Of a stretch of 64,000 nt of DNA, positions 1 through 64,000 are shown piece by piece. The notes beneath the pieces were generated by a model. That model made no database searches, was not told where the DNA came from, and was given only the letters and a program-made list of their open reading frames with translations. The translations under genes were made by a program, and so were the position numbers. Source of the DNA: a virus (lineage: Duplodnaviria > Caudoviricetes); the IMG/VR virus record IMGVR_UViG_2639763196_000002, positions 1,128 through 65,127 of that record; one strand, written 5' to 3'. How positions within the stretch are numbered: the stretch's first letter is position 1; each line of letters opens with the position of its first letter.

Positions 1-607
1 GGCGATTATCATGGGTGATCGACAACCGTACATCCGGCAATGCCTTGCCCGACAGCGTCTTGATCTGGCCTTTGCGCCCCAGTACATACAGCTCATCGAC
101 AGGCTTGGCCACCGCATCGAAGCGCTTGGCCAGGCGCGTCAGAAAAGCCATGTCGCTTTCATTGGTCTGATCGATGTGCGCGATCGGCTCACCGTCGAGT
201 TCAGGCGCCACACGCGGTGAAAAACCGTATCGGGTGGTCAGTTGGCGAAACAGCGCACCCAGGGTTATCGGACCATGGCTGGCGGTGCGGCGCTGTTTGA
301 ATTCGTGCTCGTCGAACGGTGCCGCCGTGGCCACCAGCACCAGTCGCAATGGGAACATCGAGGGCGTGCGCTGGGTGATATTGAACACGCCCTTATCCAC
401 CAGGCCCGATTCCAAGTACCCAATACGCAGGCCAATTTTGCCGCCCAGATCGGGCAGCCCTTCAAGCCCCTCGATATCGAGGGTCAGCTTCAGTTGATCA
501 GATACAAACCCCGCTGCGTCGGTATGTTCCCACTCCAAGAGCCGCTCGTTGAATAACGCGGCATTGGCTCCGTATAGCTCCACTACAGGTGTAAATCCGA
601 GTGCCAT
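1..607 (-). CDS. Tailocin late-control D (GpD-like) baseplate hub protein, 3' end outside window
   Basis: Translated by hand from ATG 607 (SD AAGGAG): MALGFTPVVELYGANAALFNERLLEWEHTDAAGFVSDQLKLTLDIEG...; follows GpX; absent from ORF track because it has no stop in the window. Confidence 0.85.
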   Translation of the reverse strand, partial: MALGFTPVVELYGANAALFNERLLEWEHTDAAGFVSDQLKLTLDIEGLEGLPDLGGKIGLRIGYLESGLVDKGVFNITQRTPSMFPLRLVLVATAAPFDEHEFKQRRTASHGPITLGALFRQLTTRYGFSPRVAPELDGEPIAHIDQTNESDMAFLTRLAKRFDAVAKPVDELYVLGRKGQIKTLSGKALPDVRLSITHDNR

Positions 608-616
608 GATGGCTCC

Positions 617-829
617 TTAATCCCAGGCGGAAACCGGCCGGCTCGCAACTGGTTGCGCGTCCAATTCGGGCACCAGCACGCTGACGCCCGCCGGCAGTAC
701 CGCGCCCTGTTCGGCCAACTCCGGGTTCAAGCGCCACAACGCTTCTTCTGCGGCGTCGTCACTGCGCCCCAGTTCGCGGTAGAGCAACAGGTTCACCGAG
801 TCGCCGGCAATACTTCGAACCCTACGCAT
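617..829 (-). CDS. Tail protein X (GpX, LysM-like)
   Basis: 70 aa, GDSVNLLLYRELG...NPELAEQGAVLPAG pattern; position after GpU. Confidence 0.85.
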   Translation of the reverse strand: MRRVRSIAGDSVNLLLYRELGRSDDAAEEALWRLNPELAEQGAVLPAGVSVLVPELDAQPVASRPVSAWD

Positions 830-1208
830 TGACGAACTCCTCCAGTAACAATGTCCAATTGATCACCATGGCCGTCCCGTCGTCGATCACGCTGGCTTGT
901 TTTTCACTGATCGACTGGATGGTCCATAGCCCCCAGTTACGCCCTAACCCGTCCACCAAAGGCAACGGCGCACGCAGGGCCTGCAGGGTGCGCAACTCAT
1001 CCAGGCGCGCCATGCCATTGGCACGGGCAGCCTTGCCGCCCAATGCCAGCGTTTCGAGCCCCTGGCCGACCTGGCTGGATTTAGGTTTGCCGGCAATGAT
1101 GTCGAGACTGACCCAGCCCCCGCTGCTACCACGATCAAGCGTGTCGTAGGCGAACCCACGGGACAGCCCGAAAATAAAAGTACCCAAGACCATCTGTTGT
1201 CGCATCAC
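822..1208 (-). CDS. Tail protein GpU
   Basis: 128 aa, LPLVDGLGRNWGLWTI motif typical of P2 GpU; follows tape measure. Confidence 0.85.
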   Translation of the reverse strand: MMRQQMVLGTFIFGLSRGFAYDTLDRGSSGGWVSLDIIAGKPKSSQVGQGLETLALGGKAARANGMARLDELRTLQALRAPLPLVDGLGRNWGLWTIQSISEKQASVIDDGTAMVINWTLLLEEFVNA

Positions 1209-3427
1209 ACAGCTCCATCGGTGAGTGCTGCGCCGCGTCGGGTCGCCAGCAGGTTGTCCATCGACAGCGGGGTAAATTGCGCTTCGATCTGTTGCACCAC
1301 GAGCGCCGCCAGTTGTTGATGGCTGGCTTGCTCAGGCGCGGTGATGGTGATTTGCGGGGCGAAGTTGATTTGGCGGTTGTCGGCTTGAGGGGCGTTGAGG
1401 TTTTTGCTGACCTCTGTGGGGGATGGCAGGCGATCGCCCGCCCCCATCACTTTTTCAGCCAGCCACGCACCGACGTCACTGCCCACGAAAGTGCCCACGG
1501 CACCACCGACTACCTTACCGATTGCGCCCCCGGCGACGCCGCCCATCACACCGCCCAACACTGTGCCGGCACCCGGAACGACCGAACCGATAACAGCTCC
1601 CGCCAGCGTGCCGACCGCTCGGCCTATCGCCATCCCAGCCACATCACCGACGACACCGCCGGCAACACCGCCGCCGATAGAGCCCACGCTAGTGCCAACC
1701 GCTTGACCCAGGTTTCCGGTCATCGCGCCTTGCGTCATCTCGACACCGGCCTGGGCCACCACCAAACCCAGGGGGACCCCTTTGGCCAGCTTGCTCACCT
1801 TCGCCGCTTTGCCAGAGATGCCAGGGCCGGAAGCAGGCGGGCGATTACCGCTGTGCTCGTCATTGCTCGGGGCTTTGCGCTGGCTGTCCGGCGGTGTGGT
1901 TTTATTCCCTGCTGCCGGCCCCTCTCCGAGCACTTTCCCTGCGACCTTTTCGAAAATCTTGTCCTTCACGGCACCGAAAACACCAGAAACCACCGGGATC
2001 AGCACCGCCCCCGCCAGGGCGACGGCAGCGGCAGCCTTGGGCAGGCCTTCCGCGAGCCAAGCCACGCCACTGACCAGGCCGTTCATTGCGGTCAGCGAGG
2101 CATCTACAACGGGGGCAAGCGCTGTATCAGAGGCGGTGCTCAAGCGTGTGGTACTGGCCTCGTAGGCTTGCCGACGCGCGTAAGTAGAGTCCGCACGAAC
2201 CGCGGCCGAACGCAGCACCGAACCTTGGTCGCCCAGCGTCGAAGTGGCGTAGGTGGATTTTTCTGCGACCAGCGAAAAGGCCTGTTTCACGCTGTCGATC
2301 ACCGGTACCAGGCTCAGAATCGTCTGGTTGCCGTCGAACAACTGCGTCGCCAGCACCGCCTGCCTTTCGGCAGGTTGCGACTTGAGCGCCTCCAGCACCG
2401 TAAGCACGGCCTGTGGGGCGTCCTGTTTCATGCCCGCCGCGAGTACTTTTGGATCAAGCTTGAGCTCTGCCCAGGCACTGCGTTGCCCTGCAGAGGCGTT
2501 GTCGCCTTTAGCCAGGACGGTGCTGATTTTTTCCAGCCCGGCACCAGCAACAGCCTTGCTGTTACCTGCGCTCAACAACGCCGCCGAAAGCGCTGCAGCC
2601 TGTTCGGGACTCATGCCCGCAGCCTTCGCGGCAGCGCCCTGGAGTTGCACAACAGCGCCGATATCCGCCGATTCGGCCTTGAGCGATACCTGGGTGCCCA
2701 GCACGTTTGTTGCGTCGGCAAGGTCCAAGGCTTGTGCGCGATCAAGGTGCATTGACTCGCGCCAGCCGCCCATGATTTCGCCGGCATTTTTGACGTCGAT
2801 CTTGAACGCCGTCGCCATGATCGCAGCGTCGCGAGCGAACTGCTGCAGGTCTGCCCGGCGCCCAACGGGGTCGATATTGCCCGAAGCGTCCTTACGATCA
2901 CTGCCGATACCGGAACGGGCGGCGGCATACTCGACCTTCGCGAGGTCGACGGCATTGGCACCACTGGCAGCTACCACCGGCTCGGACGCCATGGCAAGGT
3001 TGGCTTCACGCAATGCCTTGCGCTCATGCCGGGCAAACATCAACAGTTGATCAATATCAGTCATCGCGGCGTCCAGCGCCTGCGAGGGTGTACGCTTGTC
3101 TGTAGCCGCGACGGTCTTCGTGCCCTCTGCGTTCCCGGCAGTTTGAGCTTGCCGGGCGTCCATCACCTTGAGCAACGAGACGTTGAACAGCTCCAGCGTA
3201 TCGACCAACCGTACCTGCCCGTCCGCCAGATGCTTGATCTGCAAGCTGGCATCGGCCAATGCCAGGGCCAAACTCGCCGCACTCCCCGGGGCCACCTCAA
3301 GCGGGCTCGGCAGCGCTTGAGTGATAGGTTTGAGACTGGCCTGCATTCCTGCCATCTGAAGGGCGCCCTGAGTCATCACGCCGTCCTTGGCAATGGCTGA
3401 CCCTGCTCCATGATTACTATCTGCCAT
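1205..3427 (-). CDS. Tailocin tape measure protein
   Basis: 740 aa Ala/Gly-rich with glycine-zipper C-terminus; position after chaperones. Confidence 0.9.
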   Translation of the reverse strand: MADSNHGAGSAIAKDGVMTQGALQMAGMQASLKPITQALPSPLEVAPGSAASLALALADASLQIKHLADGQVRLVDTLELFNVSLLKVMDARQAQTAGNAEGTKTVAATDKRTPSQALDAAMTDIDQLLMFARHERKALREANLAMASEPVVAASGANAVDLAKVEYAAARSGIGSDRKDASGNIDPVGRRADLQQFARDAAIMATAFKIDVKNAGEIMGGWRESMHLDRAQALDLADATNVLGTQVSLKAESADIGAVVQLQGAAAKAAGMSPEQAAALSAALLSAGNSKAVAGAGLEKISTVLAKGDNASAGQRSAWAELKLDPKVLAAGMKQDAPQAVLTVLEALKSQPAERQAVLATQLFDGNQTILSLVPVIDSVKQAFSLVAEKSTYATSTLGDQGSVLRSAAVRADSTYARRQAYEASTTRLSTASDTALAPVVDASLTAMNGLVSGVAWLAEGLPKAAAAVALAGAVLIPVVSGVFGAVKDKIFEKVAGKVLGEGPAAGNKTTPPDSQRKAPSNDEHSGNRPPASGPGISGKAAKVSKLAKGVPLGLVVAQAGVEMTQGAMTGNLGQAVGTSVGSIGGGVAGGVVGDVAGMAIGRAVGTLAGAVIGSVVPGAGTVLGGVMGGVAGGAIGKVVGGAVGTFVGSDVGAWLAEKVMGAGDRLPSPTEVSKNLNAPQADNRQINFAPQITITAPEQASHQQLAALVVQQIEAQFTPLSMDNLLATRRGAALTDGAV

Positions 3428-3433
3428 TGCGCT

Positions 3434-3604
3434 CTACTCCTGTTTGACGCCAAGACGACTGATTGCGATGTCGTAGCGGCGCAATGCTTTGCCGGCTTCC
3501 CAATCGAGGATTTCCGCTTCGTTCACCGAGTAAACCAGCGGCACTACATCGAGAATCACTTCGATGTCGCGCTCCGAAAGAAGTCCGCCGGTTTGTTTAA
3601 AAAA
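3434..3604 (-). CDS. -1 frameshift extension of tail assembly chaperone (GpE'-like)
   Basis: -1 frame after slippery T TTT TTA AAC reads FFKQTGGLLSERDIEVILDVVPLVYSVNEAEILDWEAGKALRRYDIAISRLGVKQE*. Confidence 0.75.
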   Translation of the reverse strand, partial: FFKQTGGLLSERDIEVILDVVPLVYSVNEAEILDWEAGKALRRYDIAISRLGVKQE

Positions 3605-4128
3605 TCGTCGATGCGCTCCTGCAGCTCGGTCCAGTCGGGCACGGTCAGGCCGGCAAGATCGGGAATCATCAGGCCCGTGCAATGGGCGGTGATGAACTCG
3701 GCGCGCTCTTTGTTAGTGGCGAGTTTTTTCATCACCTTGGTAGCGCGCAGGGCGGGCATTTCCAGGGGCAGTTCCGACAGGTTTCGGCCGGCGGCTTCCA
3801 GGGGTAATAGCAGGTGGACAGGCTGGTCGTGGGTCGTCACGTCCTGTTCTTTCAGGAAGAACGAGGCCGGGCGTGTCGACATTTCGTGTACGTACTGCGC
3901 AATGCTCACGTAGTCCGGGCGCTTGAGTTGGTCGAGCTCTTTTTCCGACAGGCCGGTGGCGAGTTTCGCCAGTTCGAAGAACTGGTCGTCCTCGTCATCA
4001 CCGGCCCGGGCCAGCGCGTCTTTTTGCGCGGCATAGAACAACGGTTTGAGTTGAACCTGCTCGATCATTGCACCGGTGTCGGCGGTGATCGGGGACAGCA
4101 GGATGTGCAACGGTGGCATCCAGGCCAT
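3556..4128 (-). CDS. Tail assembly chaperone (GpE/gp41-like)
   Basis: Likely start MAWMPPLH at 4128 (AAGGA upstream); between tube and tape measure. Confidence 0.85.
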   Translation of the reverse strand: MAWMPPLHILLSPITADTGAMIEQVQLKPLFYAAQKDALARAGDDEDDQFFELAKLATGLSEKELDQLKRPDYVSIAQYVHEMSTRPASFFLKEQDVTTHDQPVHLLLPLEAAGRNLSELPLEMPALRATKVMKKLATNKERAEFITAHCTGLMIPDLAGLTVPDWTELQERIDDFLNKPADFFRSATSK

Positions 4129-4190
4129 GGGGAATTCCTTGTTGAGCGGTGTTGAAAAGTGCAAAAAATCTAAACCTGAGCACGGCCCCT

Positions 4191-4275
4191 GCGGGAGCTG
4201 GCTTGCCTGCGATGGCATCCACTCGATGCTCCAGAGATACCGAGTCGCCTGCATCGCAGGCAAGCCAGCTCCCAC
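4191..4275. repeat. REP doublet (REPIN)
   Basis: Inverted pair GCGGGAGCTGGCTTGCCTGCGATG ... CATCGCAGGCAAGCCAGCTCCCAC, the typical Pseudomonas REP. Confidence 0.85.
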
Positions 4276-4308
4276 CTTGACCGTGCTCGCTTCAGATTGC
4301 GCCGGCCC

Positions 4309-4815
4309 TTAAGGCATCAGCACGGCGCGGCGGGCATCGCCAAGGATGTCGACGCCGTTGAGCACGAACTTCTGGGTGCGCACATCGATATCGATCACCG
4401 AAATGCCATTTTCCAGACGGTTGTAGGTACGGCAGGACAGCTCCAGCGTGGTGGTGGCCTTGTCGCCCATTTTCAGCTTCGCCTCCTCCAGGGATTTGAG
4501 CTTGCCGCCCACGGTGTGGTAGGTGAAATAGGTCTTGCCGTCTTGATCCTGGCCGGCTTCACGCACGTTCAGCAAAATGTCGTCGCCCATGCGCACGCCC
4601 AGGGCCAGCATGATTTGCGGGCCGGCACCTTGCAGCACCAGCTTGGCATTGAGCACCTTGCCGCTCTTGGCCATTTCCTCGGCGATAAAGCGCCCGCCGG
4701 ACATGGCCTCCATGTCGAACTCGATCTTCGGCGGGGTGAATTCTTCCACGGTTGCGGACAACGGCAGGCCTTGAAGGGTGGCCGCAATGGCCTGTCTGAC
4801 TCGGTTGGTAAACAT
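4309..4815 (-). CDS. Tailocin major tail tube protein
   Basis: 168 aa, FII-like, directly after sheath. Confidence 0.9.
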   Translation of the reverse strand: MFTNRVRQAIAATLQGLPLSATVEEFTPPKIEFDMEAMSGGRFIAEEMAKSGKVLNAKLVLQGAGPQIMLALGVRMGDDILLNVREAGQDQDGKTYFTYHTVGGKLKSLEEAKLKMGDKATTTLELSCRTYNRLENGISVIDIDVRTQKFVLNGVDILGDARRAVLMP

Positions 4816-5981
4816 TAGAGAACGTCCTCCAGGAACTGCTCGATGATTTCATCGCGGGCGTTGAGTTGATAAACCATGTGTTCGTTCGGCGCGTAGCGGC
4901 CGTAGTCGATGACGATGAACCAGGTACCGTTCTTGTACTTCTCGACGCTGTTCAGTTCCGGGTGCAGGTACACGCTGCCGCCGGGGATGGTTTCGTCGGC
5001 CACCAGGGTTTGCAGCCAGTCGTTGATACGCTTGACCTCCTGGTCCATGAAGGACTTGGTGAGGTTCTTGGCCATGGCTTTCTGGCCGGCCTTGACCAGC
5101 TTGCGGCTGATGGCATCTTCCAGGCCGACGTAGCTGATGAACTTGCCGGTGATGGAGCGGTTGCCCAACAGCGAGAAGCCGCCGAGGATGGTGCGGGCGT
5201 AGTAGCTCACGCCGTAGCGGTTGAGCAGGTCGCCTTCGGTGGAGGTGTCGAGGATGTTGTACTCGACCACGCGGGAAACGTCCTCGGCGAAGGTCACCTG
5301 GTTACCTGGACTCTCCCACTGCTTGACCTTGGCCAATGCGGCGATGGCCAGCGAGGATGGCGACAGGAACACGTTCTTCTTCGCGGCTTTGGAGTACACC
5401 GACGGCATGTTGTGCACCAGCAGGCAACGGTCGAAGCCGAGGTCGGCCCCGCCCAGTTCGCCGCTGTAGGTCACTTGGTCGGCAACGGACGCGTCCTTGC
5501 CATCCAGTACCACACGGGCCTTGATGCGCTTGCCGAAGGAGGCGAACTCACCAGCCACGGCCTTGGTGCCGGTAAAGCCTGGAGCGCCGATGATGGTCAG
5601 GTCTTCAGGCACGCTGCTCAGGGCCGCCAGGCCCAGCTTGCGACCGGTGACCGGGTCGTTGCCGCCGATCACATTATTGATCGTATCGGCCGGGGTGGCG
5701 CCCTCTTCGACGATCACGACATAGACCGGCACCTTGACCACTTTGAGGATCTGGTACACCGCCTGGAACAAGGTGCCCGACTCAGTGCCGGTAGGGTCCA
5801 GCAGCGCCTGGGCGGTGAAGCTGTTGATGCGAAACGGCGCGTTTTTGGGGATCGACGCATGGGCATTCGGCGCAGTGCCGACCAGGCCGATGACGTTATC
5901 GCCAAGGCCACCCATGGCCTCGGGGGATTCAGTGGCATTCACAGTGATGCCGTTGTGCTCGAAGTTCAGGACTTCTGCCAT
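4815..5981 (-). CDS. Tailocin tail sheath protein
   Basis: 388 aa, FEHNGITV...IGLVGTAP N-terminus and ESPGNQ, GNRS motifs of FI sheaths. Confidence 0.92.
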   Translation of the reverse strand: MAEVLNFEHNGITVNATESPEAMGGLGDNVIGLVGTAPNAHASIPKNAPFRINSFTAQALLDPTGTESGTLFQAVYQILKVVKVPVYVVIVEEGATPADTINNVIGGNDPVTGRKLGLAALSSVPEDLTIIGAPGFTGTKAVAGEFASFGKRIKARVVLDGKDASVADQVTYSGELGGADLGFDRCLLVHNMPSVYSKAAKKNVFLSPSSLAIAALAKVKQWESPGNQVTFAEDVSRVVEYNILDTSTEGDLLNRYGVSYYARTILGGFSLLGNRSITGKFISYVGLEDAISRKLVKAGQKAMAKNLTKSFMDQEVKRINDWLQTLVADETIPGGSVYLHPELNSVEKYKNGTWFIVIDYGRYAPNEHMVYQLNARDEIIEQFLEDVL

Positions 5982-5983
5982 GG

Positions 5984-6157
5984 TTATTCAGCCTTCTTGG
6001 GGGTGGAGTTGAGGACGCTGGTCAGTTCCAGACGGCCGGCGGTGCGCAGGGCGGATGCTTCGACGTCGAGCAGTTCCAGCTCCTCACCGGCGGTAGACCA
6101 ATGGCCGTTGCCGATGGGGAATGGGATGAGGACGGTGTAGGTTTGGCGGGTGGGCAT
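5984..6157 (-). CDS. Small hypothetical tailocin protein (57 aa)
   Basis: Hand translation MPTRQTYTVLIPFPIGNGHWSTAGEELELLDVEASALRTAGRLELTSVLNSTPKKAE*; GGAG upstream; stop 2 nt before sheath ATG. Confidence 0.7.
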   Translation of the reverse strand: MPTRQTYTVLIPFPIGNGHWSTAGEELELLDVEASALRTAGRLELTSVLNSTPKKAE

Positions 6158-6184
6158 GGGTGGAAATCTCCGGGTGGGAAATGC

Positions 6185-6209
6185 AAAAGCCCCTGCGGGG
6201 AGGGGCTTT
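6185..6209 (-). terminator. Intrinsic terminator after fibre module
   Basis: AAAAGCCCCT-gcgggg-AGGGGCTTT hairpin with A/T tracts. Confidence 0.7.
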
Positions 6210-6245
6210 GGGGAGGCGAAAAAAAACCGCTTTCGCGGTAATCAG

Positions 6246-6482
6246 TTATTTCAGGAAATCGGGTTTGGATGGCCAGAGCACTGCGTCTGGATCTTCTCCC
6301 TGATCTGGAATATCACGCAGTTTTTTACGATACTCAGCGAATATGAGCTTATGGGTTTCGAGCATCGGATAGTCTGGCATTGCAGCATAATCACTCGCCG
6401 ACAAGTCTTGATCCCTTGCCTTACGGATCATTTCCCACTTGATAATCGGATGAAGTTCAGCAGGTACAAATAGCGGTTTCAT
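6246..6482 (-). CDS. Tail fibre assembly chaperone
   Basis: 78 aa, RKARDQDLSASDYAAMPDYP...YRKKLRDIP...WPSKP pattern. Confidence 0.8.
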   Translation of the reverse strand: MKPLFVPAELHPIIKWEMIRKARDQDLSASDYAAMPDYPMLETHKLIFAEYRKKLRDIPDQGEDPDAVLWPSKPDFLK

Positions 6483-6491
6483 ATTTTCTCC

Positions 6492-7244
6492 TTAGCCTAG
6501 AGCCAACATCGTTCCCCAATCACCTGGGTTGGTTACAACGCCTGTGCAAGCCCCTGCCAGCATCACCTCAACAACGCCAGTGGAAGAGGTGCGCATTGGG
6601 TGCAGATGGTAATAACTCCCAAAAAGTTCAGTAGGAGAAATAACACTGGAACACCAGCGCCATTTACCTTTTTCAACGCCATTACTCCATGCTCCAGACA
6701 CGTTACCTTCCAAAAGACGCACGAAGGCGCCTACCGTCAGGTAGGAGTTCTGCGGTACTGCACCAGAGCCATTCGCGAGCGCCATATCGACCGTGTATGG
6801 GAACGCAAGCCAAGGACTAACGTCTGACACCGACCACTTCATTTGCCACAGATATACAAACGTGCGCCAATAGTCGCTCGCCCTGATTTCAAAGCTTGGA
6901 TATTGTTCCCGCACATCTGCCTGCACCTGGAGCATGAAATCCACATCAGCTTGCGGGCGTCCGGCCGCTTGAGAAACAGGGGTAATAGTTCGCAGCTTAG
7001 TGGGCGTCACTTCAGCATGAATCCCCCAATTTTCAATCAGTGTTCCGTCGGCGTTGGGGGAAAGATTGAAGTTCTTGGTGACCGCTAACCTTGGGAGTCT
7101 ATTTTTCAACTCCGCCAATTGTGCGTCATACGCCAAGCGGGCATTAGCTATCGCCTTGTCAATTTCTCCGACTTTTCCAGTAATAACGTTAGTTAAGTTG
7201 TTTGCCGCACTAACGACGGCAGCAAGTTGCTGTTCAGTACTCAA
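6492..7244 (-). CDS. Putative tail fibre/receptor-binding subunit
   Basis: Likely TTG start at 7244 with AGGAG; coiled-coil N-terminus, Trp-rich C-terminus; lower GC; between fibre anchor and chaperone. Confidence 0.65.
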   Translation of the reverse strand: MSTEQQLAAVVSAANNLTNVITGKVGEIDKAIANARLAYDAQLAELKNRLPRLAVTKNFNLSPNADGTLIENWGIHAEVTPTKLRTITPVSQAAGRPQADVDFMLQVQADVREQYPSFEIRASDYWRTFVYLWQMKWSVSDVSPWLAFPYTVDMALANGSGAVPQNSYLTVGAFVRLLEGNVSGAWSNGVEKGKWRWCSSVISPTELFGSYYHLHPMRTSSTGVVEVMLAGACTGVVTNPGDWGTMLALG

Positions 7245-7297
7245 ATGGATGCTCCTAAACGCCTGATGAGCGTCATATGAAATCAATTAAAAACGCC

Positions 7298-7828
7298 CTA
7301 TTTCTTTTCGACTTCCATCACCCGAAATAGAACCCCTACACCGCGTGCCATATTGTCTATGCTCGCGGCCGATAAGGCCGCAATTTCATCAGTCAATAAC
7401 ACATTCAAATTGTCATTCCCCACCACAATCGTCACGCTATCCGCCGGCAAAGGCGAAACATCCAGCGTAAACTTCTGCAGCACCCGCGCCGCCGCCGCTT
7501 TATACGTCAGCAACTTCCCCGCCACGGAATACACCGCCAGCAAGGTGCCACTGGCGAGGTAAAACCCGAACTCGCCAATCTCATACTCACCGTCGCCATC
7601 AAACAGCGCGGCCATCCTGAGTTGGCGCTCGCCCAGGTCTTCGTAATCGACGATGGCCACCCGTTGACGCTCGTCACGCAAGGCCACTTCCGTGCCGTCG
7701 GGGTTGTAGCGGCCGGTGCCGGCGCCGATGTGGGTGATTTCGCCTTTGAGGCCTTGGTTCTTTGCCTGCAGCACTTCATCCAAACCTTTGGAGGTGAAGC
7801 GCACCAGGCGCGTGATTTCATCTGTCAT
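7298..7828 (-). CDS. Tail fibre N-terminal (baseplate-anchoring, DUF3751-like) protein
   Basis: 176 aa, FTSKGLDE...ITHIGAGTG...IGEFGFYLASGTLLAV motif of P2 gpH N-terminus. Confidence 0.8.
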   Translation of the reverse strand: MTDEITRLVRFTSKGLDEVLQAKNQGLKGEITHIGAGTGRYNPDGTEVALRDERQRVAIVDYEDLGERQLRMAALFDGDGEYEIGEFGFYLASGTLLAVYSVAGKLLTYKAAAARVLQKFTLDVSPLPADSVTIVVGNDNLNVLLTDEIAALSAASIDNMARGVGVLFRVMEVEKK

Positions 7829-8463
7829 GGCTGCGCCCTGAGGTCGTAATCGTTAATGGTGTAGTGCTGGGCAACCCCGGCACTGTTTAGGCGAGCCACC
7901 AGCGCCAGGTCCGGCAATGCGCCGTTCAGGTAGAACTCGCCGTCGCTTAAAGGCGCGTCGAGCACTTGCGTGAGCGCGAGCTGGCCTTCGGTTTCATGCA
8001 CGATGGTAATCGTCGCCTGATCGCGCTCACTTTTCGCCGCGTTGATGCGACGGATCAGCCGGTTGTGGTCGCCGCTGGACCAACTGCGCCCGATGATCGC
8101 CTGCACGTCGAAGGTGTAAGGCACGCCCAGCGGACGTTGCTGGTACCAGGCGCTGATATTCGGCGTGAAGCCCAATGACTCCACCGCATGGCTCAGTGCC
8201 TTGGGTGTGCCGGCCTGGCGTTGGATCTGCCAGGACAAGGCCACGGTCAGGCGTTTTTCCGCTTCGCTGGCCTCGGCATCCCATTCGCTGACGCCACGGT
8301 CGGCGGCCAGGTAAGGCAGGAACTCGCTAGGGGTATACAGCGGGTTCATCAGCGCCGGAAACGGCGGGGCGACACGCTCAAGCAATGTGCCGAAGCCCAA
8401 GTCCAACGCCTTTTCCAGCGGTGAGCTGTTGGCGGGCAGCAAACTCGCTTTGGGTTCACTCAT
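7825..8463 (-). CDS. Baseplate protein GpI
   Basis: SLLPANSSPLE...FLPYLAADRGVSEW motif; start MSEPK at 8463. Confidence 0.88.
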   Translation of the reverse strand: MSEPKASLLPANSSPLEKALDLGFGTLLERVAPPFPALMNPLYTPSEFLPYLAADRGVSEWDAEASEAEKRLTVALSWQIQRQAGTPKALSHAVESLGFTPNISAWYQQRPLGVPYTFDVQAIIGRSWSSGDHNRLIRRINAAKSERDQATITIVHETEGQLALTQVLDAPLSDGEFYLNGALPDLALVARLNSAGVAQHYTINDYDLRAQP

Positions 8464-9455
8464 AGTGTGCGCACCTCCACCTCGACGCCCGTGCAATACG
8501 GGGCCTGGAACGCCGTGCTGACAATCGGCGCCAGCGGTTCGAGGATGTGCAGTTGCGCGGCCCCGGCACTGTGGATGGCGTAGTCGATCCAGCTGGGGTC
8601 CACCCGACCTTCCAGACGGTGGCAGGACTCGGCGTAGTCTTGCAGCAGTTTCTGCGCGGCCACTTGGGTCAGCCCCGAGTCCGGGCCGGCGTTGATCTTG
8701 GCCACCACACGAATTTTATAGGGTTGAATCTGCGCGCCTTGGACGCTGACAAGATCGGTTTCTGGCCGTACATCCGGCCGTGCGAAATGTCGACGTACAC
8801 CGTCAAGCAAGTCGACAGATGGCGTGCCGTCGCCCTCCCTGGAAAGCACGGTGACCATGACTTCCCCCGGTGCGGTGCGGCGAGCGTTGCCGTCCTTGAC
8901 CTGGGCCGCGTAGCCGTCGGGGTCGAAGGTGTAGGTGACCGTGACCACACCGGGCGTCGCGCTTTGTACTTTCACTGCTGGGCGCTCGCCCAAGGTGAAC
9001 ACTTCGCGGCGATACTGCATGCGCGAGCCCGCCGCTGGGGCGTGGGGTGCCAAGTAGTAGCGCAGGCGGGCGTCGTCGTCGCTTTCCAAGGTGGGCGGCA
9101 CCGGCGGGAAAGCCGCCGGGTCGCCTGGGTCGAGCACTTGGCGTTCCAGGCCCATATCGGCCAGGCGCGCATCCAGGTTGCTGCCGGTGGCCCACCACGC
9201 CAGCATCTGCTTGATGCGCGCGTTGTATTTGCGCTCATGGGTTTGCAGGCGCACGCAAAACGCTTCCAGGGCCAGGGTCAGCAGTTCGCTTTCGTTGTCG
9301 AGGCTGACCTGGAGTTTGGCTGCGCTTTGCGGCGCGCGAGTGGCGACGTAGTCGATGACGAACGCTTTGAATTCGGCCAGCAACGGTTCGAACTCATCGA
9401 CCTTAATGATGGCCGGTTCCGCCAGTTGGTTCTGGCCGGGGATCAGCATGCTCAT
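8460..9455 (-). CDS. Baseplate wedge protein GpJ
   Basis: 331 aa, ESDDDARLRY, APGEVMVTVLS, VRPETD motifs. Confidence 0.9.
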   Translation of the reverse strand: MSMLIPGQNQLAEPAIIKVDEFEPLLAEFKAFVIDYVATRAPQSAAKLQVSLDNESELLTLALEAFCVRLQTHERKYNARIKQMLAWWATGSNLDARLADMGLERQVLDPGDPAAFPPVPPTLESDDDARLRYYLAPHAPAAGSRMQYRREVFTLGERPAVKVQSATPGVVTVTYTFDPDGYAAQVKDGNARRTAPGEVMVTVLSREGDGTPSVDLLDGVRRHFARPDVRPETDLVSVQGAQIQPYKIRVVAKINAGPDSGLTQVAAQKLLQDYAESCHRLEGRVDPSWIDYAIHSAGAAQLHILEPLAPIVSTAFQAPYCTGVEVEVRTL

Positions 9456-9784
9456 GTCACGACCTCGAAGGATTGTTGGCGGTTTTTCCAGGTGCCGGCA
9501 AACCGCAGCAGCAGGCCGGCGCCCTGGCGGGTAGCGACAATGACCTGAGGGTCAAAATCGCCAATGCCGTTATGAATGTTGTAGAACGCTTGGGCGGCGT
9601 GGCTTTGGGCGAGGATCAGCAAGTCATCGCCCAGGTTCTGGCCGAGCAATTGCGGGATCAGTGAGCCGTACAGCGGGCGTTTTTGCCGCGTTCCGATGGG
9701 GGTGGTCAGCGCGCGGGTGGCGCGCTGCACAAATTGCAGCCAGTCGTCGACGGCCGCCCCGGTGTTCCTATCGATTCCGAGCAT
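9452..9784 (-). CDS. Baseplate protein GpW/gp25
   Basis: MLGIDRNTG...LTTPIGTRQKRPLYGS. Confidence 0.9.
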   Translation of the reverse strand: MLGIDRNTGAAVDDWLQFVQRATRALTTPIGTRQKRPLYGSLIPQLLGQNLGDDLLILAQSHAAQAFYNIHNGIGDFDPQVIVATRQGAGLLLRFAGTWKNRQQSFEVVT

Positions 9785-9793
9785 GGGGTGTCC

Positions 9794-10405
9794 TTATCGG
9801 GGGCTGATGACGCGTCCTTGATGGTCCACCACCGGGCCGCTGAAGTGCGCGCCGCCGGCATCCAGCAACAGGCTGGTACCGCCGATTTGCAGGGTGATGC
9901 TCTGGGCATTCATGGTCAGGCTGGCAGCGCCGACTTTAATGTCGACCTGTTCACGGGAGCCGCTGACGGTGGTTGGGCCGTTGACCCAGTTGAAGGTATG
10001 GCTGGCATCGTCGTAGTCGCTTTGGGTGCCGTCTTGATGGCGCCGCCGGGTCAGCGTTGCCACGCTGGAGACCGGCGGGAAGCGATCACTGTTGAGGCCG
10101 AACAGGGCCACGGATTGCACACCGCCCTCCCCCCCGCCGTAGTTGAGCAGCAGGCATTGCTCACCCACCGTGGGGATGCGGGTTTCGGTTTGTGCACCGG
10201 CACTGGGGTTGAAAAAGCGGATCGCCGGGGTGAGCAGGTCACCGTGGCTGACCTTGCAGGTGTTGCTGGCCGCATCGACGTGCTGGCAGATGCCGATCCG
10301 GCAGAAGCTCTCGGCGCGGCGGTAGAGGTCCTCAAGCTGGGACTCCATCTCAGCCAGGCGTTCGACGATCGGTCCCAATTGCATGCGTAACAGCGCGTCG
10401 AACAT
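9794..10405 (-). CDS. Baseplate spike GpV
   Basis: AGAQTETRIPTVGEQCLLL, DGTQSDYD motifs. Confidence 0.9.
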   Translation of the reverse strand: MFDALLRMQLGPIVERLAEMESQLEDLYRRAESFCRIGICQHVDAASNTCKVSHGDLLTPAIRFFNPSAGAQTETRIPTVGEQCLLLNYGGGEGGVQSVALFGLNSDRFPPVSSVATLTRRRHQDGTQSDYDDASHTFNWVNGPTTVSGSREQVDIKVGAASLTMNAQSITLQIGGTSLLLDAGGAHFSGPVVDHQGRVISPR

Positions 10406-10408
10406 GGG

Positions 10409-10924
10409 CTACTCCGCCAGTGGCTGGTATTGGGTTGGGTCGTCGATGTTGGAGACGTCCCAAGTGCAGGCAAATAGCGGTTGGCCTGTGGGATCGTCGA
10501 GTAACACCGGCCCCAGATAGAGGGTTTGCGTGAAGGAAACCGTCCAGGTGTCGTAGTCCGTTTCCACGGAAGTGCGCGCAGCGGGAGCGGCGACGATATT
10601 CGCCGGCAAATCGCACTGCGTCTGGGGCAGGTTCCAACGGTTATCCAACACCAGGTCCATGAGTTGGCTGGCCAGGTCGCAGGCATCGAACGGCAATGCA
10701 CCGGGGGCGACCATGGCCCTCAGTGAAATGCTCAGCACGTGAGCCTTGCGCCCTTCGCGAGAGCGAATGCCCGGGCCATTGCCTTCGACCGTGACCTGCA
10801 CACCGGTTTTTTCGGCGTCGCCCTTAAAGTCCTGGTGGCTACCGACCTTGATGTCGGGGAAGGCCGCGTGCAGCACCGCGCCGATGGCCTGGGGCAGTTG
10901 GGATGGCTTTTCGATAAGCGTCAT
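10409..10924 (-). CDS. Putative tail completion/terminator protein
   Basis: Start MTLIEK at 10924; YDTWTVSFTQTLYLG resembles prophage 42825-43355 (YTVWLVEWNQTIYLG). Confidence 0.7.
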   Translation of the reverse strand: MTLIEKPSQLPQAIGAVLHAAFPDIKVGSHQDFKGDAEKTGVQVTVEGNGPGIRSREGRKAHVLSISLRAMVAPGALPFDACDLASQLMDLVLDNRWNLPQTQCDLPANIVAAPAARTSVETDYDTWTVSFTQTLYLGPVLLDDPTGQPLFACTWDVSNIDDPTQYQPLAE

Positions 10925-10947
10925 TTTAAGTAGCGTCCTTGCAACAA

Positions 10948-11286
10948 TTACTGCGGGTCCTGGCGGGAGCCTTGGTTGATCCCGATGCGCTTGGCTGCCC
11001 ACCGTTCATAAAGACCGATGGCCACGTCGGCACCGGCCATGGCGGTCAGGCAACCAATGGCGCCGGCGGTCCAGATCGACATTCCGGCGGCGTAGCACAG
11101 CATCAGGGCGGAAACCCCGCAAACCATGCACGCCCCGGAACGCAGGGCCAGACGGCGGATCAGTGACCAACCGCGGGCGCCCTCCTTGTCGGCCCGCCAC
11201 ATCTCGCCGGATACGCCGCCGATCACTGCCAATACGATCACCAGCCAGATAGGCATTTCCGCTAACGCTTGCTGTTCATTTGTCAT
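10948..11286 (-). CDS. Tailocin holin
   Basis: 112 aa, multiple TM segments, MTNEQQALAEMPIW; AGGAGG SD; homologous to prophage holin at 51360-51704. Confidence 0.88.
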   Translation of the reverse strand: MTNEQQALAEMPIWLVIVLAVIGGVSGEMWRADKEGARGWSLIRRLALRSGACMVCGVSALMLCYAAGMSIWTAGAIGCLTAMAGADVAIGLYERWAAKRIGINQGSRQDPQ

Positions 11287-11356
11287 GTCACGCCTCCTGG
11301 CTGAGCAATAGATAGTCCGTATTTCATTTACAAATGCTTGAGTAGGTAGGCATTCC

Positions 11357-11381
11357 AAAAAGCCCGGTCGCCCGGGCTTTT
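11357..11381 (-). terminator. Intrinsic terminator in the holin leader
   Basis: Minus strand AAAAGCCCGGgcgaCCGGGCTTTTT. Confidence 0.8.
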
Positions 11382-11710
11382 CAGTAATGATGTCCTCGGA
11401 CTTTCGGCGCTACTGGCGCGGTACGGTCCTTTCCTCGATGTTTTTCCGACCACGATCCCTGTCTGCCGGATAACTGCTTCTGGTGCTTTACGCTGCACAC
11501 CCGGGTCAGTTGCCAACCCTCTGAACCGTTAAGGCCGGTTCATCGCTGCCTGTTGTTGAAGCGGTGAAACTAAAGAGCGTCGGCATCCTTGCCGGTGTTG
11601 CCTGGCATCCCTGCCATCGCTTCGATGGCGTCCTTGCCGATGTTGCGTGCCTTCCTTGTCTTCCTTGGCAGCATCCTTGCCGCCTCCACCAGGCCTTGTT
11701 GGCTGGCTTG
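11357..11710 (-). ncRNA. Candidate GGA-rich (Rsm/Csr-binding) leader RNA or sRNA
   Basis: Bounded by a sigma70 promoter and a terminator; about 12 GGA motifs, several in loops (GGCA-AGGA-UGCC, UGGCA-GGGA-UGCCA). Confidence 0.55.
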
Positions 11711-11716
11711 AGATGA

Positions 11717-11790
11717 AGAATATGCATGTATGCATATACAGTCAATGCACAAATGCATTTATTTTTGCTGCGGAAATGCGCATATGCATT
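11717..11790 (-). promoter_or_regulatory. Tailocin operon promoter with overlapping SOS-like box and ATGCAT repeats
   Basis: TTGACT(11745-11740)-17 bp-TATTCT(11722-11717); CTGTATATGCATACAT is one mismatch from the LexA consensus; repeated ATGCAT half-sites also occur upstream of prtR (12648-12672). Confidence 0.7.
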
Positions 11791-11832
11791 AGAAGGCCTA
11801 CTGGCTTGGGGTTTGCCGGTTTTCTGCGGGTG

Positions 11833-11860
11833 AAAAAAAACCCGCACATGGGCGGGTTTC
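11833..11860 (-). terminator. prtR terminator
   Basis: Minus strand GAAACCCGCccatgtGCGGGTTTTTTTT. Confidence 0.8.
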
Positions 11861-11876
11861 TTCTTACGAGTGGGAG

Positions 11877-12611
11877 TTAGCGGGCGTACATACCCCACCA
11901 GAAAACATGACCGAGGATGCTAATCTGCTCGTCCTGGATATCCTGGAAGCTGTAGTCCTCATCGGGGTGTTCATCACGATTGAAGCTGCGCAGGCGGATA
12001 CCGGAAGGCAGGCGGTAGAGCTGTTTAACCCGCAACTGGCCGTTGTGATTGATGGCATACAGGTCACCATCGACGATATCGCCAATGCCGCTCTTGCCGG
12101 CATTGACCCCCACCGTGGCGCCGTCTCGTAACACCGGCAACATACTGTTACCGCGCACCGTCACGCACTTGGCCTGGTCGAACTGCACACCGTTATGCCG
12201 CAGGCTGCGCTTGCCGAACCGCAGGCTGGCCTTTTCGCTTTCCTCGATGACGAATCTTCCTGATCCAGCAGCCAATTCAACCTCGCGCAGAAAGGGGATC
12301 GACACCTCGTCATCATTGACGGGGGTGTCGTCGTCCCACAGGCTTATGTCCTTGAGTTCCGAATGCATCGGGTCGCGCCCGTCATCGCGCAAAGCGCCCA
12401 CTGCTGCGCGCCCGCGCAGGTAATCAGTGCTCACGCGAAAATACTCGGCGATACGGGAGATGTGTTTATCCGACGGATCAACGATCTTGCCGCTGAGGAT
12501 CCGGGACAGTGTGGATTGAGGCACGCCAGTGCGTCGGTGAAGCTCCGTGGGGGAGATCCGGTCGCGGTCCAGCAGCTCTCTTAAGACGATAGAAACGTTG
12601 CGTTTTTGCAT
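11877..12611 (-). CDS. prtR: PrtR-like repressor (HTH-XRE + S24 autopeptidase)
   Basis: HTH (VPQSTLSRILSG), AAG cleavage site, VRGNSMLP and VKQL catalytic Ser/Lys; start MQKRNVS at 12611. Confidence 0.9.
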   Translation of the reverse strand: MQKRNVSIVLRELLDRDRISPTELHRRTGVPQSTLSRILSGKIVDPSDKHISRIAEYFRVSTDYLRGRAAVGALRDDGRDPMHSELKDISLWDDDTPVNDDEVSIPFLREVELAAGSGRFVIEESEKASLRFGKRSLRHNGVQFDQAKCVTVRGNSMLPVLRDGATVGVNAGKSGIGDIVDGDLYAINHNGQLRVKQLYRLPSGIRLRSFNRDEHPDEDYSFQDIQDEQISILGHVFWWGMYAR

Positions 12612-12707
12612 AGCGCGGATAGTGACGGGAGTTTGGGGGGTTGGCAAATGCTAATTTGCATATTTATGCATTAAACATCTGGACCTCACTTAATTCGAAT
12701 CAGAACA

Positions 12708-12723
12708 CTGTATATACAACCAG
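12708..12723. promoter_or_regulatory. LexA (SOS) box
   Basis: CTGTATATACAACCAG in the divergent prtR/Panacea intergenic region. Confidence 0.75.
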
Positions 12724-12845
12724 TTATCGACACTCTATTATTTCGACAGCTTGGTATTGCTGCCGATCAACACCTTGCATGTCGACAACTCAAGGCCTAT
12801 GTATAAAACTCTTTGACAACGTAGCCAGCAACGACGGAGGTGCTC

Positions 12846-13334
12846 ATGGCTTATTCAGCGCTAGCTGTCGCTAACGCCTTCATTGAACGTGCGAAGGAAG
12901 GCAAGCTTTCGGGCCTGACGCCCATGAAGCTGCAAAAACTGCTGTTTTATACGCAGTCCTGGCATTTGCGCGAACGGGATCAGCCCCTCATGGATGATCA
13001 CTTCGCCCGCTGGCAATATGGCCCGGTCATTCCGTCGCTTTACCATGAGTTAAAATCCTACGGTAATCGCCCGGTGACCGCGTTGCTCAGCAACCTGAAG
13101 CCCGACGCCGAAGACATTGTCTTCGTGACACCGAGAGTGCCTGAGAGCGATACCTACACCCATCGTTTGATTGACCGGATCATCAACAAATACGGCAAGT
13201 GGTCTGGCACCCAACTGTCCAACCTCTCCCACGAGGACGGCACAGCCTGGGCCCTCAAGGGCGCCGACGGTTCGGCCATCGACTGGGAAGACATGGCCAC
13301 ACTCATTCACCCAAAGAGCCGCATCCGTGAGTGA
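12846..13334 (+). CDS. Panacea (DUF4065/SocA/GepA-like) antitoxin
   Basis: VANAFI...LTPMKLQKLLFY...WQYGPVIPSLY...LSH...W signature. Confidence 0.85.
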   Translation: MAYSALAVANAFIERAKEGKLSGLTPMKLQKLLFYTQSWHLRERDQPLMDDHFARWQYGPVIPSLYHELKSYGNRPVTALLSNLKPDAEDIVFVTPRVPESDTYTHRLIDRIINKYGKWSGTQLSNLSHEDGTAWALKGADGSAIDWEDMATLIHPKSRIRE

Positions 13335-13698
13335 AGAACTCGACAACCTGGAACTCACCTTGCCCCCCGTGGCAGGGCCTGACCAGGACACCCAAGCCGG
13401 TGGCGAGCAAGCCATAGGCACCGACGATGAAAGAAGCCAGAACCTCAAAGACCAGAAGGCTGAAAGGCAACTGCGCAAGAAATATGCGGGACGTGCGTTT
13501 TGGTTCGCTGCGTGCGGGGTGATCTTCTGGGGGGTCCTGCTGGTGTGGAATGGCTGGTCGACGTATTACTCGGGTAAAGCGCCGTTCTCGGACAATGTGT
13601 TGATTGCCATCACTACGGCGACTTCAATCAACTTGTTTGCGGCGTTTCTTGGGGTGATCAGAGGGTTGTTTCCGGCTAGTGGGCGTAAATCCAAATAG
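13327..13698 (+). CDS. Two-TM membrane protein, putative PanT toxin
   Basis: GTG start overlaps the antitoxin 3' end; acidic N-terminus, then two hydrophobic segments. Confidence 0.65.
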   Translation: MSEELDNLELTLPPVAGPDQDTQAGGEQAIGTDDERSQNLKDQKAERQLRKKYAGRAFWFAACGVIFWGVLLVWNGWSTYYSGKAPFSDNVLIAITTATSINLFAAFLGVIRGLFPASGRKSK

Positions 13699-13843
13699 TC
13701 TGGTCGTACTCATACCCTGACTTCTCTCTATCCGGCATTAAGGTGTGAGCACGCAAAAGTCAGTTAATCATCTTCAAGGCACTGATCGGTTTTTTAGTTT
13801 TTGCCGAGCTTATCCAGCAGCGACCGGCTGCAAAAATCGCACC

Positions 13844-13948
13844 GAGGTGGAGTTTCATCTTGCGGCCAACACCTCGGATTTCCGCCACGTCTGTATTGCG
13901 CAAGACCCGGTCCCGCTTAACCGGGTCGGTGCTATTGACCACCCCGAC
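13844..13948 (-). pseudogene. umuC: Internal umuC fragment
   Basis: VVNSTDPVKRDRVLRNTDVAEIRGVGRKMKLHL aligns with the intact UmuC at ~25793-25897 (VVNITDPVKRDWVLRNTDVAEVWGVGRKMKLHL). Confidence 0.85.
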
Positions 13949-13995
13949 CAGCATCAACTGAAGCCGCACCCGCGGCGGCTTCTGTCGTCGGCCAG

Positions 13996-14649
13996 TCAGC
14001 GGCGCGGAGTCTGCAAGGCGTGGTAGCCGTAATCGGCGCGAGCTTTGCGTAAAGGAACGCCCTCCTCGATAGCCGTACGAATATGTTCTTCGGCCTGGTG
14101 GATTTCTTCGGCCACCTCCAGCACTTCGCTCAGTGAGCCGGCCGGAATCACCACCAGGCCGTCAGCGTCGCCGCGCAACCAATCATCGGGTTGTACCCGC
14201 ACGCCACCCAGCGTAACGGGCGCCTGGATCGCTTCGACACGCACGCGATCCTTGCCGGTGCGCATCCAGTTCCCCCGGGAAAAGATCGGGTAGTTAAGCT
14301 CCAACGCACGGTCGACATCGCGGCAGATACCGTCAATCACCGTCCCGGCCAACTGCTTACGGGCGGCGGTAGAGGTCAGTAAATCGCCCCACACGGTGGT
14401 GTCGAGCCGCGCCTGGTTGTCGATCACTACCACCTGGCCAGCCTCAAGGTCGTCGATGTAGTCACCCACCGAGCCGCCGTCCAGGCCAATAGGGCCGTAG
14501 CGCAGGGTCCAGGCTTTGCCTGTGAGGTTGAACGACCGGTCCAGAGGCATGATGTCGGTGCACTGGCAAACGATTTTCAGGCGGTCCATCGCATCGCTGA
14601 GGTCGGTGCAACTCAGGGCGTCGAGGCGGGTAACAATAGAGGTTTGCAT
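13996..14649 (-). CDS. RraA-family / HMG-aldolase-like protein
   Basis: LSDAMD, VWGDLL, VIDGICRD, GDADGLVVIP motifs. Confidence 0.85.
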   Translation of the reverse strand: MQTSIVTRLDALSCTDLSDAMDRLKIVCQCTDIMPLDRSFNLTGKAWTLRYGPIGLDGGSVGDYIDDLEAGQVVVIDNQARLDTTVWGDLLTSTAARKQLAGTVIDGICRDVDRALELNYPIFSRGNWMRTGKDRVRVEAIQAPVTLGGVRVQPDDWLRGDADGLVVIPAGSLSEVLEVAEEIHQAEEHIRTAIEEGVPLRKARADYGYHALQTPRR

Positions 14650-14676
14650 GATGTGGCCTTCCTTGTGTCCTGTGGG

Positions 14677-15732
14677 TTAACGCGCGGTGGCGTCGGCACT
14701 GAATGCGTGGATATTGTCGACGATCTGGCGTGACGCCGTCCGGATTGCCGTGGTGGTATTGCCAGCGATGTGCGGCGTCAATTGCGCATTGGCAATAGCG
14801 GTCAATGGCGAGTCGAAGCGGTCTTTTTCAAGGGCAAAGGTATCGATGGCGACGGCTTTGATATGCCTGGGAAACTGGCGCATGAAAGCGGCCAACCGGT
14901 GTTCGTCGACGATCCCGCCGCGCGCGGTATTGATGAGGATTGATCCCTGGCGCATCTGCTGGAACTCGGCGGTGCCGAACAAGCCTCGGGTCTGCGGGGT
15001 GAGCGGTACGTGGATCGAGACGATGTTCGCCTCGGCCAGTAACTGTTCAAGACCTGCCCGCCGTTCAAGCCCAAGGCTGTGCGCCACCGGTTCGGTAAAA
15101 CGTTCGGACCCGGTGGCGATCACCTTGATGCCCAGCGCCGCAGCCTTGCGCGCCACCTGCCGGGCAATGCTGCCGGTGCCCACCAGCCCAAGCGTCAGTT
15201 CGGCGTATTCGCAGGCAGGTGCCAAGGAGCCTTTTGCCCAATGGCCGTTGTGCGTTTCAGCGTTGTAGTCATCCAGGTCGCGCGACAGAAACAGCGCCTG
15301 GGCCACGACGTATTCGGCAACAGCGGTCGCGTTGGAGCCCGGTGTGTTGAGGATCGCCACGCCACACTGCTCGCACGCCAGCCGATCAATATGATTGATC
15401 CCTGTGCCCGCCTGGGCAAGGGCGCGCAGTGGCGTGGCCAACGCCGGCGAGGTGGCAGCGCGGATCAGGCCAGCGCCCAACGGGATGTTCAGGCGCGTCT
15501 TGAACACGCTGTAACCCCCGGCCTGACTCACGGCGGCAATAAAGCCAGGTTCGTCATGGCAGTTGATCTCGGCATAGTGAATGCGCGTGCCGTAGTGCTG
15601 CCGGATGCGCTCTTTGTCCGCGAAATAATGCAGGTTGAGGGTGACGCCCAGGCCCAGTTCAAGAAAGCGATCGACTTCCTCAAACAGTAACGGCGGCCCG
15701 GGGGCATCCAGTATCAAGGTGGTAAATGCCAT
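14677..15732 (-). CDS. D-isomer-specific 2-hydroxyacid dehydrogenase
   Basis: GTGINHID, NTPGSN, GTGSIA Rossmann motif, INTARGGIVDE, LTPHIAG. Confidence 0.88.
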   Translation of the reverse strand: MAFTTLILDAPGPPLLFEEVDRFLELGLGVTLNLHYFADKERIRQHYGTRIHYAEINCHDEPGFIAAVSQAGGYSVFKTRLNIPLGAGLIRAATSPALATPLRALAQAGTGINHIDRLACEQCGVAILNTPGSNATAVAEYVVAQALFLSRDLDDYNAETHNGHWAKGSLAPACEYAELTLGLVGTGSIARQVARKAAALGIKVIATGSERFTEPVAHSLGLERRAGLEQLLAEANIVSIHVPLTPQTRGLFGTAEFQQMRQGSILINTARGGIVDEHRLAAFMRQFPRHIKAVAIDTFALEKDRFDSPLTAIANAQLTPHIAGNTTTAIRTASRQIVDNIHAFSADATAR

Positions 15733-15796
15733 ACAGTTGATCCTCTTGGAGGGTAGCGCCTGCCGATACCCAGGTTGCCCTGGGCATCGGGGTTAA

Positions 15797-18484
15797 TCAC
15801 CAGGTGAAATGGTGGGCGCTTGCGGGATCGACCAAACCTGCATCGGTACTCACGGCCGCGAGGAACCCGCTGTAGAAATCATTCAGCGATGACGACTGGA
15901 TGAACGCGGGATTGCTTTTGGCGTAGAGCAGAAACAAGCGATAGATTCGCAAGTTCTTTTCCTTGAGATAGACCTCGGCCCTGAGGCTGGGCCAGAGGTT
16001 GAGCAAGCTGCCTTCCTTGATTTTCCATGGATCCGCCGGCTCGGTGCCGTTGGTGGCTTTGTACACGAAGCGCTTACCTTCAATCACTTCCAGGTGCAGG
16101 CTGGCCAGCAGCTGTTCGGCGGTACCGACGGCTTCGGCCTTCAAGGCTTGCGCCAGCCTCTGGATGTGGGCCTTTTCCGGGATGCTGCCGGTCAGGGTCA
16201 GCCAGGCGCATTTGAGGTCGGTTCGCGCAATGGCGTAGGCCATGCCTTTGACGTAGGTGTGAAAGCTCTCATCCTCGTTGAAGGCCTTGGACAAGCAAGT
16301 TGCCGGCTCTTGCGCAAACTGCCCGACGCCGATCAGTTCGCTGTGCAATCCACCGGCCAGCAAGGCGCGGGTCCAGGGAATCGCACGAATGGCATCGGGA
16401 CGCGACTCGAACACCTTGATGTTGAAGATACGAGAAGGCGGCCGGGTGCCTTTGGCGGTGGCCCTGACCACATCGAATCGTGCCAGGTCCCGCAGCAGGG
16501 AAGGCAGCGCCGGATGCTCGAAGAACGTCGCCTGGTAGCGGCGCACCACGCCCCCCCAACGTTGAACCCTGCCGGCAATGACCTCCTCGGACGGCTGCGG
16601 CTTGGGCTCGGCGTGCATACGGTACAACTGGCTGAGAAAGTTGACGGACTGGTTGCGGGTCAGCAGATGAGCGCGCATCTCCGCGCAGCCGGCCAGCATG
16701 AAGCGGGTTTCCGGGCCCTCCAGCGCGCCGAACTCCTGCAAGGTCTCGGCGATCACCCCATTACACCGTGCGTGTTCCCCGCCCATGATGACGTGGACGA
16801 CCACCTCGATGCCATAACGGGCCGCGATCAACTTGTGCTGGTTGGCAATCGCCATGTTCAGCTTGTGCATGGCCTTGCCGCCTTGCTTGCCCGTGTCGCT
16901 GGGGCCAAACGTGATGTATTGGCGGTTGCCGCGCGTTGCCAGGTGCTGGCGGTACACCGGGTTTTCGTACACCTCATGCACCGTGGCCACCGTGCGCTCG
17001 GCACCTGCCAGGTCTTCAGGTTGCAGAGCGATGTCAATCCCGTCCCGTACCTGGGCCGCTTTCATCAGGAACAGCACCTCCAGCGCGCTGAGGGCCGAGG
17101 TGTACTCGGCGATCCCGTGGATTTTCATCCGGTCGCGATAACGGTCAATCATTTCAAACCGTTCCACCGCGTTGCGCGCATCGTGCATGCGGATATAGCT
17201 CGCATCCTGCTCCATCAGCGCAATGTAATCCTGGCCGGCATATTGCTCGACTTTCCGCGTGTAAATCGGCGTCGTGCGTTGCAAATACTCCTGCCACAGG
17301 GCAGCGGGCGTCCGGGCCGCCCCGCCCTCCAGCGCGACCTCAAGGGCGGCCTGACGCGCACGCTCATCCAGCTCGTGATAGTGCCGGCCCTGGCCCAGGC
17401 CGATGGTTTCCAGCCACTGACTGGAAAGGATCTCATCGACCACGCAGCTGAACATCTCGGCGTTTTCACGAAACTCGATATCCAGATAGTGAAAGCCAAA
17501 CGCATGCACCCGCAGCAGCAGACGGTCGATGGCGGCGGGCTGGGTAAAACGGATGCTGCTCAGTGCGTCGATCAGTTCGGCGGGACGCTTGAAATGCTCG
17601 GGATGATCCTTGCCCACGCGAGCACGAATCTCTTCAAGGCGATGCCGTGCGCCGCCGTCCTTGATCAGACTGTCGATATCAGCGATGTAGCGATTGCGCA
17701 GCGCCGTTTCCAGCGCCACCACCAGGGTTTCGGTGTGCTGGTTGGTGTCATAGGGGCGGCCATCCTTGTCGCCGTATAACCAGGTGAACAAAGTCAGCCA
17801 TTTTTCCTGCGGCGCCAGGCCCAGGGCGTGATGCACGTCGGGCAACGCGTCATACACACTGTCGGCGTAAAAAATCTGTGACTCGATATCGGTGCCATTA
17901 CTGCCCGACCACACGGCGTTGTACAACTCCAGCAGAAGCTGCGCAGTGACTTGAGGCTTTTTCAGGCCACGATCCTCGACGTGCTGTGCCAGTTTCTGCA
18001 AGACCAGCACAACGGAATGCTTGAGCTGGTCGGTTTCTTTGCACAGCACTCCCAGGCTGATATTCACGCCCGCAGGCGCTGCAATCAACTGCGGATCGAG
18101 CGTGAGCAACTGACGAGGCAGACTGGCTTGCGAAGCAATCTGGGTCGCCACACCCCTGACCGACAATTCGAACAGCAGTTGCTTGATCAGTAACAACTTC
18201 CAGAATGCCTCGACGTCTTTGCTGGAGCGCGATTCGAAGAACGCCTTGCCCAGAGCTGCGGCCAATTTCGAATCACCCTTGTCCAGATACGACAGCGTAT
18301 CGATTTCAGCATAGATCCTGAGACAGGCACGGGCATGCGGGGTGTGGGAAGCATCATCCGTGTTGGCCTTGAGTGCGTGCTCCAGGGCTCGCCATAGGAC
18401 GTCATGCAGTAGCGCGGGGTTGGTATGGCCGATTGAGGGGCGAGTTGATGCATTTTCCAGTATGGAGTTGATCACATGATTCAT
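15797..18484 (-). CDS. Divergent phosphoenolpyruvate carboxylase-like protein
   Basis: Degenerate PEPC motifs in the expected order: WLYGDKDGRP, DIEFRE, QPED, GPSDTGKQGG, GGEHAR, GTRPPSR, IRAIPW. Confidence 0.7.
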   Translation of the reverse strand: MNHVINSILENASTRPSIGHTNPALLHDVLWRALEHALKANTDDASHTPHARACLRIYAEIDTLSYLDKGDSKLAAALGKAFFESRSSKDVEAFWKLLLIKQLLFELSVRGVATQIASQASLPRQLLTLDPQLIAAPAGVNISLGVLCKETDQLKHSVVLVLQKLAQHVEDRGLKKPQVTAQLLLELYNAVWSGSNGTDIESQIFYADSVYDALPDVHHALGLAPQEKWLTLFTWLYGDKDGRPYDTNQHTETLVVALETALRNRYIADIDSLIKDGGARHRLEEIRARVGKDHPEHFKRPAELIDALSSIRFTQPAAIDRLLLRVHAFGFHYLDIEFRENAEMFSCVVDEILSSQWLETIGLGQGRHYHELDERARQAALEVALEGGAARTPAALWQEYLQRTTPIYTRKVEQYAGQDYIALMEQDASYIRMHDARNAVERFEMIDRYRDRMKIHGIAEYTSALSALEVLFLMKAAQVRDGIDIALQPEDLAGAERTVATVHEVYENPVYRQHLATRGNRQYITFGPSDTGKQGGKAMHKLNMAIANQHKLIAARYGIEVVVHVIMGGEHARCNGVIAETLQEFGALEGPETRFMLAGCAEMRAHLLTRNQSVNFLSQLYRMHAEPKPQPSEEVIAGRVQRWGGVVRRYQATFFEHPALPSLLRDLARFDVVRATAKGTRPPSRIFNIKVFESRPDAIRAIPWTRALLAGGLHSELIGVGQFAQEPATCLSKAFNEDESFHTYVKGMAYAIARTDLKCAWLTLTGSIPEKAHIQRLAQALKAEAVGTAEQLLASLHLEVIEGKRFVYKATNGTEPADPWKIKEGSLLNLWPSLRAEVYLKEKNLRIYRLFLLYAKSNPAFIQSSSLNDFYSGFLAAVSTDAGLVDPASAHHFTW

Positions 18485-18934
18485 GGGTTCAAGCCTCGAT
18501 AATTGTCAAATCCCTTGTTTGCAGTGCGCCGAACAGACACACGCAAAATCATCAATGTCCCAGGCTTAACCCACTGCGTCGCAACGAACGGAACTCACCT
18601 GTTCGCCGACAGAAAGCCCCCTTGTCGATACCGAAAAACGGCAAAAAAATGAAACAATTTGTTACATCTGTGAGCAATAAAACATGCTCCGAATTTTTCG
18701 ACAAAAGACCTTTTTGGAATAGAGAGCCAGAAAAAAATGATAGGAAGCTAATAAAAATCACATCAACGATTCTTTTTAGTGCGGATGTTTTTTCTAAAAC
18801 CCTGATTATTCGAAATTATATTCACCCGCTCAAAAACGCTCGCCCCGGAAAGAATCTCGCGAAGGCACGACCTGCGAGCGCAACTTAAACAATTCTTCAT
18901 AAACACAACTTTCTGAAAAGCCAGAGCAGGTTCA

Positions 18935-19138
18935 CGCGTTAACAGCGGTGTCTCCTTGCAAAACGCCTTGCACCACACCTCCAATCTTCTCCACGTCGCC
19001 AAGCTGCTCGCAGAAGATGCGGCGATGACCATGGAGACGGACCGTTACGCCTGGGCTTCGCATGATTTGCAGGAAATGGTCGAGGCGGTGGTTGATGATG
19101 GGGTGAAGGTGTTGGATTCGCCGGTTAATACCCAGTAA
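18935..19138 (+). pseudogene. DUF3077-like small protein remnant (5' truncated)
   Basis: RVNSGVSLQNALHHTSNLLHVAKLLAEDAA...TDRYAWASH resembles a common Pseudomonas small-protein family; no proper start seen. Confidence 0.5.
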
Positions 19139-19353
19139 GCCGCGAAAATAGAAAAGGCGGGTAACCGCTAACCTGTGGCGGCGCCGCTCCTTTAGTGGTG
19201 GATATCGGGGCGGCACCGCTTTTGCTTTTTTACCTATCCGTTTGCGACCTGCGAACCCCCGACCTCGCGTGTTAACCTTGCCGCCATCGCAAAAAATGCT
19301 GGGCCAAGCGCCCCCTTTGCCCCATCACTTTCAACGAATTTGCCTACTACCCA

Positions 19354-19401
19354 ATGAGTAAAAACACTTCAGACCTGTCCTCCCACACCCCGATTGTGTA
19401 G
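19354..19401 (+). pseudogene. mutS: 5' fragment of mutS interrupted by prophage
   Basis: ATG...CAC ACC CCG AT = MSKNTSDLSSHTP, the MutS N-terminus that normally continues MMQQY; here it reads IV-stop. Confidence 0.85.
19379..19394 (+). other. Putative attL core
   Basis: CCTCCCACACCCCGAT at the point where mutS similarity ends; 14-bp second copy at 19591-19604. Confidence 0.7.
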
Positions 19402-19729
19402 GAGTATGTGGGGAATTTTGAGGGATCGGCCCGTGGCTGCGGGCTGTGATGCTCATTCTCGGCAGGTTGCATAAATGCATAATGGGCATTAGATGGCATA
19501 GATTGGCGTACGGTTTGCCCCATTTATGCCCCACGAGAGTCCACCGAATCCTGCTTGCCCAATCATTCGATGTTGGATCGGGCGGACTACCCTCCCACAC
19601 CCCGGTCCCCAAACTCAGCCTTTATAATCTTTTCGCGTTTTAGCAATTTCCAAGCAAGTTGAAATCACTGCCTGACAAGGGCGCGACCGGTACTATGCTT
19701 CTACTTTTTTCTCGAAGGGAGCTTACGCC

Positions 19730-19945
19730 ATGCTTGGTGATTATTCGCTGTGCGATGTGCTTGAGAGGATGTACACCAACCAACTAGCCTTGGAGGCAGC
19801 CTTAATGGAGCTGACACTGCACCTGGAGCTGCAAGGCTCGTCAGAGGTGGGGAGTAACGTTCGTGGCGCGCTTGACACGGTTGGTGAAAACGCCGGCTAC
19901 ATCAAACAGGGCTTAGCCAAGCTCAAAGGTTCGAATTCCTGCTAA
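19730..19945 (+). CDS. Hypothetical protein (71 aa)
   Basis: GGGAG SD; helical small ORF next to att. Confidence 0.65.
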   Translation: MLGDYSLCDVLERMYTNQLALEAALMELTLHLELQGSSEVGSNVRGALDTVGENAGYIKQGLAKLKGSNSC

Positions 19946-20006
19946 GTCTGAACCATCTCAGGTTTGTAGCCGGTGAATCCAACGCCGGCAGCCTTAGGTG
20001 CTGACA

Positions 20007-20130
20007 GGCAGCAATCGGCCAAAAGCAGCCGCTCATAAGGGAACGTGTTCGTCCTAAAGCTGCCGGTGGCTAAAAAGCAGATATCCGCCTAGAGCGAACG
20101 TTTCTTAGTGGGTGCTAATGCCCCATACTG
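20007..20130. repeat. Tandem degenerate 24-bp dyad units, 34-35 bp period
   Basis: GGCAGC-AATC-GGCC-AAAA-GCAGCC followed by three decaying copies (cores at 20015, 20049, 20084, 20118). Confidence 0.6.
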
Positions 20131-20275
20131 GGATTTTGGAGTATGGCGCGCACAACGGTTTATCCTGCCAAACCTGGGTGCTGCTTTACCGGGCAGCATG
20201 CTTGCCGAGAGGTGTTTAGCCGATGGGCACTACCTCAGCGAAATTAATTTTTTCTAAAGTACTTATGGGTTTTTT

Positions 20276-22078
20276 ATGCCAGAAGCGACCACCCTTACTG
20301 TAGTGACATCCGTTGCGCGTTTATTAGCGCCGGTTCTTAATAGTGTTTACGGTGCTGCAAAGGGCTCGATCAAGAGTCGCTTGCAAAGCTGGAAGGCTGG
20401 GGAGGATCTTGAAAAAATTTCTGAGTATTACGTTCGACTGGCGAGTGTTAAAACAATTTTCTCTCGTGATGAAGCGCTATCAATTGACTCATTTTATTAT
20501 CCCTCCCGCGTGTCATTTAAAAAGCGCCGCAAGGCGGTAAATGGCCTTAGCGATTTGCCAGATGGATGTGTGGTAGTAGAAGGAGTGGTAGGACAGGGTA
20601 AGTCAATTTTTATGCGTCACCTAGCGTTGTCTATGCTTACTGATACAAACCAACAAAAAATTCCAGTTTTTGTCGAACTTCGAAATATCACCGCAAAAAA
20701 CTCATTAAAAAGCTTAATCTGGAAAGCTTTGCAAGCTATAGGTGTTAACCCGGATGATGAGGTGATTAACTATCTTTCCAAAGAACAAAAATTAGTTCTC
20801 GTTCTAGATGGTTTCGATGAGATTTTAGAAAACCTAGTAATTGATACGATTGCAGAAATTAGCGATCTTAAAAATCTTAATTCAGGCTTGCAAATCATCG
20901 TTTCTTCGCGCCCCCAGAATGCGATTCAAAACATCCCAGAATTTAAAGTTGTAACATTAGAGCCACTTCGCTCCTCTGATCATGACGCATTCCTGAAGAA
21001 GCTAGGGGTCGACTCAACTAGAAGGGTTGAATTGCTAGCAGCAATTAAAGATAGCCCCGAAGATATTCAGGACGCTATTAGTACGCCATTAATGATGTCC
21101 ATTGTTGTTTTGGTCTATGAAAGCGTCAACCAAATACCGCCATATTTGTCAGAGTTTTTTAGTGCATTATTTCATGTTGTATTTACACAGCATGACAGCC
21201 TTAAAGAAGCTTTTCGGCGGAAGCACCACACGGGCCTACCAGAAAATAAACTGCAGCATCTTTTTGAAGCTTTTTGCTTTGTGGTTATGCAAAAGTCTTA
21301 TGGGCGAACCCTCAGTACGTCAAAATTCCATGAATGTTTTGAGAAAGCGGTGAAATACGTTCCAGACGCTAAATGCTCTGCGGACAAATTCAGGGCAGAT
21401 ATCGTAGGTGTGGCATGCCTAATGCTTGAGGAAGGCGTCGGTGAGACAACCTTCCTGCACAAAGGAATATTGGATTATTTTGCCGCTGCCTTTGCTGCGC
21501 GACTGGAAGCACTTTCCGAGAGTTTTTATGCATCGATTGCATCCGCGTATAGAAACTGGAAAGTAACTCTACAATTTTTAGCAAATATAGATCAACACCG
21601 ATATCTAAAATATTATTATCTTGTAGTAGTGTCCGAGGAGCTGGAAGAGCTATCAACCGTTCTGCGAGAGTTAGAGGATGCTGATGTTGCGGCATATGCT
21701 ATTGGATTGTTCGGTGAGGCAGAGATTCAACAAGCTGGAGGCATAACAAGATTTACACTTATGCCAACCTTCAGAAATGAACTTGCCGAAGTTGCTGCAA
21801 GCGCATGCCGCGAGGAAATTTCAAGCTTTCCCGTATTTTCTACAACCACTGACCAATTCAAGGATTTTGCATTGCACAGCCGCAAACATATAAATATTGC
21901 GGATAATGATGTCACGTTCGGATTGGATGCTGCATTTGAACTCTACGGGATTGACACAGTGCGAGCGGCGTTGGTCCGCGTGGAGGAAGAATACTTTCGC
22001 AAGATAGATTTTGCAACTAAGCAGCTACAAGAATATGAGGACAGGGACGCTGAAATTGATATGAGTTTTGATGCATAG
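20276..22078 (+). CDS. NACHT-domain (STAND NTPase) protein, candidate anti-phage
   Basis: Walker A GVVGQGKS, IPVFVELR, Walker B LVLDGFDE, SSRP, STPLM, FLHKGILDYFAA; low GC. Confidence 0.85.
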   Translation: MPEATTLTVVTSVARLLAPVLNSVYGAAKGSIKSRLQSWKAGEDLEKISEYYVRLASVKTIFSRDEALSIDSFYYPSRVSFKKRRKAVNGLSDLPDGCVVVEGVVGQGKSIFMRHLALSMLTDTNQQKIPVFVELRNITAKNSLKSLIWKALQAIGVNPDDEVINYLSKEQKLVLVLDGFDEILENLVIDTIAEISDLKNLNSGLQIIVSSRPQNAIQNIPEFKVVTLEPLRSSDHDAFLKKLGVDSTRRVELLAAIKDSPEDIQDAISTPLMMSIVVLVYESVNQIPPYLSEFFSALFHVVFTQHDSLKEAFRRKHHTGLPENKLQHLFEAFCFVVMQKSYGRTLSTSKFHECFEKAVKYVPDAKCSADKFRADIVGVACLMLEEGVGETTFLHKGILDYFAAAFAARLEALSESFYASIASAYRNWKVTLQFLANIDQHRYLKYYYLVVVSEELEELSTVLRELEDADVAAYAIGLFGEAEIQQAGGITRFTLMPTFRNELAEVAASACREEISSFPVFSTTTDQFKDFALHSRKHINIADNDVTFGLDAAFELYGIDTVRAALVRVEEEYFRKIDFATKQLQEYEDRDAEIDMSFDA

Positions 22079-22196
22079 CTCATCTCTAGTTAGCTGGCTC
22101 ATGAGATTTTTTGGTGAGATTAGCTTCTTAGGTTTTTTATGGGAGTGGGCTGTACCAAGTAACACGGGCCGAGCCACGAGCGAGCGTGATTCGAGT

Positions 22197-22256
22197 GTCC
22201 TCTTCTGGCCCACAACAGCCACTCATGGCAGGCCGCTGTCGGCCAAAACCGGACGA
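22197..22256. repeat. Two 24-bp dyad units, 34 bp apart
   Basis: GTCCTC-TTCT-GGCC-CACA-ACAGCC and GGCCGC-TGTC-GGCC-AAAA-CCGGAC. Confidence 0.6.
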
Positions 22257-22268
22257 TAAATGAGCACG

Positions 22269-23165
22269 CTAGACTGCGCCTCTTCGCTCAGCAAAAGCCT
22301 CCTCTTTGTATGCCTGAGCCCAGGCTTCAAGCTCAGGGAGTTCAGCAGTTTCCAAGTGTAAAATTAGCTCTTCATTCGCCAGTACACTTTCGTAAAAAAT
22401 GTGCCCCCAAGAGTTTACTGACTTCCGTCGAGCTTTGTTTCTAAACAACACCAACTGTTGCCGCATTTCGAGTCCCGCATCACGTATATCTGCAGCAGAG
22501 CCCAATAGGTGGGTGTATTGCTCGCGAAAAAAATGATAGTAACGAATGTTTATCCCGAGACTCGTTATATGCCGAAAAACCAATTCCTGCAATTCCTGGC
22601 TCAGGGCCTCACTTGGATATAATTCCATAGACTCAGGTGCTGAATATGGCTCGCCAATTCTAAGATTTATAACTTGTTGATCTAGAAACTCATCAAAGTA
22701 AGGATGTAAAAAAAGACGCTCACCATCATTGCTTAGTACTTTTTCGAGTTTCTTTCCCTGGCATTTATCACACATAGGTGACAAATTAACTGCCGTTATA
22801 GAAAAATCTGGAAAGGAGTTTTTAGGAAGGTAATGATCCAAAGTGTTAGGTGTGCCATCCTCACCACATGCTGGACACATTTGCAGTGTTCGCTCCCGCA
22901 ATTTCTCTAGGACCGGCTTTTGCACAGAGTTGAGTTTCGGGCTGTTATAAAGAGTCAGAAACCTAGTCTTGAATTTAACGGCATCCGCCCAAGGAACTAA
23001 GACTTCTGGATTTCCACAGGCGCGAATGTAGTTCCGTATTCGCATCTTCCAAGGTGTCCGTATCCGCTCAAAATATGCCGAATTGCGCCCCTGCTGACGC
23101 TGGTCAACAACGTCATCAATTAATATGACATCATCAACAGTAGGGGGGTGGAGGCGAGTTACCAT
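22269..23165 (-). CDS. HNH endonuclease (PtuB-like)
   Basis: CPACG...TLDHYLPK...FPDFS...NLSPMCDKC...LHPYFD. Confidence 0.8.
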   Translation of the reverse strand: MVTRLHPPTVDDVILIDDVVDQRQQGRNSAYFERIRTPWKMRIRNYIRACGNPEVLVPWADAVKFKTRFLTLYNSPKLNSVQKPVLEKLRERTLQMCPACGEDGTPNTLDHYLPKNSFPDFSITAVNLSPMCDKCQGKKLEKVLSNDGERLFLHPYFDEFLDQQVINLRIGEPYSAPESMELYPSEALSQELQELVFRHITSLGINIRYYHFFREQYTHLLGSAADIRDAGLEMRQQLVLFRNKARRKSVNSWGHIFYESVLANEELILHLETAELPELEAWAQAYKEEAFAERRGAV

Positions 23166-24937
23166 TTTCCAGCCCCCATAGCGCTTATCTGAATAATCAT
23201 CTCTTCGTTGATATTATCGCCTAACTCCTCAATGAGTCTATCGGCAGTACCGAATTCTTTGAGTTTTTGTCGGATCCAAGACTCGAACGGTTTTGACACT
23301 GACTTGTCGCCAAATACGTAAGAAGAAATACGCTGCATATCTCCTCCAAATGTTTCAAAAGGGGGATGATTTATGAACAACTTTTTTTCCTCCTTCTCAA
23401 ACACATGCACACAGCCTCGAGGTAACTCTCGGACTGTTACCAGCGAATGGGTAGCGAGCAAAGCTTTGGAGCGATAGCTTATTAGTAGATCTTTAAGCAT
23501 TGAAATGAAGGCTATTTCAAGCGTTGGATGCAGGAATAATTCCGGCTCATCAATAAGGATCAGACTGTTACGTCTAATCGCACCTAAAATATTGATAACG
23601 ATATAGGCGAATAGCCGCTGCCCCGAACTTAGCTCTACGACACTTCCATTTTTTAAAAAGAAAATACCTTTTCCGGCAAGTATGGATGAAGAAAGCTCTT
23701 TCGAGTTTAGTACTTCTATACGGTCACTTCCAATTGGAATCAAAACGCGTTCACGGCTATCTGTACCTTCCGCCTCCATGTTTAGCCTCACCACGATATT
23801 ATTATCAGGAAGCTTTTTACTTAGCAGAAATAATGAGTCTGGGTTTAATAATGTAGTTAAATCCACCAAAGGATCTACCGCAACCGCAGCACAATCGAAG
23901 TCGATCGCGGTACGGAGTACCCTCTCCATAGTCTCAACCTTCGCAGACCAATCTTTGATCGCACCGTAGACTTGATCGTCAGAAAGGCAAGCAAGTAGAG
24001 AGCGAGCTGCATTAATTTTAGGACGACTATGCGATAAGCGAATTTTTTTCTTACTACTTCCCGTATTATCAAAAACTGATTGCCAGCCGCGAAGACCAAA
24101 ATATCGGTAAATATTGTGATCCTGTCGGCCTCCTGACTGTTTCACACTGTTTTCGGAGTCTATTGGAAAACGCTCAAATGGACTGTATGAAATGACAATC
24201 ATTTGATTAATATTGAGAGGATCTTTAAACCCCACATCCGCATCATCTTCAGCACTCAGATCCAACCAGTGCTCGACCATCTGCATCAATGTTTGTGATT
24301 TTCCAACTCCGTTGGGCCCAATTAATACATGAATATCGTGCGGCAAAAGCCGATCTGCAGAGTCGAAGTCCAAGTTCAGTTTTTGACATTCCCCTTGAGG
24401 ATCGAGGAAGCGAAACTGTATGTCACCAACATTTATGTCAGCCGCACTGAGCAGTTTCCAGACGCTTTGATAGGCGGCCTGCGCCCCGCGCTCTCGCAGC
24501 AGGGAATACCGGAATCCTTCAGACTCAATTAAGTCAAGGCTAGCAGGTTCTTCGTCAATCCAGCGCTTCAAGCTGGCATCATTGAGTGTGCGCGCAACAT
24601 CTAAAGTTGCAGCGTTTCCAATGTATCCATCGATTTGCTCATAGAAAGTCGTGTTGGAGGGAACCGAAACGTAATTCACGTTGCGTACTGGGAATTCCCC
24701 ATCCCATCCCTGTGCCACCAAGCTGTCCAGATAACGATAAGAAACTTTTTCACCACTAAATAGGATTTTGATGGCGCCTGTCACCACATCCTCTCCCTCG
24801 ATGCGGCACTGTACGGGAAAAGTTGTTTTATAGTCGTAGTCATCCCACCGATCGAAGCCGAGCAGAAGTAGATCTCCTTTTCTTTTTAGTAGAGCTAAGC
24901 GTTTCTGAGAGTCTTGGCCAACGTAAAATACACGCAC
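23159..24937 (-). CDS. ABC/AAA_21 ATPase (PtuA-like)
   Basis: GPNGVGKS, ISYSPFE, LSSGQ signature, LIDEPELFLHP, ATHS; likely GTG start at 24937; overlaps HNH start. Confidence 0.85.
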   Translation of the reverse strand: MRVFYVGQDSQKRLALLKRKGDLLLLGFDRWDDYDYKTTFPVQCRIEGEDVVTGAIKILFSGEKVSYRYLDSLVAQGWDGEFPVRNVNYVSVPSNTTFYEQIDGYIGNAATLDVARTLNDASLKRWIDEEPASLDLIESEGFRYSLLRERGAQAAYQSVWKLLSAADINVGDIQFRFLDPQGECQKLNLDFDSADRLLPHDIHVLIGPNGVGKSQTLMQMVEHWLDLSAEDDADVGFKDPLNINQMIVISYSPFERFPIDSENSVKQSGGRQDHNIYRYFGLRGWQSVFDNTGSSKKKIRLSHSRPKINAARSLLACLSDDQVYGAIKDWSAKVETMERVLRTAIDFDCAAVAVDPLVDLTTLLNPDSLFLLSKKLPDNNIVVRLNMEAEGTDSRERVLIPIGSDRIEVLNSKELSSSILAGKGIFFLKNGSVVELSSGQRLFAYIVINILGAIRRNSLILIDEPELFLHPTLEIAFISMLKDLLISYRSKALLATHSLVTVRELPRGCVHVFEKEEKKLFINHPPFETFGGDMQRISSYVFGDKSVSKPFESWIRQKLKEFGTADRLIEELGDNINEEMIIQISAMGAGKW

Positions 24938-25077
24938 GTAACAACACCTTCCCTGAGTGTGCACGCCTCAGTCAGCCTGGGGTGCTTGTTCCCCATATAT
25001 TAAGCGCAGTGGGACTAATCCGGAATAGGGTATTGATTCACTTTGAATCGCCCCTAGTTTTTTATACATATTCGAAT

Positions 25078-25107
25078 GGCAGCTTCTGGCCGAAAGCAGC
25101 AGCCATT
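25078..25107. repeat. 24-bp dyad unit
   Basis: GGCAGC-TTCT-GGCC-GAAA-GCAGC(AGC)C immediately past the umuC stop. Confidence 0.6.
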
Positions 25108-26380
25108 ACCTACAGGCTACAGACCAAAGCTGATCCAGCTTGGTTGTATAGCTTTGACTCAGCAATTCACGCCGCATGGCCCAGTCAGGATCTGTCGGCA
25201 CGCTTGCAGAGCGGAGCGTGCCCCTTCCCCAGCGAACATTGATCTCATCCAGAACTGTCATTAACCGTGTTGTTTTGGTCGGCTGGGACGGGGCGAACAG
25301 ATCACCGGTGTACTCACCGGGCTGACATAGATTGAGCAACATCACCTCTGCCTTGCTGTACTTGAAGCCTGGCCGGAATATTCGCTCGAGCGCACCTATC
25401 GCCGCCTGGGTTAGCAGACGAACGTCATCAGTGGGGTACGGCATATCTACCACCACACCGTTGGCGAATTTCGCCTCCTCAGGATTGAACATCCCGGTGC
25501 GTATACTCACGCGCACCTTCTTGCACAGCGAGTTCTGGGCGCGAAGCTTCTCAGAAGCTCGCATCATGTAGGTGGCCACCGCCTCTTTGATAGGCGGCAG
25601 CTCCGTCAGCCGCAGGCCGAACATCCGACTGCAGCAGATCTCTTGCTTTGGCGGATCCGGCTCGTCCAGCTCCAAGCAAGGCGTACCGCCCAGCTCCCTG
25701 GCCGTCTTCTCGATCACAACGCTGAACTTCTTACGGAGCGTCCATGGGTCCGTCTTAGCCAAGTCCATTGCAGACTTGACTCCCATCGCATCGAGGTGAA
25801 GTTTCATCTTTCGGCCAACACCCCACACTTCTGCCACGTCCGTATTGCGCAACACCCAGTCCCGCTTAACCGGGTCGGTGATATTGACCACCCCACCCGT
25901 TTGGGACTGCAGGCGCTTCGCTGTATGGTTTGCAAGCTTCGCCAGGGTCTTTGTATAAGCGATGCCGACCCCGACAGGAATGCCGGTACATCGAAGCACC
26001 TGGGCACGGATCTGTCGGCCCAGGGCGTCCAAACCTGCAATACCGGTCAGGTCTGCAAATGCTTCATCAATCGAATACACCTCCACGGCCGGCACCAGCG
26101 ATTCAATCACGCTCATTACACGCTGGCTCATATCCCCGTACAGCGCGTAATTCGACGAGAAGGCCACAATCCCGTGCTGTCTGAGTTTGTGCTTAATCTG
26201 AAAATACGGTTCGCCCATTTTAACGAAGGGAGAGGCTTCATAGCTACGCGCAATGACACAGCCATCGTTGTTACTCAAGACGACGATCGGGACGCGCGCC
26301 AGATCCGGGCGAAACACGCGCTCACAGCTAGCGTAGAACCGGTTGCAGTCGACAAGTGCGAACACAGGCGATTTAGACAT
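25106..26380 (-). CDS. umuC: Y-family DNA polymerase V subunit UmuC/RulB
   Basis: LVDCNRFYASCE, VLSNNDGC, YSIDE motifs. Confidence 0.95.
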   Translation of the reverse strand: MSKSPVFALVDCNRFYASCERVFRPDLARVPIVVLSNNDGCVIARSYEASPFVKMGEPYFQIKHKLRQHGIVAFSSNYALYGDMSQRVMSVIESLVPAVEVYSIDEAFADLTGIAGLDALGRQIRAQVLRCTGIPVGVGIAYTKTLAKLANHTAKRLQSQTGGVVNITDPVKRDWVLRNTDVAEVWGVGRKMKLHLDAMGVKSAMDLAKTDPWTLRKKFSVVIEKTARELGGTPCLELDEPDPPKQEICCSRMFGLRLTELPPIKEAVATYMMRASEKLRAQNSLCKKVRVSIRTGMFNPEEAKFANGVVVDMPYPTDDVRLLTQAAIGALERIFRPGFKYSKAEVMLLNLCQPGEYTGDLFAPSQPTKTTRLMTVLDEINVRWGRGTLRSASVPTDPDWAMRRELLSQSYTTKLDQLWSVACR

Positions 26381-26798
26381 GACTGCGCACTGTGCTGGTG
26401 ATCACGCCCCAGATTGACAGCTCATCCCCTTCGAGCACGTAACGTGCCGGGTATTTGGGGTTCTCTGATAGAAGAATCACCTCCCGGCCGCGCTTGCATA
26501 GGCGCTTGCAGACGGGCTCATTGTTCAGCAGCGCCACCACCACATGCCCATGAGCAGGCTCAATGGCACGATCCACCACCGCGAGGTCCCCTTCGAAGAT
26601 ACCAATCCCCTGCATGCTTTCCCCGGTGATTGCTACCAGATACACGTGCGGTGCGCGGATATTCAGAACCTCATCCAATGAGATGTGTTGCTCAATATGA
26701 TCCGCAGCCGGCGAAGGAAAGCCGGCTGGAACCTGGAACGAACACATAGGCAGCTTCGCGCCTGCCTCAGCGATAGGACCTAGAATGGTGAAGCTCAT
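26373..26798 (-). CDS. umuD: Pol V subunit UmuD/RulA
   Basis: VPAGFPSPAADH, GESM, CKRL. Confidence 0.95.
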   Translation of the reverse strand: MSFTILGPIAEAGAKLPMCSFQVPAGFPSPAADHIEQHISLDEVLNIRAPHVYLVAITGESMQGIGIFEGDLAVVDRAIEPAHGHVVVALLNNEPVCKRLCKRGREVILLSENPKYPARYVLEGDELSIWGVITSTVRSHV

Positions 26799-26818
26799 GA
26801 TGCGGCCTTTTACAGATA

Positions 26819-26834
26819 CTGTACGAATGTACAG
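26819..26834. promoter_or_regulatory. LexA box between divergent umuDC and SRAP
   Basis: CTGTACGAATGTACAG, perfect CTGT-N8-ACAG. Confidence 0.9.
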
Positions 26835-26899
26835 TTAACTTTGTAGTGCGCTTGCGGTCAATTTTTCTGTAGGGGATTTCGACAGGCGGAGAGGTGCGT

Positions 26900-27601
26900 A
26901 TGTGCGGACGATTCGTGCAGTACGAAGGGATGGCGATCTTCATAGAAGAACTGAGCCCCCAGATAGAGCTGTTCAGCGGATACGACGCTCAGCCTATTGA
27001 TCGCTACAACGTCGCCCCGTCGACACGGGTGCAGTTGCTACACGCCGCAGAGGATGGGCTGCATATCGATGCAGTCAAATGGGGATGGGCGCCGTTCTGG
27101 GCCAAGGGCAAGCGCCCCGATCCGATCAACGCCCGTGTAGAGACGGTCACCACGGGTAAGTTCTTCAAGCAACTTTGGCCGAATGGCCGAGCCCTGGTGC
27201 CAAGTGAAGGGTGGTACGAGTGGGTCAAAGACCCTGACGATCCGAAGAGAAAGCAGCCCTACTTCATTCGCCTGAAGAGTCAAAAGCCTATGTTCTTTGG
27301 CGCGCTTGCCCAAATTCACCCTGGCCTGGATCCCCAAGACGGCGATGGGTTCGTGATCATCACCGCCGCCAGTGATCAGGGCATGGTGGACATCCACGAC
27401 CGCAAGCCGTTGGTGCTGACACCTGAGCACGCCAGGGAATGGATCGATCCCGACCTTACTCCAGCCCGGGCCGAGGAGATAGCAAAGGAATGTTGCCAGC
27501 CTGTGGAGGACTTTGAGTGGTATGCCGTTGGCAAAGCAGTGGGGAGTGTGAAAAACCAGGGGGCTGACTTACTACTGCCGGTACCATCCAGGGATGTTTG
27601 A
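26900..27601 (+). CDS. SOS response-associated peptidase (SRAP/YedK/HMCES family)
   Basis: MCGRF N-terminus, YNVAP, INARVET, GWYEW, IHDR. Confidence 0.92.
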   Translation: MCGRFVQYEGMAIFIEELSPQIELFSGYDAQPIDRYNVAPSTRVQLLHAAEDGLHIDAVKWGWAPFWAKGKRPDPINARVETVTTGKFFKQLWPNGRALVPSEGWYEWVKDPDDPKRKQPYFIRLKSQKPMFFGALAQIHPGLDPQDGDGFVIITAASDQGMVDIHDRKPLVLTPEHAREWIDPDLTPARAEEIAKECCQPVEDFEWYAVGKAVGSVKNQGADLLLPVPSRDV

Positions 27602-27606
27602 GGCTA

Positions 27607-28401
27607 TCAGAACAGTCCTCCTAATGCTGCTTGCTCCCAGTTCATGATCACCAGTTCACCGCTAATCTCACTCTTTCCTTGCCGCTGGTTGGATGTGGTG
27701 TATCGAATGTCCACCATCTCAAAGTGAAACCCCTCAAACACCCGTCGGATATCAGGGTGATCGTTAATACTGACCATCACCTTACCTTTGCAGCGCCGCA
27801 TAAAGTCGGCCATGCGCTCGTAATTATCAAATGGAAAGTCCACGCCATAACCGGCCGTCTGCCAATAAGGTGGATCCATGTAGTGGAACGTATGAGCACG
27901 GTCGTAGCGCTCAGCACATTCAAGCCAGCCCAGGTTTTCAACATAAGTGCCGGACAAACGCTGCCACGCTGCAGACAGATTCTCCTCGATCCGCAGCAGG
28001 TTGATGGCCGGGCCGGTCGTTGCAGTGCCGAACGTCGGCCCCGTCACTTTGCCGGCGAAGGCATGGTGCTGCAGGTAAAAGAATCGGGCGGCGCGTTGGA
28101 TGTCAGTGAGGGTTTCCGGACGGGTCATCTTCTGCCACTCGAACACCTGGCGAGAACTGAGCGCCCATTTGAACTGGCGCACGAATTCCTCCAGGTGGTT
28201 CTGCACGACACGGTACAGCGTCACCAAGTCTCCGTTGATGTCGTTGAGGACTTCAACCGGCGCGGCCTGTGGACGCATGAAGTAAAGCGCGGCGCCGCCG
28301 GCAAAGACTTCAACGTAGCATTCGTGAGGGGGGAAAAGCGGGATAAGGCGGTCGGCCAGGCGGCGCTTGCCGCCCATCCAAGGGATGATGGGTGTGGACA
28401 T
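27607..28401 (-). CDS. DNA adenine methyltransferase (D12/Dam-like)
   Basis: WMGGKRRL, EVFAGGAA, NDING, DPPY. Confidence 0.92.
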   Translation of the reverse strand: MSTPIIPWMGGKRRLADRLIPLFPPHECYVEVFAGGAALYFMRPQAAPVEVLNDINGDLVTLYRVVQNHLEEFVRQFKWALSSRQVFEWQKMTRPETLTDIQRAARFFYLQHHAFAGKVTGPTFGTATTGPAINLLRIEENLSAAWQRLSGTYVENLGWLECAERYDRAHTFHYMDPPYWQTAGYGVDFPFDNYERMADFMRRCKGKVMVSINDHPDIRRVFEGFHFEMVDIRYTTSNQRQGKSEISGELVIMNWEQAALGGLF

Positions 28402-28419
28402 GTAAAAGCAAGATCTTTG

Positions 28420-28435
28420 CTGTATGAATAAACAG
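28420..28435. promoter_or_regulatory. LexA box upstream of the adenine methylase
   Basis: CTGTATGAATAAACAG, 18 bp from the ATG. Confidence 0.88.
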
Positions 28436-28506
28436 TGCTAGGCTCGCTCCGCTTTGTGCACGAAGCAGGAGCCTTGGCTGGACTTGCAGGGATAAGCTGC
28501 ATGGAC

Positions 28507-28552
28507 AGCGGTCCGTTTGGATGTTGACGCATCCAAACGGACCGCTCTTTTT
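28507..28552 (+). terminator. Perfect 17-bp hairpin plus T tract
   Basis: AGCGGTCCGTTTGGATG-ttgacg-CATCCAAACGGACCGCT-cTTTTT. Confidence 0.75.
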
Positions 28553-28651
28553 CTCAAAAAAATATTCAGTAACAGTTCTACCTATAGAACCCTCCCAATA
28601 AATTGCTAATTCCTTGCGGGCAGCTAGCATCAAAACGCCATCAAACTAGGA

Positions 28652-28996
28652 ATGAAGAAAATGTCCAACGGTATTTTTTCGGTTACTTTTAGATCTAATC
28701 GCCCAGACCACGGAGACGGCCTTGTTGTAATTAAAGACGGCACTGTTAATGGCGGAGACCCAAACTATCTTTATCAAGGGGAAGTACCCACAAGCTCGGG
28801 AGCTTTTACTGGACAGTTCAAAGTCAGCATGTGGCGTGCAGGCAATACAAATGTCGCAGGCATTGACAACTACATATTAAATACCAAAGGCAATATCGAT
28901 TATGAAGATGGTACTGTCTCGCTATCCGGCACAGTAGAGGGCGCACCTAACATCCAAATAACCCTTCAGGGAAAAAGGGTCGCGCCTGCTGTTTAG
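28652..28996 (+). CDS. GrlR-family beta-rich small protein (moron)
   Basis: NGIFSVTFRSN...GDGLVVIKDGTVNGGD...YLYQG resembles the GrlR family; low GC; opposite to the late operon. Confidence 0.65.
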   Translation: MKKMSNGIFSVTFRSNRPDHGDGLVVIKDGTVNGGDPNYLYQGEVPTSSGAFTGQFKVSMWRAGNTNVAGIDNYILNTKGNIDYEDGTVSLSGTVEGAPNIQITLQGKRVAPAV

Positions 28997-29039
28997 TTAT
29001 GTGCTCAGGTTAGATAACTTATAAGTCATCTAACCTGCT

Positions 29040-29579
29040 CTAATTATTAGAAACTTCTTTTGCGTAAGCCTGACAGGCCCGCAGGGCGATCAATCCTTGG
29101 TCGCCGGCATCGGTGATGCCGATAATTCGTTGAGCATGCGCTGGGTCAAGTTGGGCTCTTGTGGTGCCATGAACCATGCGGCCGGTGGCGGTGGTGGTTG
29201 GCATTGCACAACTGCCGGTGGTTTCGGTGGCGGCGAGTACGACTGACAACCGCAGCTCAGCAGTAGCCAGGCGATCACGCAGGCGAGCCTGCTTGGTTTG
29301 CTCATCGGTCAATTCCTTGTGGTGAGTTTGGTCTTTGTTCTGCAGGCTTCGCTCCAGGGCCAGGCGTTTGTTCTGCTCGGTGCGCTGCTGAGTAGCAGAC
29401 GCTCGGGATATATCGTTGAGGGTGTCCGCCCGCAGCCGGGCCTGGCGCTCCAACACACGGCCATAACGCCAGTCCTGCGCAGTCCAGGCCAACGCCGCGG
29501 ATCCGGCGGCGACCATCAGCAACAAGCCGGCGACGACAGCGATACGAAACTGCGCGGGGATCAGGTCGAAGAGACGCAT
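29040..29579 (-). CDS. i-spanin (Rz-like)
   Basis: N-terminal TM, coiled coil, ALRACQAY; follows endolysin. Confidence 0.85.
   Translation of the reverse strand: MRLFDLIPAQFRIAVVAGLLLMVAAGSAALAWTAQDWRYGRVLERQARLRADTLNDISRASATQQRTEQNKRLALERSLQNKDQTHHKELTDEQTKQARLRDRLATAELRLSVVLAATETTGSCAMPTTTATGRMVHGTTRAQLDPAHAQRIIGITDAGDQGLIALRACQAYAKEVSNN
29090..29305 (-). CDS. o-spanin (Rz1-like lipoprotein) embedded in Rz
   Basis: Signal peptide with lipobox LLSCGC, then a Pro-rich stretch; nested in another frame of Rz. Confidence 0.8.
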   Translation of the reverse strand: MSKPSRLACVIAWLLLSCGCQSYSPPPKPPAVVQCQPPPPPAAWFMAPQEPNLTQRMLNELSASPMPATKD

Positions 29580-30124
29580 AACACCGCCCTCGCCCTACCC
29601 CACAACTGCAGCCGATCCTCCAGGCCGTTGAGGCCGCCATTGATCCGGCGGGTGATGGTGTTGAACTGGTCTTGATCCGCGAGCGCATTCAGCCCATTCA
29701 CCGACCAGAACCACGCCGCCGACTCTGCGGCCCATTGCGGCTGCTCGAGCAGCTCCGGTGTGCGCAACAATCGTTCATCGCCAAACAGCGCCAGGCTGCA
29801 GCGCAGGTAGTTGTCGTGACCGGTGACCTGGATCAAGCCACGACCACGGTAGCGCTGGCCATCCCCGTCGGCTTCGGGGGTGTTACCGAGCTTGGCCGCC
29901 AGGGCGCCGGTGTCGTATTTGCTGAGGTACTGATCGCTGCCCAGCTCGCGTACGTATTGCAACTGGCCGGACTCGTGGCCGACCTGGGCGAGGAATGCGG
30001 CCTGGCGCTTGGGTGTATTGATCTTCCTGTTGATCATCGCTGCATTTAGAGCAGATACAAAAACGCCCGCTTGGCGGCGGGCGTTAGGCATGATGCGTTG
30101 AAGTTGTTGCTCGGTGATTGGCAT
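29561..30124 (-). CDS. Endolysin, glycoside hydrolase family 19
   Basis: AFLAQVGHESG, YRGRGLIQVTG..NY, INGGLNGLEDR. Confidence 0.92.
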   Translation of the reverse strand: MPITEQQLQRIMPNARRQAGVFVSALNAAMINRKINTPKRQAAFLAQVGHESGQLQYVRELGSDQYLSKYDTGALAAKLGNTPEADGDGQRYRGRGLIQVTGHDNYLRCSLALFGDERLLRTPELLEQPQWAAESAAWFWSVNGLNALADQDQFNTITRRINGGLNGLEDRLQLWGRARAVLCVSST

Positions 30125-30171
30125 GGCGTCTCCTGAGTTCATCGTTACGGGTCCTTCGATGCGTTAAGCGG

Positions 30172-31212
30172 TCACGGCACTGTCAGCACAGTGAGCGGCT
30201 TTTTCTGTTTCTTACCTTTGGCCTTAGCCTTGCCTTTCTTGCCGGCGTTGCACTCAACCGTGGTGGACCAGCCGGCCTGGGTGAACACCTGCTCCACCGA
30301 GTCCACCAGAAAATCCCCATCCAACCCGTCCTTGAAGCCCTGCGCGTTGATATGGCGCTCGGCAAACAAGTCGGTGCGCCCCACCATCTCCAGCCGAACT
30401 GCTGCAGAGGAACGGTTGAACGCATTCAGCCGTGCCTTGGCAGCCTGTTCCGCTGCAGACTTGTTGGGATGGATATGTCGGTCGGTATGTACCGGCGGCA
30501 TGCCTTCCGGGGCGTCATCGTTGCCCAGCTCCAGGGTTACCAACTCGCCGTTCTTTTTGTCTTGGTAGCGTGTCTTGACCGCCTTTTGCGTGGTGCGATC
30601 AGCAAAACGAAACTGCCAGCGGCTGACATCGCTTTTCTTGATGGTGACCACGCCGAGAGTCTTGCCGCTCGCGCTCTGGCCCGCTTGACGCTGCATCACC
30701 AACAGCTTGCCGTCGGCGACCTTGGCGGTGCAGTCGTATTGTTTGGACAGGCGAGTGATGAAGTTGAAGTCGGATTCGCCGATCTGGTCGACCCGAGGCA
30801 CCACAGTGGTGATGGAACATACTGGTTGCCAGCCGTTGCGAGCGGCCACGTCGGTGACGATCTGCGCAAGGGTGACGTTTTCCCAGCTACCGGTGCGGGT
30901 GGTTTTGCCGGATCCGCGCATGTCGCTGGCTTTACCGCGAATCACGATGGTGTCCGGCGGGCCGGACGCTTCGACCTCATCCACGATGTAGCGGCCCAGG
31001 CGCGTCAGGCTGTTGCCGGCGTAGCCCAGGTAGATCTCAATGCCGGCACCGCGCTTGGGCAGTGACACCGCACCATCGCGGTCATCGATACGCAGCTCGA
31101 AGTCATCCGACTCCATGCCGGGTTTATCAACGGTGCGCAGGGACAGCAGGCGGTCGTTGATCAGGGCCGTGATATCAGTCCCGTCCGCGACAATTCTAAA
31201 AGTTGGTTTCAT
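30172..31212 (-). CDS. Late control D (GpD) baseplate hub
   Basis: Start MKPTFRI at 31212; DQIGESDFNFITRL motif. Confidence 0.9.
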   Translation of the reverse strand: MKPTFRIVADGTDITALINDRLLSLRTVDKPGMESDDFELRIDDRDGAVSLPKRGAGIEIYLGYAGNSLTRLGRYIVDEVEASGPPDTIVIRGKASDMRGSGKTTRTGSWENVTLAQIVTDVAARNGWQPVCSITTVVPRVDQIGESDFNFITRLSKQYDCTAKVADGKLLVMQRQAGQSASGKTLGVVTIKKSDVSRWQFRFADRTTQKAVKTRYQDKKNGELVTLELGNDDAPEGMPPVHTDRHIHPNKSAAEQAAKARLNAFNRSSAAVRLEMVGRTDLFAERHINAQGFKDGLDGDFLVDSVEQVFTQAGWSTTVECNAGKKGKAKAKGKKQKKPLTVLTVP

Positions 31213-31225
31213 TTCGATACCCCAG

Positions 31226-31257
31226 AAACGACAAAGCCCCGCAATGCGGGGCTTCGT
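31226..31257 (-). terminator. Moron terminator
   Basis: Minus strand ACGAAGCCCCGCAtTGCGGGGCTTTGTCGTTT. Confidence 0.75.
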
Positions 31258-31270
31258 CATGAATGGGTGC

Positions 31271-31594
31271 TCAGTTGATGTCGAGCACCACCAGGCTGTC
31301 CTCTCGAACAGCAATACAGCTTTGACACACAGGGCAGGCGAAGACGTCGGTCTTCGGCTCAATGACCATCGACTTGGTACACGCCGGGCAACTGCCGACT
31401 ACCTGGGTTTCACGGAAACCGAAGGTTTTCCACAGCGTGGCGAGGATCACGCCTACGGCCAAAAACCAACCGACGATGGGAATGAAGGCCAGGAGGATCG
31501 CCCCCACAATGCCGAAGAAAATCCAATTCATCCGATAGCCCAATTCAGCCAAGATGCCCCGTTTTACCGTCCTTAACACTGTTGATTTTTCCAT
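31271..31594 (-). CDS. Moron: two-TM protein with C-terminal Zn ribbon
   Basis: Two hydrophobic segments, then CPAC-X14-CPVC; has its own promoter and terminator. Confidence 0.75.
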   Translation of the reverse strand: MEKSTVLRTVKRGILAELGYRMNWIFFGIVGAILLAFIPIVGWFLAVGVILATLWKTFGFRETQVVGSCPACTKSMVIEPKTDVFACPVCQSCIAVREDSLVVLDIN

Positions 31595-31625
31595 GAGGCG
31601 TCCCGCGCTCGATCCAAAAGGGGCG

Positions 31626-31654
31626 AGTCTATCGGCGACAGCCCTATGGGGCAA
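31626..31654 (-). promoter_or_regulatory. Moron sigma70 promoter
   Basis: TTGCCC-17 bp-TAGACT. Confidence 0.6.
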
Positions 31655-31661
31655 TCGGCCA

Positions 31662-31868
31662 TCAGTCCCACAGCTGCACGGTTTCGTCCGTGACCGGAGG
31701 AAGGTCTGGGAAGACAATCAGCAACCCGGCTTTGAGCGGTTGCGGCTGGTCGGCCAGTCCTTGGTTGTGGGCCAACACCGCCTCCACGGTGCCGTTGAGG
31801 TGTCCGTAAAGCTGGTTACACAGGTTATCCAGCACGTCGCCGTCAGACGTTCTGCAGGTCATCGCCAT
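31662..31868 (-). CDS. Tail protein X
   Basis: RTSDGDVLDNLC..LYG...VEAVLAHNQGLA. Confidence 0.9.
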   Translation of the reverse strand: MAMTCRTSDGDVLDNLCNQLYGHLNGTVEAVLAHNQGLADQPQPLKAGLLIVFPDLPPVTDETVQLWD

Positions 31869-32688
31869 ATCGTACAAACTCCAGGGTAAATACTTGCTTG
31901 CGCGGGATCCCGCCCTGCAGCAGCGCGCTCTGTTCTTCGTCGAGGTTCTTCAGGCACCAGGTGCCCAGCACTTCCCCGTAACCGGTGGTGAGGGTCAGTG
32001 GCAGCAACTGGGCCCCGATGCTGCGCAGGGTATCCAGTTGCTTGAGCCCTCCTTTGAAGCCCGGAAAGATCGAGCCTTTTAGGGTCATTTTTTCCTCGCC
32101 TATTCCGATGGCCTGTTGCGCCGGTCGACGGCTGAGGCGTTCTTGCGCAGCCCAGCGAAACTCCGTCTGCCGGCGTAACTCGTCGAAGGCCGCCGTATCC
32201 AGGTTGAAGTAGTAGGGTTGGGTGTTTGGCTTGAGCGGCTGGATGATCAGCAGGTGAGGAAACGGCTTCACGGCCTCAGCGAGAGGAGTCTGAGACAGCC
32301 CCAGGGCTTCGGTCGGTAGAACGTTTGCCAGCGATGGGCTGACCTTCCCGGCCACCTTGTTAATAGCCGCGCCGGCCTTGGCGGCTTGTTCTTTGAGGAC
32401 ACCCAGGCGCTCGTCTATTTGAGAGGCCGCCCGCGAAGCTCGGCTGTATGTCTCAACCACTGCGCCGACCTTGGCCTGTGCTGCACCAATCCCCCGCATG
32501 ACACGTTGGAGTTTTTCACCTGCACCTGGCGGTAGGAACGGCACATTTTCAAGCTCAGCAGCCGCACCCGTGATCTCGCTGATCGCGCCGTTTACAGGTC
32601 CCATAATCCCATCAATGCTCCGCCGGCCCGCCTCGCCCGCGCTGACCAGGTATTTGAAGCCGGACTGCATCTGCTCCAGATATTCCAT
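31843..32688 (-). CDS. GpU-like tail protein with N-terminal extension
   Basis: C-terminal GpU motifs (WAAQERL, LTTGYGEVLGTWCL). Confidence 0.85.
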   Translation of the reverse strand: MEYLEQMQSGFKYLVSAGEAGRRSIDGIMGPVNGAISEITGAAAELENVPFLPPGAGEKLQRVMRGIGAAQAKVGAVVETYSRASRAASQIDERLGVLKEQAAKAGAAINKVAGKVSPSLANVLPTEALGLSQTPLAEAVKPFPHLLIIQPLKPNTQPYYFNLDTAAFDELRRQTEFRWAAQERLSRRPAQQAIGIGEEKMTLKGSIFPGFKGGLKQLDTLRSIGAQLLPLTLTTGYGEVLGTWCLKNLDEEQSALLQGGIPRKQVFTLEFVRYGDDLQNV

Positions 32689-32697
32689 GATCCCTCC

Positions 32698-35600
32698 TTA
32701 TGTATGGGCGTCGTCGTAGAGATTACGTCGGGCTTCCTGCTGTGCGGCGTCATTCAGTGCGCGCTGCATCAGGGGTAGAAGCTGCTGAACAAATTGCTGC
32801 GGATCCTTGGCATCACCCTCGACCGTGACCGGCATGTTCAGCGAATAGCTGAACTTTTGGTCCACCCGTGCAGGCTCTGGCTTAGGTGCCGCAGGCGCCT
32901 GAATAACCAGATTGGCGGGTTTTGGAGCAACAGGCGCCGCCAGTGAGCGAGTGACGTCGCCCAACGCAGGCCCCATTGGCATCATCGTTGCTGTTGGTTT
33001 CGGCGTTGCTGTTGCAACCAACGCCTGCTGCCGCACCGGAGGCGCGGCGAGGCTATTTACCGGCACCGGTACCGCCTGAATCAGTGGTTTTATGACCGGT
33101 GACAAGGGAGCGACAGCCGTTCCGATATCCTGCACTGCAGGTGCTGGTTGAGTCGCCACAACAACAGGTTGCCGAGCAGCGAAATTATTCGCCATCGTTG
33201 CCAGGCTGGGTACCGCTGGCCCAGGTCGAGGCGCCATCAACATCGGTGTAATCGGTGCGGCGGTCGCTTTGGGTTTGTCGTTGCCAAACATCGACAACCC
33301 TGCCCAGCCCCCCAGTTGCTGACCTCCCATGCTCCCAAGGTAAGCCCCCACCATGCCGCCGATGGCTGTGCCAATGATGGGTACCACTGAACCAATGGCA
33401 GCGCCCGCAGCCGCACCCGCCATGGTACCGGCAAGTGTTCCGGCGGCCTCACCATAGCCCTCCGCTTTTTCGTCCTGCGTTTCAGCAGTCAGGTAGGTGT
33501 TGAGCACCATGCTGCCGGCCTCGACCAAGGAGGCGCCCGGAACTACTTTGGCCGCTTTACCAACCTTACCGACACCCCCGGCGACCGAGGTCAGCATCTT
33601 CGTTCCAGGCCCTGGCAAAACAGGAGGACGAGGCGCTGGAACCGGTGGCCGTGAAGCCGGCGCAGGCACGGGAGGTGTCGCTGGTCGAATAGCCGGAGTA
33701 CGTGGCTGAACCGGCGGACGCTGTGCAAGCGCAGGTGCGCGTGCCGCACCAACCGGACGCGGTGACCGTGGCGGAACCGTTGGACGGCGCCTCGAAGCCC
33801 GAGTAACAGACGGCTTTCGGTTTCGGCGCCTTGCCGACCGTGAATTACCCATGCCGCCCATGGACGCCATATTCACGACAAACACACGTTGAATACCGCC
33901 CACTGTCTCTGCAGCATCCGCTCCACCGCCCACCGCATCCTGAATCATCGAGACGACATCTAAGCCCGTAGCGACAGGATCCAAACCACCGGCCTTCGGA
34001 CCAGCATCAGGCCCGGCACTACCCTTACCTCGTAAGGCGGCGGCAGCTTTCAGCCCTTTCTCCACCACCGACAACGCCGCACCGCCTTTGCCCTTGACTG
34101 CACCGCCGCCTGCATTCGAATTGGTGACAAACACCTTTTGCACGCCAACTGCTTTTCCGCCCAAACCGCCACGCGCCAAATTAATCAGGCCCTTGCCGAT
34201 CTTGAATGTCTGAAACGCTGCCACTGCTGCGCCAATCGCACCAATAGCTACCGTCGTACCGCTGACAATTTTCGGGAACTCATTGGCAAGGCCCGCGATG
34301 CTATTGCCAACTTTGGTCAAGCCATCGGCCGCCAGGTCGGTGAGCGGTCGTAACGCATCACCGAGGCTGGTCATCGTCGCTTCCATGCTCGATGTCGCCG
34401 CGCTCCACTTGGCATTGGATGTCTCACGAGCTTTCGCCGCGTCGGACTCGATCTTGGCCTTACCATCGGTTTTCTTGATGGTGGTCATGTTGTCTTTGAT
34501 CGTGTTGCCGTACTTGATCTGAGCGAGCAAACCATCACTGGCGCTCTGGTCACTGACGATATTCGCCAAACCCGCCGCCTGGATCAGCGCGACCATGGCC
34601 TGCTCTTCTTCGGCGCTACCATCCTTGGACGCCTTGATCTTGGCCTTGAGCGCCGCGACCTTCTTGGCCGTGGCCGGATCCTGTTTTTGGATCAACTGCT
34701 CACTGAGCATGATGAAAGCTTCAACCGGGTTGGACGCCTTTCCGCTTTTGGTAGCGGCCAGGATCGAACTCGTCAGGTCAAAGCCTTGTTTTGCGAACCG
34801 CTCCTGGCTGGTGCTGCTGATCACCGCGTTGAGCAAGTTGTTCATGTTGGTCGCAGCCGCCGCTGCATCCTGGGTTTGCGAGAACTGCGACTGCAGGCTC
34901 GCCCCGAGGAAACGCACGGCCTCGGGGCCTTCCATACCCAACCGTTTAATCGTGCCGAGCAGTGCCGGCATGTACTTGGCCATGTCCTTTGGGCCGAATG
35001 CGCCAATGTCACCCGCAGCTGCCACCTGGCCCAGCATGGCGCCCATGTCCTCCTTCTTGACCCCCGCCTCCTTGAAGGCACTGAACAAGGTGGCGATGGT
35101 TCCGGCCTCCATGCCCTGGCCGTCGACCAGGTCAGCAATCAGCGGCGCATAGTCCACCGACTCCTCCCAGTCGATGCCCTTCTCGATCAAGCCTCCGACC
35201 GCTCGAGCGAGAGCCTGCTGCCCCATCCCCTTCTTCGCGGCCACTTCACTGATCTTGTCGGCCATTTTCTGTTCGGCGTCTGTGCCGGCAGTGTGTGCCC
35301 ACAGCGCCATCTGGCGGATTTGCGTCTGGTAGTTGGCCGACACCTTGGTGGGAATGGCGATCAGTGCGGTAGCTGCCGCCGCCTTGCCCAACGTGCCGGT
35401 AAGCCCCTCTTTGCCATCTTTGATCTGAGAGTACCCAGTGGCTTTCAGGTCGGCCTTGCGAGCGACCTGCTCCATACTCTGATAAGCCTTGGCGAGGTTA
35501 CGCACCTCAACACCTTGTTTTTTCAGGGTGCTGAGGTTGGACTCCAATTTGCGCAGCAACGTACTGGCACCAGCGGCGCCGCTGTCATTGGCCTTCTTCC

Positions 35601-35769
35601 ATTCCTCCCGCAGTCGGATGGTGTCGCCAATCGTGCGCTGCAGCACCCGAGCCTTGGTGCCTTGAGCTTCCAGCTGCTTGATCCGCCCCTGCACATCCTT
35701 GAAGGCCGTGCCCACTGTGGAGCTGACGGCGCCGCCAATCACCAGGCCGAGCGCGAGTTTGTTTGCCAT
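32698..35769 (-). CDS. Tape measure protein
   Basis: 1023 aa after chaperone; Ala/Gly-rich, with glycine zipper and Pro/Arg-rich segments. Confidence 0.9.
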   Translation of the reverse strand: MANKLALGLVIGGAVSSTVGTAFKDVQGRIKQLEAQGTKARVLQRTIGDTIRLREEWKKANDSGAAGASTLLRKLESNLSTLKKQGVEVRNLAKAYQSMEQVARKADLKATGYSQIKDGKEGLTGTLGKAAAATALIAIPTKVSANYQTQIRQMALWAHTAGTDAEQKMADKISEVAAKKGMGQQALARAVGGLIEKGIDWEESVDYAPLIADLVDGQGMEAGTIATLFSAFKEAGVKKEDMGAMLGQVAAAGDIGAFGPKDMAKYMPALLGTIKRLGMEGPEAVRFLGASLQSQFSQTQDAAAAATNMNNLLNAVISSTSQERFAKQGFDLTSSILAATKSGKASNPVEAFIMLSEQLIQKQDPATAKKVAALKAKIKASKDGSAEEEQAMVALIQAAGLANIVSDQSASDGLLAQIKYGNTIKDNMTTIKKTDGKAKIESDAAKARETSNAKWSAATSSMEATMTSLGDALRPLTDLAADGLTKVGNSIAGLANEFPKIVSGTTVAIGAIGAAVAAFQTFKIGKGLINLARGGLGGKAVGVQKVFVTNSNAGGGAVKGKGGAALSVVEKGLKAAAALRGKGSAGPDAGPKAGGLDPVATGLDVVSMIQDAVGGGADAAETVGGIQRVFVVNMASMGGMGNSRSARRRNRKPSVTRASRRRPTVPPRSPRPVGAARAPALAQRPPVQPRTPAIRPATPPVPAPASRPPVPAPRPPVLPGPGTKMLTSVAGGVGKVGKAAKVVPGASLVEAGSMVLNTYLTAETQDEKAEGYGEAAGTLAGTMAGAAAGAAIGSVVPIIGTAIGGMVGAYLGSMGGQQLGGWAGLSMFGNDKPKATAAPITPMLMAPRPGPAVPSLATMANNFAARQPVVVATQPAPAVQDIGTAVAPLSPVIKPLIQAVPVPVNSLAAPPVRQQALVATATPKPTATMMPMGPALGDVTRSLAAPVAPKPANLVIQAPAAPKPEPARVDQKFSYSLNMPVTVEGDAKDPQQFVQQLLPLMQRALNDAAQQEARRNLYDDAHT

Positions 35770-35807
35770 GTCGTGGCTCCCTGTAGCGAGTGATTACGGT
35801 AGGTGGC

Positions 35808-35927
35808 TCAATCCGAGAGCCACCAGACCATCTCGGCAAACGGCATGACCTGAATCTCGGCGGCGGAAAATCCGGTTTCCGCCGCCAAGCGTTTGGCCGC
35901 CAGTTTCAACAGTGCGGGGTTAAACCC
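35808..35927 (-). CDS. GpE'-like chaperone extension (+1 frame)
   Basis: Hand translation GFNPALLKLAAKRLAAETGFSAAEIQVMPFAEMVWWLSD*. Confidence 0.65.
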   Translation of the reverse strand, partial: GFNPALLKLAAKRLAAETGFSAAEIQVMPFAEMVWWLSD

Positions 35928-36228
35928 CGTCGTCCTGCACCAGGCGAAAATAGCCGGCCTGCAAGCGGTGGTAATCCACCAGTTTCAGGCCCTCCAGGTC
36001 CTGCTGACCGGCTTCGCAAAGGCCGGCGAACAGCATCAGCTCGCGCTGCTCTTCATCGTCGCCCGATGCGCGATCAGCAGCGCGCACTTCGCGCACCGTG
36101 GGTGAGCGAATCGTCAGGGTATCAACGGTCACGCCGTTGACCTCAGAGGGCCGAGACAAGGTGATGGTGGCGTTTTCGGCGGTGAGCTTCAGCCAGGTAG
36201 GGAGTTTTTTCAGTTCAGGGGTAGCCAT
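35920..36228 (-). CDS. Tail assembly chaperone (GpE/gp41-like)
   Basis: TLTIRSPTVRE...LKLVDYHRLQ; between tube and tape measure. Confidence 0.88.
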   Translation of the reverse strand: MATPELKKLPTWLKLTAENATITLSRPSEVNGVTVDTLTIRSPTVREVRAADRASGDDEEQRELMLFAGLCEAGQQDLEGLKLVDYHRLQAGYFRLVQDDGV

Positions 36229-36240
36229 TCGATAAATTCC

Positions 36241-36744
36241 TTAGAGGCCCAAGTCGCTGCGCATGGATGCCAGTTGATCCACACCGTCGATCACGCGGAT
36301 CGAGGCGACCATGTCGATTTCGTAAATGAGTCGGCCGGCGATCTCCAGCTTGTAGTAGCTGACGGCAATCGAGTACTTGAACTCGGCTTTGTCGCCTGCC
36401 TTCCAGTCGCCTGGGTCCAGCTCTTTGAGCATGCCGCGCAAGGTCGCCACCACTGCTGTGGTCTGCCCTTTTTGCCCTTTGAACGAACCGCGATAAACCC
36501 CGTTGAAGGCGGTTTGATCGGACAGTCCAAAAAACTTCATGGCCTCGCGACGTACGCCGTTGGTGGTGAAACTGGCCTCCATCTTTTCCAGGCCCATGTC
36601 CATCTCGATAGGGCCAGCCATGCCGCCACCGCGATACTCATCTGTTTTAACCACCAGCTTCGGCAAACTCAGGCTGGGCACATCGCCCTTGAAGTTGATG
36701 CCGTCGACGAACAGGTTGGTGTTGAAAAGCACTTGAGGAATCAT
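36241..36744 (-). CDS. Major tail tube (FII)
   Basis: LPKLVVKTDEYRGGGM...DMGLEKME. Confidence 0.93.
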   Translation of the reverse strand: MIPQVLFNTNLFVDGINFKGDVPSLSLPKLVVKTDEYRGGGMAGPIEMDMGLEKMEASFTTNGVRREAMKFFGLSDQTAFNGVYRGSFKGQKGQTTAVVATLRGMLKELDPGDWKAGDKAEFKYSIAVSYYKLEIAGRLIYEIDMVASIRVIDGVDQLASMRSDLGL

Positions 36745-36756
36745 TGAGCAGCCTCC

Positions 36757-37929
36757 TTAGGCAGCGGTTTCCAGGACTTCGGTGAGCCACTGATTGGTGA
36801 CCTCGACCCGGAAAATCGGGTTCTCGGCAGGCGGTACGTCGGTGAAACGGATGTTCCAGTAAACCTTGCCCTGCTCCAGCTGGCTGACGGTGTTGAGTTC
36901 GGTGTCGGCGAACACCTCGAAGTTGATCACCGCGCCCTGGTTCTTCAGGTCTTGCATGAATGCCTGCAGGCCGTCGGTGACGTCCTTGATGTAGGTCTTG
37001 GTGATGCCACGGTCGACCGCCCACTTGTGCCCCGCCAGGATTGCGTCCATGACGATGTCGACCGTGCGCACACGGGTAACAAACGCCCACTTGGGATCCG
37101 CTGACAGCGTACGGTTACCCCACAAGCGATACCCGCCGTCGCGAATGATGGTGGTGATGTTGGCGTTGTTGAGCAGGTTGGCCCGGCAGGTTTCGTCGCC
37201 ATCCAGAAACTCGACCGGCCGCGAGGTGCCGGTGATGCCGACGAACTCCTTGTTCGATGGCGAAGACCAGAAGCCATACTCGGCATCCGTCCAGGCAAAC
37301 AAACCAGCAGCGAAAGCCGAGGCCGGCGCGTTGACGGTTTTGCTCTGCAGCGTGTCCCACAGCTGCACGCCCGGATCGACCAGAAAGCAACGCTTGCTGC
37401 CGAACTCCTGGGCGTAGGCCATTGCGGCTTCGTCCGTGGTGTTCGGCCCGTCGAGAATCGCCAGTGCCCGAAGCTTGCCAGCCAACGCATCCAGCGCAGT
37501 TGCAACCGCCTGGGTCGCGGTATGACCTGGAGCAATCAGCAGCCGGGGCTGGGCGTTGAACCGGCTCTTGCCGTCCAGCAGTGCCTGCATGCCGGTGCGC
37601 TGCCCCGACGTAAGAACTCCGCCGATGATTGAGGAGGTCTGCTGGGCGGGGTCTTCAACTTTGGCGACACCGCAGCCAATGACCACCGCTTTCGCACGCA
37701 CGAAAATCGCTTTGCACGCCCGCGTGATCGCCGAGTCTTCGCCCCAAGCGGCAACCGCTTCACGCTCACTGGTGATCAGCGTCAGTTCGTTGGGTTTGGC
37801 GGATGCCGCTGGCACCACAGTAAAGGTGTCGCATAGTCCAATAATGGACGACGACGGCAGCGCAATGGTCCGTGCCCCGGAATCTACCAAGGTGACGGTA
37901 ACGCCGTGAAAACGACCGGAAGAGGCCAT
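36757..37929 (-). CDS. Tail sheath (FI)
   Basis: FHGVTV, PRLLIAPG, WSSPSN, GYRLWGNRT. Confidence 0.93.
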   Translation of the reverse strand: MASSGRFHGVTVTLVDSGARTIALPSSSIIGLCDTFTVVPAASAKPNELTLITSEREAVAAWGEDSAITRACKAIFVRAKAVVIGCGVAKVEDPAQQTSSIIGGVLTSGQRTGMQALLDGKSRFNAQPRLLIAPGHTATQAVATALDALAGKLRALAILDGPNTTDEAAMAYAQEFGSKRCFLVDPGVQLWDTLQSKTVNAPASAFAAGLFAWTDAEYGFWSSPSNKEFVGITGTSRPVEFLDGDETCRANLLNNANITTIIRDGGYRLWGNRTLSADPKWAFVTRVRTVDIVMDAILAGHKWAVDRGITKTYIKDVTDGLQAFMQDLKNQGAVINFEVFADTELNTVSQLEQGKVYWNIRFTDVPPAENPIFRVEVTNQWLTEVLETAA

Positions 37930-38026
37930 AGTGTGAGTTCTCCAAAAATGACAAAGCCCCGCATGAGCGAGGCTTTGGAGGGGGGGTTAAACTGGGTATA
38001 CAAAAACGCCCTGACGATGCAGGGCG

Positions 38027-38476
38027 TTATTGGTTTTGATGGATGGTCCACTCAGGTTTAAGCGGTCGTGAATCCGACGAGGGAAACCCGTCAGTGCCAG
38101 GCCAATCACGTAGGGCCTGCATATAGTCCAGAAGCTCGCCAGACTGCTCTACAGTTAGTGTGGTAGGCCGCTGTGAATCGATTTCGTCACGATGTCGCTC
38201 TCGCAGCCATTTAACACTTTCAATTTCAGCGTCCCGCCACTGCCTGGCTTGTGCGACCAAAGCTTCCGACGAGGGTGGCGGTAGGTCTACCAATACGGGA
38301 TTGCCCTTCTTGTCCGGAGCGATCCGACGCCCATTCGTCTCACCGTCAAGAAGCTCTTGATGCTGCCCGTCAGTGATTTCAGCGCCACCGTTATCCGTCG
38401 ACGAAAAGGCAAATCGCCCGTCTCCATCAATCCATTTTGCATACATCGTTTTTTCCAGCTCTTTTTCACTGTTCAT
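38027..38476 (-). CDS. Tail fibre assembly chaperone
   Basis: ARQWRD...WLRERHRDE...YMQALRDWP; start uncertain (38476 or 38446). Confidence 0.8.
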   Translation of the reverse strand: MNSEKELEKTMYAKWIDGDGRFAFSSTDNGGAEITDGQHQELLDGETNGRRIAPDKKGNPVLVDLPPPSSEALVAQARQWRDAEIESVKWLRERHRDEIDSQRPTTLTVEQSGELLDYMQALRDWPGTDGFPSSDSRPLKPEWTIHQNQ

Positions 38477-40062
38477 TTGTTTACCCAACCCCAGGCGCGC
38501 CAGTTGCATTGTGAACTTGTTGGTGTATTGACTGCGGTATTACCGCGAATGAAAGAACACATGTTCTGAGCGATAAAGCCGGTCGTTGATACGGCCGTCA
38601 CCTGCCACATCGTCATCAAGGTGGCGCCCACGTTAGAGCTGTCATAGGGAACAATGAAAGGAGGTTTAGAAAATTGTTCAGCGAACGTGATATTGACCGT
38701 GTCAGTAGTCGCGGCAGACAGCCCCCAGCACTCAAGCATTCCACCGGGTAAGTACCGGTATCCGTTGGTGGCTTTCGACTGTCGAAACTCAGAGGATTGG
38801 TCCAGTCTCACGCTTCTACTGGTAGCGCACCAGGTGCCTCCGCCAGAGCTAACAAGTGTTAAAAAGTCGCCGTTGTTGAGCGTCAGTACCGATAAAAACG
38901 CACCAAACCCCGCGTTGATAACGTCCGTTCCGGTTGCTTTGATGGTGTCCGGCGTTAAGAGTCCATGGTCCACAAAAAAGCTAATGCTTGCTCCAGCCGG
39001 TACCGAGTTGGCAGGCGGCAAGGTCGCGATAATCGACCCATTACCAGACAAAACCATCAGGTAGCCAATGTGTGCCTTCGTCAGGGCTTTCGCAGCTGTG
39101 GTTACAACTTCTAGTCCTCTGTGCGACCCAAGTGAGTCGCCTACAAATTTTGTAGTCGCAATGGATTCATCTCTATCAAACTGTGTTGGCGTTGGCGCCT
39201 TCGGATCGCCTGTAAAAACTGGGGAGTCCAGCGGTGCAAAACCGTCCGTGATATCGCGAAAGGTCAGCGCAGTGGTACCTAGGACAATCGGGGCGTCTGT
39301 GGTTAACATCCATAAGGTGTCAGCATATTTAGAACCCCGTTCGACTGTGACCAATAGGCCAGGGGTTACCTTTTCATCTCCGTCTGCGTCGACCGTACGC
39401 TTCCAACTATCGGTGCTGACCAAATACAAGCCATTGTCTTTTGCTTGAGCCTGATCCTTCACCAAGACCCGAGAGCCCACAGGAACAGCCAATCCATCAA
39501 TCTCTTGAACACCGGCCAACACCATCGGAGCGGTTGTAGCGACCAATACCGACTGTTTAGTGTCTAGTCGGTTGACTGCGTTCGCCACTGAATCATCAAC
39601 ATATTTTCGAGTCGCCGTTACAACAGACGGGTCAATCAACAACACAACGTTGCTAGAACTCTTAACCACAAAGTTCATTCGTAATACTTGCGTCTTACCA
39701 GAGCCCTGGGAGAGCAGCGACTTATAGCTTGGCGCGCAATTGGCAACGGCAACCAAATCGCCGTCCGAATCGAAAAGCCCTAGCTCGCGAATCCAGAATC
39801 CACCTTCATCCGCCGGAATAATCTGCTCCGCGATGAGGATTCCAGGGTTGGCTGGATCAGGCCCCAGGCTATTCAACGGAGCACGGCGGCGCTCATTAAT
39901 CAGTGTTTTTTGTAAGCGATCAGGGATCGGGTTGGTGTCGTTTGCGTCGCCAACGGCCATATGGGTCAGCTTCCAGGTTATTAAGCCTGCATCAGCCTTA
40001 ACTTGCTTAGCCTCACCAACAGCCGTAAGCAGGGCGAAAAACTGAGAATTAACATCAATCAT
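38473..40062 (-). CDS. Tail fibre protein
   Basis: P2 gpH-like N-terminus (GGFWIRELGLFD, DPSVVTATRKYVD), FTGDPKAPTP, NGYRYLPGGMLECWG. Confidence 0.9.
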   Translation of the reverse strand: MIDVNSQFFALLTAVGEAKQVKADAGLITWKLTHMAVGDANDTNPIPDRLQKTLINERRRAPLNSLGPDPANPGILIAEQIIPADEGGFWIRELGLFDSDGDLVAVANCAPSYKSLLSQGSGKTQVLRMNFVVKSSSNVVLLIDPSVVTATRKYVDDSVANAVNRLDTKQSVLVATTAPMVLAGVQEIDGLAVPVGSRVLVKDQAQAKDNGLYLVSTDSWKRTVDADGDEKVTPGLLVTVERGSKYADTLWMLTTDAPIVLGTTALTFRDITDGFAPLDSPVFTGDPKAPTPTQFDRDESIATTKFVGDSLGSHRGLEVVTTAAKALTKAHIGYLMVLSGNGSIIATLPPANSVPAGASISFFVDHGLLTPDTIKATGTDVINAGFGAFLSVLTLNNGDFLTLVSSGGGTWCATSRSVRLDQSSEFRQSKATNGYRYLPGGMLECWGLSAATTDTVNITFAEQFSKPPFIVPYDSSNVGATLMTMWQVTAVSTTGFIAQNMCSFIRGNTAVNTPTSSQCNWRAWGWVNK

Positions 40063-40748
40063 TGGTATACGTCCAAATGGTCTATGGAATGTTCGCGCCC
40101 ATCAACACCGACATAACAGTCAACCGAGATAAATGCAGGCGCCGGGGGATAAACATCAATTTCATCTATGGAGTATTCGCGACCGCCGCCACCGATAACG
40201 CCCGACACCTCAATGTCACGGAACACCGGCGGGTAAACGTCAATCACGTCACCTTCGAAGGCACTTACAAAAACATTTATAGGCCCGGTGCTTTCCAAGC
40301 TGATCGCTAGCCCCGTCATGTGCCGGCTAACCGGCTTGGCGTCATCAATCAGCCAGGTCAGCTCCAGGTACATCTCCTCGGTGATACCGGTTTCCAATAC
40401 GCCTACCTTCAAGGCGAAGGTGCCGGGAACACCCATGGGAGTCGTCTCCCACCATTCCTGCACTTCAATCAGATAGCCGAGCGGCTCAACCCCCCGGCGC
40501 AACGCGCCGATGGTGCCCTTGTGTGCATGTACGTAGAACGCCGAACGGATGGCCGAGCGCTTGACGGCTTCCGACCAGTTGTAGTCCCAGCGGTCCACCG
40601 ACCAGGCCCAGGCCAGTTGGTGCAGCAAGTGCGCCGGGCAGGTGTCAGGGTTGTACAAAGTGCGCAACGGCACGTCGGTGTCTTCGTCGGTCGCCGCTTC
40701 AATGGCCCGTTCCAGTTGCGTGCTGTTTATAGGCAGTAGGCTTTTCAC
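40059..40748 (-). CDS. Baseplate protein GpI
   Basis: SLLPINST, LAWAWSVDRWD, HKGTIGAL, AKPVSRH. Confidence 0.92.
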   Translation of the reverse strand: MKSLLPINSTQLERAIEAATDEDTDVPLRTLYNPDTCPAHLLHQLAWAWSVDRWDYNWSEAVKRSAIRSAFYVHAHKGTIGALRRGVEPLGYLIEVQEWWETTPMGVPGTFALKVGVLETGITEEMYLELTWLIDDAKPVSRHMTGLAISLESTGPINVFVSAFEGDVIDVYPPVFRDIEVSGVIGGGGREYSIDEIDVYPPAPAFISVDCYVGVDGREHSIDHLDVYQ

Positions 40749-41632
40749 GACGGCCCTCCCTGCTTCACGGTAAAGCCGATGCAGTAAGCCGCCTGGTACT
40801 TGGTCGGCTTTATATCCTGCCAGTTGGGAAGGTCCACCCGACCGACGCCGCTGATATGCAACTGCGCGTCGATGGCTGAACGTGGCACCTCAACGCCAAG
40901 CCGCCGTCGAGGGTTGACCCAACCCGCCAGACGCTGCTCGGCCGCTGCCAGGATCGCCTCGTTTTCCGAACCGGTACCGGCCATGTGCAGCACTGCATCA
41001 ATGCGGTATTCAATGACCTCCGCGCTTTGCACGGTGAGACGATCACCTACAGGCCGGATGTCGTCATCACTGAGGTATTTCATCACCGCATCCAGCAGCG
41101 GCTGCGGGGCGACCCCATTGCCCTGCAGGTGCAGTACGGTGACCACCACCTCTGCAGGGGATGGGCTTTCAGCCGTGGCATCCGCCACCAGGGCCGACGC
41201 GTTACGGGCGTGCAGAATGTAGCTGTTGCGTGGGCCGGCGGTTGTCAGCCCTTCGTACACCAATTGCACCCGCTCGCGCAGTGCGTCGTTGGATTCCATC
41301 ACCCGAGGCGTCGGGGGAACGGTATTGAGGTTTTCTTCCTGAATCACCAGGCGCTGCAGTCGAACATTGCCAGCCAACTGATCAAGGTCGCCATCAATGG
41401 CATAGGCCAACAGCAGTGCCTTGGCCCCGTCATTTACACGGGCCCGGTTCTGGATGCGCCGGTAAACGCCCAACTCCAACAGCTTGACCACTGGATCACT
41501 TTCCAGCTCGGCGGTCCAATTTTCGCCCATGTACAAACGAAATGCGGCCAGTTCCTCGGCGTAGGTTTGCTCAAAGTCGAGATCCTCCAGCACAGGCGGC
41601 GCCGGCAGCGCTGATAAATCCACAGTGCTCAT
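40745..41632 (-). CDS. Baseplate GpJ
   Basis: DLSALPAP, ESNDALRER, TAGP, IRPVGDR. Confidence 0.93.
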   Translation of the reverse strand: MSTVDLSALPAPPVLEDLDFEQTYAEELAAFRLYMGENWTAELESDPVVKLLELGVYRRIQNRARVNDGAKALLLAYAIDGDLDQLAGNVRLQRLVIQEENLNTVPPTPRVMESNDALRERVQLVYEGLTTAGPRNSYILHARNASALVADATAESPSPAEVVVTVLHLQGNGVAPQPLLDAVMKYLSDDDIRPVGDRLTVQSAEVIEYRIDAVLHMAGTGSENEAILAAAEQRLAGWVNPRRRLGVEVPRSAIDAQLHISGVGRVDLPNWQDIKPTKYQAAYCIGFTVKQGGPS

Positions 41633-41955
41633 GCGGCGACCCTCAGTAGCGCGTTTTCGCCCTTGAACAGGCCTTTGAGTTCAAACTCTATTCGGCCATC
41701 TAAAACAGCCACCACACGCACCTGGCTGATACTGAGCCGGGGCTCCCATCGTGCCAGCGCCCGTGCCACTTCGGCCTGGACTGCGCTTTTCCAACCTTCG
41801 GTAACGGGTAGGTCGACGAAGCGGCGTAACTGGCTACCGTAGTCGGGCCGTTGCCGGCGGCTGCCCAACGGGGTGGTCAGGATGTCTTCAATGCACTGAC
41901 GCAGATGCTCGATGCCGGAGATGGGCTGCCCAGTGCGGCGATCCATTCCGATCAT
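41629..41955 (-). CDS. Baseplate GpW/gp25
   Basis: GMDRRTG...ILTTPLGSR...WEPR. Confidence 0.93.
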   Translation of the reverse strand: MIGMDRRTGQPISGIEHLRQCIEDILTTPLGSRRQRPDYGSQLRRFVDLPVTEGWKSAVQAEVARALARWEPRLSISQVRVVAVLDGRIEFELKGLFKGENALLRVAA

Positions 41956-41960
41956 CTGGG

Positions 41961-42206
41961 TTACTCCGGCGCGGGTTCGAGGTCAGGATGGTTTTGAAGA
42001 AACTCGTAATGATCAGATGTGTCAGCGGTCACCACCCCTCTGATAACCACCAGGCTTTCGCCGTGCGGCGTGATGAGCGTTCGCGAGGTGAACACGGTGT
42101 CGCGAAAGCGACGAGGTCGGCCAACAGCTTTCGGTGACGACTCTACCTTCGGTACTGGCAATGACTGGGGAGCGGCCGGCTGCTCGTCCGACTTGGGCTT
42201 GTTCAT
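41961..42206 (-). CDS. Hypothetical protein
   Basis: 81 aa from ATG 42206 with GGAG SD; co-oriented in tail operon. Confidence 0.7.
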   Translation of the reverse strand: MNKPKSDEQPAAPQSLPVPKVESSPKAVGRPRRFRDTVFTSRTLITPHGESLVVIRGVVTADTSDHYEFLQNHPDLEPAPE

Positions 42207-42264
42207 GTGGGCAAACTCCAGAAATGAAAACGCCCGCACGCGGCGGGCAGAAATAAGCGGTTAA

Positions 42265-42828
42265 TCAGTGTTTGTGATTTGGGGTGTTGCCACCCGCATC
42301 AATGATCTTGCCGGCGCCGTTGATATCACCCGTCACCGTCAGGGGCCCGGTGATCGTCACATTGCCTGTGAGACCGATGTCCCCGGAAACCACTGTGACA
42401 GTGCTGTCGGTGACAGTGGCTACGGTGCCGCCGACCTTGATGGTGACGGTCCCGGAAGGCAACGTGATGCTGTAGCTACTGTCCTGCCAGTCATAGACCA
42501 GCGACCCGCCATCCGCAAACCGCCACACCTCAACATGATCCCGGTTGTCAGGCGGCGAACCAGCATCGCCATACAGCCCAGGAATAAAAGTACCCATTGC
42601 CGGGTTGCCGCTGGGGCTGAACAGCTTGCCTTGCTCACCCAGGCTGGGGACTCGCCAGTGCCGAGCCTTACCAGCAGCGACGCTGTGCCAGCGCACCCAG
42701 GCGCTGGTCCACTCCCCTGCCCTGACCCTGACAACCGGCGGAGAGGCCGTGGTATCAACGGCAGCCACCACGCAATCCATCAGCATGGCGGCGATCATGC
42801 GGTCGCTTTCCCCGCTGGCGTAGCTCAT
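42265..42828 (-). CDS. Baseplate spike GpV
   Basis: AGKARHWRVPSLGEQ, FADGGSLVYD, C-terminal HKH metal motif. Confidence 0.92.
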   Translation of the reverse strand: MSYASGESDRMIAAMLMDCVVAAVDTTASPPVVRVRAGEWTSAWVRWHSVAAGKARHWRVPSLGEQGKLFSPSGNPAMGTFIPGLYGDAGSPPDNRDHVEVWRFADGGSLVYDWQDSSYSITLPSGTVTIKVGGTVATVTDSTVTVVSGDIGLTGNVTITGPLTVTGDINGAGKIIDAGGNTPNHKH

Positions 42829-43355
42829 GCCAGCAACTCCGGCGCGACGTACTGATCTCGACTGCCTGGGCCAATATCCGGGCTGACACCTATCAACAGC
42901 GTGCCCGGCGGTTCATCCGGCCAAGGCCACTCCTCGGTACCGAGATAAATCGTCTGATTCCATTCCACCAGCCAGACCGTGTAACCATCCAACTCAGGAC
43001 GAGTCCAGTCCTGCACCGCTTGGATAAACTCGGCGCATTCGATCTCCAGGCCCCAGTTCTGTGCCCGTAGCAACACAATCAATTGGGTCACCAGCTGCAC
43101 CACCTGGCGATGATGATCAGCCTGAATGGGGTCAACGATGATCCGCGCTTCGAACTTGCAGACCATGGTGGTTTCACCGGTCCCGATATCAGCCCCCGGC
43201 TCAATCTCGGACATCTCCAGGAACACAGCGGGCAGCGGAATGTGATCCTCAATGTTCGGCCAGGCAGCAACGGTTTGAACACCTGGCAGATGCGCCTGCA
43301 GGTGCTGCTCGATAGCTTGATAAAGCTGGTCGAGGCTCAACGTTTCGTCAGACAC
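42825..43355 (-). CDS. Tail completion/terminator protein
   Basis: 176 aa, PAVFLEM...WLVEWNQ; between gpZ-like gene and GpV. Confidence 0.7.
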   Translation of the reverse strand: MSDETLSLDQLYQAIEQHLQAHLPGVQTVAAWPNIEDHIPLPAVFLEMSEIEPGADIGTGETTMVCKFEARIIVDPIQADHHRQVVQLVTQLIVLLRAQNWGLEIECAEFIQAVQDWTRPELDGYTVWLVEWNQTIYLGTEEWPWPDEPPGTLLIGVSPDIGPGSRDQYVAPELLA

Positions 43356-44004
43356 GCGGCGTCCCCTTCAAATACTTCTGCAGTTCAAAGTTGAGTTCCT
43401 GCGTGAGGATCTCCAGCAGGCGTTCGTCCGCACGCTTCACCCAGGCATCAAAGTGCGGTCGCACTTGCTCCAACGACACCTTGGCCTTCGCCAGGGGGAA
43501 GCGGTTGTCGTTTTCTTCGACGAAGCCAGAGCGTCTGCCACCCTGCGCGGCATCCGGGTAATCGGTGGTGTTGAAGTGTTTGCTCGACGTGCGGATCCAG
43601 ATATCAGCATTGCTGCCGTAGACCTTCTTGTAGAAAGCCCCCTGGTAACGCCGGCCGGCGACTGAAACACCCGCGCCGGTTTGCCGCGCACGCCCGACGC
43701 GGCTGGCCTCGATGGCATTGATACCGAACCACAACTTGCCGCGCATATCGCCGCCGCTAACGGGGTACGCCCGAAGTCGCTGCCGGACGGCGCCGATAGC
43801 GATGCGTTCTTGCTTGCCGACAGCCCGTGCAATGTGGGTGCGCAACCAACGGATGGTTTTGTTGATTGCACGCCGCTGAGCCGCCGCTGCGGCTTTGGGC
43901 ACCATGTCGCCGAACTCTTTCAGCGCCTGAACATGCACCGCCGACGGCGTTATGGTGAGCAACCCACCGTCGCGCTTCTGCTGGGTATAGCTGCCGATGC
44001 TCAT
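43348..44004 (-). CDS. Minor tail protein Z-like
   Basis: Basic protein, AQRRAINKT motif; neck-region position. Confidence 0.75.
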   Translation of the reverse strand: MSIGSYTQQKRDGGLLTITPSAVHVQALKEFGDMVPKAAAAAQRRAINKTIRWLRTHIARAVGKQERIAIGAVRQRLRAYPVSGGDMRGKLWFGINAIEASRVGRARQTGAGVSVAGRRYQGAFYKKVYGSNADIWIRTSSKHFNTTDYPDAAQGGRRSGFVEENDNRFPLAKAKVSLEQVRPHFDAWVKRADERLLEILTQELNFELQKYLKGTPRV

Positions 44005-44321
44005 GCGCGCTTCCTCAAGATCAAGGCCACCAGGCCATTGCCGTCCGGCTCAAGCTGCAGCAGGTCATAGTCGCCACCGCCATCCAACGCCGGCAGATCA
44101 ACGCTGACCCGCAGACCTTTGACCAAGCCATCCGAATCCTTGACGCGAATCTCGAAGCGCGGCTCCCGCAGGCCAGTGTTGAGCTTGCCGAACTGAGGCT
44201 GTTTCCAGGGTGCCGAGAACATACCCAGCACCGGCTCCGGGCGCCCCTCGATCATGGCGCTGTCGCCCACGGTTTCAAAAACCACGTCGTCGATGTCGTC
44301 GATCAGATCGCGGAAGGCCAC
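44001..44321 (-). CDS. Head-tail joining protein
   Basis: ~106 aa after capsid, ending PDGNGLVALIL. Confidence 0.7.
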   Translation of the reverse strand: MAFRDLIDDIDDVVFETVGDSAMIEGRPEPVLGMFSAPWKQPQFGKLNTGLREPRFEIRVKDSDGLVKGLRVSVDLPALDGGGDYDLLQLEPDGNGLVALILRKRA

Positions 44322-44323
44322 GA

Positions 44324-45319
44324 TCACATCTCCAGCAGGATCTGCGCCCGAGGTCGCGTGCACAGGTGCAGCGGGTTGGACTGGGCTTCGCCGGCCACAC
44401 CCTTGTTGAACGGCAGCGGCTCGATCTTGCTGTAGTACGGGATGCCCTGGGTGTTGACGGTTTCCATGTAGTCGGCCGGTGCGAAGGACGAGATGTACAG
44501 GTCAGGGACGCCCTCGGGGATCAGCAACGCTTTGTCGTCGTGGACAAACGCAACGCCAGCAACCTTGCCGCGATACCGCTCCCAGACGATCCCGCCGAAC
44601 TCGAAGGCTTCACGGGCATCGCCACGCAGAGACGCGGCTTGCATGGTATTGAGGTAAGTCTCTTTGACCGACTTGTGGACGATCAGCTTGTTCCAGAAGT
44701 TCTTGCCGCACATGGCGCGGGAGCCGCTGCTGGTGACGCTGCCGAGGGCTTCTTCCTGCATATCCAGGGCTTCACCGCATTTGACCCGCAGCTCGGTATC
44801 TGGACTGTTCAAGCCCATTGGCAGCTTCTGACGATTCACGCCGAAGGATTTATAAATATCCAACAGGACTGTCTTGCCATCGGCGTCCAGCACCTGCCCG
44901 TTCAACGCTCCCATGCGCTGGAATTCGTGGGTGGCATCCAGCTGTCGTCGGGCCTTTGCCAGGCGCTTGTTGACCACATCCTGCACGGCCTGCAATTCGC
45001 TGCGGGTACCGAAGGCGCGAATGCCCTGGATCTCGTCAGCCTTGATGGTGAAGCGCTCAGGCAGGTGCACGGTGTTGAACGGGATCAACGTACGCTTGGT
45101 CCCGCCAACCACCAGGCCCGAGGTGCCGCGCTCGCCCGATGGCACCAGGGCCAGGGTGTCGCCGTCTTTCTCGATCTGCACGGTCAACGTGCTGATGCCC
45201 TCTTCGCGGAACAGGCCAAGGCTGCTGATGCGGCCCGGCAGGTATTCCTGTTCATTGATTGCAGCGGTCAGCGAGGAGACGCTGAATGCATCGTCTTCAA
45301 AAATGGCGATATCGGCCAT
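44324..45319 (-). CDS. Major capsid protein (lambda gpE-like)
   Basis: 331 aa from MADIAIF (GGAG SD); LTAAIN, THEFQRMGAL, QSNPL. Confidence 0.9.
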   Translation of the reverse strand: MADIAIFEDDAFSVSSLTAAINEQEYLPGRISSLGLFREEGISTLTVQIEKDGDTLALVPSGERGTSGLVVGGTKRTLIPFNTVHLPERFTIKADEIQGIRAFGTRSELQAVQDVVNKRLAKARRQLDATHEFQRMGALNGQVLDADGKTVLLDIYKSFGVNRQKLPMGLNSPDTELRVKCGEALDMQEEALGSVTSSGSRAMCGKNFWNKLIVHKSVKETYLNTMQAASLRGDAREAFEFGGIVWERYRGKVAGVAFVHDDKALLIPEGVPDLYISSFAPADYMETVNTQGIPYYSKIEPLPFNKGVAGEAQSNPLHLCTRPRAQILLEM

Positions 45320-45381
45320 GGGGTACTCTCCAGAAACGAAAAATCCCGCACTCGGCGGGATGGATAAATGTGGTGAGCCCC

Positions 45382-45720
45382 TTAACGGACGATCACGAAA
45401 TGGGCGGCCAGGGCCTTTTCGGCGGCGGGGTCGAGGCCGGTCAAGTGCGCTTCGCTGACCTCGGCCAGCCGCACAATGGCACGACCGCGCCGGGCCACAT
45501 CGGACTCGCCCAGCGGCCCATACAGAATCGCGACGGCGTTTTCGGTACCGTCCTCGGCGGTTGGCTGGTACGGGGCAAACTCGCTGCTGGCGGTGACTAG
45601 GCCGAGGATCTGGCCCGGCTCCAGGGCTGGCCCGGCTGCGACGTTGATCGCTTCGCGGGAAATGTTGCCAGCGCCTTCGGACAGCAGGAACTCGCCCGCG
45701 TGCATCGATTCGACTTTCAT
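45382..45720 (-). CDS. Head decoration protein (gpD-like)
   Basis: HAGEFLLSE...SRE...GQILG...DGTENAVAIL. Confidence 0.85.
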   Translation of the reverse strand: MKVESMHAGEFLLSEGAGNISREAINVAAGPALEPGQILGLVTASSEFAPYQPTAEDGTENAVAILYGPLGESDVARRGRAIVRLAEVSEAHLTGLDPAAEKALAAHFVIVR

Positions 45721-46859
45721 GTTCTTGCTCCTTTCGAGGTTCCGTTCTGTGCCGCCTGACGAGTAGCCCAGATTGATTGGGTGTCGACCTGTTTGGCCTT
45801 AATGGTGGGTTCCGGGTCGTTGTCCAGCGGCAGGCTGTTATTGATCTCAAAGCCACCGCCGCTGCTGACCAGCTTGTCGAACAGCCGAGCACGAACTGCG
45901 CTTTCATCCAGACCCGCCGAGATAAACTCAGCGGTCAGTTCCGGCAATCGTGCGGCGACACACAGACCGTGCAGCGTTTTCGCGTTGGTTAGTGCTGCCA
46001 TAACCACCGCTTCGCTTTCCAGCCTGGTGGTGGCGAGCAGCGGCTCCACCAGGTTACTGATGCCGGCCGCCGTGCAACCCTTGGTGACCATCAGCGCCAG
46101 TCCAGCAGCGTCCAATACGGGCGCAGGTTCCGGTGGGTCGACAGGTTCAGGCGGTTCGACGTCGGGCTCTTCATCCAGTTGAGCGAGCAATTCAGCCGGG
46201 GCATGCTGGAAGCGCTGCAACACACTGCCCTGGCCGAGGCAGGCTTTGACCTTGAGGCCGTCGCCCACTTCATCTGCCAGGCCCAGCGCCACCGCCTCAT
46301 TGGCAGTCAGCCAAGTCTCGGCGTTGACCATGCGCCGCAACTCGGCCTCGTCGATGTCCGGCGCTTTGGACTTGTAGGCTGCAATGATCGCTTCCAGGGT
46401 CTGGTCCAGCACATCAGCAACGCGGCGGAAGTCTTCGGCATCACCACCGGTAAAGGTGTAGGGGTTGTGGATCATCAGCATTGCATTGGCCGCTATCACC
46501 ACGCGATGAGCGCCGCACACCGCGACACTCGCCGCACTGGCCGCCAGCGCATCAATGCGCCCGGTACAGCGCTCGCCCAAGCGCGACAGCGCGTTGTGGA
46601 TCGCCAGGCCGTCGAACAAGTCGCCGCCGATACTGTTGAACGCAACAATCACAGGCGACGCGCCGTCATCCATGGCCCGTAGGTCCTGGACAAACTGATT
46701 AGCGCTGACACCCCAGGTTCCGATCTCGCCGTAAACAAACACTTCAATGGTTTGCTGCTCGGCTTCACCGCTGGCCTGGAACGTGTACCAACTTTTATCC
46801 GCGACTTTTACCTGCTTGCCAGCCTTGTCATAAATGCGCGGGATCGCTTTTTTACTCAT
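45717..46859 (-). CDS. ClpP-like head maturation protease/scaffold
   Basis: NSIGGD, AASAAS, MIHNP, ETWLTANEA. Confidence 0.92.
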   Translation of the reverse strand: MSKKAIPRIYDKAGKQVKVADKSWYTFQASGEAEQQTIEVFVYGEIGTWGVSANQFVQDLRAMDDGASPVIVAFNSIGGDLFDGLAIHNALSRLGERCTGRIDALAASAASVAVCGAHRVVIAANAMLMIHNPYTFTGGDAEDFRRVADVLDQTLEAIIAAYKSKAPDIDEAELRRMVNAETWLTANEAVALGLADEVGDGLKVKACLGQGSVLQRFQHAPAELLAQLDEEPDVEPPEPVDPPEPAPVLDAAGLALMVTKGCTAAGISNLVEPLLATTRLESEAVVMAALTNAKTLHGLCVAARLPELTAEFISAGLDESAVRARLFDKLVSSGGGFEINNSLPLDNDPEPTIKAKQVDTQSIWATRQAAQNGTSKGART

Positions 46860-48337
46860 GGTTGTTCCTTGTCATCTATCGGCTCGATGGCATCAAGCGT
46901 GGTGTAGTTGAGGCCCAGGTCCGTCGACCTGGCGAGGTCAGCGGCGTTTTCCGCGTCGATGGTTTCGGCGTCGTAGCCGTTGCGCAGACACATCTCGCTG
47001 CGCGAACCGAAGCCGGCCTGCACCTCCATCCGCCGCGCCTGCACGTCCTGCACCGGCTGGATGTAGGCCCACCCTTGCGGCACCCAACGTGTGCGCAGGT
47101 ATTCGCGTCGACGTTGCGCGTAGTCCTCCAGCACCAAGGCTCCGGACAGCACCGCCATGTCCATCCAGGCAGCACGCACCGGGCGACACAGTTGATGCAC
47201 ATACACGCCGAATTGCAGCTGCTCCAGGCGCCGCCGAAACTCGTTGAGCACCACCCGCAGCGCCCGGTCGTTGACCTCGCGCATGTCGCCGGTGAGGATC
47301 TCGTACGGCGTGCCCGAACCCGCCGCCGCAGCCATCAGTTGCTGACGCATGAAGTCCGGGTAGTTGTTGCCGGCATCCGGTGGTTTGGAGAACTCCACCT
47401 CTTCACCTGGCCCCAGTTCCTGCATCGTGCCGGGCTCCAGGGCCACCATCGGTGTGAAGCCGTCGCGGTCGGTGGTCAGCAGTTGTCCCGTTACCGGGTC
47501 ACGCGGTTGGTGCCCGCTGTCCGGCGCCGGGCGCTTGATGAAGCCAGCAAACAGGTTTGCCACCTCCTGGCGAAACAGCACCGCGTCGTCGTAGTTGTCC
47601 AGGCTGCGCAGTCGTTTCAATACCGGTGCCAGACGCGGCACGCCCCGCAGTTGCCCTGGCTCCATGGGTTCGAAGATGTGCAGCACCTGCGTCGCTGGCA
47701 CCCGCACCAACTGGTTGTAGCCGGCGTTCAACGACGACGAATCGCGTGGGTGCGAGAGGTACATCCAATACGCTACGCGCTTGCCGGCCGGGTTGAACTC
47801 GATCCCGGCGCGGATGACGTTGCCGTTTTTGGCCGTCTCAAACTTGTCATGTGGGACAAATTCAGGCGCCAGCGCCTGCAACTGCAGCGGCACCGCCAAA
47901 CCTTCGCTCGGGCTGCGAGGCCGCAACCGCACAAAACATTCACCAGCAGTTTCCACCGTACGCGCCACCAGGGCCTGCATGCCGTAGAAGTCGGTCAGTT
48001 CGTCGGCGTCCGCCTCATCCACCCAGTCATCCCACAGCTGCTGCTTGAGTTTGCGCAGTGCCGCGTCGTCCGTGGTCGGCCTGGGCGTGATGCCGGTGCC
48101 GATCAGGTTGCTGATGCGCTTGTCGATGACGTTGAACGCGTACGGGTCGTTACGCACTGCCGCCCGCGAGCGAGCCCGCAGGTTACGCAGGGCCGGGGTG
48201 TTGATGCTGTTTATGCCGTTGTCGGTGGCTTCCCAACTGGCCGAACGTCGGCCCTCTCCGGCGCCTTCGTAACTGGCCTTGATGTTCGACGGCAGCAAGA
48301 ATCCATTACGGGTTAGCGTCGGATAATGTCGGGCCAT
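46856..48337 (-). CDS. Portal protein (lambda family)
   Basis: LRARSR..RNDPY, GQLRGVP, YEILTGD. Confidence 0.93.
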   Translation of the reverse strand: MARHYPTLTRNGFLLPSNIKASYEGAGEGRRSASWEATDNGINSINTPALRNLRARSRAAVRNDPYAFNVIDKRISNLIGTGITPRPTTDDAALRKLKQQLWDDWVDEADADELTDFYGMQALVARTVETAGECFVRLRPRSPSEGLAVPLQLQALAPEFVPHDKFETAKNGNVIRAGIEFNPAGKRVAYWMYLSHPRDSSSLNAGYNQLVRVPATQVLHIFEPMEPGQLRGVPRLAPVLKRLRSLDNYDDAVLFRQEVANLFAGFIKRPAPDSGHQPRDPVTGQLLTTDRDGFTPMVALEPGTMQELGPGEEVEFSKPPDAGNNYPDFMRQQLMAAAAGSGTPYEILTGDMREVNDRALRVVLNEFRRRLEQLQFGVYVHQLCRPVRAAWMDMAVLSGALVLEDYAQRRREYLRTRWVPQGWAYIQPVQDVQARRMEVQAGFGSRSEMCLRNGYDAETIDAENAADLARSTDLGLNYTTLDAIEPIDDKEQP

Positions 48338-48543
48338 TAGAGTCCCTTGCCTCCATGCATGAGCCGAACCACGCGAGAGCGCGGCCCGGCGGCGTTGGTC
48401 AGAGACGTGCGGATCTCGTCGCGAGCCTTGAGCAGTTCGTCGATGGAGCGGTATTCCACCGTGCGGTCGCTGTAGCGCACGGTCTTTTCACCGCGTGCAA
48501 TGGCGCGCTCGATGGCTTCGAGGTGCTTCGGAGTAAACGACAT
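48337..48543 (-). CDS. Head completion protein gpW-like
   Basis: AIARGEKTV.Y.DRTVEYRS. Confidence 0.85.
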   Translation of the reverse strand: MSFTPKHLEAIERAIARGEKTVRYSDRTVEYRSIDELLKARDEIRTSLTNAAGPRSRVVRLMHGGKGL

Positions 48544-48544
48544 A

Positions 48545-50545
48545 TCAGCGTCTCTTCAGGTAACCGCTGGTGGAACTGCGGCGTTGTGGGGGTGCAGCGG
48601 GTCGCAGTTGGGCGACCGGGGCAACGGGTTGCGGCGCCACTTGCGGTGTCGCGGTAGCCTGTGGGGCAACCGTCACACGCTCAGCAGCGACCACCTTTTC
48701 ATCGAACAAACCGGCCTGTGCCAGCGAGTTCCGTACCCGGTCCCAGTCGTGTTCCTGATACCGGTTGATGCCGAGGTAATGCGCCATCGCCAGGCAATAC
48801 ACCATCAGGTCGAGGGCTTCGTTGCGCTCGGCCTTGCCCTTGATCCACTCGATACGCTTGTGGCCCCGCACGTACTTGGCGACCTTGCGCTCGGCCACGC
48901 ACTGGGCGAAGAACTCGTCCGGCAGGTCGTTGGCAAAGTGCAGCGCCCCTGGGCCGGACTCGAACGGGTAGCGGTTGTAGATCCAGTCCTTTGCGGTGTC
49001 GGTACCGACAAACCACAACTCGGCGCCGCCGCGTTCGGTCTGGCCCTTCCAGGTCACGTCGACCATGGACGGCCGCTGAGCGATCACCGGCTTGCCGGGC
49101 TTGCTCGCGCCCTTGATCGCGAAGATGTTGCGCCAGCGCCGCACGCGGCAGAACTGGTAGACCTCGTCCGTGTGGTGACCGCCAGAGTCGACGGCGACCG
49201 CGAGAATGCCCAGGCCGACGCCACACGGATGCCGGTACCGCTCTTTCAGCAGTTCATCCAGTACCGCCCAGGTGCGTTCGTCCGACGGGTCGCCCGCGAT
49301 CACCCGGTGGTCAATGACCCAGCGTTCCATACCGACGCCCCAGCCCATTGCCATAAACTCCAGGCGATCAGCCTGTACGTCGACAGCGCCCGTGATCATC
49401 ATCACGGCGGCGGGCATGGCACCGAGGGAGAACCCTTCCCGGCGTGCCCGCTCGATCAGTACCGATGCCTTGGTCTGCTCTTGCGCGCTGTCCCACACCT
49501 TAGCCAGACGGGTGTTGTAGAACACCTGCATGGGCTCAAGGTCGCCTTTGGCCTGGGCCTTTTTTGCCTTCTCGAATTGCTTTGCCAGCGACTTCCAGCC
49601 CGTCCAACCCAACGGTGAATACAGCGCGTTGAGATGGAAGCCGACGGTCTCACCATCGCCCTTGGCATGGGCACGCCACTCGCCACGGGCGAGCATATCG
49701 CCCTTGTGGTGCTCCTCGATCAGCACGTCGCAGTAAGGCCCGGCGCACTCGTAATGCACCACGCTGAAGTCCTGGGAGTAATGCAGCCGCTCCCACTCCA
49801 GGGTCTGCATGTGCCCGCAGGTCGGGCACGGCACGTAGTAGTAACGCTGGTCGCTACCCTCGAACAGATCGTCGATGCGCGAGGCGCCCTTGATCGTCGG
49901 CGAACTGGAGAAGTAGAACTTGGCATTGCGGCCGAAGGTACTGCCCCGCGTTTCTGCCAGTTCGATGGGGTCGCCCTCTTCGCCTACGTCGACCTCCCAT
50001 CGGTCGATCTCATCGCCGTACACGTAGCGCGCCGACAGCTCGGCCAAGTTGGCCGCAGAGCCGGCGGTGGTGACGTACAGCGAGCCGCCTTCGAACTCCT
50101 TGGTGTCCATGGTATTGCGCGAGTCCCGCGAGCGGCTCGCCGCCACACGTTCGCGCAGCACCGGGGTGGCCTTGATGGTCTTGCCGATCCGCGACGACAC
50201 CCGCTTTGCCAGGCCTAGGCTGGGCAGCAGCGTGAGGATGTTCGACGGCACCATGTGGATCAGCGCACCGATCCAGTTCAGGGCGATCTGGGTTTTCATC
50301 AACTGCGAGGCGACCATGGTCACTACGCGCTTGCACGGGTGAGCCGGTGACAGGCACCGCATCGGCTCGCGTGCGTAGGGCGTTCGCACGGTGCGATATT
50401 TCCCTGGCTCGGCGGCGCCGGTATCACGCGGGATGCGCATGTACTCGTCGGCCCACTCGTCCACCCACAGGCTGGGGTCTGGACGCAGCCCACGGAAATA
50501 CGCCTCACGGTACACCTCAGCGCCGTCAGGTTTTTCCGTTTGCAT
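48545..50545 (-). CDS. Terminase large subunit (lambda gpA family)
   Basis: SQLMKT, DEIDRW, SSPT, VDVQ, DSGG, NEALD. Confidence 0.95.
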   Translation of the reverse strand: MQTEKPDGAEVYREAYFRGLRPDPSLWVDEWADEYMRIPRDTGAAEPGKYRTVRTPYAREPMRCLSPAHPCKRVVTMVASQLMKTQIALNWIGALIHMVPSNILTLLPSLGLAKRVSSRIGKTIKATPVLRERVAASRSRDSRNTMDTKEFEGGSLYVTTAGSAANLAELSARYVYGDEIDRWEVDVGEEGDPIELAETRGSTFGRNAKFYFSSSPTIKGASRIDDLFEGSDQRYYYVPCPTCGHMQTLEWERLHYSQDFSVVHYECAGPYCDVLIEEHHKGDMLARGEWRAHAKGDGETVGFHLNALYSPLGWTGWKSLAKQFEKAKKAQAKGDLEPMQVFYNTRLAKVWDSAQEQTKASVLIERARREGFSLGAMPAAVMMITGAVDVQADRLEFMAMGWGVGMERWVIDHRVIAGDPSDERTWAVLDELLKERYRHPCGVGLGILAVAVDSGGHHTDEVYQFCRVRRWRNIFAIKGASKPGKPVIAQRPSMVDVTWKGQTERGGAELWFVGTDTAKDWIYNRYPFESGPGALHFANDLPDEFFAQCVAERKVAKYVRGHKRIEWIKGKAERNEALDLMVYCLAMAHYLGINRYQEHDWDRVRNSLAQAGLFDEKVVAAERVTVAPQATATPQVAPQPVAPVAQLRPAAPPQRRSSTSGYLKRR

Positions 50546-50548
50546 GGG

Positions 50549-51154
50549 TTAACTCGTAGTGATCAGATCGCGTTCAAGATCGGCCGAAGACATGCGCTCG
50601 GCCTCTTCCAGAGACAGCCTTAGCGCCTTGGTCAGGTGCTGCTCAATTTCCCAAGGATCGGACATCGCCGCTAATTCAGGGGCCAGTTGCGGGGGCATGC
50701 TGAGCAGTTGATCGCGCAGCATGCGTCCGGCGTTGTAGGCCCCGGTGGTGACCGCCTTCATGTCCACTAGCGAGCCTTGCACCTTGTGAAACTCGGCTTC
50801 GGCCAACTGGGCCAGGTAGTACTCGCGGTGTGCGCGGGCTTTCTGGAAGTCAGGTTGCCCGCTCTTCGCGCCAGCAGGCTGCGGCGGCGCAGCCGTGTTA
50901 GTCGGCTCGACCATGGGGGACAGTTGGCTGTAAACGTCACGCTGGAGCCGGTCTTGCTGGTGGCGAGCCGCGACGGCGGCCTTGCTGGGGTCGGCGGTTT
51001 CGAGGATCAGCGCTTCTGTTGCCAGCACGTCGACCTTCTTGCCATCCGGCGACAGCACCAGGCGGTTGTTGTCTTTCAGCCAGGTGATGTAGCTCGGCGT
51101 CCTGCCGATGCGAACCGCGAAAGCGCTTTTAGACAGAAACAGCGGATCCGTCAT
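50549..51154 (-). CDS. Terminase small subunit
   Basis: N-terminal winged HTH (SKSAFA..IGRTPSYIT); directly upstream of TerL. Confidence 0.85.
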   Translation of the reverse strand: MTDPLFLSKSAFAVRIGRTPSYITWLKDNNRLVLSPDGKKVDVLATEALILETADPSKAAVAARHQQDRLQRDVYSQLSPMVEPTNTAAPPQPAGAKSGQPDFQKARAHREYYLAQLAEAEFHKVQGSLVDMKAVTTGAYNAGRMLRDQLLSMPPQLAPELAAMSDPWEIEQHLTKALRLSLEEAERMSSADLERDLITTS

Positions 51155-51164
51155 AAGCCCTCCT

Positions 51165-51291
51165 TTTCAACGGCTTTTCAATGGAAACCTTTCAATTTCA
51201 ATGGATTGAATTTCAGTAAGCTGGCAGCCCTGCCGCTAACGCTTTCCCGCGGGTTTCATGCCCCGTGTCCCTCGAATGCCGCCAGGGTCCC
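51165..51291 (-). other. Putative cos packaging site
   Basis: Minus strand GGGACCC...ACG GGGCATGAAACC CGCGGG parallels lambda cosQ/cosN; followed by repeated TTGAAA. Confidence 0.6.
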
Positions 51292-51359
51292 CGGCGACTT
51301 TCGGCGCACCATTTTGATGCGGCCCGCTACAGGCCACGTATTACGTGGCCTCCAGCGCA

Positions 51360-51704
51360 TCATGCCTGACCGCTGCCCGAGGGCGGCACATCGCACACGC
51401 CCAACCGCTTGGCGGCCCAGCGTTCATACAGCCCGATGGCGACATCGGCACCGGCCATCGCGGTGAGGCATCCGATGCTCCCTGCCGCCAGGACCGACAT
51501 GCCCGAAGCGTGCAGCAACATCATGGTGGAAAGCCCGCAGACCACGCAGGCCCCGGACCGAAAGATCAAGCGGCGAATCAAAGACCAGCCGCTTACCCCC
51601 GCTTTGTCGGCTCGCCATGCCTCGCCGGATATACCGCCGACCAGGGACAGCACGATCACCATCCAGATCGGCATATCAATAAGTGCTTGCTGCTCGTTCG
51701 TCAT
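51360..51704 (-). CDS. Holin
   Basis: MTNEQQALIDMPIW..., TM segments; homologous to tailocin holin. Confidence 0.88.
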   Translation of the reverse strand: MTNEQQALIDMPIWMVIVLSLVGGISGEAWRADKAGVSGWSLIRRLIFRSGACVVCGLSTMMLLHASGMSVLAAGSIGCLTAMAGADVAIGLYERWAAKRLGVCDVPPSGSGQA

Positions 51705-51723
51705 CGCCCTACCCCATAAACGC

Positions 51724-51748
51724 AAAAACCCGGCGCAATGGCCGGGTT
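51724..51748 (-). terminator. Late-leader terminator (tR'-like)
   Basis: Minus strand AACCCGGCcattgcGCCGGGTTTTT upstream of holin. Confidence 0.75.
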
Positions 51749-51801
51749 CAGTGTGGTGGTGTGTCCCGCTGCTTGCGGTCGCACCTATCGAAGATGGGTA
51801 C

Positions 51802-51830
51802 TTTTTACAGGTGGATTATCATGGCAGCAA
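51802..51830 (-). promoter_or_regulatory. Putative late promoter
   Basis: TTGCTG-17 bp-TAAAAA upstream of the late-leader terminator. Confidence 0.5.
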
Positions 51831-51928
51831 GCAGGTTTTAATGCCATGGAGCAATACGGGTGCCATACGGGTATGACGCAGGTGCAACGGAGGGACAACG
51901 CATTCAATCGGCTATCGCTTCTGGTGCC

Positions 51929-52208
51929 CTGTCTTACTTGTCCCACTATTCTGGATCGAAGTAGGACAGCTACAGACGCCTAAATACGGGGCTCTGCCCT
52001 ACTGTCCTACCTTTTTTACTTTTCTCTTGTGTATAGAGAGAAAGCTAAAAGCACGCGTGCGCGCCATGGGCGCGACTACGTGCCCGCTATGCTCATGTGT
52101 GCGTGGGGCGGGTAAAGGTTGGACAGTAGGACAGCCCAGCAACGGCGCGGCCTGTGCCTGTCCAACTGCACGTAATGGCAGCCGGACAAGGCGGGACAGG
52201 AGGACAGA
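51929..52208. repeat. GGACA(G) repeats in both orientations, putative replication origin
   Basis: About 9 GGACA/TGTCC copies around a T-rich stretch, downstream of the primase-helicase. Confidence 0.55.
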
Positions 52209-52231
52209 GGTATGCAGAGTGACGCCGAGGA

Positions 52232-52597
52232 TCATGCAGCCTTCCCCATCAGCATGCCGGCGATGGATACATGGGCATCGTGTAGTCGACGGTAATAGGT
52301 CGGCGCGCTGCAACCGCAATGAAGCATTTTCTGTGAGAGGAAGCTCTCGTGGTTGCAGTAGTGCTCCATCACCACTAGGGCTAGCTCGGGCGCCAAGTGC
52401 TTGTTGACGATCAGCTCGATATCCGCCGATTCATCCAGCAGCACCCGACTTCCACGCGTGCCGCGTATCAACTCACCTTTGCACTCCATCAGCATGGCGA
52501 TCATGTTGCCGCCACTCGGCCCGCCAGCACCGTCCGGCACAGGCGAATGCAGATCCTGCGCCCAGAGTTTGAGCATCTCGTCGATTCGCTTAATCAT
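52232..52597 (-). CDS. Putative late regulator (Q-like position, C-terminal HTH)
   Basis: IDEMLKLWA...CGCSAPTYYRRLHDAH; last gene before the late leader. Confidence 0.6.
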   Translation of the reverse strand: MIKRIDEMLKLWAQDLHSPVPDGAGGPSGGNMIAMLMECKGELIRGTRGSRVLLDESADIELIVNKHLAPELALVVMEHYCNHESFLSQKMLHCGCSAPTYYRRLHDAHVSIAGMLMGKAA

Positions 52598-54809
52598 CGA
52601 AGCAAGGCTCCTCGATCACCGCCTGCTGCAACGCAGACGCACGCCCCCACCCCGCAGGCTTTTCATAGGCCCATGGCCGTACGCCGCTTTTAGGCAGCGC
52701 GGGCATACGCCGCTTGCGCCAGCCTAGCCGGTGCATGATCGCCCCGACCCGCATCTGCTCGGGCTTGCCCCAATGGCCGAAGTCCAGCTTCAGCGCCTGG
52801 GTCAGGATCTCGTTGCCGGTGGCGGTTTCCCCGATCTGCGACTCTTCCATCCAGGCCAGGATTGGCCCTTCCCATTCATCCACCACAAAGCGCTCGTCTT
52901 GAGCCTCGGCGAACATCTTGGATTCGTCCTTATTCACCCACCAGATATCGCCCGCTTCAAAGCAGAACAGCGCCTCGGCCCACAATTGATTGCGGATCTC
53001 GCGGAGTTGCTCCAGATCGACCTTGTTGCAGAACACCGGCCAGTAACGACGGTTGCCCGTAGCATCCTTCAGATACTCCTCTTGGTTGGTGGTGCCCACG
53101 AAAACACACTGGCGTGGCACGTCATTCGTTCTGCGGCCGTAGCTCTCGCGGTAGGTGTCGGTAGACGCGGAGAAGAACTGTTTAGCCTTGGTGCTTTCCG
53201 CCTTGTTGAAGCTGTCCAACTCGCCCAGCTCGACGATCCATTTGCCGCGAATCGCCTGGAAGCTGTCCTTGTCACCGAGGGCAAAAGGCGTATCCATGAA
53301 CCACTCGCCACCGAGGACGCCCATGGCCGTGGACTTGCCGGCGCCCTGCCCGCCTTCGAGGATCATCACAGAGTCGGCCTTGCAGCCTGGGCGCATCACA
53401 CGGGCAACCGCTGAGATGAGCCAGCGCTTACCGACCTTGGCCGAGTACTCACTGGCCTGAACGCCCAGCACGTCGGTCAGCCAGGTTTCAATGCGAGGCA
53501 CGCGATCCCATTCCAGCTTCTCCAGGTACTCGCGCACCGGGTGAAAGGCATGGTCGTGGGCAACCACGCTGACCGCCTCGATCACATGGGACGCTTTGAC
53601 CCGCAGGTTGTACTGCTGCGCGAGCCACTTCATTACTCTCATGTCGTCAATGTCGGCCCAGTCGCCGGCACCGCCGCCGAAGGGCGCAGAACGCAACTTG
53701 ACGATCTTGGAGCTGAACACGCTGTAGCCGATGACACCGGCCCAGCGTTCGTCATTGCCCAAGATCAGCTCGACGTTTTGCATGTGCGCGATCAGAGAGC
53801 CATTTTCGGTGCGGGCCAGTTGGTCTTTCCAGCCACCCGCTGCAGGAGGCTTGACCACCGCGAGCACCTGGCGGCGGACGGCCTCCAACCCCTCGGCGAC
53901 GTGCAAGTCGTTGAAGTCGGTCCACTTGATCTCGCGCTCGCCGGAAAACACCGGGGCAACGACTTGGCCGCCGACAACCAGCGCGGCGTTGGTGGCTTTC
54001 TCTTCGCCTGGATTCCAAGGGTCACCATTGGGACGCTTGGTTTTCCAGTCATCATCGCGACAGATGATCAGCGGGCAACCGGGGAAGCGCTCGCGCATGG
54101 CCTTGGAGACCGGCAGCAGGTTGCCCGCGTCGAAGGCGATGGCGACAGTGAGCGAAGTCGCCATGTGCAGGCTTGCGCCTGTGGCGTAGCCCTCACACAC
54201 CAGCACCGGTTCGCCGGGTTCGGGGTGGGGACCGATCAGGTGGAAAGCGCCCTCTTTTGACATACCGGGCGGCCAGTACTGCTTATCCCGCCCAGTGTCT
54301 TCTTGCTTGGCTGGAAAGATCACCTGCAGGCCGACGATCTGGTCACGGACGTTGCACATGGGCACCAAAAATGCACCAGTACGTGGCGCATAGCGAACCT
54401 TGAAGCCAACGATCTGCTTTCGATCCAGATAGGCGCTCTTGCCCTTTTCGGGCATGCGCTTGAACAGGCCGGCAGCACGATTGGCCGCTCGGCGTGATGC
54501 GTTGGCCGCGATCTCGGCAGCCTTACGCTTGGCATCCTCCTGCCGAGCGCGCATGACTTCGCGCTCCTCGGGGCTCATACGTCCGGGTTTAACTTTGATC
54601 TTCTGGGTATCGCCAGAGCGCCAGTCACCGAAGCTGCCGAAGATCAGCGTCTCGTTTTTTTCGGTGCGGTGTTCATGGATGACGTACCAGCCGTTTTTCT
54701 CTTTGCCTTTGTCCTGGGTGGTTTTGCAGCGGGTGAGTTTGCCGAATACCAAGGGTTGAGCGGGCTCTAGACCATAGTCCGCGAACTGATTGATCACATC
54801 ATCGAGCAT
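52590..54809 (-). CDS. Toprim primase + VapE-family helicase
   Basis: CEGYATG, AFDAGNL, DDD, DFND Toprim motifs; GGQGAGKST Walker A, GTTN, GNRRYW. Confidence 0.9.
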   Translation of the reverse strand: MLDDVINQFADYGLEPAQPLVFGKLTRCKTTQDKGKEKNGWYVIHEHRTEKNETLIFGSFGDWRSGDTQKIKVKPGRMSPEEREVMRARQEDAKRKAAEIAANASRRAANRAAGLFKRMPEKGKSAYLDRKQIVGFKVRYAPRTGAFLVPMCNVRDQIVGLQVIFPAKQEDTGRDKQYWPPGMSKEGAFHLIGPHPEPGEPVLVCEGYATGASLHMATSLTVAIAFDAGNLLPVSKAMRERFPGCPLIICRDDDWKTKRPNGDPWNPGEEKATNAALVVGGQVVAPVFSGEREIKWTDFNDLHVAEGLEAVRRQVLAVVKPPAAGGWKDQLARTENGSLIAHMQNVELILGNDERWAGVIGYSVFSSKIVKLRSAPFGGGAGDWADIDDMRVMKWLAQQYNLRVKASHVIEAVSVVAHDHAFHPVREYLEKLEWDRVPRIETWLTDVLGVQASEYSAKVGKRWLISAVARVMRPGCKADSVMILEGGQGAGKSTAMGVLGGEWFMDTPFALGDKDSFQAIRGKWIVELGELDSFNKAESTKAKQFFSASTDTYRESYGRRTNDVPRQCVFVGTTNQEEYLKDATGNRRYWPVFCNKVDLEQLREIRNQLWAEALFCFEAGDIWWVNKDESKMFAEAQDERFVVDEWEGPILAWMEESQIGETATGNEILTQALKLDFGHWGKPEQMRVGAIMHRLGWRKRRMPALPKSGVRPWAYEKPAGWGRASALQQAVIEEPCFDD

Positions 54810-55026
54810 AACGGGCAGCCCTCTGATCATCGACGGTCTTGCACTCAATGCAGAGCGTGCAACCGGGCTGTGCCAAACGACGAGCCTCGGGGATAGGGCC
54901 ATCGCATTCGTCACAGAACATCAGCGAATGTTGAGCCGTGTTGGACATCAGCGCCAGGCGTGCAGCGACGGCCTGATCAATGCGCTTTTGCACCAGGTCA
55001 TTTGCGAAGTCAGCGATATCAGCCAC
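54799..55026 (-). CDS. TraR/DksA C4 zinc-finger protein
   Basis: ADIADFAND...CDECDGPIPEARR...CIEC. Confidence 0.9.
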   Translation of the reverse strand: MADIADFANDLVQKRIDQAVAARLALMSNTAQHSLMFCDECDGPIPEARRLAQPGCTLCIECKTVDDQRAARYAR

Positions 55027-55537
55027 GTTCCACCCCAGAAGTCGTCTGATTGACATAGCGGGCGCGGTTGTACATGCCCAACAACCCCTGAATGCCTCGA
55101 AACACCAACTGGCGTATCTCAGCCAGCTCACGGTCATCGACCTTGCCGTCGCCAATGTGCTTGGCCCAGGTTTCGGACAAATCGGCGACCTGCCGGAAAA
55201 ACATGGCGATACCCGTGGTCAGGGTCTCAGGCATGTCGTTGGTGTACGCCTCAGCCAATTCCTGCCAGATCGTATCGCCGACAAGAGCGTGCACCGCATC
55301 GAGAATGCGGCGGTCCTTGGTCAGTTCGAGGATCTCGCCGAATTCCTGAATGTTGACGGTATGCGAGGGATGGGTGGGAGACAACTTGTGCTGCAGCGTG
55401 GTGGCATTGCGGCCGGTGGTGGCGGCGATTGCTGCGGCACCGCCGGGATAGTCCCGTGCGGCGTGGTACAGGGCTAATTCGAGCGTCAGTATTTCCTTTT
55501 GCGCTCGATCAACACAGCTTAAAGCTACTCGGCTCAT
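55019..55537 (-). CDS. CII-family regulatory protein
   Basis: YPGGAAAIA...TLQHKLSP...DGKVDDRE; downstream of cro. Confidence 0.8.
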   Translation of the reverse strand: MSRVALSCVDRAQKEILTLELALYHAARDYPGGAAAIAATTGRNATTLQHKLSPTHPSHTVNIQEFGEILELTKDRRILDAVHALVGDTIWQELAEAYTNDMPETLTTGIAMFFRQVADLSETWAKHIGDGKVDDRELAEIRQLVFRGIQGLLGMYNRARYVNQTTSGVERG

Positions 55538-55597
55538 GGCATTAATCCTACTAAGTTGCCAGTGCCCCGCGACGTGTAGTGGTGATACATTTGCCGC

Positions 55598-55862
55598 GTG
55601 GCTTGAAAGGGCCCAAACGCCGGCTAGATCTAGGGATCGAAACCGGCACCGTGCCGAGGCGAACAATCCGTTGCTCACCTCTGGCGCAACAGCTGCCTAA
55701 TCTGTGGTGGAGAAGGCAGCAACCCAAGACATCCGTGTCTTGGCAGCGCGATAAAGGGAGGTGGTTTGCATGTGGTGTGCCCTCCTACCTTCGTCGCGAC
55801 CCGACAGCACTGTGGTGGTGTGTGCCGGGAGGAACTGGGCGGCCCTTGGGTCGCCTTTTTTC
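55598..55862 (+). ncRNA. Candidate structured RNA with three UGUGGUG loops
   Basis: Extended -10 (TGaTACATT, 55583-55591), several hairpins with G-U pairs favouring the + strand, intrinsic terminator at 55846-55862. Confidence 0.55.
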
Positions 55863-56086
55863 TATGCGGCTTTTGGAACATCAAGCTCAGGAGGAAATAC
55901 ATCATCGAGCGTGCACGTAGTCCCCAATTTATTGAGTGCTACCGTAATGGCCCGGCACTCGTACAAGCCAGGAATTCGGGTACCCGACTCGTAATTACTC
56001 AACCGACTCTGAGACCATCCCAAAGCACCAGCAAGTGCCGTTTGCTTGATTCCACTACGGCTTCTGAGGGCAGATATCCTATTCAT
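55862..56086 (-). CDS. cro: Cro-like repressor
   Basis: 74 aa HTH (QTALAGALGWSQSRLSNYESG), divergent from cI. Confidence 0.85.
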   Translation of the reverse strand: MNRISALRSRSGIKQTALAGALGWSQSRLSNYESGTRIPGLYECRAITVALNKLGTTCTLDDVFPPELDVPKAA

Positions 56087-56119
56087 TAGAAGGTTCTCTT
56101 CGTGATCCTGGGCGCAGAC

Positions 56120-56190
56120 TAACAACGGTTTGTTATTTTTACAACACGTTAAGTCGTAAATCAATTACACAAATCGTGATATTTTCCACA
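56120..56190. promoter_or_regulatory. OR-like operator region with divergent promoters
   Basis: Minus strand TTGATT-17-TAAAAA (56164-56136); plus strand TGaTATTTT (56177-56185); ACA-N4-GTGAT motif shared with 57330-57372. Confidence 0.65.
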
Positions 56191-56191
56191 C

Positions 56192-56857
56192 ATGGAAACT
56201 TTAGGTCAGCGCCTGGCGCGCTATAGAAACGAAGCGAATCTCACGCAGAAAGGCTTGGCCGCCGCCTGCAATTGGCAAAACGGCCAAGGGCGTATCGCAA
56301 ACTATGAGAAAGATAAGCGCGAACCCAGCCTTGCTGATCTGCGCATGCTTTCGCTTGCCTTGAAAAAACCGCTGATGGATCTTGTCGAAGGCGACGACGA
56401 TCAAACGAGAAGCACAGCGCCAAAAATTGATGACTACGCTCTGATTCCGCAATATACAGCGCACGGCTCAGCCGGGAACGGGCATCTCAACGACCACGTG
56501 GAAATCAAAGGCGGACTGGTTTTCAGGCGAGACTGGCTCGCCCGTATGGCCTTGAGGGAAAGAAGCCTGCATGTGATTTACGCTAAAGGTCAAAGCATGG
56601 AACCCACCATCTGTGACGGCGATGTGGTCCTGCTGGATGAAGCACAGAAAGAACCGAGAGACCGACGCATTTACGCCATGCTCAAACCTGACGGAGAGCT
56701 GATCATCAAGCGGCTGGTGCAGAGCATGACTGGCGGCTGGATCATACGTAGCGATAACGAAGACAAGCGTCAGTACCCAGATGAAGCTGCTAGCGACAAT
56801 GAAATCGGCCATCTGAAAATCGTCGGGCGCATCGTGTGGCACGGCGGGGCACTTTGA
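56192..56857 (+). CDS. cI: CI-like repressor (HTH + S24 peptidase)
   Basis: HTH, SAG cleavage site, GQSMEP, IKRL. Confidence 0.92.
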   Translation: METLGQRLARYRNEANLTQKGLAAACNWQNGQGRIANYEKDKREPSLADLRMLSLALKKPLMDLVEGDDDQTRSTAPKIDDYALIPQYTAHGSAGNGHLNDHVEIKGGLVFRRDWLARMALRERSLHVIYAKGQSMEPTICDGDVVLLDEAQKEPRDRRIYAMLKPDGELIIKRLVQSMTGGWIIRSDNEDKRQYPDEAASDNEIGHLKIVGRIVWHGGAL

Positions 56858-56866
56858 CTCAAGCCT

Positions 56867-57229
56867 TCAGCTAGGTGCTACTGAGTTGAGATTGAAGAAC
56901 GCATAAATCCCTTGCTCAGTGAGATCTCCCAGAGCTATTGCTATAAGCAGCAACATGCCAATGATGCAAATCTTGGCTCTCCAGAACAGGACCATCCCCC
57001 CGATCACTCCTGGATATCGCTTAAGGTATCTGGCAGCAATATTCCTGTATTGCTTACCGCCTCCGAATACACACAACACCACTACAAATAGAAAAAACCA
57101 CGCAAACGGCTGCGGGTGCGAAAATTGAAGCGAGGTTGCGGAGAGCCCTACCGCGAATAATCCAGGCACATCATTCGCGAATCTGAAATATCGCTCCGCA
57201 ATTGCTTCGTCCGGGTCAAGCTCAAACAT
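56867..57229 (-). CDS. Small multi-TM membrane protein in the immunity region
   Basis: 3-4 hydrophobic segments, low GC, GGAGG SD, convergent with cI. Confidence 0.7.
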   Translation of the reverse strand: MFELDPDEAIAERYFRFANDVPGLFAVGLSATSLQFSHPQPFAWFFLFVVVLCVFGGGKQYRNIAARYLKRYPGVIGGMVLFWRAKICIIGMLLLIAIALGDLTEQGIYAFFNLNSVAPS

Positions 57230-57329
57230 TTCCCCTCCTAAAAAACCCAATAAATTCAAGTAGAACCAAAAGATACAGCTCGTACCTTTTTGCGCAACTC
57301 AAAACGGAACGTCCAAAAACCCCAACAAA

Positions 57330-57372
57330 AATAACAATTCGTGTTGATTCATGAAAAACATTGTGTGATATT
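57330..57372 (+). promoter_or_regulatory. OL/pL-like operator-promoter
   Basis: AACAATTCGTGTT and AACATTGTGTGAT repeats; TTGATT-17-GATATT. Confidence 0.6.
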
Positions 57373-57407
57373 CGCCTAACTCTTCCACCACAGAGCGAGG
57401 CAACACC

Positions 57408-57584
57408 ATGCACACCACAGCTACCCTGCACGTCCACCCGGCCGCCGCTAACCCCTCCCGCATCTTTGAAATCCGCCGCCTGGCGCAAGACCTCGGCTGC
57501 ACATTCATCGCGTCCAAACCTAAGCCGAAAGAACGCAACGCGCCCTGCCCGTTTGATCCAAACGGCGGAGGGCACGCGGCATGA
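57408..57584 (+). CDS. Hypothetical early protein (58 aa)
   Basis: Hand translation MHTTATLHVHPAAANPSRIFEIRRLAQDLGCTFI...GGHAA*; GAGG SD; ATGA overlap with the next gene. Confidence 0.7.
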   Translation: MHTTATLHVHPAAANPSRIFEIRRLAQDLGCTFIASKPKPKERNAPCPFDPNGGGHAA

Positions 57585-58162
57585 GCAAGTACAAACTCGA
57601 CAACCGCACCCTGGCCCTGCTCAAGGCACAGGTAAACCTAACCGAAACCTTCAACCACCTGCTGCGCGCCGAAGTTCAGCGTGAAGCCTTAGCCTTCCGC
57701 CTGAAAGTCGAGCGGCGCAAAGCAGACACACACTTCACTGTTGAGCTGGGAAGCGAACGCCACACGCTGACCCTGACCAACAGCAAAAAGATGCACCTTA
57801 AGCTTGCGGACTTCATTGAGGAGATCGTCAATGGGCCAGCCAATCCAAGCGATCCGTCGTCTATGCCACACGCAGACCGCCGCTACGGCGTGTTCGAAAC
57901 TGAACACAAGCAGCGTGTGTTCGACCTGGTACAAACCGGCGGCGCGCTGAGCCTCGACATGGGTTTTGAGCAACCTATCAACCTGGCAATCCATCGCAAC
58001 AAAACCCGCACTGGCATCACCACCATCATGAGCATCGGCGTCAAGAAGCCATTCAGCAAGTGCTTCACGGTGTGCGGCAGTGACGTGGAGATCTACTCCA
58101 TGGTGGCCGAATCCATCACTCACCTGGCAGCCGTGGCGACTCCCGCCGCGCATGCAGCCTAG
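57581..58162 (+). CDS. Hypothetical early protein
   Basis: 193 aa, translationally coupled in the early operon. Confidence 0.75.
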   Translation: MSKYKLDNRTLALLKAQVNLTETFNHLLRAEVQREALAFRLKVERRKADTHFTVELGSERHTLTLTNSKKMHLKLADFIEEIVNGPANPSDPSSMPHADRRYGVFETEHKQRVFDLVQTGGALSLDMGFEQPINLAIHRNKTRTGITTIMSIGVKKPFSKCFTVCGSDVEIYSMVAESITHLAAVATPAAHAA

Positions 58163-58171
58163 GAGGTCGCG

Positions 58172-58456
58172 ATGGAACGTAGCCTGGAAAAGGCCGCCAA
58201 GTACTTCGGCCTCACCCGTCCAAAACTGATCGCGCTGATGCGTGACAAGGGCTTGCTCACTGACCGCAACCTCCCGGCGTTCCCTGTACGTGACCGGGAA
58301 TATCTGCGGATCAAGAACGGTAACTGGTACCACGAGACGGCAGGAATGCAATACAGCCAGTCGACGAAAGTCCGGCAAGCCGGCATGCCCTGGCTGGCAA
58401 GTCAGCTGGGCCTCGAACTGCCAGCCATCCCGGCAGACAACCGTGACGTGGCCTAG
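58172..58456 (+). CDS. Antirepressor KilAC/ANT-domain protein
   Basis: AAKYFG..RPKL...MRDKG...TKVRQAGMPWLA. Confidence 0.7.
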   Translation: MERSLEKAAKYFGLTRPKLIALMRDKGLLTDRNLPAFPVRDREYLRIKNGNWYHETAGMQYSQSTKVRQAGMPWLASQLGLELPAIPADNRDVA

Positions 58457-58661
58457 GGAGTACGCCCGCCAGATCGTCGCCATGCACACACGCGAGGAGC
58501 GCAATGCCGCGCTCCTCGAAGTGCCGGAGCATCTGCGGGAGCTGACCAAACGCCACTGCCTGAATGCCTGGAATCACCCCTCACGACTCAAACGCAAGGA
58601 GGCCGCTGCCCATGAGCAACAACAGTCAAACACCGCTGCGCCTGCAACCCGCGCCGGATAG
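58443..58661 (+). CDS. Hypothetical protein
   Basis: WPREYARQIVAM.TREERNAAL..VPEHLR, a recurrent small phage protein pattern. Confidence 0.7.
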   Translation: MTWPREYARQIVAMHTREERNAALLEVPEHLRELTKRHCLNAWNHPSRLKRKEAAAHEQQQSNTAAPATRAG

Positions 58662-58932
58662 CGCAACCGTCGAGATGCTGCACCAACTCTTCGGCGACGT
58701 GCTTATCCCCCTGGAAAAGCTGCGCGCGCATTACTTCAAGAACCTCAACGAGAAGACTTTCACTGAAGCGATCAACAGCGGCCGTATTCAGCTGCCGGTG
58801 ACCACCCTGGATCACAGCGTCAAGGCGTTGCGGTATGCCCACATCAAGCATGTCGCAGCCCTGATCGATATCCGCGCTTATAGAGCGGATGAAGAAATGC
58901 CGCGACCAGAATCCGTTGGCGATGAGAGGTGA
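58612..58932 (+). CDS. PrtN-family (pyocin activator-like) protein
   Basis: TVEMLHQLFGDVLIPLEKLRAHYF...IQLPV...HVAALID. Confidence 0.75.
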   Translation: MSNNSQTPLRLQPAPDSATVEMLHQLFGDVLIPLEKLRAHYFKNLNEKTFTEAINSGRIQLPVTTLDHSVKALRYAHIKHVAALIDIRAYRADEEMPRPESVGDER

Positions 58933-58933
58933 C

Positions 58934-59131
58934 ATGACACTACTCGATCAATGCCGGCACTGCGATACACCGTTGTCTGCCGACGAAAAGACCAGCCGAC
59001 TGTGTGATGAGTGCAGCTACTTTGCCGCCGACTATCAGCGCTACGACGCACTGCGAGAAGAAGGCTACATGCCGCACCAGGCCAAGCTGATGTGTGGCCT
59101 GGCAGATCCGCCAGACCCAGACGACGAATAA
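58934..59131 (+). CDS. Small Zn-finger hypothetical protein
   Basis: CRHC...CDEC; GAGG SD. Confidence 0.6.
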   Translation: MTLLDQCRHCDTPLSADEKTSRLCDECSYFAADYQRYDALREEGYMPHQAKLMCGLADPPDPDDE

Positions 59132-59182
59132 CAAACCAATTGGCTGCCACCACCAGCCGACATACCACCAGGAGCACACCAC

Positions 59183-59581
59183 ATGACTGCAATTCAAATC
59201 TGCGCACTGATCAGCATTGCTACTGCCACCGGCATTCTCTACTGGATCGGTTACCGAGGCGGCTTGGCAGACGGCCGAGTTGAAGGTTACGAAAACGGCC
59301 AGGACGATGGGTTTAGCTTAGGTTTTGAACAAGCCAAGGAACAATGCGCTGTTTCAATCACCCAAGCGCACGAACAGCGTCAACGCATAGAGCTACTGCT
59401 GAGCAGGGAGCCCCAGGACAGACTGACTCTTCTACTGATCGCTGAAAAGCTCAAGCTCGCTGCCGAGACCTTCAAAGCAGTGAAGTCGGAAACCCATGCA
59501 GCACAGACGCTCGCTCTGCGCGAGAAAGCCTTGAACATGGCTGGTGCAATGGATCTATGGACACAGGGGGACGCAGCATGA
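59183..59581 (+). CDS. Hypothetical protein with N-terminal TM
   Basis: AGGAG SD; hydrophobic N-terminus, then G-x-x-x-G repeats. Confidence 0.75.
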   Translation: MTAIQICALISIATATGILYWIGYRGGLADGRVEGYENGQDDGFSLGFEQAKEQCAVSITQAHEQRQRIELLLSREPQDRLTLLLIAEKLKLAAETFKAVKSETHAAQTLALREKALNMAGAMDLWTQGDAA

Positions 59582-59799
59582 GCCGCGAAATTCCAGTGTT
59601 ACGCCTGACGCCTCAAGCCGCCGGATCGCTGCAGCAGCAATACGACAAGGTGTCTAAGGAGCTGCGTGAACTCACGCGCTACTACAAGGAGTTCGACCGC
59701 CAGTTGAAAGCGCGGATCGGCTCTAACGTGGTACGCCAGTTGCACAAAGACACCGACAACACGCTGCTGCTGGCCGACCTAGTGAAGGAGGCCGCATGA
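59578..59799 (+). CDS. Hypothetical protein
   Basis: ATGA-coupled at both ends. Confidence 0.7.
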   Translation: MSREIPVLRLTPQAAGSLQQQYDKVSKELRELTRYYKEFDRQLKARIGSNVVRQLHKDTDNTLLLADLVKEAA

Positions 59800-60338
59800 A
59801 CTGGATCCTTACCTCCACCGGCAAGCGCTTCGACTTGTACGAGCCAGACGCCGACATGATTGACCCACGAGATATTTCGCACGCGCTTGCTCACCTGTGT
59901 CGTTTCAACGGCCACACCCGCGAGTTCTACAGCGTGGCCCAGCACAGCTGCTTCGTCGCCGAGCTGGTGCCGGAGGAACACAGGCTAGCGGCCTTGCTTC
60001 ACGACGCAACCGAGGCGTATCTGGGCGACATGACGCGCCCACTCAAGCAATGGATGCCCGACTACCGAGGCTTCGAGGACATCGTGTGGGCGAATGTTTG
60101 TGAGCGCTTCGACCTTGCACTCGATCTCCCAGCCTGCGTGCGCCAAGCCGACATGATTGCGCTCGCGACCGAACGCCGCGACCTCATGCCATCCGATCCG
60201 GCAATCTGGGATTGTTTGGTCGGCATCGAACCCGTGGTTGAAACCATCCGCCCATGGTCTGCCGCAGAAGCCCGCAACACCTACCACCAGCGCCTGATGG
60301 ACCAACTCGCCATCGAACACCGGAGGAAAGCGGCATGA
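59796..60338 (+). CDS. HD-domain phosphohydrolase (YfbR-like)
   Basis: CRFNGH, YSVAQHS, LLHDATEAYLGD. Confidence 0.88.
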   Translation: MNWILTSTGKRFDLYEPDADMIDPRDISHALAHLCRFNGHTREFYSVAQHSCFVAELVPEEHRLAALLHDATEAYLGDMTRPLKQWMPDYRGFEDIVWANVCERFDLALDLPACVRQADMIALATERRDLMPSDPAIWDCLVGIEPVVETIRPWSAAEARNTYHQRLMDQLAIEHRRKAA

Positions 60339-60862
60339 AGAACCAACAGAACAACACCAGCGCCTTGTCCGCTTTGCTCCGCACTGCAAATGGTGGCGAC
60401 ACGCTAGAAACAAACAGTCTCTGCTGCGCAGCAGCAGGCATTATTGCTCCTCCCAGCGCCACTGCCGAGGCACTTATACCCCACGAAAAGCTGCGCGGGG
60501 CAGCGCTCAGTGATGCAACGCTAACCGCTCCAGCACGCCAGCTCGCGCAGCCTGCCTTGGGGTATACGCACGCTTCGAATGCTGTGGACTACCCGCCAGA
60601 ATCGAAACCAGGCCAGCGGTACTGGCCTGCCGATCTGACCAACGTGCGCTCCGATGAGTGGGCTGTCATGTCTCCCAAGCACGTCGCAGAGTTTGCTGGT
60701 GTGACAGAGGTATGGATGCTGCTTGAGGCCGCTCAAAAGCGCATTGCCGAGTTGGAGCAGGTCAATGCAAATCTGCGCGAACGCGACCGAGCCCAATCAA
60801 TAGCCAAACAATTGACCCAGGCAATCACCGCTACACCTATCGCGGAGGCGACGTCGCTATGA
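60335..60862 (+). CDS. Hypothetical protein
   Basis: ATGA-coupled between HD gene and methylase. Confidence 0.65.
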   Translation: MKNQQNNTSALSALLRTANGGDTLETNSLCCAAAGIIAPPSATAEALIPHEKLRGAALSDATLTAPARQLAQPALGYTHASNAVDYPPESKPGQRYWPADLTNVRSDEWAVMSPKHVAEFAGVTEVWMLLEAAQKRIAELEQVNANLRERDRAQSIAKQLTQAITATPIAEATSL

Positions 60863-62604
60863 CTGCCTTCAACACACACCCAATCACATCAGCCGTGAAA
60901 ACCCAATTCGGTCTCGACTTCGCCGGCGAGATCCGCGTGGATCTCTTCGCCGGCGGCGGCGGCGCAACCATGGGTCAGGAAATGGGTACCGGCATACCGG
61001 TCGATATCGCCATCAACCACAACCCTGATGCAATCAGCATGCACAAGCGCAACCACCCGAGCGCCGAGCATTACATCACCGACGTCTACGACGTGTGCCC
61101 GCGCCTTGCGACTCGCGGCCGTCCAGTTGCACATCTGCACGCCAGCCCTGAATGCACCCACCACAGCCTCGCTGCCGGCGGTCAGGCACGTAGCACCACC
61201 AGCCGCTCGCAGTCATGGGTCATTCAAAAATGGGGCGGCCAGGTCAGCCCCCGCAAGATCACGATGGAAAACGTCGTGCAGATCCTCCAGTGGGGACCGC
61301 TAATCGCGAAGCGCTGCAGTAAGACTGGCCGAGTGGTACGCCGTGACCTGACAGTCGCCACTGCCGGCGAGCGGGTTCCGGTACAAGAACAGTACCTGGT
61401 GCCCGATCCAAAACGGAAAGGACGAACCTGGCGCCGCTTCGAAAACAACCTGCGGACCATGGGCTACGACCTGATGTACGGCAAGCTCAAAGCCTGCGAC
61501 TTTGGCGCCGCCACTACCCGCGAGCGCTTGTTCCTGATTGCTCGCCGTGACGGTCAGCCACTGCGCTGGCCGGAACCGACGCACTTCAAGAACCCAGCCA
61601 AGGGACAGTCAGCCTACCGCACCGCCGCCAGCTGTATCGACTGGTCTCTTCCATGCCCGAGCATTTTCCTCACCAAGGAAGAAGGCCGTGCTGCAGGTGT
61701 GAAACGACCACTGGTGAACAACACCATGGAGCGCCTGCGCAAGGGCGCCAAGCGCTATGTCCTCGAACACAAGAACCCGTTCATTGTCAGCGTCAACCAC
61801 ACCGGTAACGACCTGGCGCGATGCGAGTCCGTAGAAGATCCGGCGAAGACCATTACCGGTGCGCAGGGGTTCGCCCTTGTCACGCCGCAACTCGCGCCCT
61901 TCATCACCGAACACGCCAACGGCAGCAGCCAACGCAACATGCCGGGGGATGATCCTCTACGCACTATCTGCAGTGGCGTTAAAGGTGGGCACTTCGCCTT
62001 GGCCGTGGCTTATGTCGCGCAGCACAACGGCGGATACAACGTGACGCCTGGGCATCACCCGGTTAAACCGCTTACTGCGATCACCACCACTGGCAGCCAG
62101 CAGCAGATCGTCACTGCGCATCTGTCGACGCTTCGCAGGAACTGCATCGGCCGAGCCATGGACGAACTGGTACCGACCATCACGGCCGGCGCTGAACACC
62201 ATGCTCTGGTCGAGTACAAGCTCGCGCCAGAGGTTGAGGCCGGCGCCATGCGTGTCGCGGCATTCCTGATGGGCTACTACGGCAGCGACAACACCTACGA
62301 CCTGCGCGACCCGGCCGCGACCATCACCACGCGGGATCGCCTGGCACTTGTCACCGTGACGATCAAGGGCACGCCGTACGTAATCGTCGATATCGGTATG
62401 CGCATGCTCACACCGCGTGAGCTTTACCGGGCGCAGGGTTTTCCGGATAACTACGTGATTGATCGTGGACATGATGGCCGGAAATTCAGCAATAAGACGC
62501 AGGTGCTTATGGTGGGTAACTCGGTGTCGCCGTGGCCGATGATGGCGCTGATCAGTGCCAACAACGACGTAGATGAGCGCGAACTTATGGGAGAAGCAGC
62601 ATGA
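60859..62604 (+). CDS. DNA cytosine-C5 methyltransferase
   Basis: DLFAGGGG, SPECTHHS, ENV, RERLF, AQGFP, GNSV. Confidence 0.9.
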   Translation: MTAFNTHPITSAVKTQFGLDFAGEIRVDLFAGGGGATMGQEMGTGIPVDIAINHNPDAISMHKRNHPSAEHYITDVYDVCPRLATRGRPVAHLHASPECTHHSLAAGGQARSTTSRSQSWVIQKWGGQVSPRKITMENVVQILQWGPLIAKRCSKTGRVVRRDLTVATAGERVPVQEQYLVPDPKRKGRTWRRFENNLRTMGYDLMYGKLKACDFGAATTRERLFLIARRDGQPLRWPEPTHFKNPAKGQSAYRTAASCIDWSLPCPSIFLTKEEGRAAGVKRPLVNNTMERLRKGAKRYVLEHKNPFIVSVNHTGNDLARCESVEDPAKTITGAQGFALVTPQLAPFITEHANGSSQRNMPGDDPLRTICSGVKGGHFALAVAYVAQHNGGYNVTPGHHPVKPLTAITTTGSQQQIVTAHLSTLRRNCIGRAMDELVPTITAGAEHHALVEYKLAPEVEAGAMRVAAFLMGYYGSDNTYDLRDPAATITTRDRLALVTVTIKGTPYVIVDIGMRMLTPRELYRAQGFPDNYVIDRGHDGRKFSNKTQVLMVGNSVSPWPMMALISANNDVDERELMGEAA

Positions 62605-62798
62605 GCCTACCTCGCTGGGTAATGATAAGCCGCGCCTCAGAACTTACTGGCTACAGCGAAGACGCCATTCGCCACAAAGTGAAAAACGGCACCTGGGCCC
62701 AAGGCCGCATCTGGCGCAAGACACCGGACGGCCGCATTGCAATCAACATGACGGAGTATGACAAGTGGGCCGAGAGCGCACCTCAGGAAGCGGCCTAG
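62601..62798 (+). CDS. xis: Excisionase
   Basis: 65 aa winged helix (SELTGYSEDAIRHK) directly before integrase. Confidence 0.8.
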   Translation: MSLPRWVMISRASELTGYSEDAIRHKVKNGTWAQGRIWRKTPDGRIAINMTEYDKWAESAPQEAA

Positions 62799-64000
62799 AA
62801 ACCGAACTGGCAAAGCACAAGGGGATTGAGATACACGGCGGCAATTTGCGCGTCGTGTTCATGTGGCGGCGTATACGCTGCCGCGAATCCCTCGGCCTTC
62901 CGATCACCAAAGCCAACATCAAACACGCCGCCCTATTAAGGGCGGCAATTCTTCATGAGATCAAAACCGGTCACTTTGAGTATGGGCGGCACTTTCCTAA
63001 CTCAAAGCACGCGACGAACTACAGCAGTGCCAAGGACGAGAGGCTTGGGGCATTGCTGGAACGGTACAAGCCGTTGAAGGCTGTCGACATCACGCCGATG
63101 ACCGAGGAGAAGTACGGCTATGCCTTGGACATCTGTACTGCCTTGGTTGGAATTGATCGTCTCGCCGGAGTTTTGTTGCCCGAAGACATACAGTTACTGA
63201 GGACGTTGCTGATTGCAGATCGAGCACCGTCGACCGCCAATCACTACCTGGCGACGTTCGCAGGCTTCCTGGGCTGGTGTGAGACCAATGGATATTGCCG
63301 CACTGGATTATCAGAAGCGTGTAATCGGTTCGCAATGCAAGGCCAAGAGCCGGATCCGCTTACTCGTGATGAGTTTAAGCTGCTGGTCGATAAAGGATGC
63401 CTTCACCCCCAGGATTCTGCTGCGATTACTTTGACCGTGTATACCGGGCTTCGACCAGGTGAGCTATGTGCGCTGGCTGTTGAAGACATCGATCTGGACG
63501 CAGGGCAGATCAACATCACCCGCGCTATAACCGCCAACGGCACTTTCAAGGTTCCCAAAACGGGAAAGCCGCGCTCAGTATTATTAATGCCGCCTGCGGT
63601 CGAAGCTTGCCGGGTGTTGCTTTCGCTCGTTGCCGATCATCCTGCACGCATCATTGAGGTGTTCCAGAACAGGTACGAGAGCCGGAAAGAGAGGGTTACC
63701 CCACTGCTTTCTCCATCCACCCAGGCGCGCAAGAAGATCATAAACGCCTGGTATGTTCCCACCGCGTGGAACACCAAGTGGGCAGCCATCCAAAAGCGCT
63801 CAGGCATACGTCCACGTCGGCCATATCAAACTCGCCACACCTACGCCTGCTGGTGCCTGTCTGCTCGTGGCAACCTTGCATTCATTGCCAAACAGATGGG
63901 CCATAAAGACTTCACTATGTTGGTTGAGGTATACGCAAAATGGATGGACGATGAATCGCCGTCTGAAATCTCGAAGATATGGAACGAACTGAATAAGTAA
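62765..64000 (+). CDS. int: Tyrosine integrase with Arm DNA-binding domain
   Basis: YTGLRPGEL, PKT, YQTRHTY, QMGH, VY catalytic residues; stop codon ends at the window edge. Confidence 0.95.
   Translation: MGRERTSGSGLETELAKHKGIEIHGGNLRVVFMWRRIRCRESLGLPITKANIKHAALLRAAILHEIKTGHFEYGRHFPNSKHATNYSSAKDERLGALLERYKPLKAVDITPMTEEKYGYALDICTALVGIDRLAGVLLPEDIQLLRTLLIADRAPSTANHYLATFAGFLGWCETNGYCRTGLSEACNRFAMQGQEPDPLTRDEFKLLVDKGCLHPQDSAAITLTVYTGLRPGELCALAVEDIDLDAGQINITRAITANGTFKVPKTGKPRSVLLMPPAVEACRVLLSLVADHPARIIEVFQNRYESRKERVTPLLSPSTQARKKIINAWYVPTAWNTKWAAIQKRSGIRPRRPYQTRHTYACWCLSARGNLAFIAKQMGHKDFTMLVEVYAKWMDDESPSEISKIWNELNK

Follow-up and report, generated by a model that had tools for sequence, protein, structure and literature searches.

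How does RNA polymerase pass a terminator-like hairpin at the head of a long tailocin operon if no antiterminator gene is at hand, and what might a dense cluster of GGA motifs be doing in the same leader? Both questions arise at positions 11745-11357 of the window, by which we mean the whole 64,000-nucleotide stretch of viral DNA that was analysed. This interval is the 5' leader start of a Pseudomonas R-tailocin operon. The original prediction described it as a non-coding RNA sponge, akin to RsmX/Y/Z and released from an SOS-type promoter. That reading is partly supported. The GGA motifs, promoter and hairpins that it listed are confirmed, all on the minus strand, and a non-coding leader driven by a DNA-damage-responsive promoter is upheld. 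Conversely, membership of the RsmX/Y/Z families and a LexA operator are not. The account was also incomplete, since a boxA and a structured core RNA were not seen, and the GGA array makes up only about 105 nt of the leader.

The interval from prtR (12647-11877) to the holin gene contains no ORF-based gene, in line with the predicted absence of an activator or antiterminator gene there. Orthologous leaders differ by indels of 1, 2, 3 and 12 nt. Hence, the leader is unlikely to be coding. We set aside a coding reading of the array in view of these indels, and note that the minus-strand ORFs crossing it start upstream of the promoter. A short ATGAACCGGCCTTAA frame was likewise rejected, being interrupted by 2-nt inserts in orthologues. 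The whole leader folds with a z-score of -2.80 relative to shuffled sequences. Logan contigs from four runs have flat depth over genes and spacers, and the run labelled as RNA is likewise DNA-like. Our literature search returned nothing on tailocin leader RNA, nor on Rsm sites within one. The leader, and the features at its upstream end, are as follows.

11745-11357, minus strand: tailocin leader between prtR and the holin gene, about 350 nt, the non-coding start of the operon
11877 to 12647, minus strand: prtR, encoding a cI/LexA-like repressor, co-directional with the tailocin operon
11833 to 11859, minus strand: prtR terminator hairpin followed by U8, read from the sequence and weakly matched by leader/terminator models
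11745 to 11762, minus strand: upstream PrtR operator-like dyad AAATGCATTTGTGCAT, containing ATAAATGCATTTGT at 11762-11749
11717 to 11745, minus strand: sigma-70 promoter TTGACT-17-TATTCT, with 9/12 hexamer matches
11741-11726, minus strand: LexA-like string CTGTATATGCATACAT, ending ACAT and not ACAG
11737-11720, minus strand: dyad ATATGCAT-AC-ATGCATAT within the promoter spacer
11689 to 11706, minus strand: 5' hairpin P0 (CCAGCC AACAA GGCCUGG), just 3' of the predicted start near 11710

The promoter is present as predicted (TTGACT at 11745-11740, a 17-nt spacer and TATTCT at 11722-11717). The SOS box is CTG-N10-CAG, or in full CTGT-N8-ACAG. A near-consensus LexA box had been proposed to overlap the promoter, but the window reads CTGT-N8-ACAT, and among 168 distinct orthologous promoters CTGT-N8-ACAG occurs in none and CTG-N10-CAG in one. 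What is conserved instead are PrtR-type TGCAT dyads, found in 159 and 165 of the 168; the spacer dyad is the one kept in 159, and 114 carry an operator that fits A[TA]AAATGCAT[TA][TA]. The LexA box was set aside in favour of these dyads, which indicate that the operator of the leader promoter is PrtR-type and not LexA. Note that the available text of PMC8544851 places a LexA site ahead of the SBW25 operon. In Pseudomonas protegens CHA0, a PrtR1 ChIP-seq peak holds the operator motif ATAAATGCATTTAC, to which ATAAATGCATTTGT at 11762-11749 corresponds, with prtR adjoining; according to the available text, binding of PrtR1 at the operator is demonstrated in CHA0 only (PMC12066065). PrtR of the window combines an HTH domain (Pfam HTH_3) with an S24 peptidase (Pfam Peptidase_S24), and its gene is 100% identical to that of P. 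paracarnis locus L001. Just inside the transcript, the P0 helix is 98.3% paired among orthologues, with one pair changed on both sides. Other leader types have an equivalent GCCGG...CCGGC hairpin ahead of the core.

The GGA motifs follow P0. All of the features listed here are on the minus strand.

11581 to 11684: GGA array of six CANGGANG units, 104 nt
11684-11667: unit 1, hairpin
11667-11650: units 2 and 3, linear
11639-11627: unit 4
11628-11614: central hairpin of the array
11616-11603: unit 5
11595-11581: unit 6

The expected figure of about 12 GGA motifs, 7 of them within 11581-11690, is matched: there are 12 on the minus strand of 11357-11745 and 2 on the plus strand. For ANGGA the counts are 8 and 0. 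The units quoted in the original prediction were all found (GGCGGCA-AGGA-UGCUGCC, UGGCA-GGGA-UGCCA, CGGCA-AGGA-UGCCG, GGC-AAGGAC-GCC and, twice, CAAGGAAG). Six of the seven clustered motifs read CA(A/G)GGA, starting at 11679, 11667, 11658, 11636, 11613 and 11591; all six match CANGGANG and are packed into 94 nt. The window holds 61 CANGGANG sites on both strands, with at most two in any other 100-nt stretch, and a Poisson estimate puts the chance of a six-site cluster at about 1e-8 for the whole window.

Conservation was scored on 80 distinct orthologous arrays. In units 1, 3, 4, 5 and 6, GGA and the preceding CA are invariant. Meanwhile, the N of ANGGA drifts (A71 T6 C2 G1 in unit 4, G58 A19 C3 in unit 5), as does the base 3' of GGA (T57 C16 A4 G3 in unit 5). 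Four units are flanked by conserved complementary arms. The 26 stem pairs of the array are 99.1% paired, compared with 15-50% when slid; one-sided changes preserve pairing and 2 pairs are altered on both sides. The sequences are so similar (85-100%) that stem covariation is thin. In these same sequences the spacer 3' of boxA varies freely. Unit copy number differs among loci (L030, L066). Such conservation indicates that the GGA array is under selection, and it is exactly the pattern that Rsm/CsrA sites would be expected to leave, with A, G, G and A fixed, N and the +1 base free, and stems kept. Across orthologous leaders, the GGA loops are conserved within the P. fluorescens subgroup and are not conserved outside it.

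Is the leader RNA then a relative of RsmX, RsmY and RsmZ? We compared it with the Rfam families RF00166, RF00195 and RF02144, using the curated covariance-model cut-offs. At gathering score, no Rfam family matches anywhere in the window. In a permissive search the best match is PrrB_RsmZ, at 11570-11702 on the minus strand, with 22.2 bits against a cut-off of 44; the remaining matches are terminator-driven noise. For comparison, the true rsmZ and rsmY of the near-identical genome G001 score 122 and 126 bits. Judged by these models, the leader RNA falls outside the RsmX/Y/Z families, and the covariance check suggested for it came out negative. In G001, rsmZ is about 10 kb from prtR, and there is no rsmZ in the window itself. 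We rejected descent of the array from rsmZ, the local alignment of rsmZ and leader scoring 25, within the range of shuffled sequences (maximum 26). GacA-dependent promoters carry the upstream palindrome TGTAAG-N6-CTTACA. It is visible upstream of rsmZ in G001, and the window has no match with up to 2 mismatches allowed.

The resemblance is one of composition. Like RsmX/Y/Z (and CsrB/CsrC-type RNAs), the array carries several A(N)GGA motifs on hairpins and single strands, with six copies of CANGGANG inside a 94-nt stretch; they are spaced 9-23 nt apart and sit mostly on short GC-rich hairpins. Its GGA density equals that of the G001 RNAs rsmZ and rsmY, which have 8 GGA each, in 135 and 118 nt respectively. 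Unlike those RNAs, it has neither sequence homology to them nor an upstream GacA box, and its promoter is PrtR-operated. It is also not a free-standing gene with a terminator right after the GGA region. Rather, it lies inside an mRNA leader, where boxA, the 105-nt core and the P5 hairpin, 200 nt of other conserved RNA, come before any terminator.

mRNA leaders bound by CsrA or Rsm proteins provide a second comparison. Where such a protein represses translation, one GGA site overlaps the Shine-Dalgarno sequence and at least one more lies upstream, near enough to be bridged. In E. coli, CsrA controls termination at pgaA, and in Salmonella the fim 5' UTR titrates CsrA, acting as a sponge. The tailocin leader is like these in placing GGA sites in an operon 5' UTR, with possible coupling to termination or reciprocal titration. 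It is unlike them in that six clustered sites, with predicted binding, adjoin boxA about 290 nt from the RBS, and in that the operon concerned encodes a phage-tail bacteriocin and lysis functions. The provirus record has no CsrA-family gene; the host genomes G001 and G002 each have 3. SBW25 Rsm proteins bind AnGGA atop hairpins, according to the available text of PMC9928087.

The distribution of the array is narrow. Of 401 genomes sampled from the genus, 59 have the array and 217 the core, and the array is limited to tailocin leaders of the P. fluorescens subgroup. Each genome has one copy, save for one partial second copy. The array is present at 118 of 153 holin-context loci and at 3 of 95 loci in other contexts; the other 35 holin-context loci lack it though the same core is present. 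Those 3 exceptions are probably missed holins (L019 and L067 are holin-positive in another scoring). Locus L056 has a normal array and core. The array is absent from most core-bearing tailocin leaders, and so counts as accessory rather than required. It forms an inserted stretch of about 105 nt within a leader that is older and widely shared.

That older leader consists of the following features, all on the minus strand, which lead into the holin gene.

11570 to 11579: boxA-like CGCUCUUUAG, one nt 3' of the unit 6 hairpin
11446 to 11550: conserved core RNA, 105 nt, four helices
11541-11523: core helix P1
11511-11508: 5' arm of core helix P2 (AACU/AGUU), its 3' arm AGUU lying inside CAGUUAUCC at 11476-11468
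11501-11482: core helix P3
11469-11446: core helix P4
11398 to 11429: P5 hairpin with an inner GCGC-CAGUA-GCGC stem-loop, kept in tailocin leaders and in some other contexts (L114, L116)
11357 to 11381: terminator-like hairpin AAAAGCCCGGGCGACCGGGC with a U5 tail, 70 nt upstream of the holin ATG
11298-11293: holin RBS AGGAGG, with the ATG at 11286, both read from the sequence
10948 to 11298: holin gene including its RBS (Pfam Phage_holin_3_5, E 2e-52)

As in nut and rrn leaders, there is a boxA near the promoter (CGCTCTTTAG at 11579-11570). Over its first 9 nt it is identical to CGCUCUUUAACAA, the boxA of the rrn leader in the related genome G002; there, 5 of 6 GCTCTTTAACAA sites have the sequence CGCTCTTTAACAA and are located 168 nt upstream of the 16S 27F site. 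All 118 of 118 array-bearing leaders contain GCTCTTTA; some tailocin leaders are entirely without boxA. The core has no Rfam match, permissive settings included. It is common to temperate phages, other tailocins and syringae-group plasmids, and directly follows repressor-controlled promoters in phage PseuP_224, phage Orimi01 and a P. savastanoi plasmid. Compensatory changes affect 8 of its 27 predicted pairs, and two distant homologues show full compensation of P1 and P2. The G-U pairs are compatible with this strand only.

The U5-tailed hairpin AAAAGCCCGGGCGACCGGGCUUUUU (11381-11357) forms in the minimum-energy fold. A consensus terminator scan called nothing in 11000-12900, and likewise missed the obvious prtR terminator. 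Hence, the terminator predicted 70 nt before the holin stands on sequence and RNA folding. Terminator-like hairpins occur downstream of the core. In non-tailocin contexts a hairpin in a similar position (ACUGA-hairpin-UUGGGAA) has, by eye, no U-run.

The core decays where tail genes are lost, though the holin remains: of its 105 positions, 0-3 are changed in 61 intact loci and 2-92 in 8 remnant loci (p 8e-7). BoxA and the core are a candidate answer to the puzzle of a terminator without an antiterminator gene, and the core probably helps RNA polymerase to read into the long tail operon. There is a precedent in the put RNAs of phage HK022. According to the available text of PMC9378689, put RNA is about 70 nt long with two stem-loops, lies just downstream of an early promoter, and acts alone on RNA polymerase (at the beta-prime zinc-binding domain) so that far-downstream terminators are suppressed. 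Like putL and putR, the core is a cis RNA placed after a repressor-controlled promoter, before terminators and a long operon, with no nearby antiterminator gene. It shares the position of put, but not its size or architecture: it is about 105 nt, has four helices and is often joined to boxA. This comparison covers position, size and architecture. Solo action of the put kind is suggested by the lack of an antiterminator gene and by decay of the core without the long operon. Lambda nut sites and rrn leaders offer a further parallel, since boxA here (CGCUCUUUA) is the rrn boxA of the same clade and lies upstream of a structured RNA, just after the promoter. In lambda, a boxB hairpin works with its cognate N-type protein, and on rrn leaders NusB/E/A/G assemble together with SuhB. 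Unlike at lambda nut, there is no N-like gene between prtR and the holin, and the structured part is far larger than boxB. Unlike in nut and rrn leaders, boxA is missing in some variants.

The anatomy, conservation, structural support, distribution and coupling of core to tail genes are established. The explanation that we prefer, at a confidence somewhat short of probable, is an antitermination-type tailocin leader that has gained candidate Rsm docking sites. PrtR would hold the promoter off until DNA damage brought about RecA-stimulated PrtR cleavage and transcription of the leader, in the order P0, six-CANGGANG array, boxA, core, P5, terminator-like hairpin and holin RBS. The core, with boxA where present, would render RNA polymerase terminator-resistant, in a manner analogous to nut and put sites after the early promoters of lambdoid phages. 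Resistant polymerase could then pass the leader hairpin and transcribe the long operon. The array would give RsmA/E/I dimers a place to dock while the leader is nascent, adjoining boxA. Read-through, holin expression or both would then depend on the free Rsm pool and so on Gac/Rsm status, and the two signals, DNA damage and Gac/Rsm state, would be combined as in an AND gate. Titration of Rsm under strong induction might be a side effect. Against this explanation, boxA is missing in some leaders, the final hairpin has no U-run outside tailocins, and the array is missing from most core-bearing tailocin leaders, lies about 290 nt from the holin RBS and folds no better than shuffled sequences (z -1.38). 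It is also kept where the core is deleted, which a decoy, or direct control of the holin, would fit at least equally.

Another explanation is the decoy, the main proposal of the original prediction. In this scheme, PrtR cleavage would yield abundant leader, whether a separate terminated transcript of about 350 nt or the 5' portion of holin mRNA, that sequesters RsmA/E/I in trans and de-represses the Gac/Rsm regulon. All 8 of 8 remnants, which lack tail genes, keep the array with 4-6 units; in 4 of them the core is deleted, and 3 of those 4 have no terminator. Such retention argues that the array is useful in its own right, apart from antitermination. The rsmZ-like and rsmY-like GGA density and the placement of units on hairpins also suit a decoy, and the U5-tailed hairpin could produce a discrete, stable RNA. 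Nevertheless, we consider a decoy unlikely. The array has no terminator of its own right after it and is merely 5' UTR in three remnants. It lacks a GacA box and falls below the Rfam cut-off, and it is single-copy apart from the one partial duplicate. Furthermore, a cell inducing its holin is near lysis, leaving little time for global de-repression.

Does the array have to do with Rsm at all? In the sister clade (L070-L080), a single GGCA-NNNN-UGCC hairpin without GGA occupies the array position; the hairpin is hence older than the GGA loops. This favours an array that is unrelated to Rsm, an amplified GC hairpin module retained for some other purpose. Among the candidate purposes are to introduce a co-transcriptional spacer or pause ahead of boxA, to offer Hfq a site in the A-R-N-rich AAGGAAGACAAGGAAG part, and to mask boxA by pairing it with unit 3. 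In keeping with these, unit 3 pairs with boxA in the minimum-energy fold and the linear units are purine-rich. They leave unexplained, however, why A, G, G and A are fixed beside drifting N and +1 bases in five units, and why all six units fit CANGGANG. We regard this alternative as quite unlikely.

The preferred explanation also depends on what the core does. It could be no antiterminator but an attenuator that senses a ligand or factor, as a riboswitch would, or an element for RNA stability or processing, with the downstream hairpin as output. Covarying stems, highly conserved unpaired stretches and a terminator-like hairpin downstream are the usual layout of a riboswitch, and the CCCGGG of the core, as read from the sequence, offers a possible pairing partner for the terminator's 5' arm. 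We give this possibility little weight, about as much as a non-Rsm array. The core is present in very different mobile elements just after repressor-controlled promoters, often has boxA attached, decays on loss of the long operon although the holin stays, and outside tailocins is followed by a final hairpin without a U-run.

Least probable of all is direct control of holin translation, independent of read-through, in which Rsm dimers would bridge the array and the GGA of the holin Shine-Dalgarno AGGAGG and delay lysis until Rsm is titrated: the array of remnants L052, L053 and L066 does run straight into the holin RBS, about 50-90 nt away, and over-expressed holin is toxic in SBW25 according to the available text of PMC8544851, but in intact loci about 290 nt, with the folded core and terminator-like hairpin, intervene, and the GGA of AGGAGG is a generic Shine-Dalgarno feature also seen in array-less leaders.

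Two studied systems share the layout of this locus. As in CHA0 (PMC12066065) and in "prophage 1" of SBW25 (PMC8544851), in the text available of each, prtR precedes hol, an operator-like ATAAATGCATTT motif lies far upstream and DNA damage induces the element. The difference is that those papers, in the same text, treat the intergenic region as a promoter region. For P. protegens, PMC12066065 describes control by PrtR1 and, indirectly, MvaT/MvaV, and invokes an unknown activator; its available text has no mention of leader RNA, a terminator, a UTR or antitermination, and names Gac/Rsm only as a P. aeruginosa example in the background. Similarly, the available text of PMC8544851 has no mention of Rsm sites in the tailocin leader. 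The distance from operator to hol is 391 bp in CHA0 (PMC12066065, available text) and about 470 bp here. The roughly 80 bp difference is about the size of the array (104 nt), so the CHA0 leader may lack it.

Tailocin production kills the producer, and the timing of firing is therefore central to bacterial competition. For environmental Pseudomonas tailocins, the available text of PMC12066065 describes PrtR and indirect H-NS-type control and leaves open an unknown further regulator. If our preferred explanation is true, the Rsm docking array would connect the release of a suicidal weapon directly to the Gac/Rsm switch, which governs density and lifestyle responses. It could also bear on SBW25, where loss of gacS partly relieves plasmid costs involving the tailocin holin (PMC8544851, available text). 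In its boldest form, which we think improbable, a private Rsm-binding RNA in an SOS-induced leader would wire DNA damage to Gac/Rsm; free Rsm would gate a polymerase armed by a put/nut-like core needing no element-encoded protein; the burst of leader would strip Rsm from its other targets; and the core would represent a new class of processive antiterminator of Pseudomonas phages, tailocins and conjugative plasmids. The core itself is a widespread leader element, absent from Rfam and unmentioned in the literature searched. If it antiterminates, this would explain how leader terminators are passed without an N- or Q-like gene.

The stretch comes from an IMG/VR provirus record and, over positions 8880-15647, shares 99.97% identity with locus L001 of a P. 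paracarnis genome. With prtR, a holin, and baseplate genes in order, the locus is an R-type tailocin. The features relevant here, in reading order, are as follows.

12647-11877, minus strand: prtR, encoding an HTH plus S24 peptidase
590 nt, minus strand: the spacer between prtR and the holin, from gene order
11745-11717, minus strand: promoter TTGACT-17-TATTCT, from sequence scan
11684-11581, minus strand: array of six GGA-motif units
11579-11570, minus strand: boxA CGCUCUUUAG, one nucleotide after unit 6
11550-11446, minus strand: 105-nt core RNA with helices P1-P4
11381-11357, minus strand: terminator-like hairpin AAAAGCCCGGGCGACCGGGC then U5, 70 nt before the holin start, from sequence
11286, minus strand: holin ATG (Pfam Phage_holin_3_5, E 2e-52)
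Beyond the holin in reading order, minus strand: baseplate V and J genes, from gene annotation

All sequence features listed in the original prediction (promoter, GGA motifs, and hairpin with a U tail) were found on the minus strand. The GGA-bearing stretch is the first ~350 nt of the transcribed part of the spacer. Note that a consensus terminator scan of 11000-12900 made no calls, missing even the plain prtR terminator. Hence, reading the hairpin as a terminator rests on sequence and folding. Divergent from prtR, at 12840-13334 (plus strand), is a gene whose 164-aa product has a SocA/Panacea antitoxin domain (Pfam E 5e-23). An overlapping 175-aa ORF, at 13171-13698 (plus strand), has a hydrophobic C-terminal part. 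The two may form a Panacea-type toxin-antitoxin pair beside the tailocin.

The promoter was originally described as SOS-type, with a LexA box. In 168 distinct orthologous promoters, CTGT-N8-ACAG never occurs and CTG-N10-CAG occurs once; the LexA-like string in our promoter ends ACAT. A TGCAT-type dyad is present in the spacer of 159/168 promoters, TGCAT abuts the -35 hexamer in 165/168, and 114/168 have a ATAAATGCATTT-type upstream operator. In P. protegens CHA0, the same operator motif was reported at a PrtR1 ChIP-seq peak in the tailocin promoter, and lies 391 bp before hol (PMC12066065). A LexA site is stated to be upstream of the SBW25 operon (PMC8544851). Since PrtR-type dyads are common and the LexA consensus is missing, DNA damage responsiveness is retained as a property of the promoter, via PrtR and probably not through LexA.

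The GGA motifs form a real, conserved, and strand-specific hairpin array. Within the leader stretch, GGA occurs 12 times on the minus strand and twice on the plus strand, and ANGGA 8 times and not at all, respectively. Seven GGA are inside 11581-11690. A 94-nt segment holds six units that match the longer motif CANGGANG. Across both strands of the 64-kb window, this motif occurs 61 times, and every other 100-nt stretch has at most two. The chance of a six-unit cluster is ~1e-8 by a Poisson estimate. For comparison across species, we took the best 80 of 473 relatives from a PrtR-based scan using one genome per species; all 80 loci are from Pseudomonas. In this set, the six motifs hold position in L001-L069, which are P. 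fluorescens and gessardii-type species. They are absent from L070-L080 (fuscovaginae, batumici, gingeri, agarici and kin), where the promoter and downstream leader can still be aligned. Conservation of the GGA loops across orthologous leaders is therefore true of the first group only.

A set of 113 loci gave 82 distinct array sequences; after removal of two truncated ones, 80 were aligned. In units 1, 3, 4, 5, and 6, GGA and the preceding CA are invariant (80/80 sequences), and the looser unit 2 keeps GGA in 75/80. Meanwhile, the N of ANGGA drifts (unit 4, A71 T6 C2 G1; unit 5, G58 A19 C3), as does the base 3' of GGA (unit 5, T57 C16 A4 G3). This is the footprint that selection on A(N)GGA itself would be expected to leave. 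The 26 proposed stem pairs are 99.1% paired, whereas sliding the partner leaves 15-50%. Pairing survives the one-sided changes (C-G to U-G seven times, and G-U to G-C or A-U eight times), and two pairs show changes on both sides. Covariation is thin because the sequences come from close relatives. Even so, the spacer directly 3' of boxA varies freely in the same aligned rows. Hence, conservation of the array is not merely due to lack of time. A coding role is excluded, since indels of 1, 2, 3, and 12 nt leave no conserved reading frame. L030 and L066 have gained CAAGGAAGA-type units in tandem, which alters unit number, and slippage drives evolution of the linear part of the array. The gained CAAGGAA(A)G(T)GA units appear as three 12-nt repeats in L030 (3939-4115) and five 9-nt repeats in L066 (about 3990-4010).

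An RsmX/Y/Z gene was ruled out. At the gathering score, Rfam gave no match anywhere in the window; the array scored 22.2 bits on the PrrB_RsmZ model, against a cut-off of 44. By comparison, genuine rsmZ and rsmY of the near-identical P. paracarnis genome (G001) scored 122 and 126 bits, and no rsmX match there exceeded its cut-off. The array has no sequence homology to rsmZ or rsmY (local alignment score 25, shuffle maximum 26), and the window has no GacA-type palindrome. In GGA density, the array (147 nt; 7 GGA, 6 ANGGA) is comparable to both rsmZ (135 nt; 8 GGA, 6 ANGGA) and rsmY (118 nt; 8 GGA, 4 ANGGA). On paper, then, the array resembles an Rsm-binding RNA outside the RsmX/Y/Z families. 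In SBW25, RsmQ and RsmE bind AnGGA at hairpin tops (PMC9928087). Candidate partner proteins exist: G001 and the related complete genome G002 each carry three CsrA-family genes. The provirus carries none. In G001, prtR has rsmZ (G001:C1:370338-370472) ~10 kb upstream. Neither rsmZ nor anything matching that region is in the window, despite the 99.97% identity over 8880-15647; hence, window and G001 are not collinear beyond 15647.

Conservation in the leader is highest in the 105-nt core, rather than in the array; the core went unremarked in the original prediction. It is near-invariant in the 80 loci (best 80 of 473 relatives). A 184-nt query covering the core matched 217/401 genomes sampled evenly from the genus (216/400 without G102, flagged unpublished, on which nothing else rests). 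The array matched 59/401 in a same-size, like-drawn sample. Wherever coordinates of both are given (e.g. G001, G129, G224, and G299), it immediately precedes the core, and it occurs once per genome, except for one partial second copy. This copy, the first 64 nt at 88%, precedes a second core of 88% identity (G129:C1:2434367-2434615). A core covariance model found 9/151 genomes sampled from the family; seven are in-genus, and two of the nine are weak distant homologues.

The core alignment has 52 sequences, namely the window and 51 of 59 diverse representatives, with 8 near-duplicates left out. RNAalifold predicted 27 pairs, 8 with compensatory changes; one P1 pair is C-G in 41 sequences, A-U in 9, G-C in 1, and U-A in 1. 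The two distant homologues carry fully different yet complementary sequences in place of P1 and the AACU/AGUU helix, and their P3 hairpin GGUGUGCAGCGUAAAGCACC is unchanged. The G-U pairs are compatible with the holin strand only. Note that an exact 23-nt pattern was used to fetch the IMG/VR loci, which makes that stretch invariant among them by design; BLAST-found genome loci show the invariance independently. We conclude that the core is a widespread structured leader RNA, absent from Rfam. In this lineage, the P4 loop (11461-11456, minus strand) reads ACAGGGAUC, which adds a seventh motif of the Rsm type. In other lineages this loop has CAGGGU, CAGGCG, or CAGAG, or holds a longer insert; hence, this motif is not conserved in the core.

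Of the six GCTCTTTAACAA sites in G002, five read CGCTCTTTAACAA and precede the 16S 27F site by 168 nt. Hence, the tailocin leader bears the rrn boxA of the clade over 9 nt. The sixth exact rrn-type 12-mer (L288; G002:C1:5583103-5583114) is not before a 16S gene and may be another Nus-factor target. All 118 array-bearing leaders contain GCTCTTTA. A looser pattern matches 67/121 distinct array-less leaders, where boxA is common, not universal.

A tailocin-type holin follows the core at 153 of 248 core-bearing loci, and other genes follow at 95; the counts are of loci rather than independent species, with overlap between several sets. At least four CA(A/G)GGA were found at 118/153 holin-context loci versus 3/95 others. 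These three (L019, L067, and L153) are probably missed holins, and a looser motif scores L019 and L067 as holin-positive. Elsewhere, the core is directly 3' of the cI repressor gene in lambdoid phage PseuP_224, heads the leftward early operon of phage Orimi01, and occurs in 9 other phage records. It is also in 27 Pseudomonas plasmids, of which 19 are typed as conjugative and nearly all bear the names of syringae-group species; in a P. savastanoi plasmid (L262, 3493-3613) it adjoins an HTH regulator gene. At genome loci L133 and L135, it follows a repressor-type gene and a promoter with a palindromic operator, ahead of a VirB1-like lytic transglycosylase gene. The promoter is 90-145 nt from an anchor inside the core without the array, and 177-240 nt with it. 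Hence, the array is an insertion of ~105 nt. In the sister clade (L070-L080), one GGCA-NNNN-UGCC hairpin, with loop GCAA, GAAA, or GAGA, occupies the same spot. The array looks like an amplified copy of this hairpin, its loops turned to (A/G)GGA.

Remnant loci provide a natural experiment. In 8/69 fluorescens-type loci, recA is <3 kb from prtR and the tail genes are gone. What is kept is prtR, the leader, the holin, and at most one more ORF.

L012, L019, L027, L050, L052, L053, L066, and L067, ~3700-6700 in each: remnants in which prtR, the GGA-array leader, and the holin are followed, within 3 kb, by cinA-like and recA genes

Of 105 core positions, 0-3 differ in intact loci (mean 0.7, n=61) versus 2-92 in remnants (mean 40, n=8; one-sided Mann-Whitney p 8e-7, though lineages are not independent, L052 and L053 being close relatives). 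The core is deleted in four (L027, L052, L053, and L066), with at least three different end points; the rest have 4-15 changes in three cases and 2 in one. A mutated core is named for L012, L019, and L050. Array positions differing, of 108, average 4.5 in the 61 intact loci versus 10 in the 8 remnants (p 0.0014, same test), and all eight keep 4-6 units. Hence, constraint on the core depends on the long operon behind it, and constraint on the array does so much less.

The core is best explained as an element working in cis on host machinery, with a processive antitermination site as the simplest case. It comes right after repressor-controlled promoters of unrelated mobile elements, terminator-like hairpins come after it, boxA is frequent, and it decays once the long operon is lost. 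A ligand-sensing attenuator is a rival reading. The closest analogues of the core appear to be HK022 put, along with lambda nut and rrn leaders, in which boxA works with Nus factors. The tailocin leader shares boxA with the nut and rrn leaders, but no N-like gene, as for nut, is present here. HK022 put acts on RNA polymerase as RNA alone, with two stem-loops in ~70 nt (PMC9378689). The core resembles put in position but differs in size and architecture.

Because the array persists in core-less remnants, a pure Rsm decoy and direct holin control stay in play as alternative readings of it. A full-text literature search of main articles found no description of a tailocin leader RNA, Rsm sites therein, or antitermination in tailocin clusters. 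In PMC12066065, Gac/Rsm appears only as a P. aeruginosa example in the background, and an unidentified activator is proposed. Judged by its motifs, the array would be a new variant of Rsm-binding-type RNA set in a tailocin leader, and the core is probably concerned with transcription read-through. In the preferred reading, Rsm would dock on the nascent leader at the array, beside boxA. In the minimum-energy fold, unit 3 pairs with boxA; hence, bound Rsm might equally well expose boxA or mask it, and the effect could have either sign. Expression of the tailocin and holin would respond to Gac/Rsm state in addition to DNA damage and, reciprocally, the leader would titrate Rsm.

Follow-up and report, generated by a model that had tools for sequence, protein, structure and literature searches.

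A predicted structured RNA gene in the cro-cII interval of Pseudomonas prophages, with loops that covary with target sites in the early-left operon

In this study, we analyzed a 64,000-nt stretch of a provirus record (the window) and found that the gap between its cro and cII genes most likely holds the gene for a structured small RNA (55598-55862, + strand), which would be expressed from its own promoter to its own terminator. The RNA is conserved and folded, and it probably works in trans as an antisense RNA on two genes of the pL operon; its expression, the repressive direction of its effect and its timing are inferred. Three of its hairpin loops complement sites at the translation starts of these two genes or in hairpins just upstream of them, and loops and sites have changed together among relatives.

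The window has a lambdoid map around the gap, which is 325 nt long. The CI repressor with an S24 peptidase domain (56192-56857) is encoded on the + strand, and a Cro-like HTH protein (56089-55862) and cII of the Pfam Phage_CP76 type (55019-55537) are encoded on the - strand; cII always adjoins the RNA gene. Beyond cII are a DksA/TraR zinc-finger gene, a primase/VapE helicase and a 121-aa protein in the Q position, followed by a 500-nt late leader with a terminator, a holin and the terminase. The early-left operon lies rightward of cI on the + strand, starting at 57408, and also encodes a KilAC/ANT-domain protein, a PrtN-like protein (an excisionase by its PHROGs label), a phosphatase and a C5 methyltransferase. 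According to this layout, lytic pR transcription runs through the gap on the - strand, and the predicted non-coding RNA, about 265 nt in length, is antisense to the part of the pR transcript that separates cro from cII.

The promoter of the RNA gene is an extended -10 element, TGaTACATT (55583-55591, + strand), without a good -35 element, and the form TGnTACATT was kept in 145 of 146 distinct relatives. From the spacing, the RNA is predicted to start near 55598. Its end is given by a U-tailed intrinsic terminator (55837-55862, + strand), which was kept in all relatives. A consensus promoter scan of 55000-57600 called no sigma-70-like site, and both this promoter and the pL promoter described below are our own reading of the sequence rather than calls of that scan.

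The loci for comparison were gathered via the cII protein, which had 477 relatives in IMG/VR viral contigs and 107 in species-representative genomes; 160 loci were fetched. The relatives were from Pseudomonas genomes of the fluorescens, syringae, koreensis and related groups. We found that the gap sequence was present in 159 of the 160 cII loci with 77-99.7% identity, and the remaining locus begins at cII, without upstream DNA. In 156 loci at least 320 of 333 nt were covered, and three loci were cut by contig ends. Furthermore, similarity among the relatives stops 0-8 nt past the T-run of the terminator (query positions 326-333), and the cro side beyond this point is unrelated. Thus, the RNA element forms a unit with cII and not with cI. 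The association was also seen from the other direction. A scan seeded on the L1 and L2 loops alone matched at least 120 viral contigs, and in 79 of 80 loci fetched from it the N-terminus of cII lay beside the RNA; the -10 element was found in 79 of these 80 loci and the terminator in 77. Among the 146 distinct sequences, the RNA region was 249-271 nt long, and any given reading frame was open in at most 44. The varying length and the lack of a kept frame indicate that the region is non-coding.

The first-pass annotation of this DNA had proposed a search of Rfam, and this yielded no family for the RNA: there was no hit in the whole window at the gathering score, and in 55300-56250 at E up to 10 there were five matches, all at chance level and none to the C4 antisense RNA family. 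A BlastN search of the gap against 50,697 phage records also gave no match. Among the sequencing runs on record, no RNA run containing the region was found. Separately, a 237-nt contig corresponding to 55588-55824 recurs in X1 and X3 (contigs of four sequencing runs, two of them "probably DNA"; strand and transcript ends are not readable from contigs).

The RNA folds into the hairpins P1, P2, P3, L1, P5, L2 and L3, in this order, followed by the terminator. P1 (55600-55613) has a GAAA tetraloop. P2 (55619-55647) consists of an outer GCCGG/CCGGC helix and an inner GATC/GATC helix; three inner pairs were changed on both sides among relatives, and the inner helix was deleted in 18 of them. P3 (55651-55687) has five pairs with changes on both sides. 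L1 (55693-55719) presents TGTGGTG at 55703-09, P5 (55724-55743) is the 8-bp hairpin CCAAGACA/TGTCTTGG with both-side changes in seven of its eight pairs, L2 (55747-55798) is a composite hairpin with its loop at 55771-77, and L3 (55800-55829) has its loop at 55811-17. The stem of L3 covaries through GCAC/GTGT, GCGC/GTGC, GCAT/ATGC and CCGC/GCGC. All of these hairpins are given as read on the + strand. The three loop hairpins, the 8-bp hairpin, the extended -10 element and the U-tailed terminator had all been pointed out in the first-pass annotation, and all are present and conserved; the comparison with related Pseudomonas prophages that it had suggested revealed both covariation of the fold and conservation of the loops in the 146-sequence alignment.

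A curated structure of 79 pairs was tested on this alignment, and 96.3% of the cells were paired. Changes on both sides were found in 37 pairs, compared with 17.4 +/- 1.8 in shuffles, and none of 500 shuffles reached 37, a count that is not a probability because the sequences are related. In a control that preserves relatedness, in which the partners were slid, both-side changes were found in 12-19 pairs, still far below 37. RNAalifold on the full gap also proposed long-range pairs (55555-66 with 55714-22, and the 5' end with the L1 loop), but these pairs never vary and were left unused.

Over all pairs there were 920 G-U and 222 A-C cells, which favors the + strand. This signal was strongest in P1 (G-U to A-C 288:0), the L3 top (110:1) and the terminator (221:2), and this excess of G-U indicates that these three parts fold on the + strand. 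There was no strand signal from L1 or from the L2 top. However, the inner helix of P3 (55661-76) is better on the - strand (A-C 70, G-U 6), and the lower stem of L2 likewise. The preference for the + strand noted at first reading therefore holds overall and is reversed for the inner helix 55661-76. Structure in the transcripts of both strands is possible and would be normal for a sense/antisense pair.

Among 146 sequences, L1 read TCTGTGGTGGA in 128 and TCTGTGGTAAG in 16, and L2 read GCATGTGGTGTGC in 139, GCATTTGGTTTGC in three and GCATTTGGTTTAC in one; the 7-nt loop of L3 was kept in 145 of the 146 distinct relatives. The three copies of TGTGGTG lie at 55703-09, 55771-77 and 55811-17, as first noted. 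On the + strand of the whole window there are 10 copies of TGTGGTG and 16 of CACCACA, and base composition predicts 3.9 and 4.5. Since three of the 10 copies of TGTGGTG fall within 115 nt, the cluster is real. Meanwhile, the exact complements of the RNA in the window include three 13-mers, two 12-mers and six 11-mers, and about 0.5, 2 and 8 are expected by estimate. Complements of 11-13 nt are thus about as numerous in the window as expected by chance, so a single match proves nothing, and the case rests on position, conservation and covariation.

The first target is at the 5' end of the pL mRNA. The putative pL promoter (57344-57372, + strand; TTGATT, 17 nt, tGATATT with TG) would place the mRNA start near 57379, about one base before a predicted hairpin, CUCU-UCCACCAC-AGAG (57380-57395), by spacing from the putative -10 element. 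Nucleotides 55701-11 of L1 are an exact 11-nt complement of 57384-94 in this hairpin. The copies of CACCACA at 57386, 57413, 59177 and, on the - strand, 51752-58 lie where the first-pass annotation had placed them. However, the copy at 57386-92, which was described there as abutting the SD sequence, does not do so; in the fold it occupies the loop of the leader hairpin, upstream of the SD sequence. Next to this hairpin is the start region of the first pL gene (57397-57419), with the SD sequence GAGG at 57397-400, the AUG at 57408 and, directly after the AUG, the 10-nt site 57410-19 that is complemented by 55771-80 of L2. The gene encodes 58 aa (phrog_35204) and has no Pfam family, and it matches only PHROG families without an assigned function.

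This arrangement is conserved among the relatives. Outside the RNA gene, their flanks (317 kb) contain 115 copies of CACCACA and 17 of its complement. Most of the CACCACA copies form a pair 27 nt apart, seen at 40 of 157 loci in the 2.5-kb flank. The pair sits in a conserved block, ACUCUUCCACCACAGAGCGAGGCAACACCAUGCACACCACAGC, which follows pL promoters of many kinds. With a looser motif, the leader block was found in 73 of the 157 loci in the 2.5-kb flank, and other loci may carry the block farther out. In these 73 loci, the complement of L1 to the leader was 11 nt in 11 loci, 12 nt in 33, 13-17 nt in 15 and 10 nt or less in 14; that is, at least 11 nt in 59 loci. A 17-nt complement, in which the whole L1 top matches the whole top of the leader hairpin, was found in 11 loci. 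At the AUG of the first gene, the complement of L2 was 10-11 nt in 39 of the 73 loci and shorter in 34.

The second target is at a gene for a 132-aa membrane protein (59183-59581, + strand; phrog_28176), 1.8 kb past the first one. Here a predicted hairpin GGCUG-CCACCAC-CAGCC (59142-58, within 59140-59160) presents the loop 59147-53, which is complementary to GTGGTGG of L3 (55812-18) over 7 nt, or over 8 nt in another register (to 59155). The stem of this hairpin covaries (GGACUG/CAGUCC, GGCCG/CGGCC and CGCUG/CAGCG). The second site lies 29 nt downstream of the hairpin and runs from the SD sequence AGGAG to the AUG of the 132-aa gene (59170-59185); in it, 59174-85 is a 12-nt complement of L2 (55769-80). 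The conservation was counted in 25 loci, namely 24 relatives matched by position and the window. The loop complement to L3 was at least 7 nt in 21 of the 25. That to L2 was 12-14 nt in 18 and 10, 9 and 8 nt once each; it was 7 nt in two loci (L158 and L151) and 5 nt or less in two others (L141 and L128). Thus, both targets follow one plan, with a CCACCAC-loop hairpin, an SD sequence and an L2 site on the start codon, and the L2 sites at both targets are not hairpins and span the start codons. Compared with shuffled targets, the duplex energies at the two targets had z values of -3.4 (1/300) and -4.6 (0/300); the calculation ignores intramolecular structure, so the energies are usable only against shuffles.

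The first-pass annotation had regarded TGTGGTG as one shared 7-mer whose loops pair with early translation starts. The structured + strand RNA and the pairing of its loops with early-left translation starts are supported by complements of 10-17 nt and by compensating changes in the targets, and the view of a shared 7-mer can be refined: each loop has its own partner, including the loop target of L3 at 59147-53, which had been missed. The late leader, which had been counted among the targets, did not survive this comparison. The CA-rich stretch just 5' of its terminator (51752-51764, - strand) is a doubtful target, and it is a 13-nt complement of L3 in the window only. In 28 of 29 records, a conserved late leader lies next to the cII-primase block. 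Nevertheless, among 30 leaders (29 relatives and the window), the L3 complement was 6 nt or less in 19 and at least 10 nt in two, CACCAC was present in 22 without following the L3 variants, and the duplex energy had a z value of -1.25 (reached by 29 of 300 shuffles). We therefore rejected this site, whose complement is not conserved and does not covary.

The covariation in trans was seen for all three loops. In group A, which includes 16 distinct sequences, L1 reads ...UGGUAAG in place of ...UGGUGGA, and the change from GGUGGA to GGUAAG was accompanied by a change from UCCACC to UUACC in the leader. Group A leaders with UUACCACAGAG had an 11-13-nt L1 complement in nine loci, and five other group A leaders, with CCUACC, CCAACC or CCAGCC, had a complement of only 6-8 nt. 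For L3, the change from GUGGUGG to GUGGUGA went with a change of the hairpin loop at the 132-aa gene from CCACCAC to UCACCAC in five of six group A loci, L140 being the exception. In group B, L2 reads CAUUUGGUUUGC, and the ribosome-binding site of the 132-aa gene reads GCAAACCAAAUG in all three loci (12 of 12 nt); the change of L2 from UGUGGUGUGC to UUUGGUUUGC was accompanied by a change from GCACACCACA to GCAAACCAAA at this site, again in three of three. At the first gene, group B has AUGCAAACC with L2 UUUGGUUUGC in two of three loci (GCAAACC).

Between the RNA and the leader lies the immunity region, for which we found 23 promoter/operator types. Both L1 forms occur in four of the 23 types, and the form of the leader tracks L1 and not the immunity type. 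Furthermore, the cognate pairing of L1 and leader had a mean of 12.03 nt, which was above all of 1000 random re-pairings (mean 11.23, maximum 11.66); owing to shared ancestry, each variant perhaps coming from one or few events, such permutation counts are not probabilities. In addition, the 5' side of the group A L1 still complements about 10 nt of other leaders, so the specificity is not clean. Taken together, covariation between a small RNA and its targets is shown here, and the loops appear to have co-evolved with their target sites.

We propose the following mechanism. On the pL mRNA, L1 would form a kissing contact with the loop of the 5'-terminal hairpin, and L2 would cover the start codon of the first, 58-aa gene; at the 132-aa gene, L3 would kiss the second hairpin loop, and L2 would cover the region from the SD sequence to the AUG. 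In this scheme, L1 and L3 would supply the fast loop-loop contact, and pairing would block ribosome binding at both genes. Cleavage of the mRNA is conceivable; if the 5'-terminal hairpin were opened or cleaved, the pL mRNA could become less stable, and a translational block at the first gene could have polar effects along the operon. The outcome would be post-transcriptional silencing of pL genes that is independent of CI and of operator specificity. Meanwhile, pR read-through would produce a perfect complement, which could neutralize the RNA in lytic growth.

The same elements could be explained in other ways. First, the hairpin loops CCACCAC/CACCACA of the pR-sense (-) and pL-sense transcripts may be nut-like elements that a single phage protein recognizes, such as an N-like antiterminator encoded by the first pL gene. 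In that case the complementarity on the + strand would arise as a by-product, and loops and sites would covary through their shared protein specificity. The positions mirror those of lambda nutL, which precedes the first gene in the pL leader, and of nutR, which lies in the cro-cII interval; CCACCAC-loop hairpins exist at 57380-95 and 59142-58, the CA-rich stretch is found in 22 of 30 late leaders without covariation with L3, and the helix 55661-76 is better on the - strand. However, L3 (110:1) and P1 (288:0) fold on the + strand only, and an L3 of the - strand would carry an internal A-C mismatch in 42 relatives. In addition, a conserved + strand promoter and terminator flank the element, the two L2 sites are start-codon spans rather than hairpins and yet covary with L2, and the 58-aa protein has no Pfam match. 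Protein binding of this type, which had been raised at first reading, is thus weakened, and we regard it as unlikely.

Second, the RNA may work mainly in cis, like OOP, and lower or time the expression of cII and the replication genes through duplex cleavage and convergent transcription, with the pL matches being secondary. A cis role of the OOP type is indeed possible since the RNA is a perfect antisense of the pR message 5' of cII. The RNA gene is always beside cII and opposite to pR, the predicted 5' end of the RNA is about 50 nt from the SD sequence of cII, and some helices fit both strands, as expected of a sense/antisense pair. Nevertheless, a cis-antisense RNA needs neither three identical loops nor distant matches, and the covariation in trans would be left unexplained. 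As the main function, this seems improbable to us; the roles in cis and in trans can coexist.

Third, the element may be the 5' leader of a cII-dependent establishment transcript of cI, as from pRE, with the terminator serving as an attenuator and the hairpins controlling how much transcription continues into anti-cro and cI. The promoter faces cro and cI, cI is downstream on the same strand, there is no good -35 element, and the upstream region adjoins the start of cII, which is the geometry of lambda pRE. From this position, CII dependence of the promoter and some read-through into cI are possible. However, the terminator is strong and kept in all relatives, and the similarity ends there, so that the RNA goes with cII rather than with cI; a search for an activator site yielded none, and the covariation of the targets would be unexplained. 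We consider this reading unlikely. The invariant 12-mer at 55555-66 was considered as a repeated activator (CII) site and rejected: it has 20 matches with at most two mismatches (9.7 expected), none of them tellingly placed.

Finally, DNA-level sites (iterons or operators) for the neighboring primase/helicase or another DNA-binding protein would account for three identical 7-mers within 115 bp beside replication genes, but this is very improbable, because the stem covariation with G-U pairs points to selection on a single-stranded fold, the repeats are bracketed by a promoter and a terminator, and the matches at mRNA start sites covary.

The trans-acting antisense RNA remains our preferred reading, and it leads to a more tentative idea, which we consider possible but rather less likely than not to be right as a whole. 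In this idea, the RNA would confer immunity that is independent of the repressor: the RNA of a resident prophage, made constitutively, would silence the pL operon of incoming relatives that share the leader, whatever their CI/operator type. The loop/target variants of groups A and B would be specificities of RNA immunity that evolve under cross-exclusion, comparable to those of P1 and P7. After induction, read-through from pR would yield a perfect three-loop sponge that turns the RNA off, and the locus would amount to an RNA switch that resets itself and is tied to the protein switch.

The RNA gene is widespread in prophages of plant- and soil-associated Pseudomonas, and its loop partners, which are in another operon, changed together with the loops across a recombining immunity region. 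It may thus offer a sequence-defined system for multivalent kissing-loop recognition, for RNA-level cross-immunity between heteroimmune phages, and for how two modules of a mosaic genome stay matched. The 58-aa gene and the 132-aa membrane-protein gene are flagged as genes that the phage would take care to silence.

Several antisense RNAs of phages have been described. PMC12197685 treats c4 as a phage antisense RNA, together with OOP, aQ, sar and IsrK, and describes OOP as a small RNA with its own promoter and terminator that is antisense to the cII message; 38 uncharacterised phage sRNAs are included in its supplementary table. IsrK is also treated in PMC4825925. Among the titles and abstract openings listed in our literature search, none describes such an RNA gene between cro and cII for prophages of Pseudomonas, although an earlier publication could still exist.

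Textbook accounts present the lambdoid switch as one made of proteins, with antisense RNAs in a minor role and acting in cis. OOP of lambda overlaps the 3' end of cII, and to our knowledge no trans targets of OOP have been described. Our RNA resembles OOP in its predicted own promoter and terminator and in its orientation opposite to the cII message. However, it lies wholly 5' of cII (55598-55862; cII starts at 55537) and has covarying candidate targets in trans.

As for lambda nutL and nutR, their boxB hairpins are at the same map positions, in the pL leader and the cro-cII gap. Nut-type hairpins of the pL sense do exist here and covary, and in the gap P3 fits the pR-sense strand better. In contrast to nut sites, L3 and P1 appear to be selected on the strand opposite to pR, and half of the matched sites are unstructured start-codon regions.

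The plasmid pairs CopA/CopT and RNAI/RNAII are cis-encoded antisense pairs that kiss loop to loop. The likeness is that loop would meet loop and that pairing can spread into the stems. However, the partners described here are 1.7-3.5 kb apart, with a freely exchanged immunity region between them.

P4 CI RNA and its relatives, N15 CA RNA and IsrK of Gifsy-1, control early or lytic genes via short complements that occur repeatedly in the target transcript. These RNAs, which are processed out of leaders, cause premature termination or activate a small ORF. Our RNA is a separate gene, its matches are on SD sequences, AUG codons and hairpin loops, and no similarity to these RNAs in sequence or model was found.

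In its predicted working, the RNA also resembles the C4 RNA of P1 and P7 (immI), which is about 77 nt long, has two loops and is cut from a transcript that is under its own control. Its loops pair at the ribosome-binding region of an early gene, and differences in loop and target set the specificity between related phages. Our RNA likewise has loops complementary to ribosome-binding regions of early genes, and its loop and target variants may set specificity. However, it is about 265 nt long, with three loops, four or five other hairpins and a predicted promoter and terminator of its own; it is encoded within the cro-cII gap on the strand opposite to pR, and its two bipartite candidate targets belong to a different operon. 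P1 C4, P4 CI and IsrK are grouped in the C4 antisense RNA family of Rfam, whose model the RNA does not match. Loop complements at translation starts of early genes, a trait of this family, were found here as well (7-17 nt, in two regions), and this is a likeness of mechanism and not of membership; processing from the leader of the controlled operon, as in C4, is argued against by the RNA's own -10 element and terminator and by the different operon and strand. Thus, we rate the RNA as a new family, and a candidate for RNA databases, whose architecture is new and whose predicted working follows the known principle of C4 and CI RNA.

The pL leader, which is the conserved predicted start of the early-left mRNA (the hairpin at 57380-57395 and the start of the first gene, of 58 aa), was recognised in 73 of the relatives' loci fetched through the cII protein (L002-L161), and the 45 nt preceding it in these loci were used for promoter/operator typing. 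We found at least 23 distinct pL promoter/operator types upstream of this single conserved leader in the 73 loci. In addition, cII and the leader lie between 1369 and 2447 nt apart, depending on the locus. This promoter/operator variety makes up a large collection of immunity types that share a single backbone. Further along the pL operon, within 58172-58932, two proteins are encoded, one of 94 aa with a KilAC/ANT domain and the other of 122 aa with a PrtN pyocin-activator domain, which is named excisionase in PHROGs.

Between cI and pL, and opposite to both, lies a hydrophobic ORF of 130 aa (56867-57259, - strand), for which family matches were sought and none were found. A terminator-like site (57114-57101) is located inside this ORF on the same strand. 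The ORF may be a moron, or else it may be miscalled.

The gap between cro and cII holds the RNA gene, for a predicted non-coding RNA antisense to the pR transcript, and an invariant 12-mer (55555-55566) is placed between the SD of cII and the -10 of this gene. RNAalifold pairs this 12-mer with 55714-22, but both sides are invariant; the 12-mer could be an activator site or a piece of the cII leader fold. The window and 50 further sequences share an A-C mismatch in the inner helix of the P3 hairpin (55661-55676), and the same position would read as a G-U pair on the pR-sense strand. A hairpin may thus be functional in the cII leader RNA.

An identical contig of 237 nt, spanning exactly 55588-55824, occurs in two wastewater runs of one study, and its depth is above that of the flanks, with contig ends that may simply mirror strain variation. 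Among the 80 loci examined from the loop-pattern scan, only one (L252) lacked a match to the N-terminus of cII next to the RNA, and in this locus cII may have diverged or been replaced.

The late leader is a non-coding stretch of about 550 nt (51690-52240, - strand), which follows a 121-aa gene in the Q position and is closed by a conserved terminator. It is kept among relatives at 69-88% identity (29 records searched), and the cII-primase block adjoins it in 28 of these records. In appearance it resembles the long leaders of late operons of the pR'/tR' type.
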